This document shows positions 1 through 64,000 of a stretch of 64,000 bases of DNA, one piece after another (the stretch's first letter is position 1; the number at the start of each line of letters is the position of its first letter). Under the pieces are notes generated by a model that saw only the letters and a list, made by a program, of their open reading frames with translations, was not told the origin of the DNA and searched no databases. The stretch covers positions 4,064,001 through 4,128,000 of the forward strand of contig OY762911.1 of NCBI GenBank assembly GCA_963666565.1, written 5' to 3'. Source of the stretch: Thermoanaerobaculia bacterium. GTDB lineage: Bacteria > Acidobacteriota > Thermoanaerobaculia > Multivoradales > Multivoraceae. Both the position numbers and the translations under genes were made by a program.

Positions 1-1676
1 CTGTTCTCCCAGGCCGCGCCCGGCTGCGCCGAGTACTCGATGCCGTTGCCGAACGGGTTGTAGAACATGCAGTTGCCGACTCCCGGCTGGGCGCCGCCGG
101 TGTTCCCGAGCCGCATCCCCGACGGGCTCGTGTCGTCGGCCACCACGCCGACGCCGCAGTTCGCGCCGCCGTAGCCGCGGAAGGCGAGGAACTTGCGGTA
201 CGCGTACTCGGCCGGCTGGTTCATGTTGCCGGTCGTCCGCGAGTAGTTGACGCCCACGTCGAGGGTCGCCGCCTTGCCGCCGAGGGTCAGTTCGTGGTCG
301 ATCGAAGCCGCGAGGCGGGTCGTCTCGGTCGCCCGGCGCAGACCGCGCCCGGGACCCGAGTTCCCGACCAGGCGGCCGTAGAAGTACCAGTCGTCCTCCA
401 GGCACGCCTGCTCCGAGCCGAAGCCGGCGGACGAGAAGTCCGAACCGCACAGCGCCTGCCGCCCCGGGTGGATGCCGGGCACGACCTGCAGGCCGTCCAG
501 CAGGGACACCGGCGGGTAGGACGGCGTGGTCACGTAGTTCGGGATGATCGACTCCGCGAACAGCCCTTCCAGGTGGTAGCTCGTCCTGTCCGACAGCGGG
601 CCGTTCAGCTCGGCGAAGAACCGGTTGGTCTCCGTCGACTCGACCAGGCTGTCCCAGGCCTGGTAGCGGAAGGCGCAGGTGAAGCCGCGGTCGTAGCCGC
701 CGAGGCCGTTGCACGCCGGATCGACGAAGTAGTCCGTGCCGGCCGTGCCGTTGCGGGCGCGCGCCAGCTCCTCGACGAACGCGGAGGAGCTTTCGCCGCC
801 GGTCAGGTTCGGGCGCAGGAAGATGCCCGGATTGCCGGTGTTCGACCAGCCCCAGAACCAGCCGGTGGCGCGGTCCTTGAGCGTGTACGGCCGCTCCCGC
901 GCGCCGAGATGCGAGCGCTCGGCGCGCTCCAGCGAGAAGACGAGGTGGTGCTGCGAGTCGCCCAGCTTGCCGCCCCAGATGGCGCCCGCCGTCGAGTCGC
1001 CGGCGCCGTCCATGCTCTCGTGCGAGACGGCGGCCTCGAAGCCGGTGAACTGGTCGCGGGTGACGAAGTTGGCGACGCCGGCCACGGCGTCCGACCCGTA
1101 GATCGCCGCCGCGCCTTCCTTGAGCACCTCGACCCGGTCCATCGCGATGGAGGGGAAGGCGCTGATGTCGACGAAGCGGCCGCCGAACAGCCGCGCCGGC
1201 AGGGGCGCCTGGCGCCGGCCGTTGAGCAGCACGAGCGTCCGCGAGGCCCCCAGGCCCCGCAGGTTCACGTTGGCGACGCTCTCCGGCACCGCCGTGCCCT
1301 GGTCGTTGTACCAACTGTTCGCCTCGCCGATGACGCCGGACGAGGCGGTCAGGTTCTTGATCAGGTCGACCGCCTGCAACGAACCCTGCTCCTTCTGCAC
1401 TTCCCGGTTGACGACCTCGACCGCGTACGGGAGGTCGATGGCCGGTTCCTCGATCGCCGAGCCGGTGACGACGACGACCTCCTGGGCCTGGAACTCGAGA
1501 ACGCCTTCCTCGTCTCCGTTCTCGTCGCCTTCTTCGTCTTCCTGTGGCGAGGGAAGCGCTTCCGCCGGGGACCCGGCGGCGGCATCGCCCGCTGGGTCCG
1601 GCTCCGCCGCAACCCCGGCGCCGGCGACGCCGGCCAGGAGGAGAATCGAAATGGTCAGCAGCAACTGGGTACGCAT
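1..1676 (-). CDS. TonB-dependent receptor, N-terminal part (runs off window start)
   Basis: Not in the ORF track. Minus-strand reading from ATG 1676 gives a signal peptide (MRTQLLLTISILLLAG), a TonB-box-like EVVVVTGS, and plug motifs NVNLRGLGASRTLVLLNGRR and DRVEVLKEGAAAIYGSDAVAGVANFVTR; GGAGG Shine-Dalgarno (SD) upstream. Confidence 0.92.
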   Translation of the reverse strand, partial: MRTQLLLTISILLLAGVAGAGVAAEPDPAGDAAAGSPAEALPSPQEDEEGDENGDEEGVLEFQAQEVVVVTGSAIEEPAIDLPYAVEVVNREVQKEQGSLQAVDLIKNLTASSGVIGEANSWYNDQGTAVPESVANVNLRGLGASRTLVLLNGRRQAPLPARLFGGRFVDISAFPSIAMDRVEVLKEGAAAIYGSDAVAGVANFVTRDQFTGFEAAVSHESMDGAGDSTAGAIWGGKLGDSQHHLVFSLERAERSHLGARERPYTLKDRATGWFWGWSNTGNPGIFLRPNLTGGESSSAFVEELARARNGTAGTDYFVDPACNGLGGYDRGFTCAFRYQAWDSLVESTETNRFFAELNGPLSDRTSYHLEGLFAESIIPNYVTTPSYPPVSLLDGLQVVPGIHPGRQALCGSDFSSAGFGSEQACLEDDWYFYGRLVGNSGPGRGLRRATETTRLAASIDHELTLGGKAATLDVGVNYSRTTGNMNQPAEYAYRKFLAFRGYGGANCGVGVVADDTSPSGMRLGNTGGAQPGVGNCMFYNPFGNGIEYSAQPGAAWEN

Positions 1677-1772
1677 CGTGCCTCCTTGTCTCTCCAGAGG
1701 GAGTGAGCCTTGATCCGTGCGACGAATCGACGGCCGACGTCGACCTGCCGTCCCATGCAACCCGTAGCGAGC

Positions 1773-1786
1773 GCGAATCGTGTGCC
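1773..1786 (-). promoter_or_regulatory. possible sigma-54 (-24/-12) promoter of the TonB receptor
   Basis: Minus strand GGCACACGATTCGC fits GG-N10-GC and resembles TGGCAC-N5-TTGC; about 100 nt upstream of the start. Confidence 0.3.
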
Positions 1787-1950
1787 CAAGAGGATACACC
1801 CATGCCGCGCGGGCGCTCCGGATCTCGCCTCGGCGCCATGCCGCCCGGCCAGACCGCGTCGCCCGTACCTCCCGTACCAACCGCGTCGCCCGGACGAACC
1901 GCGCTGCAAGCCGGCCCCGTCAACTATGATCCCGCCACAGGAGGTTCAAG

Positions 1951-2397
1951 ATGTCCCGAACAGCCCACCGAGCGCTGCCCGCGGCCGTTTTCGCGCTGAC
2001 CCTGAGCGCGACCGGCCCGTCCGACGCCCATCACGCGTTCTCCGCCGAGTTCGACGCCAACCTGCCGATCAAGGTGGAGGGGACGATCACGATGGTCGAG
2101 TGGATCAACCCGCACGCTTGGGTCCACGTCCAGACCACGCTCGACAGCGGCGAGACCCTGACCTGGGAACTCGAGGCCGGAACGCCGAACACCCTGGTCC
2201 GCCGCGGCCTCACCCGCACCCTGCTCAAGCCCGGCACGGAAGTCGTCGTTCGCGGCTACCAGAGCAAGGACCAGATGTGTACGCCGAACTGCCGCGGCAG
2301 CGGCCGCGACATGAAGCTCCCCGACGGCCGCAGCCTGTTCATGGGCTCGTCCGGCACCGGCGCGCCGCGGGACGGCGCCGACCCGACCGAGCAGTAG
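1951..2397 (+). CDS. DUF6152-family secreted protein
   Basis: Signal peptide, then AHHAFSAEFD...VEWINPH...W.LE.G.PN.L.R.G; AGGAGG SD and TATGAT -10 upstream. Confidence 0.8.
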   Translation: MSRTAHRALPAAVFALTLSATGPSDAHHAFSAEFDANLPIKVEGTITMVEWINPHAWVHVQTTLDSGETLTWELEAGTPNTLVRRGLTRTLLKPGTEVVVRGYQSKDQMCTPNCRGSGRDMKLPDGRSLFMGSSGTGAPRDGADPTEQ

Positions 2398-2484
2398 CGG
2401 CACCCCCGGTGCGGCCCCTGGCCCCGGGGCGCCCTCCGGATGGCGTCCCGGCGCGATGGTCGCTACGGCGGCCGCGCCGCCCGA

Positions 2485-2604
2485 TCAGCCGTCGCCGGGT
2501 GCCTCGCTCGACTCCTCGTCGTCGTCCAGCACGCCGAAGGAGGCGACGATCTCCAGGCCGATGAACGCCACGGCCAGCAGGATGAAGAAGTCGAAGTCAC
2601 TCAT
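2485..2604 (-). CDS. small single-TM hypothetical protein
   Basis: MSDFDFFILLAVAFIGLEIVASFG followed by an acidic tail; codon usage looks host-like. Confidence 0.35.
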   Translation of the reverse strand: MSDFDFFILLAVAFIGLEIVASFGVLDDDEESSEAPGDG

Positions 2605-2737
2605 GAGTCGCTGTCTCTGATGAAGATGATCCGCGGAGTCCGCGCCGTGGCGTTGCCTCCGTGGATCATATGCCGTCCGGCAACGGCGCGCCAACCGGGG
2701 GCGTCGACCCGACCGCACCGGAGCGAGACCGCCGAGT

Positions 2738-2794
2738 TATAGGGAAGTTACCCCGGTTTATCGAAATCGGATAAACCGGGGTAACCTTCCTATA
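2738..2794. repeat. 57-bp AT-rich near-perfect palindrome (MITE or IS-end remnant)
   Basis: TATAGGGAAGTTACCCCGGTTTATC-gaaatcg-GATAAACCGGGGTAACCTTCCTATA. Confidence 0.7.
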
Positions 2795-2913
2795 CATGTC
2801 GCCGACAGCCGACTGATGGCCACGGGTTGGCTGGCCGTGAGTTCGATGACGAACTCCGAACCGTCTTCCTCGACGTACCGCTTCACCAGTGCGCTCGCGT
2901 CGAGAAACAGCAT
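2758..2913 (-). pseudogene. vapC: truncated VapC (PIN) toxin
   Basis: MLFLDASALVKRYVEEDGSEFV is a PIN N-terminus, TGATG-coupled to the antitoxin; only about 50 aa, breaking at the palindrome. Confidence 0.8.
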
Positions 2914-3197
2914 CAGAACCGATCGTCCCGTTCCTCGACGATGGTGTCCGCGACCGATTCGCCACGCACCTGTATCGGTTCGACCGACCGCGCGCGGCGC
3001 GCGGTCCCCAGGGTCACGAGTCCCCTGGCCGCGAGGTCGAGGAGTTTCTCCTCCTCGTTCGACGCGGCTTTCGGCAGCGGCCTGAGCTCGGCCACGGGTC
3101 GTCCTCGCTCGGTCACCAGAATCACCGATCCCTCGCGGACCCTTCGAAGGTACGTGCCCAGCCGCGTCTTGAGTTCTCTCGCTCCCACCGTCACCAT
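2913..3197 (-). CDS. Phd/YefM-family antitoxin
   Basis: MVTVGARELKTRLGTYLRRVREGSVILVTERGRPVAEL. Confidence 0.88.
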   Translation of the reverse strand: MVTVGARELKTRLGTYLRRVREGSVILVTERGRPVAELRPLPKAASNEEEKLLDLAARGLVTLGTARRARSVEPIQVRGESVADTIVEERDDRF

Positions 3198-3443
3198 GTG
3201 ACCATTGTAGGCACAAGCGTAAGGGCCGGGCAAGGACCGGCCCCGCTCAGGGAGCGCTCATGGGCCACCACCAGAACCGCCTCACATTGAAGAAGGCTCT
3301 ACCGACCGAACTCGGGTCGCTATGGACCGATCAAGCCAAGTCGCCGAACCACTCGAAAGGCCCACCTGCGGCAACACCGCCGCAATGGCGATCAGGGATC
3401 CCCGACTCCAACCGGCGGCGGCCACGGTCGCCGTGAGCGCCGC

Positions 3444-4523
3444 CTACGGATCCTGCTGATCCTGCTCTTCCTTCGCCGCTTCCAGCGCCTCCTGTGCCGC
3501 GTCGACGCGGTTCTGGCCGCCGTACCAGCTTGCCAGCCAGTCCTTGCCGTCTTCGGCGGTGCCCTGCTGCTCGCGGTGGCGGGCGCCGCGGAGCATGAGA
3601 GTCATGGCGCGGTTGCCTTCGTGGCAGGCGTACTCGAGGACCGGGTCGTCGGTGCGGCGCATCTCGATGGCGCTCGTCCAGGGCGCTTCGAAGGACTCGG
3701 GGTCGTCGACGGTGTACTCGTAGAGGAGGGCGTCGGGGCCGGTGCGGGTGAAGCGCTCGGTCAGGACCAGGTTCGGACCGGTGCCGCGGTAGGCGGTGTG
3801 CTCGGTGTAGTTCTTCGTCGTCACGACGAAGGTGTCGCCGTCCCAGACACCTGAGGAGTCGCCCTTCCAGAAACGCATGCTCTCGTCGACGTGCTCGCGG
3901 CCGTCGGTGGGGATGACGCGGTGGTCGTTGATCATCTCGGTCATGATCGCGACGTAGCCCCGCGACTGGAAGATCTCCATCATGTTGTTGTAGGCGCCGG
4001 GGGTCACCGGCGGGCCGGCGTTGAAGCCGACGATGCAGCGCTCGTAGGAGTTGCGCTCTTCCGGGCCGGCCGGGGGCTGGCCCCAGAGGGCGTAGCGCTC
4101 GTTCGCGCGGCGGATGGCGCCGTCCGTCATCTTCGGCAGGCGGCCGTTCGGCGGATCGACGATCAGGGAAGTGCGCATCGTGCCGGAGACCTTGTCGCCG
4201 AGGTCGAGCCAGAAGGAGTTGTAGCCGACGTCGACGTCGCCCTGGCTGGGATCGACGTCCTGTACGCCGGACGCCGCCCGCGCTGCGCGCTGCTGACGCC
4301 GCTGCTCTTCCAGTTCGGCAGCCTCTTCGGCGGTGAGCGTCGCCTTGTCGCCGAAGGCGGCAGGCCGCTCGAGCGGCGTGATCGAGCGGTAGTCCCAGGT
4401 GCCCTGCAGGTCCGGAACGCCCCAGGACGTGACGAGCTTCTCATCCTCGGCGTACGCGGCCCCGGTGACAACCAGGACAGCCGCGACGAAAGTGACGGTG
4501 CTTGCGGACAGTCGGTGCTTCAT
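3444..4523 (-). CDS. secreted 'PDLxGxW...EYACHEGN' family protein (paralog 1)
   Basis: Signal peptide MKHRLSAST..., WGVPDLQGTWD, TPLERP, ERC, YNN, GDS.G.WDGDT, EYACHEGN; AAGGAG SD. Confidence 0.85.
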   Translation of the reverse strand: MKHRLSASTVTFVAAVLVVTGAAYAEDEKLVTSWGVPDLQGTWDYRSITPLERPAAFGDKATLTAEEAAELEEQRRQQRAARAASGVQDVDPSQGDVDVGYNSFWLDLGDKVSGTMRTSLIVDPPNGRLPKMTDGAIRRANERYALWGQPPAGPEERNSYERCIVGFNAGPPVTPGAYNNMMEIFQSRGYVAIMTEMINDHRVIPTDGREHVDESMRFWKGDSSGVWDGDTFVVTTKNYTEHTAYRGTGPNLVLTERFTRTGPDALLYEYTVDDPESFEAPWTSAIEMRRTDDPVLEYACHEGNRAMTLMLRGARHREQQGTAEDGKDWLASWYGGQNRVDAAQEALEAAKEEQDQQDP

Positions 4524-4537
4524 GACTTCGACTCCTT

Positions 4538-5353
4538 TCACTCTGGCGTCGCCCCGCGGCGCAGATGGCCGTAGGCCGCGTCCTCTCCCCCGAGCGGAAT
4601 GCACTTGAACTCGAGCAGGCGCGCGTTCTCTTCAAGGCGCCTGTAGAGCGGCATGCTGATCGTCCACGGCTCGGTGAACACGTTCGGATCGGTGATCGTT
4701 GCCTCGTAGTGCATCGAGTCCGGTCCGGTGCGCGTGTAGCGTTCGACGACCTGGAGCTCCTCGCTGTGGAAGTTGCCGGAGGCGTCGAACCAGGTGTCGG
4801 GGACCTGGTCCGTGACCTCGACCACCAGGGTGTCGCCCTCCCAGTGCCCGAGCGAGTAGCCCATCCAGGACGGCAATACCGCCCGCGTGCCGGGCCGGTC
4901 GAGGCGGACCGGGCGGCTGTTGCCGCCCCACTCATAGGCGAAGAAGACCGCCTTCGGCGTCTGCACGATCTGGAACGGCAGCGGCATGTAGGTGGCGCGC
5001 GGAATGCCGGGGATGAAGCACTTCGCCGCCGGGTCCAGGTTCAGCCAGTCGGCCCGGTTCGCGTTACGCTGCTCGAGCGCCCAGTCCTGGTAGGGAATCT
5101 CGCCGCCCTCGACCACGCTCAGCCCGGCCGGGATCGCGCCCAGGGCGCCGTACGCCGGGACCGGCGTGCGCCGCGCGTGGTGCGCTTCGAGGTCCCAGTG
5201 GGCGCTGTTCATCGCCTGCCAGATGCCGTTCAGATCGGGATTGCCGTCGGGCGTCCTGGGCGCCTCCCAGGCGCCGTCCTGTGCCTGCACCACCGCAGAC
5301 ACGACCAGAAGCAGCATCGCCGACAGCGACACGGCCAGACTGTGCTTGTGCAT
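4538..5353 (-). CDS. secreted protein of the same superfamily (short variant, paralog 2)
   Basis: Signal peptide, TPDGNPDLNGIWQ, AKCFIPGIPR, GYSLGHWEGDTLVV, LLEFKC. Confidence 0.85.
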   Translation of the reverse strand: MHKHSLAVSLSAMLLLVVSAVVQAQDGAWEAPRTPDGNPDLNGIWQAMNSAHWDLEAHHARRTPVPAYGALGAIPAGLSVVEGGEIPYQDWALEQRNANRADWLNLDPAAKCFIPGIPRATYMPLPFQIVQTPKAVFFAYEWGGNSRPVRLDRPGTRAVLPSWMGYSLGHWEGDTLVVEVTDQVPDTWFDASGNFHSEELQVVERYTRTGPDSMHYEATITDPNVFTEPWTISMPLYRRLEENARLLEFKCIPLGGEDAAYGHLRRGATPE

Positions 5354-5423
5354 GGATGGGGACTATAGCGAAGGTCGCGGCGACGGGCAGCGGCTGCTAC
5401 CGCCGCTCCGCGGCCCGGCGGAT

Positions 5424-5449
5424 GCGGGTCAGAAGACCCGCGCACCCAG
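5424..5449 (+). repeat. REP-like hairpin copy
   Basis: GCGGGTC-AGAA-GACCCGC-GCACCCAG. Confidence 0.85.
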
Positions 5450-5469
5450 CACGCGGCGACGGCGACTCC

Positions 5470-7626
5470 CTACGGCAGGCGGAAGACGAACAGGCCGTTG
5501 CCGGTCCGCGGATAGCGGATCTCCGGGCTGACCCGGGCCGGGACGAAGCGCGGACTGCCGCCGCCGAGCCCGGTCGACACGGCCACGTACTGGACGCCGT
5601 CGACTTCGTAGCTGACGGGGAAGCCCTGCACCGAGGTCGGCAGGCGGGTGCCCCACAACTCCTCGCCCGTCGCCGTGTCCCACGCGCGGAATCGCCGGTC
5701 GATGTCGCCGGCGAAGACGACGCCGCCGGCCGTGGTCAGGGCCGCGGTGAGAAAGGCAGGCCGCTGCTCGATGCTCCAGACCTCCTCCATCGTGTCCACG
5801 TCGTAGGCCGCGAGCTTGCCGAGGCGTCCCTCCGTACCGGGCATCTCGAACCACTTCCGGTCCGCCCGCTCGCCTCCCGCCCCCTCTTCGAAGCGCGGCT
5901 CGCGGCCGGAGATGTCGAGGCAGCTCTGGCTCAGCGGCACGACCAGCAACCCGTGCGCGGGACTGTAGGAGGAGGCCTGCCAGTTGTGGCCCCCGGCCGT
6001 GCTGGGACAGACCGAAACCCACTCCCCGACTTCGGCCGACGCGATGTCCTCGCGGTAGCGGACCTCACCGGTCTCGCGGTCGATGTGGTCGAAGACGTTC
6101 TGGAACACCATTTCCTCGAGCGCGACGAAGGAGCCGTCCGTACGGTCGAGCTTCCACAGGATGCCGTGCTTGCCGGAGGTGAGCAGCAGCCGCCGGCCGC
6201 CGCGGTCGATCAGGACCTGCTCGAACGCCTCGTCGAGGTCGAGGGCTTCGCCGGGCACGTGCTGGCGGTAGAAGACGATTTCCCCGTCGCCAGGGCGCAT
6301 CGCCAGGGTCGAGTTCGTGTACAGCACCTCGTGGTCGATCGTCAGCCCACGGCTCGCGGGTACCCACGGCTTGGCCTGCGCCACCGGCCAGTAGACGAGT
6401 TGCAAGTCAGGGTCGTAGCTGCCTGGAATCCAGGAGTCGCCGCCGCCCCGCAGCATGAGCGGCAGCTCGCCCCAGGTGTCGCCGCCGGGCTCGCCGGGCC
6501 GGGCGACGGTGTAGGTGCGCCACCGCTCCTCGCCCGTCTCGGCGTCGTGAGCGGTGATGAAGCAACTGTCCTCGTGGTAGCGGATGCAGCCGTTGATGCC
6601 GTTGATCACCAAACCCTCGACCACGATCGGGCCGCTGGTGTTCGAGTAGCGCTTCGCCGGATCGGCAATCTGCGTCTCCCAGACAGGCCGCCCGTTCCGG
6701 GCGTCGAGCGCGAGCATGGCCGCGTCCTTCGTGGCGACGAAGACCTTGTCGCCCCGGATCGCGAGGTTGCGGAGCTGGTTGAACCCGCGCGCCAGGTCGC
6801 CCTCCAGCCCGCGGTCGTACTCCCAGATCAGCGTGCCCGTGTCGGCCTCCAGCGCCTGGATGATGTTCCCCGGGTTGGCCAGGTACATGACTCCGCGGTA
6901 GACCAGCGGTGTCGGCTGATTCACGCCATCCGCCATCGCCCAGGACCAGGCCATCCGCAGGTCGCCGACGTTGTCCGGGTCGATCTGATCCAGCGGGCTG
7001 TGGCCCTGACCGTCGTAGGTCCGCCGGAACATCAGCCAGTCGCCGGGGTCCGGGTCGAGCAGCATCCCGGTCGTCACCGGCTCGAAGTCCTCGATCTCCC
7101 GTTCCCCGGGCGGCGTGACGTGCTCCTCCTCCGCTTCGGCAAGAGCGCTGACGTCGCGTTCCGCGGCCACGGCTGCGTCCCTCGGGGAGGCGGCTGCACC
7201 CCCCAACCCCAGACTGCCCAGTGAGACGGCGAGACCGGAGCTGTCCGGCATCAGCGCTTCATCGCCGGCGGATGCGCCGTTTCGTAGCAGCACGAAGGCA
7301 GCGAGGTCGAAGGTCTGCTGCGGCGTCAGAGAGTTCCGGTTCTCCGGCGGCATCGTGACCCGGATCGTGTCCGCGAGATCGACGACGGCGCCGGCGCCCC
7401 AGGCGTCGAGAAAGTCCACGCCGACCAAGGGAGGCGCCTCGTTCGCGCCGGCCAGGCTGGAGAGGTGGCACTCGACGCAGATCTCCTCGTAGAGCGCCCG
7501 TCCACGCTCCGCCTGCTCGGCGGTGAAGACTCGCAACGGCTCGACCGGCGGTTGCGCGCCGGCGACCGCAACGGCCGCCAGGAGCACCCCGGCAGTTCCA
7601 AGCAAAACGGGACGTCGGGACGCCAC
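5470..7626 (-). CDS. PQQ-dependent dehydrogenase with N-terminal cytochrome c domain
   Basis: Likely GTG start at 7626; CVECH heme motif; [32 protein letters not shown]-docking repeats, [26 protein letters not shown]. Confidence 0.9.
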
Positions 7627-7640
7627 TGTTTCGCCCGCGA

Positions 7641-7666
7641 GCGGGTCGGAAGACCCGCGCACCCAG
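7641..7666 (+). repeat. REP-like hairpin copy
   Basis: GCGGGTCGGAAGACCCGCGCACCCAG. Confidence 0.85.
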
Positions 7667-7714
7667 GATTCGGCTCGGCAGCCCCTTCCGGGCAACCCAC
7701 GTACACTCCGCGCC

Positions 7715-8722
7715 ATGGCCCGCATACTAGTTGTCGGCGGCACCGGCCCCACCGGCCCGCCGATCGTCAACAACTTCCTCCACGCCGGTTTCGACGTCTC
7801 CATCTTCCACTCCGGCCGCCACCCGGCCGAGTTCGACGGTCCCGTCGAGCGCATCCTGGGCAACGCCCGCGACGCGGACGACATCCGCGCCAAGCTCGCG
7901 TCGCGCGAGTGGGACATCGCGGTGTGCATGTACGGCCGCCTGCGAACGCTGGCCGACGAACTCGCGGGAAAGACGAAGCGCCTCGTCGGCATCACCGGCC
8001 AGCCGGTCTACAGGGGGTCGCAGCCGCCGACGCCCGAGGGCCGCATCCCGCTGCCGGTGCCGGAGTTTGCGCCCCGCCAGTACGACGCGAAGAACTACAC
8101 GGGCAAGGTGGCGGCCGGCGAAGACCAGCTCTTCGAGCAGCACGGCCGCGGCGACTTCGAGGTCGTCATCCTGCGCTATCCCGGCGTCTACGGCCCGCGT
8201 ACGCCGATGAACCACGAGTGGGCGGTGGTCAGGCGCATCCTCGACCGCCGGCCGTTCATGATCCTCCCCCACGACGGCGTGACCTACTTCCAGCGCGGCT
8301 ACGCGGAGAACCTGGCGCGCCTCGTCTTCCTCGCCGCGACCCGGCCCGAGGCGGCGGGCGAGGCGTTCAACGCCGGCGACGAACGCGTCATCAGTTGCCG
8401 CGCCGTGGCCGAGGTCATCATCGACGAACTGGGCTCCGACATGGAACTGATCGGCGTGCCGGCGCCCTTCTGCCGAGGCGTCTTCCCGCTTGCCGAGAAG
8501 TCCAACCAACTGCTCGACATGTCGAAGGCCCGCAACCTGCTCGGCTACCGCGACGTGGTCGATCCGGAGACGGCGACCCGCGCCACGGCGCGCCATCTGC
8601 GCGACGACCCGCCGGCCGAGAAGGATCTCTACGCCGCGGGAACCGGCCGGTTCGACTACGAGCGGGAGGACCGGATCGTCGAACGCTGGCGGCGCGCGCA
8701 GGCGCTGATGAGCGAAGACTGA
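7715..8722 (+). CDS. NAD-dependent epimerase/dehydratase-family (atypical SDR) protein
   Basis: [11 protein letters not shown] Rossmann motif, [13 protein letters not shown]; TACACT-N7-ATG start. Confidence 0.85.
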
Positions 8723-8779
8723 GGCGGCCGCCGACTTGATAGCCTCGCAACCACCGAACGCGTTACGGAGGAGTCACCG

Positions 8780-9772
8780 ATGATCGGACGGACCACGCTC
8801 GCTCTCACCGTGGCGGCCGCGCTGCTCGCGGCGCCCGCACTGGCAGCCGACGACTGGGAGACGCCGCGCACTCCCTGGGGCCACCCGGACCTGCAGGGCC
8901 TGTGGACGAACACGACCCTGACCCCCTTCGAGCGGCCGGTCGAGATGGGCGACAAGGCGTTCCTGACCGAGGAGGAGGTCGCTCAGGCCGAGGCGGCCCG
9001 CCAGGCGATGATCCAGAACCGGGCGGACCAGCCCGCGCAGAAGGCGGAGGCCGGCCAGAACGTCGGCGCCTACAACCTGCACTGGCTGGAACTCGGCACG
9101 AAGATCGTCGGCAGCAGGCGGACCTCCCTGGTCGTCGATCCGCCGAGCGGCCGCGTGCCGGTGCGGCCCGAGGCGCAGCAGGTGCGGGCCGACAACCTGG
9201 TCAAGATGTTCGACTCGTACGAACACATGAGCGTCTGGGACCGCTGCATCACCCGCGGCGTCCCCGGGCACCTCTTCCCGGCCGGCTACAACAACAACTA
9301 CCGGATCGCCCAGACGCCCGAGTACGTCGTCATCTACTCCGAGATGATCAACGACGTCCGCTTCATCCCGGTCGACGGCCGCGAGCGGATCCCCGAGGAC
9401 CTCCACCTCTGGAACGGCGACTCCCGCGGCCACTGGGACGGCGACACGCTCGTCGTCGAGACGAGGAACTTCTCCGACAAGGGCTGGATCGCCACCAGCG
9501 GCTCCCAGGGCCGGATCAAGGGGATCCCGGTCAGCACCGAGCTCGTCACGGTGGAGCGCTTCGCGCGCGTCGACGAGCACACCGTGGACTGGACGGTCAC
9601 GATCGAGGATCCGGTCAACTACACGGACGCCTGGACGGTGAACATCCCGCTCTACTTCGACCCGGACAACGAGATGTTCGAGTACGCCTGCCACGAAGGC
9701 AACTGGGCGGTCTACAACACGTTGAGCGGCGCCCGCCACCTGGAGAAGACGGGCGAGGACAGCAGCCCGTAG
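8780..9772 (+). CDS. secreted 'PDLxGxW...EYACHEGN' family protein (paralog 3)
   Basis: Signal peptide, TPWGHPDLQGLWT, DRCITRG, YNNNY, GDSRGHWDGDT, FEYACHEGN; GGAGGAG SD. Confidence 0.87.
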   Translation: MIGRTTLALTVAAALLAAPALAADDWETPRTPWGHPDLQGLWTNTTLTPFERPVEMGDKAFLTEEEVAQAEAARQAMIQNRADQPAQKAEAGQNVGAYNLHWLELGTKIVGSRRTSLVVDPPSGRVPVRPEAQQVRADNLVKMFDSYEHMSVWDRCITRGVPGHLFPAGYNNNYRIAQTPEYVVIYSEMINDVRFIPVDGRERIPEDLHLWNGDSRGHWDGDTLVVETRNFSDKGWIATSGSQGRIKGIPVSTELVTVERFARVDEHTVDWTVTIEDPVNYTDAWTVNIPLYFDPDNEMFEYACHEGNWAVYNTLSGARHLEKTGEDSSP

Positions 9773-9863
9773 ACGCGTCCGTCCGCGAGAGCGCCGCCAG
9801 TCCGCGCCCCGCGAGGAACCAGGCGACGCGACCGCGATCTCACGCAGCGCGAGGAACCACAAG

Positions 9864-10937
9864 ATGAGCTTCCCGATGAGTTTCGACCCTGGCCGCTTCC
9901 CCGTTCCCGTCCGCGACGACATGGCCGCGGCGCTCCGCGAATCCTGGGCCGACGTCGGCCGGCCCGGCGCCTGGTGGACCGGTCCCGAGCGAGTCGCCAT
10001 CGCGGGACTCGCCCGCGCCGAGCGCCTCCAGCGGAACCAGCCGCCGTGGACCCGCGACCGTTCGCGGGCGCCGGCGGCGCCCCTGCCCGAAAAGGCCGTC
10101 GAAGCGGCCCGGAAGATCGGCGCCGACCCGATGCACCTTGACCGCGAGTGGGCCGACGCCGTCATCGCCGAAATCGGCGACGCGCCCTACGTCGAACTCG
10201 CCTCGGTCGTCGTGACGACGGTCGCCGCCGACGCCTTCTGCGAGGCGATGGGGATCGACCCCGAGCCCCTGCCGGCGCCCGAAGCCGGCGAGCCGACCCG
10301 CGAGCGGCCCGACAACCTGAGCGACATCGGGGCCTGGGTGCCGGTCCAGGTCATCGACTGGAAGCGCGCAAACGTGGCGCGCGCGCTCAGCCTGGCGCCA
10401 GAGGGCGTCCGCACGTTCTTCCGCATGGTCGCCGCCATGTACTCGGGCACGGCCACCGACTTCGAGAAGATGGTGTGGGACCACCGGCCGCTCCCGCGGC
10501 CCCAGGTCGAGCTGATCGCGGCCAGGGTCTCGGCCCTCAACGAGTGCTTCTACTGAACCACCGCCCACACCATGCTGCTCCGGGCGAGCAGCAACGCAGC
10601 CGGAACGGAAGTGGACCTGAGCGCGACGGTGGAGGACACTGCTGACAGCGGGGTCGAGAACGGCGCGGCTCTGACGGCCTTCGCGGAAGCGGTCGTCCGG
10701 GCAACGGACGATCTGGATGCGGTCCGCGCGCGGGCGCTCGAGACGCTGGGGCCGGAGAAGTTCGTCGAGGCCGCCGCCACCGTCGGCATCTTCAACGGCC
10801 TGGTCCGCGTCGCCGACTCCACCGGCATCCCCAGCGACACGATGATGCTCGAAGGCACCGCCGACGTCCGCGGCGACCTCGGCATCAACCGCTGGGCCGG
10901 CGCCAAGGCCTCCGGCGTCGCCGAGGCGCGCGCGTAG
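9864..10937 (+). CDS. AhpD/CMD-like alkylhydroperoxidase-related selenoprotein (UGA at 10554-10556 read as Sec), about 357 aa
   Basis: ORFs 9864-10556 and 10572-10937 are in the same frame. The junction reads ELIAARVSALNEC-F-Y-TGA-TTAH, matching AhpD ExxxxxxSxxNxCxxCxxxH; SECIS-like hairpin downstream. Confidence 0.85.
10573..10593 (+). promoter_or_regulatory. candidate bacterial SECIS element
   Basis: TGCTGCTC-CGGGC-GAGCAGCA: perfect 8-bp stem with a G-rich loop, starting 16 nt after the in-frame UGA. Confidence 0.75.
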
Positions 10938-10970
10938 CGTCGGGGACGCAGCACCCGCCGGTTCGCGGCT

Positions 10971-11378
10971 CTACCGGGCGGCTTCGGCGAGCCAGTTCTC
11001 CACGCGCAGACCGTCCACGCGGCCAAACTCCCTCTCGTTGTTCGTCACCAGCGTGGCGTGAGCGCCTCGGGCGTGGGCCGCAATCAGAAGGTCGTTCGCT
11101 CCTATCGTCTGGCCGCGCCGCACAAGCTCCTGGCGGATCTTGCCGTAGCGAACGCCAGCCTCGGCATCGAACGGCAGGATGTCGAGATCGAGACAGAAGG
11201 CCTGAAGCTCCCGCTCATTCTCTTCAACCCGAGCCGAGTGCGCGACGCCGAAGCACAGTTCCGCGTGCGTGATGGCGGAGATGCACACGCTGGAGGCGTT
11301 CTCCTCGAACTTCCGCCTCAGACCCTGATCGCGCTCGTTGATCAGGTAGATGCACATGTCCGTGTCCAGCATGAACAT
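10971..11378 (-). CDS. vapC: VapC PIN-domain toxin
   Basis: MFMLDTDMCIY...SAITHAEL...IGANDLLIAAHA...LVTNNEREF.RVDGL.VENW. Confidence 0.93.
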   Translation of the reverse strand: MFMLDTDMCIYLINERDQGLRRKFEENASSVCISAITHAELCFGVAHSARVEENERELQAFCLDLDILPFDAEAGVRYGKIRQELVRRGQTIGANDLLIAAHARGAHATLVTNNEREFGRVDGLRVENWLAEAAR

Positions 11379-11626
11379 CAGCGGAGATCGTCCCGCTCCT
11401 CAAGAGGCGGCTGGTTGCGCGCGGGAAGGCTCCCTCGGGACCTCGCATCGAAGTACGCGCCCCAGTTCTTCCCGCGCGGAAGCAACGTAAGCCGATCCCC
11501 TTCCTGGATCACCTCCACCTCGGAGGTCGCGAACCGGCACGCCGCCGGCAGCCGTACCGCCTGACTGCGTCCGCTCCAGAACACCTTGGCGACCCCTCTG
11601 TAGTCCGGCTCCTTGTTCATTGGCAC
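11378..11626 (-). CDS. vapB: VapB (AbrB/MazE-fold) antitoxin
   Basis: AKVFWSGRSQAVRLP...EVEVIQEGDRLTLLP; TGATG-coupled to vapC. Confidence 0.92.
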   Translation of the reverse strand: MPMNKEPDYRGVAKVFWSGRSQAVRLPAACRFATSEVEVIQEGDRLTLLPRGKNWGAYFDARSRGSLPARNQPPLEERDDLR

Positions 11627-11657
11627 TCCTCACGTCGATCTCAGAGTTTGCCTCCGG

Positions 11658-11677
11658 GAGATATATCACGAGATATA
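11658..11677. promoter_or_regulatory. putative vapBC operator/promoter
   Basis: GAGATATA-tcac-GAGATATA repeat containing the palindrome GATATATC, upstream of vapB in an otherwise GC-rich region. Confidence 0.45.
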
Positions 11678-11952
11678 CCGTCCGGCTGGCTCGCGGCGCG
11701 GAGAAGCCTCCGACGTCAAGGGGTGCCGGCGCAAAGCTCACCGAAGCGACAACTCCAGGGCTGCTCCCCTGCCCATGACCGCAAACAACCGGAGAACGCC
11801 GGTACCGGCCGACGCCTGGTCGACGGGGGCCAGGAGTTCGAATCCCGTCCGGTCCATGCCGGTGCCGACACGACGCTCCGAGTTGCCGGGGCCATCCCCG
11901 TTCGCGCTCGTGGCTGCCAGAAAAGCGCCGTCGCGATAGAGGACGATCTGGC

Positions 11953-12336
11953 GCGCCGGCGGCGCCCCTGCCCGAAAAGGCCGTCGAAGCGGCCCGGAAG
12001 ATCGGCGCCGACCCGATGCACCTTGACCGCGAGTGGGCCGACGCCGTCATCGCCGAAATCGGCGACGCGCCCTACGTCGAACTCGCCTCGGTCGTCGTGA
12101 CGACGGTCGCCGCCGACGCCTTCTGCGAGGCGATGGGGATCGACCCCGAGCCCCTGCCGGCGCCCGAAGCCGGCGAGCCGACCCGCGAGCGGCCCGACAA
12201 CCTGGGCGAAATCGGGGCCTGGGTGCCGGTCCAGGTCATCGATTGGAAGCGCGCAAACGTGGCGCGCGCGCTCAGCCTGGCGCCGGAGGGCGTCCGCACG
12301 TTCTTCCGCATGGTCGCCGCCATGTACTCGGGCACG
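11953..12336 (+). pseudogene. 384-bp direct duplicate of an internal part (10068-10451) of the selenoprotein gene
   Basis: Near-identical sequence with about 4 substitutions (e.g. LSDI to LGEI); lacks the start and the Sec-containing end. Confidence 0.9.
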
Positions 12337-12519
12337 CCCCTCTCCCGGACCGCTCGGGCTGGTCGTCGCAGGTGGCTGGCGCCGGACGGTTGGCGAGGCT
12401 GCGTGGGCGGAGGGGATCTGGAGGCCGGGGGCGGGTCGGGGGATGGCGACCGGGCAGATCCGGGCTCAGGGGGGTCGGCGACGCCGGGCGGGTGAAGGTG
12501 ACCCTGAGTTTGGCGCGGG

Positions 12520-14124
12520 TCAGGGGCAGGCCACACTGTAGATCCTGGCTTCAGAGAAGGCGGCGAGGGGTTGGAGGAGTGGGTAGGGATGGTGCCTGCC
12601 GGCGCGGGCGTCGGCGATGAAGGGGCCGAGCCAGTCGCTGGGGTCTTCGTCGGAACGGGCGCCGCCGAGTTGGACGGTGGGACGGACGACGAGGAGGAGG
12701 CGGTCGAAGTCGGGGCAGTGGCGGTCGGCGATTCGTTCGAGGGTCGGGTAGGTCAGGATCTCGGTGTAGGGCAGGCCGGCGTAGGAGATGGCGTAGCGGC
12801 CCGGGAAGAGGAAGGGAACGTCCATCGTGCCGCCGCCGATGACCAGATCGCCGGGGCCGGTGTGGTCGCGCAGCCATTGCTGGCGCTCGCTTCGGAACTC
12901 CATGGCGCGCGCGTCGCGGCCGGAGGACCGGAGGGCGGACTCGCGGACGAATGCGGCACCGAAGCAGATGATGAAGATGGCGAACGGCAGCCAGGCGAGT
13001 CGGCGCGCCCGCGGCAGGGCCCCGGCGACCAGGGCACCGAACAGCGGGATGAGGGGAACAGTGGCGGGAAGGGCAAGACGCGCGCCGATGGGATCGAGGT
13101 TGGCCTGGGCGCCGCGCCAGACGAGGGCCGTGAGATAGAGGACGGCCCAGGCGCCGATCAGCAGCGGCAGAGGACCCGATAGCCGGGAAAGCGATCCGTT
13201 GCGCGCGGCGAGCGCCACCAGGAGCGACAGTGCGGCGAGCAGGATGGCGGCGTCAGGCCAGTTCCCCACCGTGGTCGAGCGCCAGGCGCCAAGGAGCGCG
13301 GTGACGGCGAGACTCAGGTTCTCGCCGAGCGATCGCACCGCCGGCATCGCCGCCGGCAGCAGGCGGCCTTCGACCGCCAGGTTGCGGACCAGGATGGCGG
13401 CGATGGGGGCCAGAGCGCCGGCGGTGAGGGCGGCGGAGGCCGACCACCTCGCCACGCCGCGGCCTCGACTCGAATGCGGCTCGGAAGACCCTCTCCCGCT
13501 GGCGCGGCCGCCCCACCACAGCGCCGCGACGCCCAGGAGCGGCAGCGGCCACAGCGCGTAGCGGACACAGATGGCCGCGCCTGCGAGCAAGCCGAGAGCG
13601 AGGGCTCGCCGGAGTTCGAGTAGCCGATCGAGCAGCAGGAAGAACAGGAGCACCACGGCGACGGCGAGGCACTCGCTCAGAGCCGCTTGACCCAGATCGG
13701 TCAGCGGAACGAAGACGAGGGCGGCGCCGAGTCCGATCGCTCCGGCAGCGGAACCTCCGATCCGTTGCCCGAGAAGGTAGACCAGCAGCAGAATCGCGGC
13801 GTAGGCCAGCGCGGAAACGACGAGCGCCGCGTCGACGGCTTCGATCCCCAACTTCGAGAGAAGCGCAATGGCGAGCGGATATCCGGGTGGCTGAGCCGTG
13901 AAGGCCGACGGCAGGTCGAGGTCGCCGAACAGGTAGAACGGCTGGTTGAAGCCGCCGGTCGACTGCGTCAGCCCGTCGCCGGCTACCACCTGTCGCGCGA
14001 CGTCGACGTAGTTCATCGAGTCCGCCGTGAACGCGCGGACGCGGATCAGCGAGTTCGCGGCGAACAACGCGACGTAGGCGAGGCCAAGCGCCGCCAGGGC
14101 GGCGCCGACCTTCGGCCCGCGCAT
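12520..14124 (-). CDS. polytopic membrane protein, GT-C (ArnT/PMT-like) glycosyltransferase
   Basis: MRGPKVG..., DSMNYVDVARQVVAGDGL, QPPGYPL, LSE.L, many TM helices, C-terminal soluble domain; GGAG SD. Confidence 0.75.
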   Translation of the reverse strand: MRGPKVGAALAALGLAYVALFAANSLIRVRAFTADSMNYVDVARQVVAGDGLTQSTGGFNQPFYLFGDLDLPSAFTAQPPGYPLAIALLSKLGIEAVDAALVVSALAYAAILLLVYLLGQRIGGSAAGAIGLGAALVFVPLTDLGQAALSECLAVAVVLLFFLLLDRLLELRRALALGLLAGAAICVRYALWPLPLLGVAALWWGGRASGRGSSEPHSSRGRGVARWSASAALTAGALAPIAAILVRNLAVEGRLLPAAMPAVRSLGENLSLAVTALLGAWRSTTVGNWPDAAILLAALSLLVALAARNGSLSRLSGPLPLLIGAWAVLYLTALVWRGAQANLDPIGARLALPATVPLIPLFGALVAGALPRARRLAWLPFAIFIICFGAAFVRESALRSSGRDARAMEFRSERQQWLRDHTGPGDLVIGGGTMDVPFLFPGRYAISYAGLPYTEILTYPTLERIADRHCPDFDRLLLVVRPTVQLGGARSDEDPSDWLGPFIADARAGRHHPYPLLQPLAAFSEARIYSVACP

Positions 14125-14146
14125 CTCCTGGCCGCCTCCGGCGGCA

Positions 14147-14172
14147 GCGGGTCGGAAGACCCGCGCACCCAG
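14147..14172 (+). repeat. REP-like hairpin copy
   Basis: GCGGGTCGGAAGACCCGCGCACCCAG between the radical SAM and GT-C genes. Confidence 0.85.
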
Positions 14173-14192
14173 TGGACTCCCGGGCCGGGCTC

Positions 14193-15746
14193 TCACCCAG
14201 CCGCGAACTCGGGAACCGGCAGATCCTTGAGATGCCGGTGGCACATCTCGCAGCTCGACACGCCCTTCGACGCCGCCGCGGGATCGAGCTCCTCGTCCAC
14301 CCATCGCAGGAAGGTCCGGTAGTTCTCGAACACGGTCCCGGAGTCCGTGCCGACGGCGCCGAGGTCGAAGTGGGGCGAGTCGATCTCCGCCGCGAACGGG
14401 CAGGCGTGGAACCGCCCCTTCGTCGTCAGCACCGGGAAGCAGCGGACGCAGCGGTCGCCCATGCCGTGGTACTCCGACTCGCGGTCGCGGTCGAAGTCCT
14501 GCTCCGCTCCCCCGCCGGCGTGGAACAGCACCTTGTAGCCCTGGAAGACGCGGTTCGGGTTCGCGCGCGCCCAGTCCTCCAGGCGCTCGCGCGCGTAGCG
14601 AGGCATCGGCTCGGCGTCCCTGCCGTGGTAGATCGAGTAGTTCAGCACCGCCTCGCTCTTCGGGTCCGACTCCAGGATCGCGATCAGCTTCTCCGCCTGG
14701 ATGCCGTTCGAGAACACGGTGATGAGCCCCGTGAAGCCCCGCTCGCGGAGGTAGCGCATCGCGTCGACGATTTCCGCCGCGTGAAGGGTCGGCTCGCCGC
14801 CGTAAAACTTCAGGTTGCCGTCGGCGGCCAGGGTCTCCAGCGCCTGGTCCAGCACCTCGGGCGCGTAGGCCCGGTACCAGCCCTCCGGCGATCCGTCGAT
14901 CGTGCACCAGGAGCAGGCCCGGTTGCAGAAGTTGCCCTCGTAGAGATGGAGTTCGCGGAGCTCGCCGTCGGCCGCCGAGAAGTGCTCCACGGGTTCGTGG
15001 AAGGTGATCGGGCCGATGTTCGGGTCCCGGTGCGTGTCGTTGAGACCCCAGTCGTACGTGTTGTAGACGATCTCGTAGCCGGCGACCCGCTCCGGGTCGA
15101 GGCCCGCGTGCTCGGCCACGAAACGGAGTACGCCGCGGCGGTACTCCTCGCGCGTTCCCGCTCCGCCGGCGCCGCCGGCGAAGTCCTCCGCGTACATGCG
15201 GAAGATGCGCGAGACGAAGATCCTGCGCGCCTCGTGGTCCACCCGGCAGTTCCAGCGGTTCGCCAGGAACGCCTCGGTCGCCCGGCGCAGCGTGTCGCGC
15301 AGGCCGTCGCCCCGATAGGCCGAAGGGCGCACCGCCGGGCAACCGTTCGCTCCGCAGTTGATCGCGAAGTGGATGCGCGGTTCGGCGTACTCCGAGCGCA
15401 GGATCCGGTGCTCTATGTCGTCCAGGCTGACCGTCGAACCCCCGGCCACGTGCCGCCGCCGCTGGAAGAACCGGCCGTCGCGCGTCTTCCACACCGAACG
15501 GATCGGGTACTCCTCGGCGATCGCGTGCAGGGTGAACGCGTTGTAGGCGTTGATCCAGTAGGCGAGCCCGTCCTCCTCGCTCGCGAACAGGTCCGGCCGG
15601 CTGTCCGGCGACGCTTCGCCGAGTTCCCTTACGACGTCGTCAAGCAGCGACCGGCGCGCCGCGAGGCGCTCGTAGTCGACCTTGCCGTCCTCGGCGACGA
15701 CGGCAGACAGGAGGCGATCCCATGCGTCGTAGGAGAAGGTATCCAT
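14193..15746 (-). CDS. DUF547-radical SAM fusion protein
   Basis: N-terminal VDY..L, LAYWINAYNAFTL, SLDDIEH.ILR, RIHFAINCG...CP, YDWGLND (DUF547). C-terminal CNRACSWC, YGGEPTL, FSNG and extra Cys (CVRC, ACPF, CEMC). Confidence 0.85.
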   Translation of the reverse strand: MDTFSYDAWDRLLSAVVAEDGKVDYERLAARRSLLDDVVRELGEASPDSRPDLFASEEDGLAYWINAYNAFTLHAIAEEYPIRSVWKTRDGRFFQRRRHVAGGSTVSLDDIEHRILRSEYAEPRIHFAINCGANGCPAVRPSAYRGDGLRDTLRRATEAFLANRWNCRVDHEARRIFVSRIFRMYAEDFAGGAGGAGTREEYRRGVLRFVAEHAGLDPERVAGYEIVYNTYDWGLNDTHRDPNIGPITFHEPVEHFSAADGELRELHLYEGNFCNRACSWCTIDGSPEGWYRAYAPEVLDQALETLAADGNLKFYGGEPTLHAAEIVDAMRYLRERGFTGLITVFSNGIQAEKLIAILESDPKSEAVLNYSIYHGRDAEPMPRYARERLEDWARANPNRVFQGYKVLFHAGGGAEQDFDRDRESEYHGMGDRCVRCFPVLTTKGRFHACPFAAEIDSPHFDLGAVGTDSGTVFENYRTFLRWVDEELDPAAASKGVSSCEMCHRHLKDLPVPEFAAG

Positions 15747-15760
15747 CGCGTGAATCCTAG

Positions 15761-17508
15761 CCCGCATGTTTCACCGATGCGGCGTTCGCGTCGGGTTTTG
15801 AGCTGAGGAAGGCGTTTTGGCGTTGGCCGGAGGCTCTCGCTGGGCTTGGGCGTCGCAGGCGGGTTCGAGTCGGCGTACGGAAGCGTCGCAGGCGGCTGCG
15901 GCGGCGCGGCTGGGCGATCTTCGGACGCACTTCGGCCGGGTGTCGATGCAAGGCGTGTTGTTGTGGGGTCCGATTCCGAGTCGGGTTTCAGGCCGGCGGG
16001 TGGTAGAGGGGTTTTCGTTGGAGGTTTGCCAAGGCCTGGGCGAAGTCGTTCTGCCAGGGGAAGGCGTCGGACAGGTGGATCCAGATGCGGCGGTGGGTGA
16101 TGCGCACTCTGGCGGCGACCTTGAGCAGGTGGAGGCGCAGAGTGCCGCACTGGAGGCGGGCCTTGCCGGTATCCGCGAGAGCGAGCCGTCGCACGGCGGC
16201 GAGCAGGACGTAGGCGAAGGAGGAGAAGTAGAGGCGCAGTTGATTGGCGGCCATGGTGGCGCTCGAGGTGCGGTCGGCGAAGAGGTCGAGTTGCTGCTCC
16301 TTGATGCGGTTTTCCATGTCTCCGCGGGCGCAGTAGAGCTGCTCGTAGAGCGGCTGCTTGCCGGCGCGGCTCCTCCGCAGACTGGACACGACGAAGCGGG
16401 GATTCGCGCCCTTCGCGAGCCACTCCGCCTTGCCCACCACTCGCCTCTTGCGAGACCACGAAGTGTCGGTCCGGTAGCGGAACTCACGGAACCGGCGCGA
16501 CGCCTTGCCGGTCGCATGGAAGCGCCGCCGCGACTTCTGAAGCGGTCGCCCAATCCGCCTCACAAGACGGCGATTCCTTGCCACGCCGAACACGAAGCCG
16601 ATCCCCTGCCTCTCGCACCAGGCCATGATCCGCTCCCGGCAGAAGCCCGAGTCGCCGCGCAGGACGATTCGCACCTCCGGCCAAGCCTCCCGAATCCGGG
16701 CGACGATCGGCGTCAACTCCCGGATCGTGCCCGCGCTGCCATCCTGATTCGACCGCCGCAGCCGCGCCAGCAGCAGGTGCTCGCCACAGAACGCGTACAG
16801 AGGCATGTAGCAGTACGTACCGTAGTAGCCGTGGAAGAACCGGCCCTCCTGAGCCCCGTGCAAAGGATCGTCGGTCGCATCGAGGTCCAGCACGATCTCC
16901 GCGGGCGCCTCCTCGTGAGCCTCCAGAAACAGGTCCACCAACAGACGATCCAACGCCTTCGTGTCTGCCGGGATCCGCTTGTAGCGGTCGCCCGCCGCCT
17001 TGCCCGGACGAGACAACTCCAGCCGATTCAACGCCGATGCGCTCGCCAGCGGACGACCCTTGTCCCGCGTCCGACGACGATCCGCGCCCGTGATGTCCGA
17101 CTTGCCCACCAGCAACGCCATGAACGCGTCCCGGCGAAGCTGGTTGTGGTCATTCAGGTCCTCGTAGCCCAGAGCCAGACCGTAGACCCGCTGAGCCACC
17201 AGATCACGCACCGTGTGCTCGACCGCCGAGGGATTCCGGTAGTCCCGAAAACACGACGCCATCCGCTCCAGAAGACCGAGGCGAGCCTCCGTCTCCCGAA
17301 GCAGCACGCCGCCGCCCTCAGACGTCAACTGGCCGCCGTCGAAACGAACCGTCACCCGACGGCGACCGTGGCGACCAAACTCAAGCTGCGACGGAGTACA
17401 CTCTGTGATCACGGGCCTCGCTCCTGCGGATCCTCCAAATGTCTGATACCACTTGGATTATCTGCCGGAAGAGGCCCGATCTCAAATCACCCCCGTGAGA
17501 TATGCGGG
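15761..17508 (-). mobile_element. IS1380-family insertion sequence, intact
   Basis: Terminal IRs CCCGCATGTTTCAC / GTGAGATATGCGGG (12/14 match), flanked by a CTAG duplication at 15757-15760 and 17509-17512. Confidence 0.92.
15988..17412 (-). CDS. IS1380-family DDE transposase
   Basis: FDGGQLTSEGG, GYEDLNDH, LDLDATDDPLHGAQEG, LRGDSGF, YCARGDMENRIKEQQ. Confidence 0.95.
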   Translation of the reverse strand: MITECTPSQLEFGRHGRRRVTVRFDGGQLTSEGGGVLLRETEARLGLLERMASCFRDYRNPSAVEHTVRDLVAQRVYGLALGYEDLNDHNQLRRDAFMALLVGKSDITGADRRRTRDKGRPLASASALNRLELSRPGKAAGDRYKRIPADTKALDRLLVDLFLEAHEEAPAEIVLDLDATDDPLHGAQEGRFFHGYYGTYCYMPLYAFCGEHLLLARLRRSNQDGSAGTIRELTPIVARIREAWPEVRIVLRGDSGFCRERIMAWCERQGIGFVFGVARNRRLVRRIGRPLQKSRRRFHATGKASRRFREFRYRTDTSWSRKRRVVGKAEWLAKGANPRFVVSSLRRSRAGKQPLYEQLYCARGDMENRIKEQQLDLFADRTSSATMAANQLRLYFSSFAYVLLAAVRRLALADTGKARLQCGTLRLHLLKVAARVRITHRRIWIHLSDAFPWQNDFAQALANLQRKPLYHPPA

Positions 17509-17705
17509 CTAGCCCGCGCGTCTCGCCGAAGTCCGTGGCGAGCGCGCGGAGCGCGGCCCTCGGACCGATTCGGCGACGCAGGCGTAGCCGACACTTGCGT
17601 CGAGACGACGCGATGGAGAAGGTCCCGCTGAAGCGAGTGGATCCGCGGGCTCGCCCTACCTGTCCGGGCCAGGTCGGCGGACCGCCGCGCCGGCCGGCGC
17701 CTGCC

Positions 17706-18797
17706 TCAGCCGTCGAGGCACTCGAACGCCTCCTGGTCGCGCGAGGGCAAGGACTGGCCCGGCAGGTTCTCCCAGAGCCCGGTCCGCCCGTCGGGCGCCG
17801 TTACCTCGACCTGGTAGCCGAGATCCGTGGCGCCCGACGCGTAGAGCCACCAGTGACCGTTCAGCGAGCAACCGTCCAGGACCTTGACCAGTACCTCCGG
17901 ATTCGTCCGGTCGAAGAACCAGAACACGCCCGAGGAACCGTCCAGCTTCTCTCCGCTCGCCACGCCCTCGGCGTCCGCATGCCACCAGCACATGCTCACC
18001 GCGTATCCGTTGCGAAGGGTCACCGCCGCACCGTGCGAACAACTCGGCGCCTCCTGCTTCTCGACGGACCGAACGGCGTGAAGCTCGGCCGGCGCGAGCG
18101 CCTTCTCCACGACGTCCCGGCCGCAGCCGCCCGCGACGCAGGAATGGCCCAGGAGAAAATCGAGGCTCAGCTCGTGGGCGATCGTCTCCGCCTCGGCCTC
18201 CGGCACGAAGTATTCCGCCGGCCTCTCCAGGCCCGCCGCGCGATCCGCTATCCAGCGTCGAAACGACGCTCCGTCCCGCAAGGGACGTTCCGGCGCGCCA
18301 GGCCCGGCTGGCCCCGGAAACGGATTCCGCGACCGGGTCAGCACCGTCAGGCCGCCGACCCGAGCTTCCAGGAAGACGCCCACGCCCAAGTCGACCGCAC
18401 GCCAGACGCGCCCCTCCGGACGGAGGAAGAGCAGGGCGCGGTCTCCCTCCTCGAGCATCGCCGGTAAGGCCACCGTTCCCGCAGCGCCGTCGGGGGAAGG
18501 GCCGACCGGCAGCCGGACGATCAACGAACTGGCGGGCACGAAACCCTTCAGCACTTCTTCCACCCAGTACTCCGCGTCCGTCGTCGGCGCGCCGTTCACC
18601 ATCGGCCCCGGCCCGATGGCCGCAACTTCTCCGTAGACGATGACGAGCGACCGGTCCGCCAGATCCTCGTCGGCCGGCGGAACCTGGATGGCGGGGCCCG
18701 CCGTCGCCGGCGCCACGCCGCCGAACGCCGCGAGGAGACCCGAGAAGAACAGCGTTCGGCCAACGGTCGCCCTGCGAGCGTGAGTCTGGAAGCTCAT
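17706..18797 (-). CDS. secreted protein with C-terminal 'FWFF..N.EVLVKVLDGC' domain
   Basis: Signal peptide, N-terminal domain L..RSLVIVYGEV...VEEVLKG...GDRALLFL, C-terminal FWFFDRTNPEVLVKVLDGCSLNGHWW. Confidence 0.75.
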   Translation of the reverse strand: MSFQTHARRATVGRTLFFSGLLAAFGGVAPATAGPAIQVPPADEDLADRSLVIVYGEVAAIGPGPMVNGAPTTDAEYWVEEVLKGFVPASSLIVRLPVGPSPDGAAGTVALPAMLEEGDRALLFLRPEGRVWRAVDLGVGVFLEARVGGLTVLTRSRNPFPGPAGPGAPERPLRDGASFRRWIADRAAGLERPAEYFVPEAEAETIAHELSLDFLLGHSCVAGGCGRDVVEKALAPAELHAVRSVEKQEAPSCSHGAAVTLRNGYAVSMCWWHADAEGVASGEKLDGSSGVFWFFDRTNPEVLVKVLDGCSLNGHWWLYASGATDLGYQVEVTAPDGRTGLWENLPGQSLPSRDQEAFECLDG

Positions 18798-18841
18798 TTC
18801 GTCCATCCCCTTCCGGTTGCGGCCCCCTGTTCCTCCCCGCG

Positions 18842-21645
18842 TCACGGGCCGCAGGGGAAGGCGGCGGTGTCGCCGCCGGGGCGCGCCGTCTCGCCGGCAA
18901 TTTCGTTGGTGTAGGTCCACTCGTTCCCGTCCGGCGCCACGACCCGGACGAGGAGCTTCAGGTCGGTCGTCGGCGCCAGGAACACCCACCGCCGACCGTT
19001 CACGGCGCAGCCGTCCAGGACCTTGATCAGCACCTCCACGTTGCCCGGGTCGAAGAACCACAGCAGGCCGGCCTCGTTCGACCACGTTCGTCCGCGCGCG
19101 TATCCCGTCTCTCCGTCCCGGGTCTGGAAGCACGCGAACACCCGGTATCCGCTGACTTCAACCGCCTCCATGGGCGGCTGGCACGTTTCGAGGCCCTCTT
19201 CCGGCGGCGGCGGCTCGACTCCGTTCACCTCGTGCCCGGCCTGATCGGACAGCCCCGGATGGCGGAGCGTCGCGGCCTCGCCGTCGGCCGCGACGATCGA
19301 GGCGTCGTTCAGTCTCAGAGAGTTCCGGATCACGCCGACGCCGTCGTCGTCCCTGTCCCCGCCCTGCACGAGGTACCGGAACACGAGCGTCCGGTCGCCG
19401 CTCTTCCCGCGGAACGTCGCCGCGCGCCCAGTGCCGCCCACGTTCAGGGCCAGCAGCGGCGTGCCGCCGTCGACGTCCACGGAGACGGCCTCGCTCATCA
19501 CGACGGTGACTTCAATCCACTCGCCCCATCCGTACGCGACGCCGTCGGCCGGGAACGAGGTCACGAAGAGCGAGTCCACGCCGGGAGGGGGTGGAGGCGG
19601 GGGTGGGGGTGGCTCCGGGTCAGGTTCCGGCGGAGGAGGGGTTCCGCCTCCTCCGCCTCCTCCGCCTCCTCCGCCTCCTCCGCCGCCGTCCCCCCCCCGC
19701 AGGCCGCAACGGTGTCCGTATCCTCTATCCCCGCGTGCCACGCCGTCAGGGCGGCGGGAAGGCAGACCGTGTTCGTTCCCCCGGCGTGGAACTTCTCCAG
19801 ATTCGTCAGCGCGCTCAACTTGCCCGGGAGTTCGCCGCTCAACTGGTTGCCGGACAGGTCGAGATGGACGAGCAACGTCCGGTCCCCCAGCCAGCCGGGT
19901 ACGGCGCCCGTCAGACTGTTGTCGTTCAGGCCGAGGTACTTGATGCTCTCGAGGTTCTTCAGCGCCTCGGGGATCGTCCCGGTCAACTCGTTGTCGCCGA
20001 GGTACAAGTACCAGGGGGTCGTGGCCGACCCCAACTCGGTCGGAATCCCGCCCGTCAGGCTGTTGTCTTCCAGATTCAGGTAGAAGAGATTGCTCAGATC
20101 GCCCAGTTCGGCGGGGATGGCGCCGCTCAACTGGTTCTCGCTGAGATTCACGCTCCTGAGGGGGAGGTCCCCGAACCAGTCGGGAATCTCGCCCGTCAGC
20201 GCGTTGTCCTGGAGGTTGAGGTAGCCGAGCTCCGTGAGATCCTCCAGCCAGGTCGGCATCGCGCCGGTCAGGCCGCTGTTCTCCATGAACAGCGTCGTGA
20301 GCTCCGCGAAGTTGCCCAGGAACGAAGGCGCGGGATCGGTGAAACTGTTGCCCCCGATGTGCAGCCGCGTGAGAGTCGTCTTGAGGTCGTCCAGCTCCGT
20401 CGGGATGGCGCCGGTCAGGCTGTTGCCGTCGATCCGGAGCGTGCGGAGAGCGGAGAGGCTGCCCAACTCCGACGGAATCGAACCGCTGAACTGGTTGTCG
20501 CCCAGATCCAGGGTGTTCAGTGTCGTGAGGTCTCCCAGCCACGTCGGAATCGAGCCCGTCAACTCGTTCTCGTTGAGATACAGGTCGTAGATCTTCGTGA
20601 GGTTCTTCAGGTTGTCCGGCAGCGCCCCGCTCAACTTGTTGTCGTAGAGATACAGGTACTGGAGGCTCTCCATGTCGCCCAGCTCGGCCGGTATGGCGCC
20701 GGTCAGTGCGTTCTCGCGCAGATACAACTGCGTCACTTTCGTGAGGGCGCCCAGTTCGGTCGGAACCGAACCGCTCAGCAGGTTGCCGCCCAGGTTGAGA
20801 TACGTGAGCTTCGTCAGGCTTCCCAGTTCCGCCGGGATGGAACCGCTCAACCTGTTTCCGGCCGCCCCGTACAGGTGCCCCTCCAGGTTGAGGTGGGTGA
20901 GCTCGGTGAGGTCGCCCAGTTCCGTCGGGATCGAACCGGTGAACTGATTGCGGCCGAGTTCGAGCCGCGTGAGACTCGTCAGATCGCCCAGCCAGGTCGG
21001 GATCTGGCCGGTCAGCCCATTGCCGCCGAGCTTCAGCGTTTCAAGGTTGGTGAGGTTCTTCAACTCCTCCGGCGGCGCGCCGCTCAACTCGTTGAACTGG
21101 AGGTCAAGGTTGCGGAGGTTCGTACTGCCCAGTTCCTTCGGGATCGCGCCCGTCAGGTCGTTCTGCTGAAGCCACAGGTTCTGGAGATTCGTCACGGAGC
21201 CCAACTGGGTCGGGATGGCGCCGGTCAGCTTGTTGCCGTAGAGCTCCAGGCGCGTCAGCCCCGTGAGGCTTCCCACCTCCGTCGGGATGGCGCCGGTCAG
21301 CTTGTTCCCGCCGAGTTTCAGGCTGGCAAGGCTCGTCAGGTCGCCCAGTTCCGTCGGAATCGTGCCGCTCAGGTTGTTCCAGGAGAGGTCCAGCTCGAGG
21401 ACCCGCCCGTTGCCGTCGACCATCACGCCGTGCCACGTGCCGATCGCCGCGTTGTCGTCCTTCCAGTTCGTGCTCGTCGTCCAGTTGGCGCCGTCGGTAC
21501 CGTCGTAGAGCGCCACCAGCGCGGCCTTGTCGTCGTTCGACTGGGCCGGCGCCGGAGCAAGAGCGCCGCCCAGCGCCGCGCCCGCGATCAGGCACGCCGC
21601 AGCTCGCGCGAGGCGCATCACGCCCCGATTCTCGGGTGTCGACAT
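18842..21645 (-). CDS. plant-like LRR surface protein with Gly/Pro linker and 'WFF..VLDGC' domain, frameshifted at a G9 tract (19690-19698)
   Basis: ORF 21645-19561 has a signal peptide, LRR N-cap and more than 20 repeats of LxGxIPxxLGxLxxLxxLxLxxNxL. The other frame continues G-rich/P-rich linker, Ig-like domain, WFFDPGNVEVLIKVLDGC. One extra G joins them into about 934 aa. Confidence 0.85.
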
Positions 21646-21696
21646 GGGATCTTCCGGCTCGCGACGGTCCCGGCGAACCGCCGTCGCGGCCGGAGT

Positions 21697-22779
21697 CTAC
21701 TCGTTCCCGGCGCCCGTGCTTCCCGCCTCCGCCTTCCGCTCCAGGTACTCCCGCTCGAGCAGCCGGGCGCCGCGCAGGATGTTGCCCATCGCGTAGTTGC
21801 CTTCGTGACAGGCGTACTCGTAGTTCAACTCCTCGGTGCGGGGCCAGAGGAACTCGCCGCCGTAGGGCGCCGTGTAGTCCGGGTCGTTCACCGTGAACTC
21901 GTAGAGCAGGTCGCCGGCGCCGCTCTGGCGAGTGAAGCGCTCGGTCACCTTCAGGCCCTCGCGCGGCACGCCCGGCCGCTCGAGGAAGTTGGTCGTCTCG
22001 ACCACGAGCGTGTCGCCATCCCACCAGCCGATCGAGTCGCCGCCCAGGGAGCGCACCTCGGGCGGCGCGTGCTCCGCGTTGAGCCGCACCACCTTCGCCC
22101 AGTGCATCCACTCGACCAGGATGACGACGTGGTCCTCGGTCTGGGCGATCGTCTTCAGGTTGTTGTAGAGGATCGGCCGGGCCGGGGTCGCCGCCGCGCC
22201 GAGGTACAGGCAGCGGTCGAGCACCGAGAGCGTCTCCGGTCCGTCGTAAGGATCGTCGCCGGTCTCGATCCACCAGGCCGAGCCGGTGTTCTCGTAGGCG
22301 TAGGGATGGAGGTCGGCGCGGCGCGCCTTGCCGGCCTCGGAGAGCGAGGGCATGCGGCCGTTCGGCGGGTCGGTGAGGATGGAGGTGCGGAACTTGCCGT
22401 CGATCGCGTGGCGCCCGCTGCCGCGATCGGTCCAGAACGAGTTGTAGCCGCCGACCGCGCCCGCGGCGCCGGGAGAACCGTCGCCGCCGGACGGCGGCGC
22501 CGACCGCTCCGGGTCGCTGGCCGCGTTGGCCCTGGCCATCGCCGCCCGGGTCCGCTCCATGATCTCCTCCGCTTCCTCGACGGTGAGGAAGAGCTTGTCG
22601 CCGAACTCCGACGGCCGTTCGAACGGAATCGAACTTGCCAGGTTGTAGCGGCCGGTGAGATCCGGCTTGCCGCTGGCGGTGCGGGGAATGTCGTCGCCGG
22701 CGGCCGCGGCCGGGGCGGCCAAGAGGGCCAGAGCGGCGATCGCGACTACGATGGCGGGTGCGGTTCGTTCGATGCGCAT
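21697..22779 (-). CDS. secreted 'PDLxGxW...EYACHEGN' family protein (paralog 4)
   Basis: Signal peptide MRIERTAP..., GKPDLTGRY, PFERP, DRCL, YNN, GDSIGWWDGDT, YEYACHEGN. Confidence 0.87.
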   Translation of the reverse strand: MRIERTAPAIVVAIAALALLAAPAAAAGDDIPRTASGKPDLTGRYNLASSIPFERPSEFGDKLFLTVEEAEEIMERTRAAMARANAASDPERSAPPSGGDGSPGAAGAVGGYNSFWTDRGSGRHAIDGKFRTSILTDPPNGRMPSLSEAGKARRADLHPYAYENTGSAWWIETGDDPYDGPETLSVLDRCLYLGAAATPARPILYNNLKTIAQTEDHVVILVEWMHWAKVVRLNAEHAPPEVRSLGGDSIGWWDGDTLVVETTNFLERPGVPREGLKVTERFTRQSGAGDLLYEFTVNDPDYTAPYGGEFLWPRTEELNYEYACHEGNYAMGNILRGARLLEREYLERKAEAGSTGAGNE

Positions 22780-23000
22780 GGCGTGTCCTCGCGTCGTGTA
22801 CACGGACCTTGGGGAAGATCGTTCAAGCGTACCGCAACGGAGGTCCCCGCTCCGCCGCTCGCAACGGACCGGGCCGCGAAGCGGAGCCGGCCTTCGGCCG
22901 CCGCGACTCCCTGGCCGCCTTCGGCGGCGGTGGGCTACGGGGCGCCGCTGCTAGACTGAGGCGCCCGTCAAGCCCACCGGTTCCAAAGGACGAACATGCC

Positions 23001-24656
23001 ATGAGATCCTCGCTCCGCCGCCGTCCAGGGCTCCGCCGCCGGCCAGGCACGCTCTCGGCGTTCGCCGGCGCCGCCGTGCTGCTCGCGACGGCGGCCGGCG
23101 CCGCCGACTCGCCGACCTTCAGCCGCGACGTCGCGCCCATCCTGTTCGAGAAGTGCGTGCAGTGCCACCGCCCGAACCAGGCGGCGCCGATGTCGCTGCT
23201 CTCCTTCCGGGAGGCCCGGCCCTGGGCGCGCGGCATGGCGCGGGCGGTCGAGAACGGCGACATGCCGCCCTGGAGCGGAGAGTCTGAGCACGTCGCGTTC
23301 CGCAACGACCTCTCCCTCTCCGCCGAGCAGGTCGCCACGATCACGGGCTGGGCCGCGGCCGGCGCTCCCGAGGGCGACCCCGCCGACCTGCCGCCGGTGC
23401 CGACCTTCCCCGAAGGCTGGACGCTGGGCGAACCGGACTACGTGCTCACGCTCGACCGGATCGAGGTGCCGGCGGAAGGCCCGGACCTCTTCCCCAAGCA
23501 GCGGATCGAGCTCGACCTGGAGGAGGAGCGGTGGGTTCAGGCCATCGAGTTCCTCCCCGGCGACCGGCGCGCGACGCACCACTTCCAGGCCACCTACACG
23601 ACGCCGCGGCGCGAGAGCGGCGGCCCCATCGGCTCCGGCGACAGGGTGAGCGAAGGCGCCGCCGGCAGCGGCGTGTTCGGCATCTGGACCGCGGGCATGC
23701 CGCCCTACGTGTTCCCCGAAGGCACCGGGCGCGTTCTCGGCCCCGGCACGACGATCACGATGGACTCGCATTACCACCCCTTCGGCGAAGCGACGTCCGA
23801 CACAACGCGCATCGGCATTCACTTCGGCGAAGGCGAGCTGCAACGGGAGGTGGCGACCGTCTCGGTGGCAAACACGGGCATCCGCATTCCGCCGGGCGCC
23901 GGCCACCACGCCGAGGAGGGGTTCTTCCAGCCCGACGACGACATGCAGATCCTCGCCTTCAGCCCCCACATGCACGTCCGCGGCAAGGCGATGACCTACC
24001 GCATCGTCCACGCCGACGGCACGTCCGAGACCCTGCTCGACGTGCCGAAGTACGACTACAACTGGCAGTGGCTCTACTACCCCACCGAGCCGATCGACCT
24101 GCCGGCCTCGAGCCGCATCGAAGTCACCGCGGTCTGGGACAATTCGAAGGACAACCCGGCCAACCCCGACCCGGCGCGCGAGATCATCTACCGCGGCGAC
24201 GTGGTCAACGAGATGTTCGTCGGTTTCATGGAGATCGTCCGCAAGGAGGGCGGCTACCACCGGCCGAAGAAGAACATCGACAAGCTCAACGACCTGATCG
24301 CCCGCCACCCCCGGGACGCCTCCTTCCTGGCCGACGGGTTCCTGCCGTTCGCGTTCTGGGCGCCGCGCGAGGGCGAGGGCATCCTCTACCTCGCCTCCGG
24401 CCTGCAGATGTTCACGATCACCCTGGACGACGTCGCCTGGACCGGCGACCGTCTCCGGATAACGACCCACTTCCCCACGCCCGAGGCGTCGGCCATCACG
24501 ACGGTGATCGACGGCGAACGCGACGCGGACGGCGTGCTCCGCGGCACGATCACGATGGGCGCCGGCACGGAGCGTCCCTTCGAGATGAAGCTGGCCGCCG
24601 AGCCCGCTGGCCGGGCGCCGTCCGGCGACGCCACCGGCGCCGCCGCCGGAGAGTGA
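23001..24656 (+). CDS. cytochrome c + copper type II (PHM/DbH-like) monooxygenase-like protein
   Basis: Signal peptide, PTFSRDVAPIL..KCVQCH, MPPW, THH, HYH, PHMHVRG, YDYNWQ..Y, NEMF. Confidence 0.8.
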   Translation: MRSSLRRRPGLRRRPGTLSAFAGAAVLLATAAGAADSPTFSRDVAPILFEKCVQCHRPNQAAPMSLLSFREARPWARGMARAVENGDMPPWSGESEHVAFRNDLSLSAEQVATITGWAAAGAPEGDPADLPPVPTFPEGWTLGEPDYVLTLDRIEVPAEGPDLFPKQRIELDLEEERWVQAIEFLPGDRRATHHFQATYTTPRRESGGPIGSGDRVSEGAAGSGVFGIWTAGMPPYVFPEGTGRVLGPGTTITMDSHYHPFGEATSDTTRIGIHFGEGELQREVATVSVANTGIRIPPGAGHHAEEGFFQPDDDMQILAFSPHMHVRGKAMTYRIVHADGTSETLLDVPKYDYNWQWLYYPTEPIDLPASSRIEVTAVWDNSKDNPANPDPAREIIYRGDVVNEMFVGFMEIVRKEGGYHRPKKNIDKLNDLIARHPRDASFLADGFLPFAFWAPREGEGILYLASGLQMFTITLDDVAWTGDRLRITTHFPTPEASAITTVIDGERDADGVLRGTITMGAGTERPFEMKLAAEPAGRAPSGDATGAAAGE

Positions 24657-25180
24657 CGACGGCGCGCGGCAGGTTCCGGGCCGGCTTCCTTGCGCTGCCG
24701 TTGGCCGCGGCGCTGGCCCTGGCCTGCGGCGCGCCGACGATGTCCCAGCTCAAGGCGCTGGTGCGCGCGAGCTTTCCCGGCGTGCCCCAGATGAGCGTCG
24801 AGGAGTTCGACCGGCGGCTCGACGAGACGCCGGCGCCGCTGGTGATCGATGTCCGCGAGCCGCACGAGTACGAGGTCAGCCACCTTCCCGGAGCGGTTCA
24901 CGCCCAGGGCGGGAAGATCGTCGAGCTGGTCGCCGCCGCCGACTCCGAACGGCCCGTCGTTCTCTACTGCTCCGTCGGCTACCGTTCCTCGGCCGCGGTC
25001 GCCGACCTGATCCAGTTGCACGACCCGGAGATTCTCGACCGGGTCTGGAACCTCGAAGGCTCCATTTTCGAGTGGGCCAACTCCGGCCGGCCCGTCTATC
25101 GCGGCGACGTCGAGGTCGACCGCGTTCACCCGTACGACCGGCAGTGGAGCAAGCTGCTCGAACCGCACCTGCGGCCCTGA
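24653..25180 (+). CDS. rhodanese-like lipoprotein
   Basis: GTGA overlap with the upstream gene, lipobox LALAC, IDVREPHEYEVSHLPGA, YCSVGYRS, NLEGSIFEW. Confidence 0.88.
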   Translation: MTTARGRFRAGFLALPLAAALALACGAPTMSQLKALVRASFPGVPQMSVEEFDRRLDETPAPLVIDVREPHEYEVSHLPGAVHAQGGKIVELVAAADSERPVVLYCSVGYRSSAAVADLIQLHDPEILDRVWNLEGSIFEWANSGRPVYRGDVEVDRVHPYDRQWSKLLEPHLRP

Positions 25181-25229
25181 TTCCGCGCGGCGCCGGACCA
25201 GGTACCGAAAGAGACAGAAGGAGCACAAG

Positions 25230-27656
25230 ATGACCCGGACCGTCGCCCGCCTCCTGCCGTTCTGGCCGACGCTCAGCCTGCTGGCGCTCGCGAGCGCCCT
25301 CCCCGTCCCGGCGGCGGCCCAGGAGGCCGGCGCGGCGGAAGCCGAAGCGGCGCCTGGCGGCAGCTTCGGGGAGGAGATCACCGTCACCGCCCGAAAGCGG
25401 GAGGAGAACCTCCAGGAGGTGCCCTTCTCCGTCGTCGCGCCGAGCGAGGAAGTACTCCGCAGCCGCGGCGCGGGCAACCTGGAGGACATCGCGGCCAACG
25501 TCGCGGGCTTCACCGTGCAGAACCTCGGCCCCGGCCAGAGCCAGGTGGCCATGCGCGGCGTCGCCTCGGGCCAGATCGTCCGCGACCAGCCCGGCGTCAA
25601 GGAGCAGGTCGGCATCTACCTCGACGAGTCCGTCGTCTCCCTGTCGCTCTTCACGCCCGACATCGACATCTTCGACATGTCCCGCGTCGAGGTCCTGCGC
25701 GGGCCGCAGGGCACCCTGTTCGGCTCCGGTTCGCTCGCCGGCACCGTCCGCTACATCACGAACCAGCCGGAACTGGGGGTCTCCGACGGCTTCGGGGAGT
25801 TCTCGCTCGCTTCCGTCGGCGACGGCGGCATGGGCGGCAGCGCGAAGGCCGCGGTCAACGTGCCGGTGGGCGACCGCTCGGCGATGCGGATCACCGCTTG
25901 GCACACCTCGTTCGGCGGTTTCATGGACGCGGTGCAGCCCGACCTGAGCGTCGACGAGGACGTGAACTCCGGCACGCGGACCGGCGCCCGGTGGGCCTTC
26001 CGCTTCGAGCCGTCCGAGAACGTGACGGTCACGCCCCGCCTCATCCACCAGGAAGTCGACATGGACGGCTGGAACCGGATCGACGACTTCAACATCCTGG
26101 CCAACCCGTACACGACCACGCGGCCCGCCGTGGATCTCGGCGAGCGCGAGCTCTTCACCCAGTTCGACGAGCCCTACACGGACGAGTTCCTGCTCGCCGA
26201 CCTGAAGGTCGAGATCGATCTCCCGGACGGCTACTACTTCACCTCCATCACCTCGACGACGGACCGCGACCTGCTCGTCGTGCGCGACTCGACCGCGCTG
26301 TACGCGAGCGTCGCCGGCGCGACGATCGGCCTGCCCGAACCGGTCTACACGCTGGACGCGCCCCTGATCGACGCCACGACCGCCACGGGCCTCACGCAGG
26401 AACTGCGGCTGGCGAGCGGCGACGAGTACACCCACTGGGTGCTCGGCCTCTTCTACGGCACGAGCGAGCGCGACTACGGCCAGAGTCTGCCGGTTACGGG
26501 CTTCGAGGCGATGAGCGGCATTCCCACCGCGGGCGCTTTCGGCGCCGCCGTCGACGAGCTCTTCTACTCGGACCTGAGCTACGAGTTCGACCAGACGGCG
26601 GCGTTCTTCGAGATCGCATGGACCGCGAGCGACCGGCTCGACCTGACCGCCGGCGCGCGCTGGTACGACTACGAGGAGACCCGAAGCCAGGTCTTCGACG
26701 GGCTGTTCGCCGAACCCGGGCCGACCGTGGGCGAGACGAGCGCGGACGGCATCGCCCCGCGCTTGATCGCCAGCTACGAGGCGACCGAGAACACGCGCCT
26801 CAACGCCCAGGTCTCGAAGGGCTTCCGGCTCGGCGGCATCAACGATCCGCTGAACGTGCCCGTCTGCACGCCGGAGGATCTCGCGACCTTCAGCGGCCGC
26901 GACAGTTGGGAGGACGAGGAGCTCTGGAACGTGGAGATCGGCTCGAAATCGACGATCCTGGGCGGTCGCGGCACGTTCAACGTCGCGGCATTCTCGATGG
27001 ACATCTCGAACCTGCAGACCACCGTCACCGCCGGTTCCTGCTCCTCCCGGCTCGTCTTCAACGTGCCCGACGCGCGCAGCACGGGCCTGGAGCTCGAGAT
27101 CACGGGTCAGCCGTCGGCGGCTTTCGACTTCGCGATCTCCGCCAGCTACGCGGACTCCGAACTCGGGTCGACCCTGACCTCGACCGCGGCCGATGGGACG
27201 ACCAGCGTCGTCTCCGGCATCGAGAAGGGCAACCGCCTGCCGACGGTGCCGGAGTTCCAGGCCGCCCTCGCCGCGACGTACCGCTGGGAAGCGGGAGACT
27301 GGGCCGGCTACCTCACGGGCGTCTTCCAGCACGTCGGCTCGCGCTTCACGCAGATCGGCGACCACGCGCCGGGGTTCGGCACGGTGAACCTGCTGGCGCT
27401 CTCCGCGACGAAGCCGATCGGCGGACCGCTCACGCAGGACGTGTTCCGGTTCGATCCCGAGATGCCGGCCTACGACCTCCTGAACCTGCGGCTCAGCTTC
27501 CTGAACGAGCGATGGGACGTGGCCCTCTTCGTCAACAACGCCCTCGACGAGCGGGCCTTCCTGGCCCTCGACCAGGAACGCGGCACGCGCGCCCGCGTCG
27601 GCTACCTGACGAACCGGCCGCGGACCATCGGCGTGAGCACCCGCATCGACTTCTGA
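25230..27656 (+). CDS. TonB-dependent receptor
   Basis: EEITVTARKREENLQEVP, RVEVLRGPQGTLFG, C-terminal Phe (TRIDF); AAGGAG SD. Confidence 0.95.
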   Translation: MTRTVARLLPFWPTLSLLALASALPVPAAAQEAGAAEAEAAPGGSFGEEITVTARKREENLQEVPFSVVAPSEEVLRSRGAGNLEDIAANVAGFTVQNLGPGQSQVAMRGVASGQIVRDQPGVKEQVGIYLDESVVSLSLFTPDIDIFDMSRVEVLRGPQGTLFGSGSLAGTVRYITNQPELGVSDGFGEFSLASVGDGGMGGSAKAAVNVPVGDRSAMRITAWHTSFGGFMDAVQPDLSVDEDVNSGTRTGARWAFRFEPSENVTVTPRLIHQEVDMDGWNRIDDFNILANPYTTTRPAVDLGERELFTQFDEPYTDEFLLADLKVEIDLPDGYYFTSITSTTDRDLLVVRDSTALYASVAGATIGLPEPVYTLDAPLIDATTATGLTQELRLASGDEYTHWVLGLFYGTSERDYGQSLPVTGFEAMSGIPTAGAFGAAVDELFYSDLSYEFDQTAAFFEIAWTASDRLDLTAGARWYDYEETRSQVFDGLFAEPGPTVGETSADGIAPRLIASYEATENTRLNAQVSKGFRLGGINDPLNVPVCTPEDLATFSGRDSWEDEELWNVEIGSKSTILGGRGTFNVAAFSMDISNLQTTVTAGSCSSRLVFNVPDARSTGLELEITGQPSAAFDFAISASYADSELGSTLTSTAADGTTSVVSGIEKGNRLPTVPEFQAALAATYRWEAGDWAGYLTGVFQHVGSRFTQIGDHAPGFGTVNLLALSATKPIGGPLTQDVFRFDPEMPAYDLLNLRLSFLNERWDVALFVNNALDERAFLALDQERGTRARVGYLTNRPRTIGVSTRIDF

Positions 27657-27673
27657 CTTCGCTGGGTGCGCGA

Positions 27674-27816
27674 CTGGGTGCGCGGTCTTCCGACCCGCTT
27701 GCCGCCGTAGGTGGCGGACAGCGTCGTCGCCGGCCTTTGGCCGGCGGCCCTGTTGTCCGGGCTACGCCGCTTCGCGGCGCCGCCCATGTGCGGGTCGGAA
27801 GACCCGCGCACCCCAG
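27674..27816. repeat. composite inverted REP pair (BIME/REPIN-like)
   Basis: Two inverted REP units around a spacer shared with 34676-34814 and 42292-42431 (…GTCCGGGCT.CGCCGCT.CGCGGC…). Confidence 0.8.
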
Positions 27817-27834
27817 CGGCGCCCAGCCGCCGCC

Positions 27835-28704
27835 TCACGGCGAATGCGGCTGCGCCGTAGCGGCAAGAACCCCCGTCGCCGCCAGCACCAGCAGAGCGAA
27901 GACGACCTCGAGAACCACCGTCACCGGCACCGGGTCGGTGTGCGGATCGGGGCGAAGGTTCATCCGCAGGTAGTTCACGCCGCCCAGGAACAGGACGACC
28001 GCGCTCACGGCCACCTTCGCCAGCAGGATCCGACCGTACGGCTCGGTCCGGAGCGCCTCCCAGCCGGGCAGGTAGAGGACCGTCATCACCACCCCGCTCG
28101 CGACCAGGACGGTCGCCGCGGTCACCGCCACCGGAGCGAAGGCGCCGAGCCAGAAGCGGCGCATGGACGCCGCTTCCGCCGCCGAAGCCTGGCGGCCCAT
28201 GAGCGGAAGCGCGAGGATGACGGTCAGCGTGCCGGCCCAGAAGCCGGCGCCGAGCACGTGGGCGCTCTGGGCGATCCACGCGGCAGGGTTGCCGAACGCA
28301 TGACCCGTCATCGGCAACGTCGCGGCCAGCCCGAGGGTCCCGATCCCGGTGATCGCCAGACCGATCCCGGCGAACCGGAAGGCCAGCAGGGCGCCGAACG
28401 TCGTGCCCGCCGCGGCGCCGACCTGCCAGCGCCATCGTCCTCCCCAACGGCTCTCGATCGCCACCGCCCGCAGGTTCTCCAGCGTGAACGCCTCGCCCGG
28501 CCCCCAGACCTCGACCGACTGGAAGACGGCCCGCAGCGCCAGCGCCGCGAGCAGCAGAAGGGACGAGAGCAGGGTGAGCCGCACCAGTTCGACGCGCTGG
28601 TCGCGAACCGCCAGGTCGTGCGGGCCGATCGCCTCCAGCAGCCGCATGCCGACCGCGCCGAAGACCAGGAGCAGGGGCGGATAGACGGCCCAGCGGCCGG
28701 CCAT
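27835..28704 (-). CDS. copD: CopD-family copper transport membrane protein
   Basis: TGHA, HVLGAGFWAG, F...A, SG, T.PYGRILLAKV; adjacent to copC. Confidence 0.85.
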   Translation of the reverse strand: MAGRWAVYPPLLLVFGAVGMRLLEAIGPHDLAVRDQRVELVRLTLLSSLLLLAALALRAVFQSVEVWGPGEAFTLENLRAVAIESRWGGRWRWQVGAAAGTTFGALLAFRFAGIGLAITGIGTLGLAATLPMTGHAFGNPAAWIAQSAHVLGAGFWAGTLTVILALPLMGRQASAAEAASMRRFWLGAFAPVAVTAATVLVASGVVMTVLYLPGWEALRTEPYGRILLAKVAVSAVVLFLGGVNYLRMNLRPDPHTDPVPVTVVLEVVFALLVLAATGVLAATAQPHSP

Positions 28705-28738
28705 CTCCCAGGTCAGTGCGGAATCCGGGCCCAGCGGC

Positions 28739-29122
28739 TCAGCGCCCTGCGCGGTCGATCGTGAAGCTCCACTCGCCGGTCAGCACATGGCCGTCGTCCC
28801 CGGCCGTCCGCCACCTGGCCGTGTACGAACCGTCCGGCATCCGGCCCGTGACCCTGGCCATCAGGTCCTTCTCGCCCATCGTGTGAAGGCCCTCGACCTT
28901 CATCGGCCCCGCGGGGCCTTCGAGTTCCAGCTTGCTCAGCGGCACGTCCGGTTCCTGGTTGAACCACACCCGCAGCGTCCGCACCGGCCCGGAGAGCGTC
29001 GCGCCGTCCTCGGGGCTGGTGTTCGACACCTTGAGGTGGGCGAACGCGGCGGTGGCGAGAACGAGAAGCAAAGCGGCGGCGCCGAAGGCCGCGGCTCTCC
29101 GAAAGCGGCGTCGATTCGTCAT
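28739..29122 (-). CDS. copC: CopC periplasmic copper-binding protein
   Basis: Signal peptide ending AFA/H(1)LKV..TSP.DG, Y...WRT...DGH...G...FTI. Confidence 0.9.
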   Translation of the reverse strand: MTNRRRFRRAAAFGAAALLLVLATAAFAHLKVSNTSPEDGATLSGPVRTLRVWFNQEPDVPLSKLELEGPAGPMKVEGLHTMGEKDLMARVTGRMPDGSYTARWRTAGDDGHVLTGEWSFTIDRAGR

Positions 29123-29304
29123 CGAGAACGTCTCCGTGCTTGCACGACGCCGGCGCCAGTGCCGGCGCGCGAGAAGTCGAGCGTACCAGCCGCAGCGCCG
29201 CCCCCCATTCTCGACCGAGCGGCGAGCCGGCGGGGACCGTCCGTCGTGCTAGCGTGCCCGTCCTTGACCACAGTATCGGCATCGCTTGGTCCTCGGAGGC
29301 TGTC

Positions 29305-29982
29305 GTGTCGCATGAACTTCCCAACAGAGACTTCCCGTGCTACTCCGTGGCCGACGCCGCTGCCATGGTCGGGATGCCAGCCCAGACTCTCCGGCGCTGG
29401 ATGCGCTCCGAGGAGCCGCTGATAACGCCCGCAGCTCCCGCCGAGACGGTCTGTCTGTCCTTCGCGAACCTCGTCGAAGCCCACGCTGTCGCGACTTTGC
29501 GCAGGAGGTTTCGTCTACCGCTGCAGCGCCTGCGTACGGGTGTCGCCTACTGCCGCGACCACGGCATAGACCGCCCCTTCCTTCAGGAAGACCTGCGAGC
29601 CGTGTCCATGAACGTCTACCTCGACAGAGACGGCCACATGGTCAACCTTGGCAGCTACGGCCAGTTGGGTATGAGGCCGGTCCTGGAAGACCACCTCGCA
29701 CGCGTCGTGTTCCGCCAGGGGAGCCCTCTGCGGTTCTTCCCGCTGACTCGCCCCGAAAAGTCGCCCCGCTTCGTGGCGGTCGATCCCGAGAGGTCCTTCG
29801 GCCGTCCGACGACCGCCGAGGGCTTCATCAGCACGTCCGTCATCTATTCTCGATTCTCGGCCGGCGAGTCGGTGATATCACTCGCTTCCGACTACGACAT
29901 CAGGGCACCATATGTCGAGGAGGCGATCCGCTACGAGGGTGTCCACGCCTGGACCCTCAAGCGAGACAGAGTTGCTGCGTGA
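29305..29982 (+). CDS. HTH + DUF433 antitoxin (VapB45-like)
   Basis: YSVADAA.MVGMPAQTLRRW, LSFANLVEAH, VDPERSFGRP, AGESV..LA.DY.I....VEEAIRY; start approximate. Confidence 0.8.
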   Translation: MSHELPNRDFPCYSVADAAAMVGMPAQTLRRWMRSEEPLITPAAPAETVCLSFANLVEAHAVATLRRRFRLPLQRLRTGVAYCRDHGIDRPFLQEDLRAVSMNVYLDRDGHMVNLGSYGQLGMRPVLEDHLARVVFRQGSPLRFFPLTRPEKSPRFVAVDPERSFGRPTTAEGFISTSVIYSRFSAGESVISLASDYDIRAPYVEEAIRYEGVHAWTLKRDRVAA

Positions 29983-30505
29983 CGACGAAGATCTCGAGTT
30001 CTTTGCCGACCGGGATCTCGGGAAAGCGTTCGTCGAGAGGATTCGCGCCGAGCGCATCTGCAGGATCACCGGCTATTCGGAGCGTTTCGGCGAAACCAAC
30101 GCGGACGACGACCACTGGATAGCTGAGATCGCCGATCACGGCATGGTCGCACTGTCCCACGACTCAGCGATAAGGCGTAGCCCGCTTGCGCGTCGCGCTG
30201 TCTACGTGCACAGATGCCGACTGTTCATTCTCCGAGGTCAAGTTTCGACGACCGTCCTGGCCGAGTTCTTCCTTTGCGCCTTCGACAAGGTCGTGCGGTT
30301 CGCATCCGAACGACAGCCGCCATTCATCGCGGTTATCGTCAGAAGACAGAGACTCGGGAAGACAGTCGTGAACGTCGAGATGGCCAAGAGCGCCGAACAA
30401 CTGTCAGAGGAGTTCGGTAGCGAGGGAGGTCCCGCTCCGGTGACCGACGTCAACTACCCCCAAACACTCCAATCTGGTAGAGCAGACCGATCAACTGCAA
30501 GATGA
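29972..30505 (+). CDS. PIN-like toxin (VapC45-like)
   Basis: FFADRDLG...DD.WI...G..ALSHD..IRR; overlaps the antitoxin end; start approximate. Confidence 0.78.
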   Translation: MLRDDEDLEFFADRDLGKAFVERIRAERICRITGYSERFGETNADDDHWIAEIADHGMVALSHDSAIRRSPLARRAVYVHRCRLFILRGQVSTTVLAEFFLCAFDKVVRFASERQPPFIAVIVRRQRLGKTVVNVEMAKSAEQLSEEFGSEGGPAPVTDVNYPQTLQSGRADRSTAR

Positions 30506-30944
30506 CGCCGACTACCAGCGCGACCACAGCAATCGTCAGACTCTTGAGAGCGACCCTGAGCCTTTGGGAGTTCTGAGCGGTAGAACGAAGACTATGGAGC
30601 TGCGACCGTCCGGCGTGGGTGAGCGCGTACTTGCTTTCGCCTTTCTCGACCACCAGACCGTCCGCGATCAACTCCTGAAGACTTTGCGACCAGTCCTCCA
30701 TGTCTACCTCTCCCCCGTCCCAGTCCACGCCATCACGAAGATCGTAGACGAAGCGACGCTCCTCCAAGACGGCTTCGAGCCGCGCCCATAGTGCCTTGCC
30801 GTAACACTCCACTTGCTCCAGGAGAAATCGGTCAGTCGCGGCATCGGCCCAGACATGCCGGAAACCGGGATCGCGAATCAGATTCGTCCGTGATCGCTTC
30901 CTCCAGATCCGACGCCTCCACCGAACCTGAATCCTGCGCCACAT
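30450..30944 (-). CDS. hypothetical protein (winged-helix-like segment, C-terminal TM)
   Basis: LQELIADGLVVEKGESKYALTHAG followed by a hydrophobic C-terminus; lower GC. Confidence 0.4.
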   Translation of the reverse strand: MWRRIQVRWRRRIWRKRSRTNLIRDPGFRHVWADAATDRFLLEQVECYGKALWARLEAVLEERRFVYDLRDGVDWDGGEVDMEDWSQSLQELIADGLVVEKGESKYALTHAGRSQLHSLRSTAQNSQRLRVALKSLTIAVVALVVGVILQLIGLLYQIGVFGGS

Positions 30945-31557
30945 TGATTTTCTCCTTCGTCGAATCGATGCGACTTGTTGTGAAGAGCGCTGTGCAATCT
31001 GCTGTGGAGCGCGCTGCCACTTCGGTTTCCCGGCACGCGCAAGGGAGGACGCTCCGGTGCCATCGCTCCCAGAGTATGCCACCGCTTCCTCCCGACCGCC
31101 GGACTGTGCTCTCTCCGGGCGGCTACGGACTCCCGCCGTCTCGGGCCGAGAGCCCTCCGGCAGGTTCACTCCCTGAGCAGAAGGTCTCGGCTTCGCGCGC
31201 TACCTGGTCGGTCTGGCGGTCTGACTTCGGTGGATCAGGGACGCTGGCCGTCGGCAGAACGGGGGAACGGCAGAGTGCTCCACGTGCTTCCTCGGGTCTT
31301 GGGCCGAGGATGCGGCTTGTCCGAGGTCGTGCCCCTGACGACAGAACGACGGGTTCGACAATCTTCCGGGCTGAGCAGGCGGTCTCGACGGCGCAACCGC
31401 TCGCGCCGCACGTCCGTCGTCGTGCGGTTCTGATTCCAGTTCCTGCGGGAGCGCGGGACGGTGTGTCATGATTCTTCCCACATGACGACAACTTGTTCGG
31501 TGAAGACTGGGCCGCGCGGGAAGCGGTACGCTCGTGGCGTCTGACGCGCCGAGTCCA

Positions 31558-32943
31558 ATGTCCTCAACCACCAAAGGCGAGCCGCGGAGCGATCCCTACA
31601 CCGTCCGCGAGGGCGGCGCGGTCGAGCCGCCTTCCAACTGGCGCGCACGCCTCCGCTACCTCGGGCCGAGCGTCGTCATCTCGGGATCGATCGTCGGCTC
31701 GGGCGAGATCATCCTCACCTCGGGCCTCGGCGCCGCCGCGGGCTTCGTCATGCTGTGGTGGGTGCTCCTCTCGTGCTGGATCAAGTCGCTCATCCAGGCC
31801 GAGCTGGGCCGCTACATTCTGGTCTCGGGCGACACCTACGTCCGCGCAATGAACCGGCTGCCGGGCAAGATCGCGCTCGGCCGGGGGCGCATCAGCCTCC
31901 CGGTCCTCATCGCCCTGATCGCGATCGTCCCGGGGATCATGGGGCTCGGCGGGATCATCGGCGGCGCCGGCCAGGCGCTCACGCTGCTCTATCCGAGCCT
32001 CCATTCGACCTGGGCCGCCGGACTGATCGCCGCGGTCGTCATCGCGCTGCTGATCACGGGCTCCTACAAGATCCTGGAGAACGTGATGCTGGCCCTCGTG
32101 ATGACCTTCACCGCGGCCACCCTGGTGTGCGCCTTCCTGATGCAGAACACCCAGTACGCGGTCAGCGGCGCCGACCTGATGTCCGGCTTCACGTTCAGCT
32201 TCCCGCCCGAGTATCTGGTGGCGGCGATCGCGGTGTACGGCTACACCGGCGTCAATGCCTCGGAGACCTCGGCCTACCAGTACTGGTGCGTCGAGAAGGG
32301 GTACCCGAACTTCATCGGCAGGAGCGACGCACCGGGCTGGGAGGCCCGCGCCCGCGGCTGGATCAAGGTGCTCCAGGCCGACGTCTGGGTCACGCTGATC
32401 ATCCTGACCTGCGCGACCCTGCCGTTCTACATCCTGGGCGCCGGCGTCCTGCGCGCCCGCGGCAGCGTCCCCGACGGTCTCGAGACGCTTTCCGTGCTGT
32501 CCGAGATGTTCACGGAGACGCTCGGCGGGTGGTCCGTATGGCTGTTCGGCATCGGCGCCTTCTGCATCCTGTTCTCGACGATGCTCTCCTCGGTGGCCGG
32601 CGCCGCCCGCTACATCCCGGACTACATCATGGAGCTGGGCTACCTGAACCGGCAGAACCTGGTCGCCCGCAGGTCCTGGATCCGCGGCTACTGCGCGACC
32701 ATCCCGGTCGTCTCGTTCGCGATCTACCTGTCGATCCAGAATCCGCGGCTGCTGGTGACGATCGGCGCCCTGACCCTCGCCATGCTGCTGCCGATCCAGA
32801 GCGGCGCGGTGCTCTGGTTCCAGAAGAACCGGATGGATCCGAGGATTCGCCCCGGCAGGTGGATCCGCCTGGCGATCTGGGTCATCCTGTCGATCGAACT
32901 GGTGATGGCCTGGTTCGTGATCCGCTATGTCGTCTTCGGTTGA
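31558..32943 (+). CDS. Nramp/APC-superfamily secondary transporter
   Basis: EPP......LRYLGP..V.SGSIVGSGE, Y.YWCVEKGY, about 11 TMs. Confidence 0.85.
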   Translation: MSSTTKGEPRSDPYTVREGGAVEPPSNWRARLRYLGPSVVISGSIVGSGEIILTSGLGAAAGFVMLWWVLLSCWIKSLIQAELGRYILVSGDTYVRAMNRLPGKIALGRGRISLPVLIALIAIVPGIMGLGGIIGGAGQALTLLYPSLHSTWAAGLIAAVVIALLITGSYKILENVMLALVMTFTAATLVCAFLMQNTQYAVSGADLMSGFTFSFPPEYLVAAIAVYGYTGVNASETSAYQYWCVEKGYPNFIGRSDAPGWEARARGWIKVLQADVWVTLIILTCATLPFYILGAGVLRARGSVPDGLETLSVLSEMFTETLGGWSVWLFGIGAFCILFSTMLSSVAGAARYIPDYIMELGYLNRQNLVARRSWIRGYCATIPVVSFAIYLSIQNPRLLVTIGALTLAMLLPIQSGAVLWFQKNRMDPRIRPGRWIRLAIWVILSIELVMAWFVIRYVVFG

Positions 32944-33019
32944 TCTGGTTTCGCGCCAGGACGGAGGTCGACAGGATGCCCGCGATACCGGCTCAACGCC
33001 GTTGCAGAGGAGTTCGACG

Positions 33020-34672
33020 ATGAAACGACGACCCGTTCCGACGCACCGCCCGGCATGCTGGCTCCCCGCCGTTGCCCTCGTCCTGAGTGCCTGCGGTGCG
33101 CCGCCGCCGGAAGCGACGCCCGAACCCGCCGTCCACGCCATCGGCGAGAGCGCCAGCTTCCGCGGCATCAACGGCATCCTGTTCGGGCCCGACGGCGACC
33201 TCTACCTGACTTCGGTCGTGACTCCGGCCGTGGCGCGGATCGACCCGGAAAGCGGCGAGATCCTCGACAACTGGGGGCTTGACGACGGCGCCCAGTCGCC
33301 CGACGACCTGGCCTTCGGGCCGGACGGCTCGGTGTACTGGACCGACATCAGCAACGGCGACGTCAGCATGCGGACGCCGGAGGGCGAGACGCGCGTCGTC
33401 GCCTCGCCGGGCGTCGGCGTCAACCCGATCACCTTCTCGGACGACGGACGGCTGTTCGTCTCCCAGTGCTTCATGGACACGAACCTGTTCGAGCTCGACC
33501 CTGCCGGGGAGGCCGAGCCCCGCGTCATTCGAGACGATCTCGGGCCTGGCTGCGGCCTGAACGGCATGGACTGGGGGTCGGCCGACGGCCGGCTCTACGG
33601 CCCGCGCTGGTTCCGCGGCGAGGTCGTGCGCGTCGACGTGGACAGCGGCGAGATGGAGACGGTGGCCAGCGGCTTCGAGGTGCCGGCGGCCGTCAAGTTC
33701 AACGGCGAGGGCGTGCTCCACGTGCTCGACTCGCTGCGGGGCGAGGTCGTCCGCGTGGGCGAGGACGGCGGCAAGGAGGTCGTGGCCCGCGTTCAGCCCG
33801 GGCTCGACAACTTCGCCTTCGACGCGGACGACCGGCTCTTCATCTCGAGCTTCGCCGACGGCTTCATCGTCGAGGCGCTATCGCCGGACGAGAACCGGGT
33901 CGTGCTCGCGGGCGGACTGAACATGCCCGGCGGCCTGGCGCTCATCGGCGGCGACGATGGCGCCCGGTTGGTCGTCGCGGACTTCTTCGCCCTGCGGCAA
34001 CTCGACCCGGCGACCGGCGAGGAACTCGACGTGGTGCGCGACGTGATCGGCTTCTCCGACATCGGCACCTCGATGTCGGTCCACGCCGCGGACAACGGTC
34101 TCCTGGTGCTTTCGAGCTGGTTCGACAACGCCGTGCGGCTCTGGGATCCGGCGGCCGACGCGCTCGTCCAGATCTTCGGCGAACTGGCCGCCCCGATCGA
34201 CGCGATCCAGCACGAAGGCGACATCGTCGCCAGCCAGTGGGGCGCCGGCAACGTGATCGCGTTCTCTCCCGAGAATCCGGACGAGAAGCGGGTGCTGGCC
34301 GAAGGGCTGGAAGGTGCCGCCGGCCTCACCGCGGCGAACGGCGCGCTCTACGTCTCCGACAACCTGGCCGGCGCCGTGCTCCGCATTGGCGACGACGGCG
34401 CCGAGACGGTCGCCGAGGGCCTCGACCAGCCGGAAGGGCTCGCCGCGGCCAACGGCTCGATCTACGTCGTCGAAGCCGGCGCCGGCCGCGTGGTGGCCGT
34501 GGATCCGTCAAGCGGCGAGACGCGGGTCGTCGCCGAAGACCTCGACCTGCACGTCCCGCCCAGCGGCGCCTTCCCGAACACCATGCTCTTCAACGGCATC
34601 GCCACCGACGGCCTGACCGCCTGGGTCGCCGGCGACGCCGCGAACACCGTCTACGTCATCGACCTGAACTAG
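33020..34672 (+). CDS. SMP-30/gluconolactonase/NHL-like double beta-propeller lipoprotein
   Basis: Lipobox LSAC; repeated NGI.FGPDG, PDDLAFGPDG, LNGMD, P.GLA motifs; GAGGAG SD. Confidence 0.8.
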   Translation: MKRRPVPTHRPACWLPAVALVLSACGAPPPEATPEPAVHAIGESASFRGINGILFGPDGDLYLTSVVTPAVARIDPESGEILDNWGLDDGAQSPDDLAFGPDGSVYWTDISNGDVSMRTPEGETRVVASPGVGVNPITFSDDGRLFVSQCFMDTNLFELDPAGEAEPRVIRDDLGPGCGLNGMDWGSADGRLYGPRWFRGEVVRVDVDSGEMETVASGFEVPAAVKFNGEGVLHVLDSLRGEVVRVGEDGGKEVVARVQPGLDNFAFDADDRLFISSFADGFIVEALSPDENRVVLAGGLNMPGGLALIGGDDGARLVVADFFALRQLDPATGEELDVVRDVIGFSDIGTSMSVHAADNGLLVLSSWFDNAVRLWDPAADALVQIFGELAAPIDAIQHEGDIVASQWGAGNVIAFSPENPDEKRVLAEGLEGAAGLTAANGALYVSDNLAGAVLRIGDDGAETVAEGLDQPEGLAAANGSIYVVEAGAGRVVAVDPSSGETRVVAEDLDLHVPPSGAFPNTMLFNGIATDGLTAWVAGDAANTVYVIDLN

Positions 34673-34675
34673 GCC

Positions 34676-34814
34676 GGGTGCGCGGGTCTTCCGACCCGCA
34701 TCGGGCGGCGCCGCGAAGCGGCGGAGCCCGGAGACCAAGGCCGCCGGCCATGGGCCGGCGACGAAGCTGGACGCCGCCTTCGCCGGCAGCGGGTCGGAAG
34801 ACCCGCGCACCCAG
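34676..34814. repeat. composite inverted REP pair
   Basis: GGGTGCGCGGGTCTTCCGACCCGC...GCGGGTCGGAAGACCCGCGCACCCAG between convergent genes. Confidence 0.82.
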
Positions 34815-34837
34815 TGCGCACCAGCGCCAACCGGGCC

Positions 34838-35347
34838 TCAGTCGCCCAGCCCTTGGTCGCCGTACGTCGTGGCCGGCCCGGTCCCGTCCGGCCCCAGCCG
34901 GCCGCCCTCGCCGAAGTGCCCCTTGCCCGGCACATGGTTCACCTCGACCCGGATGCCATCCGGGTCCTCCACCAGGATCGAGTAGTACCCCGGCGCGAAC
35001 CGGTCGCCCTCCTCCGGCCCATGAACCACCGTGGCGTCCAGTTCGGACACCAGGAACCCGTAGATCGCCTCCACGTCGGCGCGGCTGCGCGCCCGGAAGC
35101 AGAAGTGATGCAGCCCCGGCCGGTCCTGGTCGAACCGGCGGTCCCGCTTCTCCGGCGGCGCCGCCCGCACCAGGATGCCGGTTCGGCTGCCGATGCAGTA
35201 CAGCACGTCTTCGCCCCGGATCAGGGTTTTCATCTCCAGGAAGTTGCACAGCCGCTCCCAGAACGGCAGGCACCGTTCCGGGTCCCGGACCGTCAACTGG
35301 ATGTGCGCGATCCCGTTGACCCCGACGGTGTTGCCGACGCCGGTCAT
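34838..35347 (-). CDS. VOC/glyoxalase-family protein
   Basis: IAHIQLTV.D, GLHHFCF, GYYSILVEDPDGIRVEVNH. Confidence 0.9.
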   Translation of the reverse strand: MTGVGNTVGVNGIAHIQLTVRDPERCLPFWERLCNFLEMKTLIRGEDVLYCIGSRTGILVRAAPPEKRDRRFDQDRPGLHHFCFRARSRADVEAIYGFLVSELDATVVHGPEEGDRFAPGYYSILVEDPDGIRVEVNHVPGKGHFGEGGRLGPDGTGPATTYGDQGLGD

Positions 35348-35416
35348 TCAACATCCACCGTGGCCGATTCCGCGACGGCGGCCTCCCACTTGTCCCCCGC
35401 CACCACCCCTCTCGTT

Positions 35417-35564
35417 GATTCGGAAAACGCTGTCTGCCGAATCCTCGTGGACCCAGCGATTCCGCAGACGCTGTCTGCGGAATTCGTCCGAACGCAGTTG
35501 ACGTCCCTGGGCACACCCCGCCGACGCGCCGAGCCAGAGAATTCCGCGACACCGTCGCGGATTT
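35417..35564. repeat. three related palindromes upstream of the VOC gene
   Basis: GATTCGGAAAACGCTGTCTGCCGAATC; ATTCCGCAGACGCTGTCTGCGGAAT; AATTCCGCGACACCGTCGCGGATTT. Confidence 0.6.
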
Positions 35565-35576
35565 CGGCGGCGCCGT

Positions 35577-36908
35577 TCACTCGCCGCCGGTCGGCGGCGA
35601 CTCCGACGCCTCTCCCGGACCGAGTTCGATCAGCTCGAAGATCCCGACCATCATCTCGTCCGTCGACTGAAAGCCGAAGCCGACGTCGCGGGTCGGGTCC
35701 GGGTTCCCGGGGTTCGCGGCCGAGTTGTCGTAGTGCGCCACGACCTCGACCACGGTCCCCGCCGGCAGCACGCTGGGCGCTTCCGGGTAGTAGAAGAGCT
35801 GCCAGTCGAAGTCGTACTCCGGCACGTCGAGAAGGACCTCGCGGCCGCCGTCCGGGTGGAGGGCGGTGAACGACATCGACGTGCCGCGCATGTGCATGTG
35901 CGGGAAGTAGGACACGATCCGCGAGTCCGCGCCGAGTTCGTGGCGGGCCACGATCCGGTGGTTCGGGGCGCCCGCCGGGATGGTGAAGTCCATCCTGCTG
36001 GCGAGGATCGCCTCCACCTCGACCTCCAGCGGGCCCTCGCCGAAGTAGAGGCCGATCCGGGTCGTGTCGGTCCGTTCCGATTCACCGTTCGGGTGGTAAT
36101 GCTGGTTGATCACCAGCATGTCGCCGGGGTTCACCCAGCGCCCGGCGCCGTCCGGGAAGACGGTGGGCGCGGCCCCCACCGCCCAGATCCCGAGGATTCT
36201 CAGACCGACGCCGCCGGCGTTCCCGCCCGGCTGGCCTCCGCCCTGCCGCTCTTGCCCGGCGCCGCCGCCCAGGCTGCCGAATCCGCCCATGAAGGCGACC
36301 TGATGATGGTTCACCGTGCGGTCGCCGGGCTGGAACTCCACCGCCCGCAGCCAGCGGCGCTCCGGGATGTCCAGGCGCACGATCGGATTGGGCGCCATGT
36401 CCGGCCCGGTCGCCGGCACGGTCACGGGGGGCAGTTCGATCACGTAGTCCGGCTCGCCCACCTGCCAGCCGTTCCTGAAGCGTGGCGGCTCGGGCATGAG
36501 CGCCGGATCGCCGGCCTCGGCGCCGCCATCGACCCAGGCGACGATCGTCTCGATCTCCTCACGGCTCAGCCGGGCGTCGTTCGCCCAGGCGCCGTGCTCG
36601 GGATTCGCGAACCACGGCGGCATCTCCCCGCTGGCGACCACGCGCCGGATCGAGCGCGCCCAGGGCCGCGCCTCCTGGTACGTGAGCAGCGACATCGGCG
36701 CGACCTCGCCCGGCCGGTGGCAGCCGACGCAGTGGCGCATGAGGATCGGCGCCACGTCGCGGCTGAAGACCGGCGCGCCGGCGTCGCCGTCTTCGGCAGC
36801 GGCGGCGGGCAGGCCGAGGCCCGCCGCGGAACAGGACACCGCCAGAGCCGTCGCCGCAATCCGGGCGACTCGGCGGCGACGCGGAACGGTCGGAAACGAG
36901 CGCATCAT
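35577..36908 (-). CDS. cytochrome c + PHM-like copper monooxygenase (paralog 2)
   Basis: PVFSRDVAPIL..HCVGCH, MPPW, NHH, QHYH, PHMHMRG, YDFDWQ, DEMM. Confidence 0.8.
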   Translation of the reverse strand: MMRSFPTVPRRRRVARIAATALAVSCSAAGLGLPAAAAEDGDAGAPVFSRDVAPILMRHCVGCHRPGEVAPMSLLTYQEARPWARSIRRVVASGEMPPWFANPEHGAWANDARLSREEIETIVAWVDGGAEAGDPALMPEPPRFRNGWQVGEPDYVIELPPVTVPATGPDMAPNPIVRLDIPERRWLRAVEFQPGDRTVNHHQVAFMGGFGSLGGGAGQERQGGGQPGGNAGGVGLRILGIWAVGAAPTVFPDGAGRWVNPGDMLVINQHYHPNGESERTDTTRIGLYFGEGPLEVEVEAILASRMDFTIPAGAPNHRIVARHELGADSRIVSYFPHMHMRGTSMSFTALHPDGGREVLLDVPEYDFDWQLFYYPEAPSVLPAGTVVEVVAHYDNSAANPGNPDPTRDVGFGFQSTDEMMVGIFELIELGPGEASESPPTGGE

Positions 36909-37016
36909 GGGAGCCCCTCCTGACCCTCCGAGACTACTCCATGCCCGACTGACCGAACCCGCCCGAGCGGAGCCGGTCTGCAGGCCGGCACGCACTCCTG
37001 GCCGCCTTCGGCGGCA

Positions 37017-37154
37017 GCGGGTCGGAAGACCCGCGCACCGACACTCCCGCCCGGGCGGAGTCGGCCTGACGGCCGGCACGTACTCCTGGCCGCCTGCGGC
37101 GGCAGCGGGTCGGAAGACCCGCGCACCCAGCGGCGGGTCGGAGGACCCCGCACC
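37017..37154 (+). repeat. three REP-like copies in direct orientation
   Basis: Units at 37017, 37105 and 37133 (degenerate). Confidence 0.8.
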
Positions 37155-37248
37155 GACAGAGCCGTTCCTGCGACAGCGCTGCGAACGCTGCTAGAGTCCG
37201 CGTTCGCGAGAGATCCAGCATTCCCAAACCTCAGGAGACCCAGCGACC

Positions 37249-37857
37249 ATGTACCGACAGACCGCCTGCCGCGTTCTCATCCTCAGTTTCTGCCTCGCCG
37301 CGATCGGCTTTGCGCCCGCCGCCGCCCAGGGCGACCGGCCCGCCAGCCCCGAAGGGTCCGCCTCGACCCAGATCGGCGACGCGTGGATCGACATCACCTA
37401 CAGCCGGCCCATCCTGCGCGGCCGGAACGGCGTCTTCGGTGCCGGCGAAGAGTACGGTCAGGCGGTTCTCGCCGGCGGCCCCGTCTGGCGCGCGGGCGCG
37501 AACGTGACGACCCGGATCAAGACCGAGGCCGACCTGGTCATCGGCGGCACGGCGGTGCCCGCGGGCGAGTACAGCTTCTTCATCGATCTGAAGGAGGGCG
37601 CCTGGACCGCCATCGTCTCCAGGCAGGGCTACATGGAGACCTTCGACCGCGAGAAGATGGCGGAAGGTCTCACCTGGGGCGCTTACGGCTACAACCCGGA
37701 GCACGACGTCGTACGGGCCGGCATGATGACCTCGACCGAGGACTTCTCGATGGACCAGATGACGATCGTGTTCAGCGACGTCTCGGACGCCGGCGGCGCG
37801 ATCGTCGTGATGTGGGACAACCAGATGGGCGTCCTGCCGTTCGGCGTCGCCCCGTAG
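37249..37857 (+). CDS. DUF2911-family secreted protein
   Basis: RPASP, I.ITYSRP..RGR, VWRAGANVTT, VPAGEYS, V.WD. Confidence 0.85.
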   Translation: MYRQTACRVLILSFCLAAIGFAPAAAQGDRPASPEGSASTQIGDAWIDITYSRPILRGRNGVFGAGEEYGQAVLAGGPVWRAGANVTTRIKTEADLVIGGTAVPAGEYSFFIDLKEGAWTAIVSRQGYMETFDREKMAEGLTWGAYGYNPEHDVVRAGMMTSTEDFSMDQMTIVFSDVSDAGGAIVVMWDNQMGVLPFGVAP

Positions 37858-37926
37858 CGCCAGCTCTCCGGCAACCTCAGTCCTCAGCGGACTGCCCGGG
37901 CCTCTTCGGCCCGGGCGCCGCGCAGC

Positions 37927-38886
37927 TCAGGCGTCGCACTCCCGGTAAGCGTCGATCACGGCCCGCTCGCCCTCCCGGCCCGGCTCCGAGTTCCCGTGCT
38001 CCATGCCGACGATGCCGTCGAAGCCCTTGCTCTTCAGGTGCCGGAAGACGTTCCGGTAGTTGATCTCGCCGGTCGTCGGCTCCTTGCGCCCCGGGTTGTC
38101 GCCGACCTGGAAGTAGGCGATCTCGTCCCAGGCCCGGTCGATGTTCGGAATCAGGTTCCCCTCGGTGATCTGCTGGTGGTAGAGGTCGTCCAGGATCTTG
38201 ACCGAGGGCGATCCGACCGCCTTGCAGATCTGGTACGCCTGCGGGATGCCGGTCAGGAACACGCCGGGGTGGTTCGTCCAGTGGTTGAGCGGCTCCAGCA
38301 CGGCGATCAGGCCGGCGGGTTCGAGGATCGCCGCGCCCCGCTTCAGGTTCTCGACGACGTTGGCGGTCTGGTACTCCCACTCGAGGCCCGGGTCGAGTTG
38401 GCCCGGGACGACGGTGCACCACGTCGCGTTCACTCTCTTCCCGATCTCGACCGCCTTCCTCATGTCGGCCTCGATCGCCTCGCGGGCCGAGGAGTCGGCG
38501 GACGCGAAACTCACGCCGCCCCAGGAGGTGTGGGCGACGAAGACGCCCATCTCCATGCCGAGCCGGTCGAGCTCGGCCGCGATCTTCTCCTGGAGCGCCG
38601 GCTCGCGGCCGCCCATGCCGTTGTCCTCGAGGGCCCGGAAGCCCTCGTCGTGCATGAAGCGGAGCTGGTCGATGTGATCGGCGCCAGCGTGGTGCCGGAA
38701 CATCCCGAAGTGGGGCGCGTACTTGAGTCCGAATGCGCCTCCGTCAGCAGGCTGGGCGGCCCGCGCCTCGGACGCCCCGGGAATCGCGCCTGCGGCAAGC
38801 GCCGTTGCCGCTGCGGCGCCTCCGGTGAGGAACTGTCGCCGCGGAATCCCGACCGCATCAGGTGAACCGACTGTTGAATCGCGCAT
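37927..38886 (-). CDS. Tat-exported hydroxypyruvate isomerase-like TIM-barrel protein
   Basis: RRQFL Tat motif, VLEPLN, ILDDLYHQQITEGNL, YFQVGDNPGRKEPTTGEINY, GMEH. Confidence 0.88.
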   Translation of the reverse strand: MRDSTVGSPDAVGIPRRQFLTGGAAAATALAAGAIPGASEARAAQPADGGAFGLKYAPHFGMFRHHAGADHIDQLRFMHDEGFRALEDNGMGGREPALQEKIAAELDRLGMEMGVFVAHTSWGGVSFASADSSAREAIEADMRKAVEIGKRVNATWCTVVPGQLDPGLEWEYQTANVVENLKRGAAILEPAGLIAVLEPLNHWTNHPGVFLTGIPQAYQICKAVGSPSVKILDDLYHQQITEGNLIPNIDRAWDEIAYFQVGDNPGRKEPTTGEINYRNVFRHLKSKGFDGIVGMEHGNSEPGREGERAVIDAYRECDA

Positions 38887-38919
38887 CGTGGCAGAGTAGC
38901 AGCCGCGAGCACGACCGAC

Positions 38920-41900
38920 ATGAACAGAAAGAGGACCATGAACATCCTGCAAGCCCGAACCATCTGCGGTTTGGCCGCCTTCGCCGCGGCAACCGCCCTT
39001 CACGCGGTCGACGTGACCGACACACGGCTGCTGTCCCAGCCCGCCGTCAGCGCCGACCACGTGGCGTTCGCCTACGCCGGCGACCTGTGGATCGCCGGCC
39101 GCGACGGCTCGGGAGCGCGCCGCCTGACCTCGCACGAAGGGACGGAGACCGGTCCCCGCTTCTCCCCCGACGGCACTCTGGTCGCCTTCAGCGCCGAGTA
39201 CGACGGCAACGTCGACGTCTTCGTCATGCCCGCCGCGGGCGGCGAACCGAAGCGGCTCACCTGGCACCCGGGCGCCGACCTGGTTCAGGGCTTCACCGTC
39301 GACGGTTCGGCCGTGCTGTTCGCCTCCCAGCGCAGCATGTTCACGAACCGCCACTTCCAGCTCTTCACCGTGCCGCTTGACGGCGGGTTGCCCGCGAAAC
39401 TGCCGATCCCGCACGGGTTGCGCGCCAGCTACTCGCCCGACGGCAGCCGCATCGCCTACATCCCGACGCCCGAGCGCTTCGAGCAGTGGAAGAACTACCG
39501 CGGCGGCACGACCTCGCGCATCTGGATCTACGACACCGGCGATCACTCGGTGCAGACGATCCCCCAGCCCGAAGGCCGCTCCAACGACACGGACCCGACC
39601 TGGATCGGCGCCCGGGTCTTCTTCCGTTCCGACCGGGACGGCGAGTTCAACCTCTACTCCTTCGACACGGGCAGCGGCGAGATCGTCCGGCACTCGGATT
39701 TCGAGGACTTCCACGTCGAGGACCTCTCGGGATCCGCCGACACGGTGATCTACGAGCAGGCCGGCTACCTGCACGTCTACGATCCGGCCTCGGACCGCCA
39801 TGAGCGCCTGCGGATCGGCGTCGCGGCCGACCTGACCGAGACCCGGCCCCGCTGGGTCGAGGGGCCGGAGAACATCCGCGGCGCGTCCATCTCGCCGTCC
39901 GGCGCCCGGGCGGTGTTCGACTACCGCGGCGAGATCCTCACGCTGCCGGCCAAGAAGGGCGACGCCCGCAACCTGACCCGGACGCCGGGCGTTCACGAGC
40001 GCGATCCGGCCTGGTCGCCCGACGGCGGAAGCATCGCCTTCTTCTCGGACCAGGGCGGCGAGTACGGGCTCCACGTCCGCGACCAGGAGAGCGGCGACGT
40101 TCGGCGCTACGAGCTGGGCGGCGAACGCGGCGGCAACGGCTTCTACCACTCCCCCGAGTGGTCCCCCGACGGCGAGAGGATCAGCTACGTCGACAACTCG
40201 ATGACGCTGTTCGTCATCGATCTCGACAGCGGCGACGTGGCGAAGGTGGCGAGCGAGTACTACTACGGCCCCTCCTTCCCGCCCCGGCCCGGCCACTCCT
40301 GGGCGCCGGACTCGCGCTACGTCGCCTACACGTTGAACACCCGCTCCTACATGCAGCAGGTCTTCGTCTACGACGTGGAATCAGAGACATCCCACCCCGT
40401 GACCGACGGGCTGAGCGAGGTCGGCGAGCCCGTCTTCGACCGGAGCGGCGACTACCTGTACTTCCGCGCCTCGACCGACGCCGGACCGGTGAAGCACTGG
40501 TTCGCCATGTCGAACGCGGACATGGAACTGTCGAGCGCGATCTACGTCGCGGTACTGCGCCGGGACGGCGAGTCGCCGCTTGCCGCCGAGAGCGACGAGG
40601 AGGCCGTCGAGTCCGATGGCGGAGACGAGGCCGATGGAGGCGACGAGAGCGGCGAGGAAGCCGGCGGCGCCGAGGAAGCGGACGGCGGCGAGGCCGACGG
40701 CGACGGCGACGGCAGCGACGGCGACGAACCGCGAGTCGAGATCGACTTCGAGGGACTGAACCAGCGCATCCTGGCGCTACCGGTCCAGGCCGGCGGCTAC
40801 GGCAACCTGGAAGCCGGCGAAGCGGGCAAGCTCTACTACCTCCGCTCGCAGCCCGCGGGCCGGTTCGGCGGGGACGGCGGCGATCTCGTCCTCTTCAATC
40901 TGGAGGATCGCGAGGAAACGGTGCTGCTCTCCGGCGTCGGCGGATTCTCGCTGAGCGCCGACGGCAAGAAGCTGCTCTACGCCGGCCGGAACGACTTCGG
41001 CATCGCGAACGCCGGCGGCAAGATCGACCGCGGAGAGAGCGCGATCCCGGTCGACAAGCTGACCGTACGCATCGATCCGCGGGCCGAGTGGAAACAGATC
41101 TACGACGAGGTCTGGCGGATCAACCGCGACTACTTCTACGACCCCGGCATGCACGGGGCCGACTGGCCGGCGATGGCCGAGAAGTACAGCGGCTTCCTGG
41201 CCGACGTCGCCACCCGGGCCGACCTGAACAAGGTGCTGCGCTGGATGTGCAGCGAGATCGCCGTGGGCCACCACCGGGTCGGCGGCGGCGACCGGCGGGC
41301 CGACCCGGAACGCGTCGGCGGCGGGCTGCTCGGCGCCGACTTCGAGATCGCGGACGGCCGGTACCGCTTCGCCCACGTCCTGGGCGGCCTGAACTGGAAC
41401 CCGGAACTGCGGGCGCCGCTCACCGAGCCGGGCGTCTCCGTCACGGCCGGCGAGTACCTGCTCGCCGTGAACGGCGTCGACCTCGACGCCTCGGGCAACG
41501 TCTTCGAGCGCTTCGAGAACACCGCCGGCAAGATCACGGACATCACGGTCGGTCCGAACGCGGACGGTTCGGGTTCGCGCACCGTGTCCGTGGTCCCGAT
41601 CCCGAACGAGTCGGCGCTCCGCAACCGCGAGTGGGTCGAGGGCAACCTCGCCAAGGTCGACGAGGCGACCGACGGCCGGGTCGCCTACGTCTACGTGCCG
41701 AACACGACCACCCTCGGCCACACCTACTTCAAGCGCTACTTCTTCCCGCAGGTCCACAAGCAGGCCCTGATCGTCGACGAGCGCTTCAACGGCGGCGGCC
41801 AGGTCGCGGACTACTACATCGACCACCTGCGGCGCCCGTACATCAGCCACTGGGCGACCCGCTACGGCGCGGACTTCCGCACGCCGAGCGCGGCGATCCT

Positions 41901-42279
41901 TGGGCCGAAGGTCATGATCATCGACGAGACGGCCGGCTCCGGCGGCGACCTGCTGCCGTGGATGTTCCGCAAGCTGGGCCTCGGGCCGCTGGTCGGCAAG
42001 CGAACCTGGGGCGGCCTGGTCGGAACGCTCGGTTTCCCGGTGCTCATGGACGGCGGCTTCGTTACCGCCCCGAACCTCGCGATCTGGACCGAGGACGGTT
42101 TCGTCGTCGAGAACGTCGGCGTGCCGCCCGACGTGGACGTCGAGCAGTGGCCCGCCGACATCGTCGCCGGCCGCGACCCGCAGCTCGAGAAGGCGATCGA
42201 GATCGTCCTGGAGCAACTGGAAGCGAACCCGCCCGCCGAACCCGTGAAGCCGCCCTTCCCGATCCGCGTCCGCCGCTAG
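38920..42279 (+). CDS. tricorn-like S41 protease (beta-propellers + PDZ)
   Basis: PD40-type repeats, WKNYRGG, DERFNGGG, AGSGGD, GKRTWGG, ENVGVPPD, DPQLEKAI; start could be 38938. Confidence 0.95.
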   Translation: MNRKRTMNILQARTICGLAAFAAATALHAVDVTDTRLLSQPAVSADHVAFAYAGDLWIAGRDGSGARRLTSHEGTETGPRFSPDGTLVAFSAEYDGNVDVFVMPAAGGEPKRLTWHPGADLVQGFTVDGSAVLFASQRSMFTNRHFQLFTVPLDGGLPAKLPIPHGLRASYSPDGSRIAYIPTPERFEQWKNYRGGTTSRIWIYDTGDHSVQTIPQPEGRSNDTDPTWIGARVFFRSDRDGEFNLYSFDTGSGEIVRHSDFEDFHVEDLSGSADTVIYEQAGYLHVYDPASDRHERLRIGVAADLTETRPRWVEGPENIRGASISPSGARAVFDYRGEILTLPAKKGDARNLTRTPGVHERDPAWSPDGGSIAFFSDQGGEYGLHVRDQESGDVRRYELGGERGGNGFYHSPEWSPDGERISYVDNSMTLFVIDLDSGDVAKVASEYYYGPSFPPRPGHSWAPDSRYVAYTLNTRSYMQQVFVYDVESETSHPVTDGLSEVGEPVFDRSGDYLYFRASTDAGPVKHWFAMSNADMELSSAIYVAVLRRDGESPLAAESDEEAVESDGGDEADGGDESGEEAGGAEEADGGEADGDGDGSDGDEPRVEIDFEGLNQRILALPVQAGGYGNLEAGEAGKLYYLRSQPAGRFGGDGGDLVLFNLEDREETVLLSGVGGFSLSADGKKLLYAGRNDFGIANAGGKIDRGESAIPVDKLTVRIDPRAEWKQIYDEVWRINRDYFYDPGMHGADWPAMAEKYSGFLADVATRADLNKVLRWMCSEIAVGHHRVGGGDRRADPERVGGGLLGADFEIADGRYRFAHVLGGLNWNPELRAPLTEPGVSVTAGEYLLAVNGVDLDASGNVFERFENTAGKITDITVGPNADGSGSRTVSVVPIPNESALRNREWVEGNLAKVDEATDGRVAYVYVPNTTTLGHTYFKRYFFPQVHKQALIVDERFNGGGQVADYYIDHLRRPYISHWATRYGADFRTPSAAILGPKVMIIDETAGSGGDLLPWMFRKLGLGPLVGKRTWGGLVGTLGFPVLMDGGFVTAPNLAIWTEDGFVVENVGVPPDVDVEQWPADIVAGRDPQLEKAIEIVLEQLEANPPAEPVKPPFPIRVRR

Positions 42280-42291
42280 CACCAGTTTCCA

Positions 42292-42431
42292 CTGGGTGCG
42301 CGGGTCTTCTGACCCGCTGCCGCCGAAGGCGGCGGTTGGCAGCGCCGCCGGCCTTTGGCCGGCGACCTTGTTGTCCGGGCTGCGCCGCTCCGCGGCTTCG
42401 CCCGCGAGCGGGTCGGAAGACCCGCGCACCC
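42292..42431. repeat. composite inverted REP pair
   Basis: Same organisation and spacer as 27674-27816. Confidence 0.82.
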
Positions 42432-42461
42432 GGCTTCGGATTGGCTAGGGTCTGCACCCGC

Positions 42462-43268
42462 ATGGACCTCTCCTTCCTGCTTCCACGCCTCCGCGCCGAG
42501 TGGCGCAAACGCACCGGCCGCGAGCTCACGGCCGCCGACATCCACCCGCGCTTCCGCAACCGGGAACGGCACTTCCGCGCGCCGCCGATGACGGCGGAGA
42601 TGGTGGCGGCGATCTCCCGCCTCTCGCCCCAGTTTCACCTCGAACCCGGCGAATCGTCGCGGGCTTTCTGGGAGCTGACCCAGAACGGCTCCTGCTGGGG
42701 CGAGTTCGACGCCGTCGAGGCGATCCTCCGCGCCATGCCCCAGCCGGCGAAGGCGCTCGACATCGGCTGCGGCCTCGGCCGCTCGACCGCCTTCTTCCGG
42801 CGCGCCCTCGGCTGGAACGACACCGAGTTCCACCTCTACGACGGCGACGGCCCGCGCATCGACTATCCGCGCAGCGGGGAACGCACCGACCGCTCCTTCT
42901 GCGGCGACCTCACGACGCTGCGCCAGGTGCTGGAGCACAACGAGGTGCCGAACTTCCGCATCCTCGACGCCCACGATCTCGACCACCGCCTGGACGCCCT
43001 GCCAGGCCCCTACGACCTCGTGTACTCCTTCTACGCGGCGGGCTTCCACTGGTCGCTGGCCGACTTCTGGAGCGAGTTCGAGGCCATCTCGCACAGCCGG
43101 ACGGTCGGCATCTTCACGATCCACCGCAACTTCGAGGAGTTCCCGGCGCTACGGAACTGGGCGTTCCGGATCGTCCCCTTCGAGCGCAGCCTGATCAAGG
43201 ACCTGCCGCACCGGCTGCTGATCGCGTCCCGCCACGAAGAGCGCCCGCGCTCCCCGGACACCGGCTGA
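42462..43268 (+). CDS. class I SAM-dependent methyltransferase-like protein
   Basis: MDLSFLLPR..., ALDIGCGLGR, YDLVYS; hidden at the end of the long spurious ORF 40158-43268. Confidence 0.78.
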   Translation: MDLSFLLPRLRAEWRKRTGRELTAADIHPRFRNRERHFRAPPMTAEMVAAISRLSPQFHLEPGESSRAFWELTQNGSCWGEFDAVEAILRAMPQPAKALDIGCGLGRSTAFFRRALGWNDTEFHLYDGDGPRIDYPRSGERTDRSFCGDLTTLRQVLEHNEVPNFRILDAHDLDHRLDALPGPYDLVYSFYAAGFHWSLADFWSEFEAISHSRTVGIFTIHRNFEEFPALRNWAFRIVPFERSLIKDLPHRLLIASRHEERPRSPDTG

Positions 43269-43377
43269 CCGAACCGAGCGTGCTGGTGCGTCGGCCTGCC
43301 GACCAGCCTCCGTGCCGCCCAAGGCGGCAAGGCGCTAGGCTAGGTGCACGCCACAAACAGCCAAGGGAGGGAACGCG

Positions 43378-43785
43378 ATGCTCAACTCGCTCAAGAACTG
43401 CCAGCCCCAGACGTACGCCGCCCTGCGGATCGTCGCCGGCTTCCTGTTTCTCTGGCACGGAGCGCAGAAGCTGCTCGGCTTTCCCCTCCCGACACCCGAA
43501 GTCCCGAGCTTCATCCTCTACATCGCCGGGCCGATCGAGCTGATCGGCGGCGCGCTGATCATGGTCGGTCTGTTCACGCGCCCCGTCGCCTTCCTCGCCA
43601 GCGGCCTGATGGCCTTCGCCTACTTCATCGGCCACGTGTTCCGGCCGGTCGAAGACCCCGGCATCTGGCACTACCTGCTGCCGCTGGTGAACCGCGGCGA
43701 AGCCGCCGCGCTCTTCTGCTTCATCTTCCTCTTCATCGCCGCCAAGGGCAACGGCATGTGCAGCCTCGGCGGCGACGAGGACTGA
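43378..43785 (+). CDS. DoxX-family membrane protein
   Basis: LRIVAGFLFLWHGAQKL, ELIGG.LI..GLFTRP.AFL.SG.MA.AYF..H, NRGE. Confidence 0.92.
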   Translation: MLNSLKNCQPQTYAALRIVAGFLFLWHGAQKLLGFPLPTPEVPSFILYIAGPIELIGGALIMVGLFTRPVAFLASGLMAFAYFIGHVFRPVEDPGIWHYLLPLVNRGEAAALFCFIFLFIAAKGNGMCSLGGDED

Positions 43786-43801
43786 AGCAGGCACCAGCGG
43801 T

Positions 43802-44299
43802 CTACTTCTCGCCCGCCGCCGCCAGCACCTTCGCCACGAGCGCCGGTGCCAGCCGGTAACCCGCATCGGAAAGCGCTCGCAGCAACGGACCCACCGCCTT
43901 CAACTCCTGTCGGTTCTTCGCCGCCAGGAGTACGCCGGCCACGCCCGCTACCGGCACTCCTCGGCTGCGAGCGACCCTCCGGCCCCTCGCGCCGTCGATG
44001 AGCAGAAGGCGGGACTGCCGCTGCTCGGCGAGGGCTATCGCTTCCGCTTCACCTTCACCGAGCAGCCCGAGAAGATCCTGAAGACCAGCCCCGTCGCGAG
44101 TAGCCTCGACCACGATCCAGCCGGCGTCCAACGCACCCTCCAAGGTACTCGCTCCAGGGCGGCCAGAGCCGATCGCCAGTTCGCGCTCGACTGCGGGCGG
44201 CACGGCAACCCGTCCGTACAGCCGCCGAAGCAGATCGAGCTCGCCGATCCGCGCAAGCGCGATGAGCGGACCGGTGTCCGCCACAACCGCCCCACTCAC
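43802..44299 (-). CDS. DUF3368-containing PIN-domain protein (putative toxin)
   Basis: VVADTGPLIALARIGELDLL, VP.AV..EL, GEAEAIALA, G..GVLL.AK. Confidence 0.85.
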   Translation of the reverse strand: MSGAVVADTGPLIALARIGELDLLRRLYGRVAVPPAVERELAIGSGRPGASTLEGALDAGWIVVEATRDGAGLQDLLGLLGEGEAEAIALAEQRQSRLLLIDGARGRRVARSRGVPVAGVAGVLLAAKNRQELKAVGPLLRALSDAGYRLAPALVAKVLAAAGEK

Positions 44300-44628
44300 C
44301 CGGCTGCAGCGATCTCCTGATCCACCTCTTCGGGCGGATAGTCGACCGCGGCGATCCCCGCCTCGCCCAGTAGAGCGAGGAAGTCCTCGGTCATCATCCC
44401 GGCGACCTTGGCGGCCTGGGTGAGGGAGAGATGGCGACGCTCGAACAGATGCAACGCCAGAGCACGGTGGGCGCCGTGGTCGAGAAGACGTTCATCGAAC
44501 GGCACCGCGAGAATCGCCGGCCGCCCATGCTTGGTGACGATCGCGAGCTGGCCCTCCTCAGCGCCTCGCAGCAGTTCCCCCGAACGCTGTCGCAGATCCC
44601 GTACGCTGAAGATACCGAGTGCCGTCAT
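44296..44628 (-). CDS. Phd-like + UPF0175 antitoxin
   Basis: FSVRDLR..SGELL...VTKHGRP followed by AL.LF....LSL.QAAK.AGM...DFL..L. Confidence 0.8.
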   Translation of the reverse strand: MTALGIFSVRDLRQRSGELLRGAEEGQLAIVTKHGRPAILAVPFDERLLDHGAHRALALHLFERRHLSLTQAAKVAGMMTEDFLALLGEAGIAAVDYPPEEVDQEIAAAG

Positions 44629-44744
44629 TGCCAGCTCGCCGTTGTGCCCACAAACCGTAGCACAAATTGCGGAGCCGGGAACGAACGACTTCGCCAGAGC
44701 GGAGCCGGCCTGACGGCCGGCGCGTTCCCTGGCTGTCTTCGGAG

Positions 44745-44937
44745 GCGGGTCAGAAGACCCGCGAACCCAGCGGCGGGTCAGAAGACCCGCGCACCCAGTG
44801 GCGGGTCGGAAGACCCGCGCACCCAGCGGCGGGTCGGAAGACCCGCGAACCCAGCGGCGGGGCGGAAGACCCGCGAACCCAGCGGCGGGTCAGAAGACCC
44901 GCGCACCCAGCGGCGGGTCGGAAGACCCGCGCACCCA
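44745..44937 (+). repeat. tandem array of 7 x 28-bp REP-like units
   Basis: GCGGGTC(A/G)GAAGACCCGCG(C/A)ACCCAG(C/T)G with period 28, starting at 44745, 44773, 44801, 44829, 44857, 44885 and 44913. Confidence 0.92.
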
Positions 44938-44950
44938 AGGGACCGAGCCC

Positions 44951-45721
44951 TCAGCTCACGGCGAAGATGCCGCCGTCGACCGGGATGGCGGCGCCGGTGA
45001 CGTAGGCCGCGGCGCGGGAGGCCAGGTAGATCGAGACGCCGGCCATGTCTTCCGGCGTGCCGATGCGCTTGCGGGGGTTACGGGCGCGGATCTCGTCGCC
45101 GAACTTCCTGAGGTTGTACTCCATCATCTTGCTCTCGAACGGCCCGGGGCACACCGCGTTGACCGTGATGTCCTCGGGCGCCAGTCGCCGCGCGAGGGCC
45201 CGGGTCAGGTGGATCATGCCGGCCTTGCTGGCGCTGTAGGGATAGTGCTCCTGCGGGTTGACGTGCAGGCCGTCGATCGAGGCGACGTTGATGACCCGCG
45301 CCGGGTCGTCCTCCGTGGCGGCGGCGCGCAGTTCGGGAAGCAGCCGCACAGTGAGGTAGAACGGACCCTTCAGGTTGATGTCCATCACCTTGTCCCAGCC
45401 GGACTCGGGGAACTCCTCGAGCGGCGCTCCCCAGGCGGCGCCGGCGTTGTTGACGAGGATGTGGAGCTGCTCTTCGCGCTCCCGGAACTCGCCGCGGAAG
45501 CGCTCGACGCCCTCGATCGTCGACAGGTCGTTCGGCAGCGAGATGCACTCGCCGTACTCGCTCAGTTCCTCGGCCATCGCGTCGCAGACCGGCGCCTTGC
45601 GCGAACTGATGTAGGTGCGCACGCCGTTCTCCACGTAGCCGCGGGCGATCATCGCGCCGATGCCGCGGGAGCCCCCGGTGACCACCGCCACCTTGCCGGA
45701 CACGTCGAACAGGTTCTTCAT
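44951..45721 (-). CDS. classical short-chain dehydrogenase/reductase
   Basis: TGGSRGIG, NNAG, YSASK, VDGG. Confidence 0.93.
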   Translation of the reverse strand: MKNLFDVSGKVAVVTGGSRGIGAMIARGYVENGVRTYISSRKAPVCDAMAEELSEYGECISLPNDLSTIEGVERFRGEFREREEQLHILVNNAGAAWGAPLEEFPESGWDKVMDINLKGPFYLTVRLLPELRAAATEDDPARVINVASIDGLHVNPQEHYPYSASKAGMIHLTRALARRLAPEDITVNAVCPGPFESKMMEYNLRKFGDEIRARNPRKRIGTPEDMAGVSIYLASRAAAYVTGAAIPVDGGIFAVS

Positions 45722-45723
45722 CG

Positions 45724-47487
45724 CTAACCCCCCACGGTCAGGGCGTCGGTCAGCACGGACCCGGACCGCGCCGCCTGATCCCATAGTCCAAGAGCGATCC
45801 GCTGCCGCCCTTCGGGCAGGCGGATTCTGATCCCCGCGCGATAGTGGCTCTCCAACGCCTCCGCCAGAGCGTCGGCGGGCACCTCGAGCGGCACCTCCAG
45901 ATGCTGCGCCGCGGTCAACTCGTCGTCGTCGTCCATCGCCACGACGACCAGCCGCGTCGCGGAGCGGTGAACGCCGTCGACCTGCACCAGCTCGACGTTG
46001 GCGATCGGAAACTCGATCCACATCTGCACGTCGTACAGGTCCGCGCCCTCGACCGGCATGATCGCGTCGACGTTGACCTCCATCCGGTGCGGGTTGTCGC
46101 TCTCGCCGACGTAGGCGGCCGCCAGCGCCCGCTCCGAGATACGCGAACGGACCCCTTTCTTGACGTAGCTCCGCCGGTAGTCGGCCGAAGCGCCCCTCAC
46201 ACCGCGGACCCGCACCTCGATCGACGTGAACTCGCCCTCGACCTTGTTCGCCGAAGAGAGCCCGAGCGAGTAGTACGACTGCATGCCGCCGACCGCCTGG
46301 GCCAGCACGCCGGTCAGACTCCCGCCGCCGGTGCGGCCGAACCCGCCGGTCCCTTCGGCCAGGTTGTGAAGCGCTTCCCGGCGGTCCGAGACCTCCAGCA
46401 ACGCGCCGCGCCCCCTGGAGCGCCTGGCGCTCGTCGCGGCGTCGCCCGGCGGCGGCTTGGCCGCGAACAGCGTGACGCCGTAGGTGTTCGCCTCGGCCAC
46501 GATCGCCTGAATCGTCCCGGTCGCCCGGTACTGCTCGACCTCCTGCTGCAGGCGGCCGACCTCCATGCTCGCGTCGCGGTCGAAGACGCCGCCCGTACCG
46601 GGCGTGCCGCCCGCCTGACCGCCGCCCGCCCTCTCGACCAGGGCGCCAGCGTCGCTGGCGCCACCGGTGAGCAGATCCTGGACGTGCTCCATCAGAGTGC
46701 CGAGGGGCCGCTCCGCCACGCCGTCCGACACGAAGACCAGCGCCTTGCGGCCCTCGAGCCAGGCGAGCGTGCGCACGAAGTTCCCGAGCGCTTCGAAGCT
46801 GGCCTCCGAATCGTTGTACACCTCGCGAGCGTAGGTCCTCATCTCGCCCAACAGGGCGTCGATCGCGAGGCCCGCGTTCTGGCGGTCGAGCCGGTCGCGG
46901 CTGCGCATCCGGTGGAAGATGTCCGTGACGGAAAGTTGAGCGCTCTGCCGGAGGCCGTCCCTCTGGTCGCCGACCGTTTCCTGACCCTTCAGACCGTTCA
47001 GGGCGGCCCGGATCGACCCCCAGTTCCGGGTGAAGCCCTGGAGCACGCGCGGCTCCTGGTCGTGCGCGGCGACCATGATCCGCACTCGGCGATCCTCGAG
47101 CACCGTCGGCAGGTCGACCTCCAGTTCCGCCAGCGCCCGGTCGCGGTTCGCGGACAGCATGTTGTGCTGATCGAAGTAGAGGACGAGCCAGATCGGCGCG
47201 TTCGCGTCCGGATCTTCCCGGACGACTTCGTAAAAGTTCACCGGTTGGACCCGTTCGTCGTTCTCAAACACCTGGAAGTTGGCGAGCTCGAGCCCGGTGA
47301 CGGGCGCGCCCTGCCGATCGGTGACGTGGACGTCGATGTTGACGACCTCGACGTCGACGGTGTCCTGGATGACCCCGGCGGCGGGCTCAGCCTGTAGCTG
47401 GGCGGCGACGGCCGGCGCCGCGACCAGTAGCGACGCCATGGACCAGAAAGCCAGGGAAAGAGAAACGAGGCTGATTCTGCATCTCAT
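45724..47487 (-). CDS. acidobacterial VWA-related secreted protein
   Basis: V.VVNIDVHVTDRQG.PV.GL...NFQVFE, GRKALVFVSDG, LAEGTGG, YYSLG. Confidence 0.85.
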   Translation of the reverse strand: MRCRISLVSLSLAFWSMASLLVAAPAVAAQLQAEPAAGVIQDTVDVEVVNIDVHVTDRQGAPVTGLELANFQVFENDERVQPVNFYEVVREDPDANAPIWLVLYFDQHNMLSANRDRALAELEVDLPTVLEDRRVRIMVAAHDQEPRVLQGFTRNWGSIRAALNGLKGQETVGDQRDGLRQSAQLSVTDIFHRMRSRDRLDRQNAGLAIDALLGEMRTYAREVYNDSEASFEALGNFVRTLAWLEGRKALVFVSDGVAERPLGTLMEHVQDLLTGGASDAGALVERAGGGQAGGTPGTGGVFDRDASMEVGRLQQEVEQYRATGTIQAIVAEANTYGVTLFAAKPPPGDAATSARRSRGRGALLEVSDRREALHNLAEGTGGFGRTGGGSLTGVLAQAVGGMQSYYSLGLSSANKVEGEFTSIEVRVRGVRGASADYRRSYVKKGVRSRISERALAAAYVGESDNPHRMEVNVDAIMPVEGADLYDVQMWIEFPIANVELVQVDGVHRSATRLVVVAMDDDDELTAAQHLEVPLEVPADALAEALESHYRAGIRIRLPEGRQRIALGLWDQAARSGSVLTDALTVGG

Positions 47488-49256
47488 GACAGTTCGAACC
47501 CCTCATAGTCGTTGGCAGCGACGGCGTCGCACTTCTCCACGTAGGGAGGAAAACCCAGGTAGGGCATGAACACCCGCGGCTTGCCCGGTACGTTGGCGCC
47601 CAGGTACCAGGAGTTGCAGGTGGGATAGAGGGTCGCGCCGGCGACCTCGCCGACGTGGGCGACCCACTCGTTCTCGGCCTCCGGCGTCGCCTCGATCGCC
47701 GCGTGGCCGCGGTCGCGCATCCAGGCCACGCAGTCGGCAATCCAGTTCACGTGCTGCTCGATCGACGGCAGCATGTTCGAGAGCACGGACGGGCTGCCGG
47801 GGCCGGTGATCGTGAACAGGTTGGGGAATCCCGCGACGCCGAGACCGAGGTAGGCGCGGGGGCCGTCCTCCCACTTGGCGCGCAGGGTCCGTCCGCCGCG
47901 GCCGCGGATGTCGATGCGGGCGAGGGCGCCGGTCATCGCGTCGAAGCCGGTCGCGAAGACGATCGCGTCGAGTTCGTACTCGCGCCCGCCGGTGCGGAGC
48001 CCGGACGCCGTGATTCTCTCGATCGGCGCGGAGCTCACGTCGACCAGCGTCACGTTGGGGCGGTTGAAGGTCTCGAAGTAGCCGCTGTCCAGGCAGATCC
48101 GCTTGCAGCCGATCACGTTGGCCGGGCTCAGCAGGCCGGCGATTTCGGGATCGGCGACGATGCCGCGGATCTTCTCGCGCACGAAGTCGGCGGCGGCGTC
48201 GTTCGCCTCCTGGCTCATCAGCATGTCGGCGAAGGAGGCCATGAATGAGAAGCCGCCGTACTCCCAGCGCTCCTGGAAGCGCCGCCGCCGTTCGTCGGCC
48301 GGAACGTCCGCGAACTCGTCGTGCATCGGGTTCATGTCGGCGCCGAGGCCGGCCGGCATCCGGCTGTTGCGATCCCGGAAGGCGGGGTACTCGACCTTGA
48401 CCTCTGCCTCCCGCTCCCGGTCCATCGCGCCGTTGTGCGCGGGGATCGAATAGTTCGGCGTGCGCTGGAAGACGGTCAGGTGAGCCGCCTCGGCGGCGAT
48501 GACGGGAATCGCCTGGATGGCCGACGATCCGGTGCCGACGATGCCGACCCGGAGGCCGGTGAAGTCGACGCCCTCGTGCGGCCAGGCGCCGGTGTGGTAC
48601 TTCGCGCCCTCGAAGTCGTCGATGCCGGGGAACTCCGGCAGGTTGGCCGCCGACAGGCAGCCGGTGGCCATGACGACGAAGCGGGCGAAAACGGTCTCGT
48701 TCGCGGCGGCGGCGTTGCCGTTGCCGTGGCGGTCGACCGTCTCGTCGGCGGCGCCGTCGCCGTTGCCGTCGCTCGTACGGCTTCCGTCGTGGCCGAACCA
48801 CGCCGCGGCGCGGCGACCGGCACTGGCGTCGCGGCCGTTGCCGTCGCCGGCGCCGGCGAATGGACCGGCCGCGCCCGGCTCCGGCGGCGCGACCTCGACC
48901 CGCCAGCCGGAGTCCCGCTCGTCGAAGTGGGCCGAGACCACGCGACGGTTGAACTCGATGTCCCGCCGCAGGTCGAAGCGGTCCGCCACGTGGTTCGCGT
49001 AGCGCAAGATCTCGGGCTGGCCGGAGTAGCGCTCGCTCCACGACCACTCCTGCTGCAGCTCCTCGGAGAACTGGTACGAGTACTCGAGGCTCTCCACGTC
49101 GCAGCGGGCGCCCGGGTAGCGATTCCAGTACCAGGTGCCGCCCACTCCGCCGCCGGCCTCGAAGACGCGGACGGAGAGGCCCATGCCGCGCAGGCGGTGA
49201 ACCATGTAGAGGCCGGCGAAGCCGGCCCCGACCACGACCACGTCGAACTTCCGCAT
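47484..49256 (-). CDS. Baeyer-Villiger (cyclohexanone-type) monooxygenase
   Basis: GAGFAG, GGTWYWNRYPGARCD, FEGAKYHTGAWP fingerprint, GTGSSA, ATGFDA, CNSWY.GAN. Confidence 0.95.
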   Translation of the reverse strand: MRKFDVVVVGAGFAGLYMVHRLRGMGLSVRVFEAGGGVGGTWYWNRYPGARCDVESLEYSYQFSEELQQEWSWSERYSGQPEILRYANHVADRFDLRRDIEFNRRVVSAHFDERDSGWRVEVAPPEPGAAGPFAGAGDGNGRDASAGRRAAAWFGHDGSRTSDGNGDGAADETVDRHGNGNAAAANETVFARFVVMATGCLSAANLPEFPGIDDFEGAKYHTGAWPHEGVDFTGLRVGIVGTGSSAIQAIPVIAAEAAHLTVFQRTPNYSIPAHNGAMDREREAEVKVEYPAFRDRNSRMPAGLGADMNPMHDEFADVPADERRRRFQERWEYGGFSFMASFADMLMSQEANDAAADFVREKIRGIVADPEIAGLLSPANVIGCKRICLDSGYFETFNRPNVTLVDVSSAPIERITASGLRTGGREYELDAIVFATGFDAMTGALARIDIRGRGGRTLRAKWEDGPRAYLGLGVAGFPNLFTITGPGSPSVLSNMLPSIEQHVNWIADCVAWMRDRGHAAIEATPEAENEWVAHVGEVAGATLYPTCNSWYLGANVPGKPRVFMPYLGFPPYVEKCDAVAANDYEGFELS

Positions 49257-49346
49257 CGAGAGAGAATCGTATGCTACGAAGCGTGGGCGTCGCGGTCCGC
49301 GGCACCCGCGAACTGTCCGCGTGCCCGTCGCCGGGCGCACGGACCA

Positions 49347-49372
49347 CTGGGTGCGCGGGTCTTCTGACCCGC
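49347..49372 (-). repeat. REP-like hairpin copy
   Basis: CTGGGTGCGCGGGTCTTCTGACCCGC. Confidence 0.85.
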
Positions 49373-49394
49373 TGCCCGCATCCCGACCGCAGCC

Positions 49395-50573
49395 ATGCCC
49401 GCCCTCGACGGACTCCGCATCCTCGACCTGACCCGCATCCTCGCCGGGCCGACCTGCACCCAACTGCTCGGCGACCTCGGCGCGGACGTGATCAAGATCG
49501 AACGCCCCGGCCGCGGCGACGACACGCGCGGCTGGGGTCCGCCCTTCGTCAAGGACGCGAACGGCGAGGACACGAGCGAGAGCGCGTACTACCTGTGCGC
49601 GAACCGCAACAAGCGCTCGGTCGCCGTCGATCTCGCGACCGCCGAGGGCGCCGGCCTGGTGCGCCGGCTCGCCGCCCGCTCGGACGTGCTGATCGAGAAC
49701 TTCAAGGTCGGCGCGCTCGGCCGCTACGGCCTCGGCTACGACGACCTGAAGGACGAGCTGCCGGGACTCGTCTACTGCTCGATCACCGGTTTCGGCCAGA
49801 CCGGACCGAACGCGCACCGCGCCGGCTACGACCTGCTGGCGCAGGGCTACGGCGGCATCATGAGCCTGACCGGGGAGCCCGGCGGCGAGCCGATGAAAGT
49901 CGGCGTCGGCATCGCCGACATCATGTGCGGCATGTACGCGGCCACCGCGATCCTGGCCGCGCTGCGGCACCGCGACCGGACCGGCCGCGGCCAGCACATC
50001 GATGTCGCCCTGGTGGACGCCCAGATGGCCTGGCTGGTCAACGAGGGCTCGAACTACCTGACCTCCGGCGAAGTGCCGGAGCGGCGCGGCAACGAGCACC
50101 CGAACATCGTCCCCTACGGCGTCTTCGAATCCGCCGACGGCCACGTGATCGTCGCGGTCGGCAACGACGCGCAATACGAGCGCTTCTGCGACCTGCTCGG
50201 CGCGCCCGAACTGGCGGCCGACGAGCGCTACCGCACGAACGCCGGCCGGCTCGCCCACCGCGAGGAACTCGTGGCGACTCTGGCTGGCCTGCTCAGGCGG
50301 ATGCCGAGCGCCGAGATCCTCGCCGGCATGGAAGCCCGCGGCGTCCCCGGCGGCCCGATCCACGACCTCGCCGAAGCGCTGGCGTCAGATCAAGCCAAAG
50401 CCCGCGGCATGACGATCGACATGCCGCATCCGCTGGCCGGGAACGGCAACGTCCGGCTGGTGGCCAACCCGATACGGATGTCGGAGACGCCGGTGAGCTA
50501 CCGGCGGTCGCCGCCCGTGTGCGGGGCGGACACGGACGAGGTGATCGCGGAACTGCTGGGCGAAGGCGACTGA
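49395..50573 (+). CDS. CaiB/BaiF family III CoA-transferase
   Basis: LDLTRILAGP, LGDLGADVIKIE, NRNKRS, SITGFGQTGP, GYD. Confidence 0.95.
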   Translation: MPALDGLRILDLTRILAGPTCTQLLGDLGADVIKIERPGRGDDTRGWGPPFVKDANGEDTSESAYYLCANRNKRSVAVDLATAEGAGLVRRLAARSDVLIENFKVGALGRYGLGYDDLKDELPGLVYCSITGFGQTGPNAHRAGYDLLAQGYGGIMSLTGEPGGEPMKVGVGIADIMCGMYAATAILAALRHRDRTGRGQHIDVALVDAQMAWLVNEGSNYLTSGEVPERRGNEHPNIVPYGVFESADGHVIVAVGNDAQYERFCDLLGAPELAADERYRTNAGRLAHREELVATLAGLLRRMPSAEILAGMEARGVPGGPIHDLAEALASDQAKARGMTIDMPHPLAGNGNVRLVANPIRMSETPVSYRRSPPVCGADTDEVIAELLGEGD

Positions 50574-50679
50574 ACGGCGGCGTTCTCTCCCGTGATCTTT
50601 GCGGCGGAGATTGGGTGCGCCGGCCCTCTGGCCAGCATCCGGCGCAAAGCGCCGGCCTGCGGAAGCACTGGCCACGCTA

Positions 50680-52659
50680 CTAGCGGCGCAACCTCCGGAC
50701 GTTCGCCAGCTCCCGAACGAATCTTGGCTCGTCCGGCAACAGGTCAACTGCCTTCGCGTAGGCCTCTTCCACGTCCCGAAGCGGCAGCCGAAGCCAGTTG
50801 AGAGTCCGTGCCAGGTCGCGCCAGGCCCAGGCGTGGCGCGTGGAAGGCGCATCGAGCTGCAGTACCCGCTCAAGCAGGGAGCGCGCCTCTGTGAGGAACC
50901 GGCGATCCGAACTGCGACGGCCTCTTCGATGCGCGGCCTGGGCCAACCGAATCTTCGTCTGTGCGAACTCGTGCAATGCGCGCGCATCACCATCGACGGC
51001 TTCGCCGGCCCGCTCGAAGTACCGATGAGCGGCCGCCGAGTCGCCGAGACGCCGCGCCAGAATGGCGGTGTCGATCGCGTCTCGTCCGGACAGCGCCGGT
51101 ATGCGCCGCTGAAGCAGGCGCCGGGCGCGGTCAGTCTCGCCGGCGTTCGCCAACACGTCGATGAGGGCGTTCGCAACGTGCGGGACCGCCGCCGCCGATC
51201 CCTCGGTCTCGAAGGTCGCCAGGACGTCCTCCGCCCGCCCGATCTCGTCACGGGCAGCGTAGGAACGGATCATCTCCGACGCGAGCACGGCCGAACCGGG
51301 ATTCGTTTGCCACGAGGTTTCGATGCGGCGAAGCGCTTCCTCGCCCTCTCCCAAGGCCCGAAGGTGCGCGGCGTCGCGCAAGGTGGACAAAGCCACGTAC
51401 TCCGGGTGGGCCGGCAGGGTAGCCTGGAAGTAGGTCCGTTGCTCGTCGAAATCGTAGCGGGGCGGCGGCGAGCCGTTGGCCTCCATCGCACGAAACACCT
51501 TTGGCAAGCCGGTGAGCCTTCCTTCGGCCAGGCCCAACTCCTTGAGAAACTCCCCGATACGGCGGTTTCGGGCCGGCGCATGCCTCAACTGAGCGCCAGC
51601 GACGAGATGCTCAGCTTCAATCCCCGGTACAGGTCCCGGGTAGCTGATCACCTCGACACGGCCCGGATAAAGATACACCTTGACCGGCTCGGGTTGATCG
51701 ACGTCGTAACCACGGTGGTACGCCGCGTTGACTAACGTCTCCCGAAGGGCCGGCGAAGGATAGCTCACCCAGCCCCGAACCCGACTTCGGTCGCGCTGCT
51801 TCTGCAGGTGCGAAACGGACAGACTCTCCAGGTAGTTCAGGCAGTTGCGAAGCTGGTCGAGAAGTCCGCCGCGGAACACACGCTCCTCCTGCACGTCGCC
51901 CCAACTGTCCGCTGCGAACTGAACGACCTCGATCGTCGCCCCGCGGAACCACCGGGTGGGATCGGCAGCAAACAAGAGCAGGCCGGCGTTCTTCGGCACT
52001 TCGTGATCGTTGGCCTTGGCAGTGATACGCATCCGCCGGTAGATCTCCCTTTCGTTGGGCTCCCGCAGCAGACCGCTGCGAACGTCTCGCAGGAACTCGC
52101 GGACCTTGACTTCGCGAATGTCTTCGACTTCCGCGCCGCGAGCCGCGCGGTCGTCCCACGGCACCCGGTTGGTCTGCTCGATGAGCGCCCGGAGCATGTC
52201 GCCTCGCTGCTCGGCGTCCACGGTCTCGGCCCCTAGCCGAATCCAGTAGCGCCCGCGGCGACTGTCGTCCGAAGGCGCTCGATGCGGTCGCATGTCACTT
52301 GCCGGCACCCATAAGACGAGGACGAGGCGCCCCTCCACCGTCTCCGGCGACATGATGGGGCGGGTGTACGGCGGATCGAGCCGACTGCAGTTGCCACGAA
52401 TCCACTTCTGCGCGGCCTCCACACGCTCGGCCGGCAAGCCCTTCGGCGGGAGGACGGCCCGGCCGTCCTGCTCCCCGACGCCGATGACGATGTAGCCGCC
52501 GTTCAGGTTGTGGAAGTCGTTCGCAAATGCGCAGATCGTCCGCAGCACCTGCGGTCCGGTGGTCTCGGAGTGCCAGGACGCCTTGAACTCCACGCGCTCG
52601 GACTCCACGCTCCGGCAATGGAGGAGGTCGTCGACATTGATAGGGAGGATGGTGCTCAC
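50680..52659 (-). CDS. Schlafen/AlbA_2 + HATPase_c_4 (RecG-C-like) + TPR-like protein
   Basis: ESERVEFKAS, ICAFAN..GG.IVIGV, ALRETLVNA..HR.Y, RNRRI..FLKEL..AEG..TG; helical C-terminal repeats; GTG start approximate. Confidence 0.85.
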   Translation of the reverse strand: MSTILPINVDDLLHCRSVESERVEFKASWHSETTGPQVLRTICAFANDFHNLNGGYIVIGVGEQDGRAVLPPKGLPAERVEAAQKWIRGNCSRLDPPYTRPIMSPETVEGRLVLVLWVPASDMRPHRAPSDDSRRGRYWIRLGAETVDAEQRGDMLRALIEQTNRVPWDDRAARGAEVEDIREVKVREFLRDVRSGLLREPNEREIYRRMRITAKANDHEVPKNAGLLLFAADPTRWFRGATIEVVQFAADSWGDVQEERVFRGGLLDQLRNCLNYLESLSVSHLQKQRDRSRVRGWVSYPSPALRETLVNAAYHRGYDVDQPEPVKVYLYPGRVEVISYPGPVPGIEAEHLVAGAQLRHAPARNRRIGEFLKELGLAEGRLTGLPKVFRAMEANGSPPPRYDFDEQRTYFQATLPAHPEYVALSTLRDAAHLRALGEGEEALRRIETSWQTNPGSAVLASEMIRSYAARDEIGRAEDVLATFETEGSAAAVPHVANALIDVLANAGETDRARRLLQRRIPALSGRDAIDTAILARRLGDSAAAHRYFERAGEAVDGDARALHEFAQTKIRLAQAAHRRGRRSSDRRFLTEARSLLERVLQLDAPSTRHAWAWRDLARTLNWLRLPLRDVEEAYAKAVDLLPDEPRFVRELANVRRLRR

Positions 52660-52840
52660 AGTCTCGTCTCGCAGTCCAGGTCGTACCCGGTTGAGCAGCG
52701 CCACACCTCGGCGGCACTTCAGCCCACTTCGGTCGAGTCTAGCCGCGCTTCCCGGCCGCCCGACTTCGGGAGAAGGGACCGGGAAAGGTGGTACCGTGCG
52801 GCCAAGCCCATCTACTTCCTGCCACGAGAGGAACGCCCCT

Positions 52841-53836
52841 TTGACCGACACGACTGTTGGCATCAGCGGCTTCGGCGGCTACGTACCGGAGCACGTGATG
52901 ACGAACGAGGACTGGACGAAGTACGTCGACACGTCCGACGAGTGGATCGTCGAACGCACCGGCATTCACCGCCGCCGCGTCGCCGCCGAGAACGAATCCA
53001 CCGCCGACCTGGCAACGGCCGCCGCCAGATCGGCCCTCGAGAGCCGCGGTATCGGCCCGGAAGAGATCGACGAGATCATCGTCGCCACGGACACGCCGGA
53101 GGTCTACACCCCGGACACGGCCTCCTTCGTCCAGCGCAAGCTCGGCGCACGCGAAGTCCCCTCCTACGACCTTGGCGGCAGCGGCTGCGCCGGCTTCGTC
53201 CAGGCGATGGACGTCGCCCGCTCGCGGGTGCTGACCGGCACTCGCCGGGTGCTCGTCATCGGCGTCGAGCTGATCACGCGTCTGGTGAGCTGGAAGATCC
53301 GGGAGACGTGCGTGCTGTTCGGCGACGCCGCGGCCGGCGTGATCGTCGAGCGCGGACCGCAGAAGGCCGAGATCCTCGGCGCCAGGACCGGCACCGACGG
53401 CAGCCAGTGGAGCATTCTGACCCTGGAGATCGGCGGCACCCGCAAGCCGTTCAGCCTCGAGTACGCCCAGAAGGAAGAGCACCTGAAGCTGATCATGGAA
53501 GGCCGGGCGGTGTTCCGCCACGCCGTCCATCGCATGTCGGAGGTCGGCCTCGACGTGCTGGAAACGGTGGGCGCGAAGCTCGAAGACGTGGCCATGATCG
53601 TGCCCCACCAGGCGAACCTGCGCATCGTCCAGGCGGTCGCGAAGAACCTGTCCGTGCCGATGGAGAAGGTGTACACGAACCTCCAGGAGTACGGGAACAC
53701 GGGCTCGGCGTCGGTGCCCTTGGCGCTTTGGGAAGCGCACAGCAAGGGCCGCATCTCGCCGGGCGACCTGGTGCTGCTGACCTCCTTCGGTGCCGGCTTC
53801 CACTGGGGCGCGGCGCTGTTGCGGTTTACCGGCTGA
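52841..53836 (+). CDS. fabH: 3-oxoacyl-ACP synthase III
   Basis: DTSDEWIVERTGI, GCAGF, LFGDAA, PHQAN, YGNTGSAS, FGAGFHWG; TTG start. Confidence 0.93.
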   Translation: MTDTTVGISGFGGYVPEHVMTNEDWTKYVDTSDEWIVERTGIHRRRVAAENESTADLATAAARSALESRGIGPEEIDEIIVATDTPEVYTPDTASFVQRKLGAREVPSYDLGGSGCAGFVQAMDVARSRVLTGTRRVLVIGVELITRLVSWKIRETCVLFGDAAAGVIVERGPQKAEILGARTGTDGSQWSILTLEIGGTRKPFSLEYAQKEEHLKLIMEGRAVFRHAVHRMSEVGLDVLETVGAKLEDVAMIVPHQANLRIVQAVAKNLSVPMEKVYTNLQEYGNTGSASVPLALWEAHSKGRISPGDLVLLTSFGAGFHWGAALLRFTG

Positions 53837-53875
53837 CCGTCTATCCCTCGTTCACGCCGGCCGGGAGTACGCGCC

Positions 53876-54139
53876 ATGTCCGCCATGTACGACCCGCCCC
53901 ACCCCGGTGAGCTTCTCCGGGATGCGATCGAAGCCAAGGGCTGGACCGTCTCGGACGCCGCTTCCCGGCTGGGAGTGGCCCGCAACACCCTGTCGCGCGT
54001 CCTCAACGGAAGGGCGGGCATCTCGCCCCGCTTGGCGCTCGCCCTGGAGCGCCTCGGCTGGAGCGATGCCGGGCATTGGGTGCGGATGCAAGGCTCCTAC
54101 GATCTGGCGAAAGCCCGCCAAGCCGAGTCCGCAGCGTGA
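53876..54139 (+). CDS. higA: HigA/VapI-family HTH antitoxin (orphan)
   Basis: PPHPGELL, A..LGV.R.TLSRVLNG.AGISP..AL.L, W..MQ..YDL. Confidence 0.88.
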   Translation: MSAMYDPPHPGELLRDAIEAKGWTVSDAASRLGVARNTLSRVLNGRAGISPRLALALERLGWSDAGHWVRMQGSYDLAKARQAESAA

Positions 54140-54168
54140 CCGAGCACAGCCCAAGCGTCGCCGAAACC

Positions 54169-54471
54169 ATGGGCGACATCACGCCCATCGAATGGACGGA
54201 CGCCACCTGGAACCCCGGCATCTTGGTGCAACGAGCCACGGAGTCAGGTCGACCGGTGCTACTAATGTCCCGAGGTCGGGGGTTCGCCGTCCTTCAATCC
54301 CTTGCCCAGTACGAGGCAGCGCGGGCCGAACTCTCCTTCCTTCGCGCCGTGGTCAAAGGGCTGGCAAACGCCGAGGAAGGCCAGGAACTCACGCTGGCCG
54401 AAGTCAAAGCGAGATTCGGACCGAAGTCGTTACCGGCACCGCCACCTAGATCAAAACCGCCGACGCCTTAG
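54169..54471 (+). pseudogene. chimeric ORF: DUF5131 (Gp37Gp68)-like N-terminus fused to a Phd-type antitoxin body
   Basis: MGDITPIEWTDATWNP followed by SGRPVLLM.RGRG.AVL.S..YE...EL.FLRAV..GL. Confidence 0.55.
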
Positions 54472-54508
54472 CCACCTAAGGGTCGGAGTCCTCAGAGTAC
54501 CTCTCGAC

Positions 54509-55849
54509 GGCGCTTCAGGGTTGTGTGTGGGCACGGAGTGACTCGGGCGCCATGTCGAGTCCGCCGAGATTGAAGTAGATGGCGAGCCGGAAGTGCTTTC
54601 GATTTCGATAGCCATGCGCTCTTCGCTTGATCTTCTCGATCGTCGCGTTGATCCCCTCGGCGTTGGCGCTGGAGATGCCGAACACGGCGGCGTCGATGAC
54701 GGCGTCCCAGTGGTTCCTGACCGTCCTGGCCACCTTCCTGATCGGTTCCAGCCTGCTGCGAATCGCCCAGTTGTACCAGCGCGTCCAGCGTCGCTCGGCC
54801 CACCCGCGGCGCGGGTAGCCCCACGAGTCCCGCGCCATCTCCTTGATCGTCCAGGCCCGGGCCACGCGAAGGTGACTCGCGCGAAGAGCGGCGAAGCGCC
54901 GCTGCTGCGAGCGGGTCATTTCGCCCACTCCCCATCAGCCACAGGTACCGGCTCCGCTTCAGCCCCGGATCCCCTGCTTCGAGCAACGCCCGCTGCTCGG
55001 CGCGCCGAACCAGGTCCACAGCGTGGTTCAGGTGCGCGACGATGTGGAGTCGGTCATGAACGATGTCCGCGTCCGTGCACTCCTCCACGGAAGAGATGTA
55101 GGCCGGCCACATGTCCATCGCCACTTGCTCGATGCCCGCGCAGTTCGTTTCGCCCAGCTCCTCGAAGTAGCCGTCGATGGCCGACCGGCCGCGACCGTCG
55201 GTCACATGGGTCACCACGCCGCGCTCCAGATCGTTGACCACCGTCACGTACTCGTGGCGCCTCCGAAACGACGTCTCGTCCACGCCCAGCAACCGCGGCG
55301 GCGCCAGCCGGCGCCTCGCTAGGCCACGCTCCACGGCCCGACGCTGGGATCCCCGCCGTCTCATCCCAACTCAAGCCCATGCGGCGAGCCACGGCCTGAA
55401 CGCTCGCCTCCCGCAACCACTCGATGACCTCCGCCTCGAACAGCGCCGTGAACAGCGAACCCTCGTCCGCCTAGAGCACCTTCAACTGGTGAACGCCATG
55501 CTCCGCGCAGCGCACCCAAGGCACCTCGGCGTGAACCCGGGTCTGGTGCTGCATCGTGCCCAAATGACGCCAGCGGCGATGCCCGCTGTCGTAGCCCGGA
55601 CACGCCACGCCGCACTCGGGACACCGGGTCTCCCCACGATGCTCGACGTGGATCTCCACCGTCCCGCCCACCACCGGACCGCGCCGCCGCGGATGCGGCT
55701 CGTCCATCCGAAGCACCACCTCCCGCACCCGCCAAGGCGGGTTGATCCCCAACAACCTCTCGAACGTCCTGGCACTCTTCATCCCGCCAGTCTAAGGCCG
55801 ATGGGCGACCGTCCACGCCGCTCTTGCCCCCACGACATCCTGAAGACCC
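54509..55849 (-). mobile_element. degenerate ISL3-family element (transposase pseudogene 54515-55782)
   Basis: Fragments in several frames: CPECG..R.WRHL, LGVDE.S, AMDMWPAY, DRLHI, EG.N..I..IKR.A.GYRN. Imperfect IRs GGCGCTTCAGG / CCTGAAGACCC. Confidence 0.88.
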
Positions 55850-56001
55850 CCGTATCCTCCGCAGTTCCTTCACGGCGTTGGCGCGCTGAGCGGCGCTAGG
55901 AAGGCGCAGGAACTAGGCTAGACGGCGGAAGGACCGGTAGTAGAACCGCCGCAAGCAGGATCGCGGCAGCAGCCGTGCACGGAGCTGCTACAGGCAGGTG
56001 C

Positions 56002-56457
56002 CTAGGCATTCCCAAGTCTCCACCAACCTACGACCTTCGCTCCGTCTCGCGGGTCTGATTCGTCGCGGATGACGCCGCCGACGATGGCGGCGACGTGTCC
56101 GTTGTTTCGATACTGAATCCGAACAATGCAGTCACTAGGCGGACAATCGACGGACGAACACCGCCACTCAAGACCCAACTCCCCATAGAGGCAGTCCGCA
56201 AGTTCAGAGCTGTAGCCCGGCTGCTCACGGTCGAGGCTGCGTCCGTCGCAACGGTTGTAGGCGTAGTCGTGTATCTCTCGGGAGCAGATTCGTCCGTTGA
56301 GCGCTCGCTGCCAGACAGACGACTCGCGGACCAAGGGACCGGCGTTCGACTCAGTGAAGAAAACCGCCGCTGCCAGCGCGGCACAGCTCGAGGGTTCAGG
56401 GACGTCGCAGACCTTGCGGAACTCGAGATGGGCGAACTTCGTCGGCGCGGGTTTCAA
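56002..56457 (-). CDS. hypothetical protein, possible papain-like (Cys-His-Asp) fold
   Basis: TTG start overlaps the upstream stop; SCAALA...NGHVAAIVGGVIRD. Confidence 0.4.
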   Translation of the reverse strand: MKPAPTKFAHLEFRKVCDVPEPSSCAALAAAVFFTESNAGPLVRESSVWQRALNGRICSREIHDYAYNRCDGRSLDREQPGYSSELADCLYGELGLEWRCSSVDCPPSDCIVRIQYRNNGHVAAIVGGVIRDESDPRDGAKVVGWWRLGNA

Positions 56458-56654
56458 TCGTCTGCCCCTACTGTCTTCGTCTTGTCCCAATCCTTCAGAC
56501 CGTACCAGAGCAAGAGGTGAAGCGGGACCGTGAGAAGCCAGCCGATACCGAAGGTGAACAGCAGCGCGAGGACGTGCAGCGAGAAGCAGCACCAGTGAAG
56601 CGCCACCATCGAGAGGCAGCCGCAACCCGAACCCGGCTCGTTGGCGTCCGTCAT
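56454..56654 (-). CDS. small Cys/His-rich membrane protein
   Basis: 66 aa with a hydrophobic core; TAGACT-N6-ATG start. Confidence 0.45.
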   Translation of the reverse strand: MTDANEPGSGCGCLSMVALHWCCFSLHVLALLFTFGIGWLLTVPLHLLLWYGLKDWDKTKTVGADD

Positions 56655-56740
56655 GCCGGCAGTCTAGCACGGGACCTGTTTTCGTGAAGTTGACGGCGGG
56701 AGGATCTGACGTAGCTTCAACGAGTCGTTCAACTGTCACT

Positions 56741-57616
56741 CTAGACAGCACTTTGGTAGCTGGGCGGTCCGAGGCACGCGTAGAACCAGACGGCGGTGCG
56801 CCAGTCGAATGCGCTGCCGCGCGGCGGCGCGTGCCGCGACCACAGCACCCAGGCGGAGAAGACGCCGTAGAAGAGCGCCTGCACGAGTGTCGAGTGGAAG
56901 AAACTCGTCCCCTTCTCGCCTTCGAAACGCACTCCGAGCGCTTCCTCCAGCGCGGAGCGAACGGATTGAAGCGACGGCGAATCGCCTTGCCCCTCGACCC
57001 GCGCCAGACCGTCGCGGGCGTAAGACGCCAGCAACCAGGCCAGGTCCTTCGGATCGGTCAACGCCGCTTCGTGCGACAGGGCACGGGCAAGGTACTCGCC
57101 CAGGCCCGTCCCGAGGTCCCGCGCCGATGCCCGCGGCGTCTCCAGGAGCCGGTCGAACCCCGCCTCGCTGGCGGCCAGCCGGAAGGCCTCCAGCCTCACT
57201 TCGTCGCCTGCCGAGTTCCGGCCCACGAGCTCGAACTCCCGCAGGTTGGTCGCCAGGACCAGGCGATAGCGAGACCAGTAGCGGTTCACCTGCTCATGCA
57301 CTTCACTCGTACCGAGGGCCGTCTTGGCCGACTTCACCTCCACGACCCCGCGTTCAGGAACCTGCCCCTCGCGCGGCTCGCCCTTCCGAACCTGCTTCGC
57401 CGCGTAGAGCCCCATGTCGGGATGGCCCGCGCCCTGATCCGCGAGCTCGACGACGCAGAACACCTTTCGGCTGAGCGACCCGCCGATGGCGTTCAGCAGG
57501 TTGGCGAGCGGGGCATAGCTTGAGCGCTCGCCAGTTGCACCGCCGGATGCGCGAAGACGCCGCAGGTCGGTGAAGTACGCCTCGACCGCCGCAGTCAGCT
57601 TCTTGGCCGCGATCAC
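56741..57616 (-). pseudogene. N-terminal fragment of a type ISP/IIL restriction-modification enzyme
   Basis: Y..L......T.E.S.Y..L.NLL, G.PD......G.VEVK (PD-ExK), LATNLREF, F..TLVQ.L.YGVFSA; ends before the methyltransferase motifs. Confidence 0.7.
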
Positions 57617-57720
57617 GCCGCAACCCTACTCGTTGTCAGCGCAGCACTTGCACGGAACTGGCCGCGTCGGATGCGGTGCCGGCCTTCGGCCGGCGCTTGT
57701 TTCTGGCCGCCTTCGGCGGC

Positions 57721-57876
57721 AGCGGACCAGAAGGTCCGCGCACCCAGAGAACGGCCTTGCCCGGTGGGAGAATCTCTACTGCAAGCCCATTGCTCGAAGT
57801 GACGCCACGTCCTCCGCATGTACAGAAGTGGCCGCACCGATACGGTTCTCTGGGTGCGCGGACCTTCTGGTCCGCT
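57721..57876. repeat. inverted pair of variant REP units
   Basis: GCGGACC-AGAA-GGTCCGC-GCACCCAGAGAAC and its reverse complement. Confidence 0.82.
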
Positions 57877-58031
57877 TCCGGAAGAACGGCCGCCGCGAAG
57901 CGGCGACCACACCGAGAGAACGGACGTCGGCGTGGCGACGCACTCTACCGCAGCCTGGTTGTTCCACGCGCGACAGCGCAGCGGACCGGTGCGAACAACT
58001 CGGCGCGAGCCGAGTTCATCCCGGGACCGCG

Positions 58032-58286
58032 CTACTGGATCGCCGGCTCTCCCGAAGAGCGAGGCGGATCGGCCTCCGCCAACGATCTGACCTCGAAGTC
58101 AAGAACGGCCTTGACGCTTGGCGCCGCCACGCCCGGGAACCAGTCCAGGAACTGCTCCACCGACGCGCCGTCCCGGATGTTCTCGAACAGAGTGGCGACG
58201 GGAACGCGCGTCCCCCGAAACACCCAGGCGCCGCTGAGCTTGTCGGGATGCCGTTCTACTGCGGAACACCTGCGCCGATCCGTCAT
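58032..58286 (-). CDS. DUF433 protein (orphan antitoxin-like)
   Basis: VER.P..LSGAWVFRGTRVPV..LFEN..DGASV..FL.WFPGV. Confidence 0.85.
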   Translation of the reverse strand: MTDRRRCSAVERHPDKLSGAWVFRGTRVPVATLFENIRDGASVEQFLDWFPGVAAPSVKAVLDFEVRSLAEADPPRSSGEPAIQ

Positions 58287-58354
58287 TCCGTTTCCCCGCG
58301 TCTCGGCGTTACCGTGGCCGACGCGACGATACCAGCCCTTCAGAGGACATCGCC

Positions 58355-59770
58355 TCACCCGAAGATCAGGTTCCAGATCGTGAACAGCGTGAACGACACG
58401 TAAACCGCCGACGCGATCACCATCATCACGACGTTGAGCGGCTTCGGCCGGGCGGACTTCGGCAGCTTGGTCAGGTTGACGTAGAGCGTCAGCGGCACGT
58501 AGATCGCCATCGCGAAGCCGCCCAGCAACGCGGAGTTGAAGATGAAGCCGAGCGCGGAGACGCCGGAGAGTTCGAAGAACGCCGTCGAGGCGGTGCCGGC
58601 GACCATGAACATGATCGCGAAGGTCAGGTACCACTGGCTCTGGGTCCGCTTCTTGCCGAACTTGAACATGGAGCCCAGCAGATAGGACCAGGTGCGGGCG
58701 CCGCCGTCGACGGCGCCGAGCTGGGAGCTGAACAGCGCCGCCATGCCGATCAGCAGGAACACGTAGCGGCCGAAGGTGCCGAGGCTCGATTCCAGGATGA
58801 TCGACATGTCCCAGACGATCTGTCCCTCCTCGGGCACGATCCCGGCGGGCCGCAGGACGGTCAGCGCGCCGAACATGAACAGGAACATGGTGAACGTGTT
58901 GCCGAGCCAGAAGAAGACGACCTGGTCCTGGATCACGAAGCGCATCCAGCGCCGGAACCGGCTCGCGTTCTCGGGCGTCTCGCGGTAGCGGTAGCCGGTC
59001 TGGATCTCGGCCGTCCTGTTCATGCGGAGCGGGTTGGCCAGCACCGGGATGCGCCCGCCCATGCCGACGTTCTTGTCGCGCAGGTAGAAGGCGTACCAGA
59101 GGTTGCCGGCGCCGCCGATGCCCGCGAAGACGACCGCGCCGAAGAAGCGGGCGAAGGTGAACTGGTCGTCGAGTTCGATGTGGCCAATGTTGACCAGCCC
59201 CCGGCCCATCTCCTTGATCGCGTCCCAGGTGCCGACGGAGAACGCGACGTAGATCAGCCCGACCGTGATGACCAGCACCATGATCCCGATCGCCCGCTCG
59301 ACCGCCCGGTACATCTCCTTCGGCCCGAACAGGATGAGCGCGATCAGGCCGAACGTCACCGCGGTCCAGAACCACTCCGGGCCCGGTCCGTCCGGCCCGA
59401 AGAAGAGCGCCTTGAGCGCGGCGCCCGACATCCGCGCCCAGCCCGGCAGGAACAGCCCGACGAAGCCGAGCGACAGGAACGCGTAGATGACCCCCATCGA
59501 CATGCGCGCGTAGGAGGTGTACGGGTGCTCGCCGGTGACCACCGCCCAGCGGCCGATCTCGATGTTGATCCAGAGCTGGAGGAAGACGCCGAGGGCCGCG
59601 GCCCAGATCATCACCGCGCCGAACTTGGCCGTCACCCAGGGCCAGACGGCGAGCTCGCCGGCGCCGACGGCGAGGCCGATCATGATCGCGCCCGGCCCGG
59701 CGAGCTGCCAGAAAGACAGCTTGCGATCCGGGAGGTTCTCCTCGCGCAGCGGCGGAATGGGTACCGGCAT
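58355..59770 (-). CDS. Nramp/APC-superfamily secondary transporter (paralog 2)
   Basis: GPG.I..GLAVGAGE..WP, N.EIGR, GG.GNL.Y.FY..DK..GMG; GGAGGAG SD. Confidence 0.85.
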   Translation of the reverse strand: MPVPIPPLREENLPDRKLSFWQLAGPGAIMIGLAVGAGELAVWPWVTAKFGAVMIWAAALGVFLQLWINIEIGRWAVVTGEHPYTSYARMSMGVIYAFLSLGFVGLFLPGWARMSGAALKALFFGPDGPGPEWFWTAVTFGLIALILFGPKEMYRAVERAIGIMVLVITVGLIYVAFSVGTWDAIKEMGRGLVNIGHIELDDQFTFARFFGAVVFAGIGGAGNLWYAFYLRDKNVGMGGRIPVLANPLRMNRTAEIQTGYRYRETPENASRFRRWMRFVIQDQVVFFWLGNTFTMFLFMFGALTVLRPAGIVPEEGQIVWDMSIILESSLGTFGRYVFLLIGMAALFSSQLGAVDGGARTWSYLLGSMFKFGKKRTQSQWYLTFAIMFMVAGTASTAFFELSGVSALGFIFNSALLGGFAMAIYVPLTLYVNLTKLPKSARPKPLNVVMMVIASAVYVSFTLFTIWNLIFG

Positions 59771-60023
59771 ATGGCGCTCTCCTCCAGCCGGCACGGGCCG
59801 AGCCGCCCGCCAGCTCTCGCGGTTCCATGGAATGACGGAGTCGCGGGCACTGTAGCAGCGCGGGACGTGGGCGCCGCGCCGCCGGGCGCCGACGCGCGGG
59901 CAACTCGCCCCGGGTCGGGCGTTCCCCGCCGCCCTACGGCCCGCAGTTGCCGGTGAGGCGCTACCATTCGGACGCTCGTCCTGTTCCAGCCCGCCTGCCG
60001 ATCGCCCTCGATAGGAGAGACCG

Positions 60024-61361
60024 ATGACCCGATATCCCCGCTTGCCCCGCCCGTCCCGTCGCCCCGCCGCGGCACTGCCTGTTGCGCTGTGCCTCGCGCT
60101 CTTCGTCGCGGCCGCCGCGGCGCCGCTGGCGGCCGCCGATCCGGAGTTCACCGTCACGAAGCCCGAGGCCGTCGGCTTCTCGGCCGAGCGCCTCGCCCGC
60201 ATCGACGCGGCGATGAACCGCTACGTCGAGGCCGGCAAGATCGCCGGGGCGACCGGCCTGGTCGCCCGCCGCGGCGAGATCGCGTACTTCAACACCTGGG
60301 GCTACCGCGACCTCGAGACGAAGGCGCCGATGCCGAAGGACGCGCTCTTCCGCATCTACTCGATGTCCAAGGCGGTGACAGGAGTCGCCGTCATGATCCT
60401 CCACGAGAACTACGGCTTCCCGCTGCGCACGCCCGCCTCGCGCTGGATTCCGGCGCTCGGCGACCTGGAAGTCACCGAATGGAGCGTCGACCCGGGGACC
60501 GGCGATCCGCGCATGGAGCTCGTTCCCGCGAACCGTGACATGACGGTCCAGGACCTGCTGACCCACAGCGCCGGCATCAGTTACGGCGGTCCGCGCAACG
60601 CGCGCGGCGGCATGTACTACGCCGAACTCGGGGTCGGCAACCGCGACCAGACCCTCGAGGAGTTCGTCGACAAGCTGGGCCAGGCGCCCCTCCACGACCA
60701 CCCCGGCACGGTGTGGCGCTACGGCTACAGCATGGACGTCCTGGGCCGCCTGGTCGAGGTGATCTCGGGCAAGACCTTCGACGTCTTCCTCGAAGAGGAG
60801 ATCTTCAAGCCGCTCGGGATGAAGGACACGGCCTTCTACGTCCGACCGGGCACCGAGGACCGGCTGGCCGTGCTCTACACGCCCAACCGCGAGGCGGGCG
60901 ACGGCACAGTCATGCGCTCCAGCGCGCCGCCGCAGGACTCCTATCTCAAGAAGCCGAAGATCTTCTACGGCGGCGCGGGCCTGGTCTCGACAACCACGGA
61001 CTACTACCGGATGGTCCAGATGCTGCTCGACGGCGGCCGCTACGACGGCGGTCAGTTGCTGAGTCCGAAGTCCGTCAAGCTCCTGTCTTCCGACCACATC
61101 GGCGACATGCCGCGGGTCGGTCAGTTGATGGGGCCGGGCGACGGGTTCGGGCTCACCTTCCGGGTCAACACGAACCCGGGCATCAACGGCGCGCTGGGTT
61201 CTCCCGGTGACTACAGTTGGGGCGGCGCCGCGGGCACCCGCTTCTGGATCGACCCCCAGGAGGAAATGGTCGCGGTGTTCATGGTCCAGATCCTCCCCCA
61301 CGCCGGCCTGACCTACGGCACGGAGTTCCGCAACCTCGCCTACCAGGCGATCATCGACTGA
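60024..61361 (+). CDS. serine hydrolase, beta-lactamase class C/esterase family
   Basis: FRIYSMSK (SxxK), LLTH.AG, W.YG.S.DVLG, WGGAAGT.FWIDP. Confidence 0.92.
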   Translation: MTRYPRLPRPSRRPAAALPVALCLALFVAAAAAPLAAADPEFTVTKPEAVGFSAERLARIDAAMNRYVEAGKIAGATGLVARRGEIAYFNTWGYRDLETKAPMPKDALFRIYSMSKAVTGVAVMILHENYGFPLRTPASRWIPALGDLEVTEWSVDPGTGDPRMELVPANRDMTVQDLLTHSAGISYGGPRNARGGMYYAELGVGNRDQTLEEFVDKLGQAPLHDHPGTVWRYGYSMDVLGRLVEVISGKTFDVFLEEEIFKPLGMKDTAFYVRPGTEDRLAVLYTPNREAGDGTVMRSSAPPQDSYLKKPKIFYGGAGLVSTTTDYYRMVQMLLDGGRYDGGQLLSPKSVKLLSSDHIGDMPRVGQLMGPGDGFGLTFRVNTNPGINGALGSPGDYSWGGAAGTRFWIDPQEEMVAVFMVQILPHAGLTYGTEFRNLAYQAIID

Positions 61362-61438
61362 CCCGCCGGGACGCGGGAGACGGCGCCGGAAGCCGCCACC
61401 CGCCAATCGCATCGACCCACCTTCGGAGAATCACACGC

Positions 61439-62455
61439 ATGGCCGAACGCAGCCAGGAAGTCCGTCTCGCCTCGCGCCCCGCCGGCGAACCCGAACCCGC
61501 CAACTTCAACCTCGTCGAAACCGACATGCCGAGCGCCGGCGACGGCCAGGCGCTGGTCCGCAACGTCTACATGTCGGTCGACCCGTACATGCGGGGCCGC
61601 ATGCGCGACATCCAGTCGTACACGCCGCCGTTCGCCATCGGCAAGGCGCTCGACGGCGGCGCGGTCGGCGTCGTAGAGGAGTCGAACACGGACGCCCTGG
61701 CGCCGGGCGACCTCGTGTCGAGCCGCTTCGGCTGGCGCAGCCACTTCGCCGCTCCGGCGGCGGAACTCCAGAAGATCGACACCCACGGCGCGCCGCTCTC
61801 CGCGTTCCTGGGCGTGCTCGGCATGCCGGGGATGACCGCCTACGTCGGCCTGCTCGACCTGGGCGAACCGAAGGAGGGCGAGACGGTGTTCGTGTCGGCC
61901 GCCGCGGGCGCGGTCGGCAGCCTGGTGGGCCAGATCGCGAAGATCAAGGGTTGCCGGGCGGTCGGCAGCGCCGGCTCGCCGGACAAGGTCGAGCACCTGA
62001 CCGCGGATCTCGGCTACGACGCCGCCTTCGACTACCACGACGATCTGAACCGTTCGCTCAGCGAGACCTGCCCGGACGGCATCGACGTCTACTTCGAGAA
62101 CGTCGGCGGGCCGATGCTGGAGGCCGTGCTGCTGCACATGAACATGTTCGGCCGCATCCCGGTCTGCGGGATGATCTCGCAGTACAACGACAAGGAACCG
62201 CGCCCCGGGCCGCGGACGCTCATCTCGATCATCCCCAAGCGCCTCAGGATGCAGGGCTTCATCGTCTCCGACCACATGGACCGCCGGGCCGACTTCGTCC
62301 GCGACGTCGCCGGCTGGATCGCCGAAGGCAAGGTCGCCTACCGCGAGACGATCGTCTCCGGCCTCGACAAGGCCCCCGAAGCGTTCATGGGGCTGTTCCG
62401 CGGCGAGAACACCGGCAAAATGGTGGTCCAGATCGGCGACGACCCGACGAAGTAG
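61439..62455 (+). CDS. NADP-dependent alkenal/curcumin reductase-like (MDR/PTGR) oxidoreductase
   Basis: SVDPYMRGRM, GMPGMTAY, VSAAAGAVGS, YFENVGG, CGMISQYN, G.NTGK. Confidence 0.93.
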   Translation: MAERSQEVRLASRPAGEPEPANFNLVETDMPSAGDGQALVRNVYMSVDPYMRGRMRDIQSYTPPFAIGKALDGGAVGVVEESNTDALAPGDLVSSRFGWRSHFAAPAAELQKIDTHGAPLSAFLGVLGMPGMTAYVGLLDLGEPKEGETVFVSAAAGAVGSLVGQIAKIKGCRAVGSAGSPDKVEHLTADLGYDAAFDYHDDLNRSLSETCPDGIDVYFENVGGPMLEAVLLHMNMFGRIPVCGMISQYNDKEPRPGPRTLISIIPKRLRMQGFIVSDHMDRRADFVRDVAGWIAEGKVAYRETIVSGLDKAPEAFMGLFRGENTGKMVVQIGDDPTK

Positions 62456-62483
62456 CGAGGCGTAGCGGCTCGGCTTGTACCCG

Positions 62484-62657
62484 CCCGCCGGGAGTCCGGG
62501 TCGAGTGTCCCGGCGGACGCTCACCCCCTCTTGATTGGCGTCAGGCTGGGGTTCGCTGCGGTCGACTTCGCTCCGGCTCGGAGTCGGTCCAGGCAACGAT
62601 CTTGGCAGTCGCTCGTCTCCAGCCCGCTGGGACCCTCGACCCGGACTCCCGGCGGGC
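62484..62657. repeat. MITE-like element with about 34-bp terminal inverted repeats
   Basis: CCCGCCGGGAGTCCGGGTCGAGTGTCCCGGCGG ... CCGCTGGGACCCTCGACCCGGACTCCCGGCGGG. Confidence 0.65.
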
Positions 62658-62671
62658 TGGACGACTTCGGC

Positions 62672-63220
62672 TCAGCGCAAGCGCGTGCGGTACTCCTCGC
62701 AAGCCGCTTCAAGAGACGCCGGAGCAGGCTGACGTAGCGTCCCTTGCCGGCACATTTCCACCAGCACGTGAACGTGTCGCCGACAGTCCCTCGGTCTCTC
62801 CAACCTCGGGTAGTCCCTTCGAGTCTCGTCTACAGCCACTCCGTCCAAGTAGGCAAGCCACGTCTCGATGTTCCATGTGGGGATGAACACGGCCGCGCTG
62901 TCTTCCGCTGATCTGACCGCCACGTCCTGACGCCGGCATGCCTCGTCCAATCTGCGTAACCGCCGGGCAACGCCCACTGCATCGCCATCCGCCAGGACAA
63001 GCAGGGTCGAAGCCACGTGAGGCCAGCGGCACGCAATCAGTTCCTTTGCGTACTCGTCTTCAACAAACTTGTCAGCAGCTCCCCGCCCAGGTGGACTGCG
63101 CTCCACGCGGAGATGGTAGTTGTCCGTTACAAGTCCCGTCCTGCGGAGAAACTCGCGCGCAAACGTCTCGTGCTGCCTGTCTTCGCACAGGAGGATGAAC
63201 TGCACCCTCCGACGAGCCAT
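62672..63220 (-). CDS. DUF4276/RloB-like TOPRIM-type protein
   Basis: ILLCED, LADGD, IP..NIETW; TGATG-coupled to the upstream ATPase. Confidence 0.65.
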   Translation of the reverse strand: MARRRVQFILLCEDRQHETFAREFLRRTGLVTDNYHLRVERSPPGRGAADKFVEDEYAKELIACRWPHVASTLLVLADGDAVGVARRLRRLDEACRRQDVAVRSAEDSAAVFIPTWNIETWLAYLDGVAVDETRRDYPRLERPRDCRRHVHVLVEMCRQGTLRQPAPASLEAACEEYRTRLR

Positions 63221-64000
63221 CACCGCTCCCATCCTCGGGCCATGAGCTGGGAGAGCCTCAGCGACGTCTCGCGATTCGGCTGATCCAACCTGCCGCCGAG
63301 CGGCTCGGCCCTGGTCGGCCCCAAGCCATCGCGCCAGAGCAAGACGCCCTGATCGCCTCCCAGGTAGTCGATGACCTCGGGGTGGTGCGAGCACAGAACG
63401 GCCTGAGTGACTTCACTCCCGCAAGCATCCGCCAGCGTGATCAGCCAAGGCTGGATCTCCCGGAGTCCTACATAGTTCACCGGCTCATCGATAAGAAGAG
63501 CCGTCCCCTCGGCAGCGAGGAGAGTGATGGCGTAAAGGACGACCAGTGCGCGCTGTCCATCGGACAACTCGTGGAACCTGAACTTGTGGGCCTCGTCAGC
63601 CTCGCCAAACACCGCGGACAACACCCGAGTATCGACGCCGGCCTTCTCCAGGGAGAGACTGCGAAGTCCGTCAAACACCCCACGCAGAACGTCAACGTAC
63701 TCCGAGTACAGGTGCGGCCGTTCCTGCAGGAAGTGACGGTACCAATCGACGAAATTCCGTCCGTCCCTGGCCAAGGTCGGATCCTCGCCAGCCGCCTCCG
63801 ACACGAGGGCCGGCGGATTCAGCCTGCAAACCACCATGCCGCGCACGAACTCGACAAAACGGGTGAGAGCGAGGTTCTTCTCGATGGGCACGACGCGAGC
63901 AAGCGAGGACTCGCTCCAGTCGCTCTTGAAACTGGGACCCTCAGAATGGTCGTCACGGTACAGTTGCACGTCGCCCCCCGCGAAGTTGAACAGGAGGCCT
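63220..64000 (-). CDS. ABC-type (AAA_21-like) ATPase, C-terminal part (runs off window end)
   Basis: ELSDGQR signature, LLIDEP Walker B, SHHP H-loop. Confidence 0.85.
   Translation of the reverse strand, partial: GLLFNFAGGDVQLYRDDHSEGPSFKSDWSESSLARVVPIEKNLALTRFVEFVRGMVVCRLNPPALVSEAAGEDPTLARDGRNFVDWYRHFLQERPHLYSEYVDVLRGVFDGLRSLSLEKAGVDTRVLSAVFGEADEAHKFRFHELSDGQRALVVLYAITLLAAEGTALLIDEPVNYVGLREIQPWLITLADACGSEVTQAVLCSHHPEVIDYLGGDQGVLLWRDGLGPTRAEPLGGRLDQPNRETSLRLSQLMARGWER

Follow-up and report, generated by a model that had tools for sequence, protein, structure and literature searches.

Two adjacent open reading frames in the window (the whole 64,000-nucleotide stretch that was analyzed) are one redox-protein gene, and the in-frame TGA between them almost certainly encodes selenocysteine (Sec). 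The analysis yielded a single gene whose TGA is conserved and forms a Sec/Cys pair with homologues, with coding constraint past this codon, a hairpin of the SECIS model, Sec machinery in the genome and an AhpD fold. We assign a probability of about 0.93 to the complete reading, in which the gene encodes a cytoplasmic two-lobed AhpD-related thiol/selenol oxidoreductase of family NF041238 with UGA as Sec, and for which we infer the Sec insertion, the redox cycle and the substrate.

In the ORF listing, the first frame runs from ATG 9864 to 10556 (230 aa) and is closed by the TGA. The codons ACC ACC GCC CAC ACC follow in frame (10557–10571), and the second frame runs from ATG 10572 to TAG 10935–10937 in the identical frame. 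The sequence, the ORFs and the translation thus confirmed the arrangement described in the original prediction. When TGA was read as U, a 357-aa product containing ELIAARVSALNECFY-U231-TTAHTMLLRASS was obtained. The stop falls at the second Cys of a CxxC motif with a His following (C228-F-Y-U231-T-T-A-H235), as had been proposed. A genome-wide search with NF041238 returned the gene with one TGA within the match (327.9 bits). ATG 9876 (M5) is an alternative start, and some orthologues begin there. The GAGGA upstream of the gene is a putative ribosome-binding site; inspection of the sequence upstream of the internal ATG 10572 found no comparable purine run. The features are collected in Table 1.

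Table 1. Positions of the predicted selenoprotein gene, its parts and its partial copy in the window.
Feature	Position	Strand	Basis or remark
Shine-Dalgarno-like GAGGA	9851–9855	+	Read from sequence; 8 nt 5′ of ATG 9864
Complete predicted selenoprotein gene	9864–10937	+	357 codons plus TAG stop; start ATG 9864
N-terminal lobe, predicted degenerate AhpD/CMD-like helical domain	9864–10265	+	Residues ~1–134; AF2 and VIA-align
C-terminal lobe, predicted catalytic and AhpD-like	10327–10898	+	Residues ~155–345; PF02627, PDB profile, VIA-align
Redox site E216-x11-C228-F-Y230-U231-T-T-A-H235	10509–10568	+	Invariant columns; AhpD relay spacing
UGA, predicted to be read as selenocysteine (U231)	10554–10556	+	TGA column kept; Cys in full-length homologues
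Bacterial SECIS-type hairpin	10573–10593	+	8-bp stem, 5-nt loop CGGGC
Internal gene duplicate, 387 bp	11953–12339	+	Copy of 10068–10454, residues ~69–197; downstream of the VapBC pair

The read-through protein matched the NCBIfam equivalog model NF041238 (AhpD_rel_CFYUT) with 336.7 bits over model positions 1–355 of 357, and the curated cut-off of this model is 175 bits. Its relatives bear the same label in NCBI naming. The Pfam CMD domain PF02627 was detected in the read-through protein with 34 bits (cut-off 23) at residues 202–272, spanning the TGA. The 5′ ORF alone scored 19.7 bits, and the 3′ ORF had no match. A Pfam scan of the protein at E ≤ 0.1 returned CMD only; the Sestrin family was not matched. 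The protein family is already known and has been catalogued since 2005, and the caution in the original prediction that it might not be new was well placed. A table row in a 2026 review (PMC13188914) identifies NF041238 with the "hypothetical protein 1" that Zhang, Fomenko and Gladyshev described in 2005 from the Sargasso Sea selenoproteome (PMC1088965).

The TGA is conserved far beyond this genome. Of 48 related loci in species-representative genomes of several phyla, 47 have C-x-x-TGA-x3-H; their record titles include Myxococcota, Dehalococcoidia, "delta proteobacterium" and Vicinamibacterales. The gene was found in 33 of 36 genomes of the same genus, and all 40 genus match rows that reach the site contain exactly one TGA. 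In a phylum sample, 14 of 401 genomes gave a match, with the TGA likewise present. Among the best 150 protein representatives, 70 terminate exactly after C-x-x, and 35 of the 42 homologues of at least 300 aa have Cys in the U231 column. The alignment proposed by the original prediction therefore gave U or C at this site with conserved flanks on both sides. E216, C228, Y230, U231 (aligned as C), T232 and H235 were invariant in all 14 aligned family sequences. Coding constraint was analyzed with 34 distinct orthologues. In the 45 codons preceding the TGA, the three codon positions had 20/10/35 variable sites; in the 45 that follow, they had 17/13/38. As judged from this alignment, the third-position-dominated variation, a mark of purifying selection, shows that the sequence 3′ of the TGA is evolving under coding constraint.

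The perfect hairpin that had been predicted 16 nt after the UGA was recovered as TGCTGCTC (10573–10580), CGGGC (10581–10585) and GAGCAGCA (10586–10593). The loop begins 24 nt from the UGA; its second nucleotide is a G, followed by another G. The fold energy of the hairpin alone is −12.5 kcal/mol. Published limits for bacterial SECIS elements are a loop of 3–9 nt with a G within its first two positions, a stem of 4–16 bp, a UGA-to-loop distance of 16–37 nt and an MFE not above −7.5 kcal/mol (PMC13188914, Fig. 2 legend). The hairpin lies within all four published constraints, which bears out the SECIS check suggested in the original prediction. Across 18 sequences, 86.8% of the cells were paired, versus 21–59% when the partners were slid, and the inner five pairs were kept in 16–18 of the 18. 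Synonymous variation was reduced, with 3 of 7 codons varying in the hairpin versus 69 of 78 outside (p = 0.009, a significance overstated by the relatedness of the sequences). Covariation was thin, with both sides changing in only two of the eight pairs. The hairpin overlaps the codons of the conserved peptide LLRASS, which confounds constraint on the RNA with constraint on the protein. The 67 nt after the UGA were no more stable than shuffled sequences (z = −0.10). An Rfam search of 9500–11200 at E ≤ 10 gave no relevant match, as expected if Rfam has no model for this SECIS.

Of the 1232 TGA triplets on the two strands of the window, 12 are followed by a comparable hairpin in the right place, which is uncommon but not decisive. 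Among these 12, only the TGA at 10554 sits between long open frames with sensible protein sequence. The other 11 were considered as further hidden selenoprotein genes and were rejected, as no sensible frames flank them. The finding stands above chance because of the conservation, not because of the hairpin taken alone.

The genome is one contig and is 97% complete; its host is represented solely by metagenome-assembled genomes. The original prediction expected the organism to encode Sec machinery, and a genome search detected selA (430.7 bits), selB (349.7 bits), selD (219.7 bits, as part of an 839-aa Ndh-SelD fusion) and the tRNA-Sec gene selC (74.1 bits, anticodon TCA). All five genus members tested have selA, including three that lack the gene described here, so the co-occurrence of the gene with selA is not discriminating. 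A second selenoprotein gene, of the Prx-like/DsbD_N type and with one TGA, lies elsewhere in the genome. Its product has a signal-peptide-like N-terminus, whereas the window protein has no export signal. Because of this N-terminus, the Prx-like/DsbD_N selenoprotein probably resides in a compartment other than that of the window protein.

The 3D structure of the whole protein was modeled with AF2 (pLDDT 93.0, pTM 0.92), and residues 1–155 were also modeled alone (pLDDT 93.0). The window protein is assigned a predicted all-helical AhpD/CMD fold. A PDB profile search returned 6k40_A (E 1.1e-21, profile positions 163–313, in the C-terminal lobe) and 1gu9_A (E 0.0011). VIA-align matched the C-terminal lobe to 2pfx_B (Z 12.4, over model 154–334) and 1gu9_A (Z 8.2); its matches to the protein also included 6ohi_A (Bmp8, Z 12.9) and the CMD-family protein 3lvy_A (Z 11.7). 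For the N-terminal lobe, the top eight VIA-align rows were all AhpD/CMD-fold chains, including 2pfx_B (Z 9.1, rmsd 3.0, 118 aligned); the first unrelated row below them had Z 4.1. Foldseek returned no match against the PDB at E ≤ 0.001. Its best match (2prr_C, E 2.4e-3) is an AhpD core that covers the C-lobe only, so VIA-align was required for the whole-chain likeness. The AhpD proton-relay residues are matched by E216/C228/Y230/U231/H235 with AhpD spacing. The redox cysteine pair is absent from the N-lobe of the window clade. An N-lobe CxxC was present in 26 of the 56 NF041238 family sequences sampled; the window protein lacks it.

These features suggest the following mechanism. By established bacterial Sec biology, the UGA would be decoded as selenocysteine during translation, and the hairpin would recruit SelB carrying Sec-tRNA(Sec). 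The Sec-tRNA would be made by SelA, with selenophosphate supplied by the Ndh-SelD fusion protein. In M. tuberculosis AhpD, the second residue of CxxC is the attacking nucleophile. By analogy, the nucleophile here would be U231, with C228 as the resolving residue. The homology further suggests that U231 and C228 alternate between selenol/thiol and selenenylsulfide states, and that the product may act as a reductant of peroxide or of an oxidised partner, either a peroxiredoxin-type protein or some other disulfide.

The neighbours of the gene are an epimerase-like gene, a gene for a 330-aa exported protein and VapBC. No AhpC/TSA gene was found among the neighbours within ~3 kb. The 330-aa exported protein, encoded upstream, matched no Pfam family and belongs to no known family. 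It was considered as a family-wide partner and rejected: it is linked in all 35 genus-clade loci (33 adjacent) and in none of the 13 distant ones. The internal duplicate is 98.7% identical to its source (five mismatches) and matches NF041238 at positions 63–205 only, with 102 bits. Because it has no start, Sec codon or C-lobe, it is a non-functional remnant outside the working gene. In three relatives, a sister form of the AhpD-related domain follows a Prx-like (AhpC/TSA-type) Sec domain and DsbD_N in a frame with two UGAs, a predicted fusion protein with two selenocysteines.

Three other readings of the UGA were weighed. It could be a true stop, yielding a 230-aa truncated protein with or without a separate 121-aa downstream product. 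Gene callers yield exactly such a split, an ATG is available at 10572, and the best 120 of 271 matches (E ≤ 1e-5) cover only 55–64% of the query. However, the 5′ piece would then end within both the CxxC motif and the CMD domain, and the 3′ piece, which evolves as in-frame coding sequence, has no Shine-Dalgarno-like run. Its start is not conserved either, as distant members have Leu, Gln, Asn or His where the window protein has the Met at 10572, and most full-length homologues carry Cys in place of the stop. We regard a true stop as highly improbable. Even less credence is due to a pseudogene created by a recent TGC/TGT-to-TGA nonsense mutation: the TGA is common to nearly all related loci over several phyla, the gene is retained across the genus, and the codons after the stop remain under purifying selection, although the truncated duplicate nearby does indicate that the locus has been rearranged. 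An altered genetic code, with UGA as Trp, Gly or Cys, would account for the open frame and nothing else. TGA is an ordinary stop nearby, where it ends vapB (11378–11626, minus strand), and the other TGA triplets of the window are not in sensible open frames. A dedicated tRNA-Sec, selA and selB are also present, and this reading has next to no probability. The reading as one 357-aa selenoenzyme, as first proposed, is supported by the conservation, the coding constraint, the SECIS-model hairpin and the Sec machinery.

Function is less sharply defined than decoding. The protein might be a real selenoprotein and not an AhpD that recycles AhpC; it could act as a peroxidase in its own right, as a (seleno)thiol-disulfide oxidoreductase of general scope, or as some other reductive enzyme, for example one like the CMD-fold debrominase Bmp8. 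No ahpC-type gene is adjacent, and Bmp8, the uncharacterised "peroxidase-related" 2pfx_B and 3lvy_A are all structurally closer than 1gu9_A. The window protein also scored only 39.8 bits with TIGR01926, under the cut-off of 81.8. The invariance of the full AhpD relay E-x11-C-x-Y-U-x3-H speaks against this alternative, and the fusion in three relatives suggests a thiol-disulfide relay with a peroxiredoxin-type partner. We consider a role apart from AhpC unlikely, though a serious contender. Rather doubtful, in our view, is a reading that joins several of these observations. In it, NF041238 would comprise bacterial two-lobed, Sestrin-like AhpD enzymes whose ancestral N-lobe CxxC and C-lobe CxxU formed an internal electron relay. 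The N-lobe pair would have been lost in the window clade. The family would serve a peroxiredoxin-type system as its selenium-dependent recycling module, with a changed electron path or partner in the window version. If so, the tri-domain fusion with its two selenocysteines would represent a selenoprotein architecture not yet described.

For the selenoprotein reading itself, the practical value lies in correcting the annotation. Standard annotation splits the gene, as anticipated: public protein sets end it at the TGA. The gene and nearly all its relatives appear there as ~225-aa fragments, even if NCBI names them "(seleno)protein". As these fragments end at the Sec codon, selenoproteome counts for the "Candidatus Multivorans" group will fall short unless read-through of the UGA is allowed for. 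As a discovery the finding is minor, since the family has been catalogued since 2005 and NCBI curates a model for it. Biochemistry on the predicted function could start from the two-lobed fold, the two subtypes and the fusion in relatives.

Compared with known systems, the window protein is closest to NF041238, with which it shares a full-length match, the C-F-Y-U-T motif, the CxxU redox pair and a SECIS hairpin downstream of the UGA. The window clade scores ~335 bits with this model versus ~427 bits for a second clade, and it differs from other members in that a 7-residue gap removes the N-lobe CxxC. AhpD-like CxxU selenoproteins described in the Sargasso Sea and GOS surveys (PMC1088965, PMC2398784) as "AhpD-like 1" (COG2128/TIGR01926) and "AhpD-like 2" (PF02627) share the fold and, as reported there, likewise have Sec for the second CxxC Cys. 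Solved single-lobe relatives of these types have ~145–200 aa, whereas the window protein has a second, degenerate lobe. M. tuberculosis AhpD (PDB 1gu9/1knc) and P. aeruginosa PA0269 (PDB 2o4d) have the same relay pattern and spacing, given as E118/C130/H132/C133/H137 and E36/C48/Y50/C51/H55, respectively (PMC3141380); the window protein differs from both in having Sec for the second Cys. It differs further from M. tuberculosis AhpD in its weak sequence and structural match to 1gu9_A and in that an adjacent ahpC was not found.

The best whole-chain structural match was human Sestrin2 (PDB 5cuf; Z 16.9, rmsd 3.4, 242 aligned, model 1–322). In both proteins, a single chain carries two AhpD-like lobes. 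Sestrin2 has its redox cysteine in the N-terminal lobe, whereas the predicted active pair of the window protein is in the C-terminal lobe. Sestrin2 has been called twofold pseudo-symmetric (PMC4674687). The two proteins are 12% identical, with the Sestrin Pfam family unmatched, and the likeness is one of layout only, not evidence for membership.

The selenoprotein gene at 9864–10937 is real and intact, and its family, of which it is an ordinary member, is already catalogued. The original prediction was that two same-frame ORFs, parted only by TGA ACC ACC GCC CAC ACC, make one 357-aa selenoenzyme. The sequence is as described, and the single enzyme is supported by the conserved TGA, the Sec/Cys pair and in-frame coding after the TGA. 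Translation with the TGA read through gave 357 residues with the TGA as residue 231, in the context SALNE-C228-F-Y-U231-T-T-A-H235.

Features of the locus and related loci (window coordinates unless a locus or genome position is named)
Feature	Position	Strand	Details
5′ ORF	9864 (ATG) to TGA 10554–10556	+	230 aa
In-frame linker	15 bases after TGA	+	ACC ACC GCC CAC ACC; from sequence
3′ ORF	ATG 10572 to TAG 10935–10937	+	from sequence
Hairpin	10573–10593	+	TGCTGCTC/CGGGC/GAGCAGCA; folds at −12.5 kcal/mol
330-aa protein	8780–9772	+	91 nt upstream of gene; signal-peptide-like start
VapC (PIN)/VapB (MazE-type) pair	10971–11626	−	between gene and duplicate
387-bp internal duplicate of gene	11953–12339	+	matches 10068–10454; 98.7% identity, 5 mismatches
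SelD fusion (L010/L011)	G000:C1:4552649–4555168	+	C-G-G-C at SelD N-terminus
Second selenoprotein gene (L102)	G000:C1:1133702–1134757	+	one in-frame TGA
Two-TGA frame of a relative (L053)	1474–3393	−	

GAGGA lies 8 nt upstream of the first ATG (9864), and inspection of the sequence found no purine-rich run before the internal ATG (10572). The Met of 10572 is replaced by Leu, Gln, Asn or His in distant members; therefore, a separate downstream gene would have no conserved start. Among 34 distinct orthologues (the window and loci L054–L087), variable sites at the three codon positions numbered 20/10/35 in the 45 codons upstream of the TGA; for the 45 downstream codons the numbers were 17/13/38. 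At the sequence level, the stretch downstream of the TGA is coding and in the same frame. Pfam CMD matched across the TGA with 34 bits in the read-through product; it reached 19.7 bits, under the cut-off, in the 5′ ORF alone and did not match the 3′ ORF alone.

The read-through product scored 336.7 bits on NCBIfam NF041238 (AhpD_rel_CFYUT, alkylhydroperoxidase-related (seleno)protein; an equivalog with a cut-off of 175 bits), covering model positions 1–355 of 357. The gene family is already known. In 2005, 27 AhpD-like CxxU selenoprotein sequences were described from the Sargasso Sea, together with "hypothetical protein 1", a family of four sequences that share a conserved CXXU, described without functional evidence (PMC1088965). 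A 2026 review (PMC13188914) equates NF041238 with this "hypothetical protein 1". The 2008 GOS counts were 299 sequences for AhpD-like 1 and 70 for AhpD-like 2 (PMC2398784). The caution that the family may not be new was justified, as NF041238 is curated and the family has been catalogued since that 2005 survey. Relatives carry the NCBI name "alkylhydroperoxidase-related (seleno)protein", yet their stored products are only 223–230 aa. Query coverage was 55–64% in all of the best 120 of 271 protein matches, indicating that these database entries are cut at the TGA; standard annotation does split the gene, as predicted.

Sixty relatives were examined. The gene was present in 33 of 36 same-genus genomes and absent from all 24 genomes of the order's other families. 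All 40 match rows reaching the site had exactly one TGA, and the two stop-free rows span only model positions 1–203 and 63–205. In an even draw across the phylum, 14 of 401 genomes matched, 12 of them exceeding the cut-off; nine of nine genus members and two genomes of another family (~427 bits) all had one TGA. A scripted scan of species-representative genomes found C-x-x-TGA-x3-H at the family position in 47 of 48 loci, and a Cys codon at the Sec column in none of the 48. Among the record titles of these loci are "Candidatus Multivorans", Thermoanaerobaculia, Holophagales, Vicinamibacterales, Myxococcota, Dehalococcoidia and "delta proteobacterium". The motif was missing only at L088; this locus shares its record with L098 and probably represents the split copy found in a relative's genome, G035.

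When 1.84 billion cluster representatives were searched exhaustively with HMMER, 1458 matched at E ≤ 0.001. Of the top 150, 70 terminate right after the C-x-x tripeptide (CFY in 60 of them), and 42 are at least 300 aa long. In these 42, the U231 column holds Cys in 35, Gly in three, Ser in two and Leu in one, and one sequence stops short; the C228 column is Cys in 40. As a sequence pattern, this Sec/Cys pairing is the classical selenoprotein-family signature. The alignment to homologues proposed as a check thus favoured the prediction, with TGA at nearly all loci and Cys in most long homologues.

The organism was also expected to encode Sec machinery. Its genome (one contig, 4.79 Mb, 97% complete) contains selA (430.7 bits), selB (349.7 bits), selD (219.7 bits) and tRNA-Sec (74.1 bits), the last called by ARAGORN as tRNA-SeC with anticodon TCA. 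SelD makes up the C-terminal part of a fusion protein of 839 aa; the N-terminal half of that protein, judged by eye, looks like a pyridine-nucleotide-disulfide-oxidoreductase/NADH-dehydrogenase-like domain. If this is correct, the protein would be one of the Ndh-SelD fusions that the GOS survey describes (PMC2398784). Elsewhere TGA is an ordinary stop, for example at the end of vapB.

The second selenoprotein gene of the genome (L102) encodes a Prx-like/DsbD_N-like protein with a W-U-P-Y-C motif and a signal-peptide-like N-terminus. Three relatives of the same genus have an open frame of ~640 codons with two in-frame TGAs (L053 and L098–L100), absent from the window's genome. Its domains in Pfam and NCBIfam are AhpC/TSA-type with W-U-P-P-C, DsbD_N, and NF041238 positions 111–357 with C-F-Y-U; after the first TGA comes a hairpin of 6 bp whose loop is GGUCG. 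The frame looks like a two-selenocysteine tri-domain fusion, for which no entry was found in the available text of PMC13188914. The L102 protein is 40% identical to the N-part of this fusion. A Myxococcota record (L089) has, at ~2554, a small and separate AhpD-like gene with C-R-F-C-x3-H, encoded with TGC and not TGA; it is situated just upstream of the organism's selenoprotein gene of the NF041238 family.

A perfect hairpin had been noted after the UGA; it is present and fits the bacterial SECIS model. That model has an apical loop of 3–9 nt with one G or more among its two initial positions (usually G then G/U), an upper stem of 4–16 bp, a UGA-to-loop distance of 16–37 nt and an MFE no higher than −7.5 kcal/mol (PMC13188914). 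With loop CGGGC, an 8-bp stem, 24 nt spacing and −12.5 kcal/mol, the hairpin falls within all four constraints. Loops in relatives are CGGGC, CGUGC, CGUGU or CGUGA. In 18 sequences picked for distinctness from ~50, standard pairs filled 86.8% of pair cells, versus 21–59% with the 3′ partners slid. The inner five pairs were kept in 16–18 of the 18, and both sides changed at only two of eight pairs. Synonymous variation occurred at 3 of 7 degenerate hairpin codons versus 69 of 78 outside (Fisher p = 0.009, overstated since the sequences are related). Because a conserved peptide, LLRASS, is encoded by the hairpin as well, RNA and protein constraints are not fully separable. No Rfam model matched the hairpin (9500–11200, E ≤ 10). 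Of the window's 1232 TGA triplets on both strands, 12 were followed by a model-fitting perfect stem of at least 8 bp, and the 67 nt after the UGA as a whole were of unremarkable stability (z = −0.10); the hairpin by itself is therefore insufficient for the case. Only the TGA at 10554–10556, among those 12, has long, sensible open frames on either side.

The genus has a conserved gene order: PQQ-dehydrogenase (−), epimerase-like (+), 330-aa exported protein (+), selenoprotein (+) and 990-aa protein (−). All 35 genus-clade loci have the 330-aa gene (adjacent in 33), and all 13 distant family loci lack it; its product matched no family in Pfam or NCBIfam. The VapBC pair lies downstream of the gene here and in two relatives (L055 and L068), and of these three loci only the window has the 387-bp duplicate, which contains neither a start nor the Sec codon. 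The duplicated stretch is 83–86% identical to relatives' genes versus 98.7% within the genome, indicating a recent duplication within this genome. Its flanks (11687–11950 and 12340–12519) had no match in L054, L055, L056, L058, L068 or L086.

The 3D structure was modeled using AlphaFold2 with a 63-sequence alignment, giving a confident all-helical model (pLDDT 93.0, pTM 0.92). The C-lobe, which carries CxxU, matched 2pfx_B, an AhpD-type "peroxidase-related" protein (Z 12.4, model residues 154–334), and M. tuberculosis AhpD 1gu9_A (Z 8.2); D. radiodurans AhpD 6k40_A was found by a profile search of PDB sequences (E 1.1e-21). The N-lobe modeled alone had a pLDDT of 93.0, and its top eight structural matches were all AhpD/CMD-fold chains, the first unrelated row being at Z 4.1. 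It matched 2pfx_B with Z 9.1 (rmsd 3.0, 118 residues aligned), and since the comparison tool warns that Z below ~13 may mean merely a common arrangement in helical proteins, the N-lobe is only a probable degenerate AhpD-like domain. The family has two subtypes: an N-lobe CxxC was present in 26 of 56 family sequences sampled. In the window's clade, 7 residues are missing at that site, and the cysteine pair with them; this clade scores ~335 bits versus ~427 bits on NF041238.

E216, C228, Y230, U231 and H235 did not vary in any of the 14 aligned sequences. U231 may be the attacking residue, in a cycle that would run from selenol/thiol to selenenylsulfide. In M. tuberculosis AhpD, the nucleophile is reportedly the second residue of CxxC. 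We consider a thiol-disulfide relay, with a partner of the peroxiredoxin type, the probable role (probability about 0.6), and other redox roles for the protein rather unlikely. The proton-relay residues are E118/C130/H132/C133/H137 in MtAhpD and E36/C48/Y50/C51/H55 in PA0269 (PMC3141380), with the same spacing as the five residues here. The best whole-chain match was human Sestrin2 (5cuf_A; Z 16.9, rmsd 3.4, 242 residues aligned, 12% identity), a two-lobed, pseudo-symmetric AhpD-like protein (PMC4674687); this likeness is one of layout, not of membership.

Follow-up and report, generated by a model that had tools for sequence, protein, structure and literature searches.

The window analysed here, a stretch of 64,000 nucleotides from a Thermoanaerobaculia genome, carries at positions 9864-10937 of its forward strand what is very probably, on comparative sequence evidence, one gene encoding a selenoprotein of 357 residues from the NCBIfam family NF041238, in which selenocysteine (Sec) would be inserted under the direction of a SECIS element and which likely acts as a selenol/thiol oxidoreductase. 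This reading is based on the structure of the gene, its family membership, the conservation of its UGA codon and of the hairpin that follows, the Sec machinery encoded by the genome, and the predicted fold of the protein.

As to the gene structure, ORF calling with translation table 11 finds two ORFs in the same frame of the forward strand, one (9864-10556) encoding 230 amino acids and ending in ALNECFY, and the other (10572-10937) encoding 121 amino acids from an ATG at 10572, the gap between them consisting of nothing but the TGA at 10554-10556 and the codons ACC ACC GCC CAC ACC. If TGA is translated as U, then a product of 357 amino acids is obtained, with 126 codons translated downstream of the UGA, a TAG stop at 10935-10937, and the junction ...ELIAARVSALNECFY-U-TTAHTMLLR, the stretch ECFY-TGA-TTAH (10542-10568) presenting the CFYUT motif with a TGA-encoded U. 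The original prediction, of an in-frame TGA within C-F-Y-[TGA]-T-T-A-H, separating two ORFs of one frame, and of a perfect hairpin at 10573-10593, starting 16 nt past the UGA, thus agrees with the DNA in all of its sequence statements. The start codon at 9864 is preceded, 8-11 nt upstream, by AGGA; an alternative start is the ATG at 9876, because P0002, a database protein with 95% identity, starts at the residue corresponding to M5. The features of the gene are as follows:

9864-10937, forward strand: predicted complete coding sequence of an AhpD-related CFYU(T) selenoprotein, 357 codons including UGA-231, with matches to NF041238 and PF02627.
10509-10568, forward strand: codons of the predicted active-site helix-turn-helix, with E216 (10509), C228 (10545), Y230 (10551), U231 (10554), and H235 (10566).
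10554-10556, forward strand: UGA, the putative Sec codon (U231), at the second position of the CxxU redox motif; TGA is conserved, and Cys is found in homologs.
10573-10593, forward strand: putative SECIS hairpin with an 8-bp stem and the 5-nt loop CGGGC; family-conserved core at 10575-10591, invariant loop G at 10582.

Against NF041238 (AhpD_rel_CFYUT, an equivalog model), the read-through product scores 336.7 bits, the cut-off being 175 (E = 1.7e-100), in a match from end to end, with residues 16-344 aligned to positions 1-355 of the 357 in the model. A six-frame search of the genome recovers the same match at 327.9 bits, with one TGA inside it. Motif and length are the same as those of the family model, and there is no substantive difference between the two. 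The CMD domain (Pfam PF02627) is likewise recognized in the read-through protein, at residues 202-272 (34 bits, gathering score 23), while the N-terminal ORF alone scores 19.7 bits, below the gathering score, and the C-terminal ORF alone has no match. In the NCBIfam scan, the AhpD core-domain model TIGR00778 scores 33 bits, over its cut-off of 27.8, and TIGR01926 scores 39.8 bits, under its cut-off of 81.8; no AhpD equivalog model besides NF041238 matches the read-through protein at E <= 1. By these profile matches, the gene is a member of NF041238 and of the AhpD-like superfamily, and it is filed under these rather than as a canonical AhpD because it has no AhpD equivalog match and no conserved ahpC neighbour.

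The UGA codon is conserved among relatives. All of the 33 same-genus loci, of which four (L024-L027) form a second paralog group, have TGA in the U231 column and read C-F-Y-TGA-T, as recovered with the looser of two patterns (a stricter motif, NEC..U, recovers 7 of them). Across 61 related genomes, that of the window included, there are 39 NF041238 matches above the cut-off, each interrupted by a single TGA and by no further stop. When 401 genomes were sampled evenly over the phylum, 12 had the family, with 14 matches, all of them holding one TGA. We also scanned 185,579 species, each represented by one genome, with a pattern ending in ...ECFY, by which close Cys-form relatives with another preceding motif may be missed, and kept 80 of the 431 loci found. 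These include records titled Acidobacteriota, Thermoanaerobaculia, or “Candidatus Multivorans,” at 60-83% identity, and, at 38-50%, Myxococcota, Opitutales (Verrucomicrobia-type), Pseudomonadales, Spirochaetaceae, Actinomycetota/Acidimicrobiia, and Chloroflexota/Dehalococcoidia. The 80 loci, 18 of which carry a tandem pair, hold 98 copies of the gene from six or more phyla, and TGA follows CFY in 97 of them, the sole departure being a TTA on a 2.3-kb contig, at 30 nt from its end. Spacing from the codon after CFY to the conserved T-x-x-H is zero in every distant copy, and a homolog of the C-terminal ORF is present in 80 of 80 loci, with both halves kept in frame. Met237, the start of the downstream ORF in the window, is replaced in relatives by Gly, Ser, Arg, Leu, Asn, or Thr, and there is therefore no conserved start for a separate downstream gene.

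More distant homologs supply the Cys counterparts. HMMER, run exhaustively over 1.84 billion representative sequences, returned 1458 matches at E <= 0.001, and many of the 150 matches listed end at query residue 230. From these 150, we picked by eye 41 representatives of at least 315 amino acids whose match crosses residue 231, leaving out two shorter spanning matches (P0191 and P0195). In these 41, the U231 column holds Cys in 35, Gly in three, Ser in two, and Leu in one, within a consensus N-x-C-F-Y-C-x-x-x-H. Between the Cys forms and the window protein, identity is 27-39%, and no Cys form was seen among closer relatives, which in the wider scan were recruited with the ECFY pattern. The expectation of Cys or U at the column of 10554, with conservation on both sides, is thus borne out.

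The hairpin, TGCTGCTC/CGGGC/GAGCAGCA (10573-10593), has a perfect 8-bp stem and starts 16 nt after the TGA. Taken alone, it is unremarkable: perfect 8-bp hairpins number 38 in the window (68.7% G+C), of the 593 TGA trinucleotides there four are followed by one at a distance of 10-25 nt, and the local fold of 76 nt has a z of -0.27 against dinucleotide shuffles. The case therefore rests on comparison with relatives, and it is this comparative conservation that lifts the hairpin above chance. All relatives have the same hairpin at an unchanged distance from the TGA. In a gap-free alignment of 80 distinct 57-nt stretches starting from the TGA, standard pairs occupy 87.8% of the 640 stem cells, versus 23-65% for controls slid along the sequence, and the three apical pairs (C-G, U-A, C-G) and the G at the second loop position are invariant in 80 of 80. 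The loop has the form N-G-(G/U)-N-N in 98 of 98 genes, the third position being G or U. Strict covariation in the stem is weak, with double changes in three of the eight pairs, which 38 of 500 shuffles also attain, and a slide of +3 produces a covariation score of 0.218 versus 0.135 for the stem itself, the higher score being due to codon periodicity. As the stem overlaps conserved Leu-Leu...Ser-Ser codons and covariation is weak, the argument for a function in RNA rests mainly on fixation at synonymous sites.

Such fixation is apparent in the 98 distinct genes (the window gene and 97 TGA copies) for which codon choice was compared with the background of the same genes. Leu at +8 is encoded by CTC in 98 of 98, while CTC makes up 36.5% of the 2804 Leu codons in the background. 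Ser at +11 is encoded by AGC or AGT in all 96 genes with Ser there, against 36% for AGY among 1686 Ser codons. At +9, all 75 genes with Arg use CGT or CGG and none uses CGC, the most frequent Arg codon of the background (45%), and Ala at +10 is GCG in 43 of 43 (background 34%). These choices support selection on the hairpin at the RNA level and suggest a tight family-specific SECIS consensus, CUC-N-G-K-N-N-GAG, with the base of the stem 16 nt after the UGA. In the fdhF element of Escherichia coli, SelB recognizes a G-U in the apical loop. No Rfam family is recognized at the hairpin itself (scan of 10300-10800, E <= 10), and an xerDC match of 14.5 bits was dismissed as chance.

The original prediction also expected the organism to encode Sec machinery, and a search of the genome, a single 4.79-Mb contig estimated as 97% complete, recovered selA, selB, selC, and selD, all above curated cut-offs. 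In the profile search, SelA scores 430.7 bits (cut-off 267.9), SelB 319.5 (242.25), and SelD 219.7 summed bits (125), and a 99-nt tRNA is recognized both by the Rfam tRNA-Sec model (74.1 bits) and by ARAGORN, as tRNA-SeC with the anticodon TCA. SelD, which has a C-G-G-C motif, is preceded in the same polypeptide by a pyridine-nucleotide-disulfide-oxidoreductase domain, and a fusion of this arrangement, Ndh-SelD, has been mentioned in a survey of the GOS data (Zhang and Gladyshev, 2008; PMC2398784). A crude genome-wide scan for in-frame TGA codons followed by a hairpin returned 1663 raw candidates, reduced to 20 by a filter on codon-position G+C, and eight of these were scanned against NCBIfam. 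A read-through product of the WAxxUGC_long family scores 485.8 bits (cut-off 300), and two UGSC products score 127.7 and 151 (cut-off 125). Below the cut-offs are candidates for a Prx-like protein with W-U-P-Y-C, a PrxQ-like protein with F-T-A-G-U-T, and a PrdB-like protein with U-P-V-C. Two other candidates are unsupported: one (L147) has no NCBIfam family match, and another (L151) has its family matches at residues 655-800, with the TGA at about residue 401. The five-base loops of the other candidates (GGUCG, AGUCU, AGUGU, AGGCU, CGUGG) have the common form N-G-K-N-N, an agreement partly built in by the requirement of the scan for a G within the first three loop bases. To judge from this gene complement, Sec decoding is evidently in use in the organism.

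The genomic neighbourhood provides little that is conserved. The neighbours in the window are an epimerase, an uncharacterized secreted protein, and vapBC, and they recur in just one to five of the 80 distant loci. Clustering of flanking ORFs finds lineage-specific neighbours only, the most frequent, an enoyl-CoA-hydratase-like ORF, being shared by 23 of the 80. Neither ahpC nor any other partner gene is conserved beside the gene, in the window or across the 80 distant loci. In most relatives, a homolog of window positions of about 12,460-13,900 follows the gene within about 20-250 nt, and in a few (for example, L030, L065, and L069) the next homologous stretch is that from about 14,200 onward. 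In the window, an insert of about 1.5 kb that is unique to this genome (about 10,945-12,460) begins 1-30 nt after the stop codon of the gene and holds, besides 326 nt without assignment, the following features:

10971-11378, reverse strand: vapC (PIN domain).
11378-11626, reverse strand: vapB (MazE-type).
11953-12339: a 387-nt copy of the interior of the gene (10068-10454), 98.7% identical.

The copied fragment contains neither the UGA nor the hairpin, and the full gene copy is undisturbed by the insert. A lone interior fragment of this kind (model positions 63-205) is present in no other of the 61 related genomes; one of these (G035) has its copy split in two, and another (G017) has a short C-terminal piece on a separate contig.

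One alternative to a single selenoprotein gene is that offered by the ORF calls themselves, in which a protein of 230 residues and an independent one of 121 residues, started at ATG 10572, are encoded by two genes, or else are the remains of a gene killed by a nonsense mutation. Table 11 yields exactly these two ORFs, and public gene calls list the pieces apart as well, the N-terminal one in 120 of 120 of the matches listed and the C-terminal one in, for example, P0248 and P0253. However, over the 131 gene copies from the genus and the distant loci, the stop is never TAA or TAG and lies at the same codon, being TGA in 130. The 15 nt between the TGA and the ATG encode the conserved T-x-x-H with the predicted catalytic His, the restart codon is not conserved, and both the CMD domain and the NF041238 model span the stop; a pseudogene, moreover, would not persist across phyla. 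The pattern that would speak for separate genes, with variable spacing or with UAA and UAG stops, is thus absent, and by these comparisons the two-gene or nonsense reading is effectively refuted, making it extremely unlikely. The claim of one 357-residue selenoenzyme, resting on the end-to-end family match, the conserved TGA, and the distant Cys forms, holds well against it.

Read-through with insertion of a standard amino acid (Cys, Trp, or Gly), through near-cognate suppression or a reassigned code, is a second alternative, which we consider very unlikely. On chemical grounds, Cys could stand at this position, as indicated by the 35 of 41 homologs that have it, but the genome possesses a complete dedicated Sec system and further genes of known selenoprotein families with TGA at the redox position, and the hairpin, with its bacterial SECIS hallmark, fixed offset, and synonymous-site selection, would not be needed if TGA were reassigned. 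It may also be proposed that a genuine selenoprotein gene is decaying in this particular genome, the vapBC insert and the partial duplicate marking a rearranged and possibly non-functional locus, and an insert unique to the genome, located 1-30 nt past the stop and carrying an interior copy, is what such a proposal has in its favour. The full copy is nonetheless intact, with no frameshift and with a full-length HMM match (327.9-336.7 bits) like those of its orthologs; the stop and the hairpin are intact as well, and the insert starts after the stop codon, leaving this proposal with a very small probability indeed.

We therefore return to the single selenoprotein gene, for which the following sequence of events may be proposed. 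At UGA 10554, the ribosome would encounter a hairpin (10573-10593) with a small apical loop, in which the G at the second position never varies and the next base is G or U. This hairpin would recruit SelB carrying Sec-tRNA(Sec), selenocysteine would be inserted, and translation would continue for 126 codons. The product would have a C228-x-x-U231 redox pair where a helix begins, with the proton-relay residues E216, Y230, and H235 flanking it. It would most likely operate as a selenol/thiol oxidoreductase, reducing a peroxiredoxin-type partner or, directly, a (hydro)peroxide or disulfide, with Sec as the attacking nucleophile and C228 as the resolving residue, via a selenenylsulfide.

An AlphaFold2 model, built on a 42-sequence alignment with Cys in place of Sec, is all-helical (mean pLDDT 92.5, pTM 0.92), and it places the motif at the junction of predicted helices 212-225 and 229-245. 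In a profile search of the PDB, residues of about 190-350 match AhpD or “peroxidase-related” proteins of about 190 amino acids, 6k40 at 1e-19, followed by 2pfx, 3c1l, 2oyo, and 2prr, and Foldseek agrees, AhpD-type structures matching residues of about 92-340; the C-terminal 190 or so residues thus make up a “peroxidase-related” domain of the AhpD/CMD type. The relay residues E216, C228, Y230, U231, and H235 have the spacing E-x11-C-x-Y-U-x3-H, with E216, C228, and H235 invariant or nearly so in two alignments of this analysis. In Mycobacterium tuberculosis AhpD, the second Cys of the pair attacks AhpC. The proton relay described for that enzyme (E118/C130/H132/C133/H137) and for Pseudomonas aeruginosa PA0269 (E36/C48/Y50/C51/H55) has a spacing equal to that of the window protein (PMC3141380). 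The window protein differs from both (1gu9/1knc and 2o4d, respectively) in having Sec where they have the second Cys, in being twice as long, with an extra N-terminal region, and in the lack of an AhpD equivalog match and of an ahpC neighbour. Likewise, the peroxidase-related enzymes of TIGR01926 (2pfx, 2prr, 3c1l, 2oyo, and 6k40 of Deinococcus radiodurans) are single-domain proteins of about 190 amino acids with Cys, in contrast to Sec here.

One further resemblance is that to human Sestrin2 (5cuf, 5dj4, 5t0n), with which the protein shares a predicted two-lobed fold, at 12% identity, the redox motif of the window protein being in the C-terminal lobe. No Pfam sestrin match is found at E <= 1, and hhalign of residues 1-175 against 176-357 has a probability of 7.8%; neither sestrin membership nor an internal duplication is supported at the sequence level. 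The two-lobed, sestrin-like architecture, suggested by the structural model, is offered as a lead only. TGA is present in every above-cut-off member seen, and Cys is found only in homologs below about 41% identity. That the family represents a bacterial, single-chain, two-lobed “sestrin-like” enzyme of the AhpD fold, with the catalytic relay in the C-terminal lobe only and an essentially obligate dependence on selenium, is a speculative proposal, and we consider it rather doubtful. We found no publication that, by its title or the opening of its abstract, ties AhpD-like bacterial selenoproteins to sestrin.

Selenoproteins of this kind have been in the literature since 2005, when AhpD-like CxxU proteins of Sargasso Sea origin were reported (Zhang, Fomenko and Gladyshev, 2005; PMC1088965), and the later GOS survey lists both “AhpD-like 1” (COG2128) and “AhpD-like 2” (pfam02627; Zhang and Gladyshev, 2008; PMC2398784). 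The published families resemble the window protein in the CxxU motif, the CMD/AhpD homology, the occurrence of Cys homologs, and a SECIS whose small apical loop contains a G (PMC1088965, PMC2398784). The AhpD-like family also serves as a browsing example in a recent database paper (2026; PMC13326102). The suspicion that the family may not be new was therefore well placed: NF041238 is already curated by NCBI, under a name that holds the CFYUT motif and that some of the database relatives already bear, the family is not novel, and the gene is an ordinary, known member of it.

Overall, the gene provides a clean annotation example, of a gene cut in two by ORF callers. The original prediction had anticipated such splitting, and among the matches listed, 120 of 120 database relatives are indeed truncated at ...CFY, including entries with the selenoprotein family name. 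As the relatives are truncated even when named for the family, read-through models are evidently not applied consistently to MAGs. The gene also adds a well-supported selenoprotein to a genome of the Acidobacteriota type that encodes UGSC, WAxxUGC, Prx-type, and PrdB-like candidates along with an Ndh-SelD fusion. If the whole-chain likeness to Sestrin2 reflects common descent, then the sestrin architecture would have its prokaryotic counterpart in this family, whose redox centre contains Sec.

The NF041238 family, to which the selenoprotein gene of the window belongs, is represented by more than one copy or form in several relatives. One example is the Dehalococcoidia/Chloroflexota loci, in which it is present as tandem pairs, approximately 1.1 kb apart (L088, L089, L091, L095, L100-L102, L104, L105, L107, L108, L110, L112, L124, L130, L137, and L142, and also L092), with every copy possessing its own TGA and its own hairpin, and with the partners differing in loop type, CGUGA versus GGUCG. 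Another example is presented by the genus itself, where two additional forms of the family are encoded, along with a split copy (related genomes G033, G009, G020, and G011, loci L024-L027; and G035, G025, and G290, locus L066). One form is a paralog scoring approximately 425 bits, nearer to the family model than the window gene, and the other matches only model positions 111-357, within a 553-aa open frame that may represent a fusion. The additional copy in G035 is in two pieces and may be a pseudogene.

Immediately 3' of the window gene is an insert of approximately 1.5 kb (window 10938-12520), which was not observed in the relatives compared.

Features flanking the selenoprotein gene (window coordinates)
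8780-9772, plus strand, upstream gene, 330-aa product with a signal-peptide-like N-terminus
10971-11378, minus strand, vapC (PIN), part of the insert
11378-11626, minus strand, vapB (MazE-type), part of the insert
11953-12339, 387-nt copy of the selenoprotein gene interior (source 10068-10454), 98.7% identical
326-nt stretch of unassigned sequence, the remaining listed part of the insert

The gene fragment copy includes neither the UGA nor the hairpin, and the genome holds a 90% paralog of the vapB part at another site. The upstream gene, whose product has no Pfam match, is syntenic with the selenoprotein gene across the whole genus (84-93% nucleotide identity), this synteny not being found outside close relatives. 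The leader carries, closely 5' of the start codon, two copies of the 12-mer CGCGAGGAACCA at a spacing of 38 nt (9810-9821 and 9848-9859), and the AGGA in the second copy is likely part of the ribosome-binding site.

The selD gene and candidate selenoprotein genes are also found elsewhere in the source genome.

Features on the single contig of the source genome (G000:C1)
4552628-4556560 (locus L010), SelD fusion protein gene at 55-2070 of the locus, plus strand
1177399, plus strand, in-frame-TGA gene
4259244, minus strand, in-frame-TGA gene
2172334, minus strand, in-frame-TGA gene
1133915, plus strand, in-frame-TGA gene
2998258, minus strand, in-frame-TGA gene
3877257, minus strand, in-frame-TGA gene

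SelD (671 aa; Pyr_redox_2, AIRS, and AIRS_C) has a pyridine-nucleotide-disulfide-oxidoreductase domain fused in front, and carries a C-G-G-C motif at the site occupied by Sec in some SelD proteins. This corresponds to the Ndh-SelD fusion type mentioned in PMC2398784. The six in-frame-TGA genes, each with a hairpin downstream, come from a crude genome scan (L148, L149, and L152-L155). Scores above the respective cut-offs are reached by WAxxUGC_long (485.8 bits) and by two genes of the UGSC family, and the other three genes, one Prx-like (UxxC), one PrxQ-like (TxxU), and one PrdB-like (UxxC), remain below theirs. Their five-base loops read N-G-K-N-N throughout, a loop G being demanded by the scan itself. 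As the TGA-plus-hairpin scan was crude, the selenoproteome of this organism is probably larger than the genes detected.
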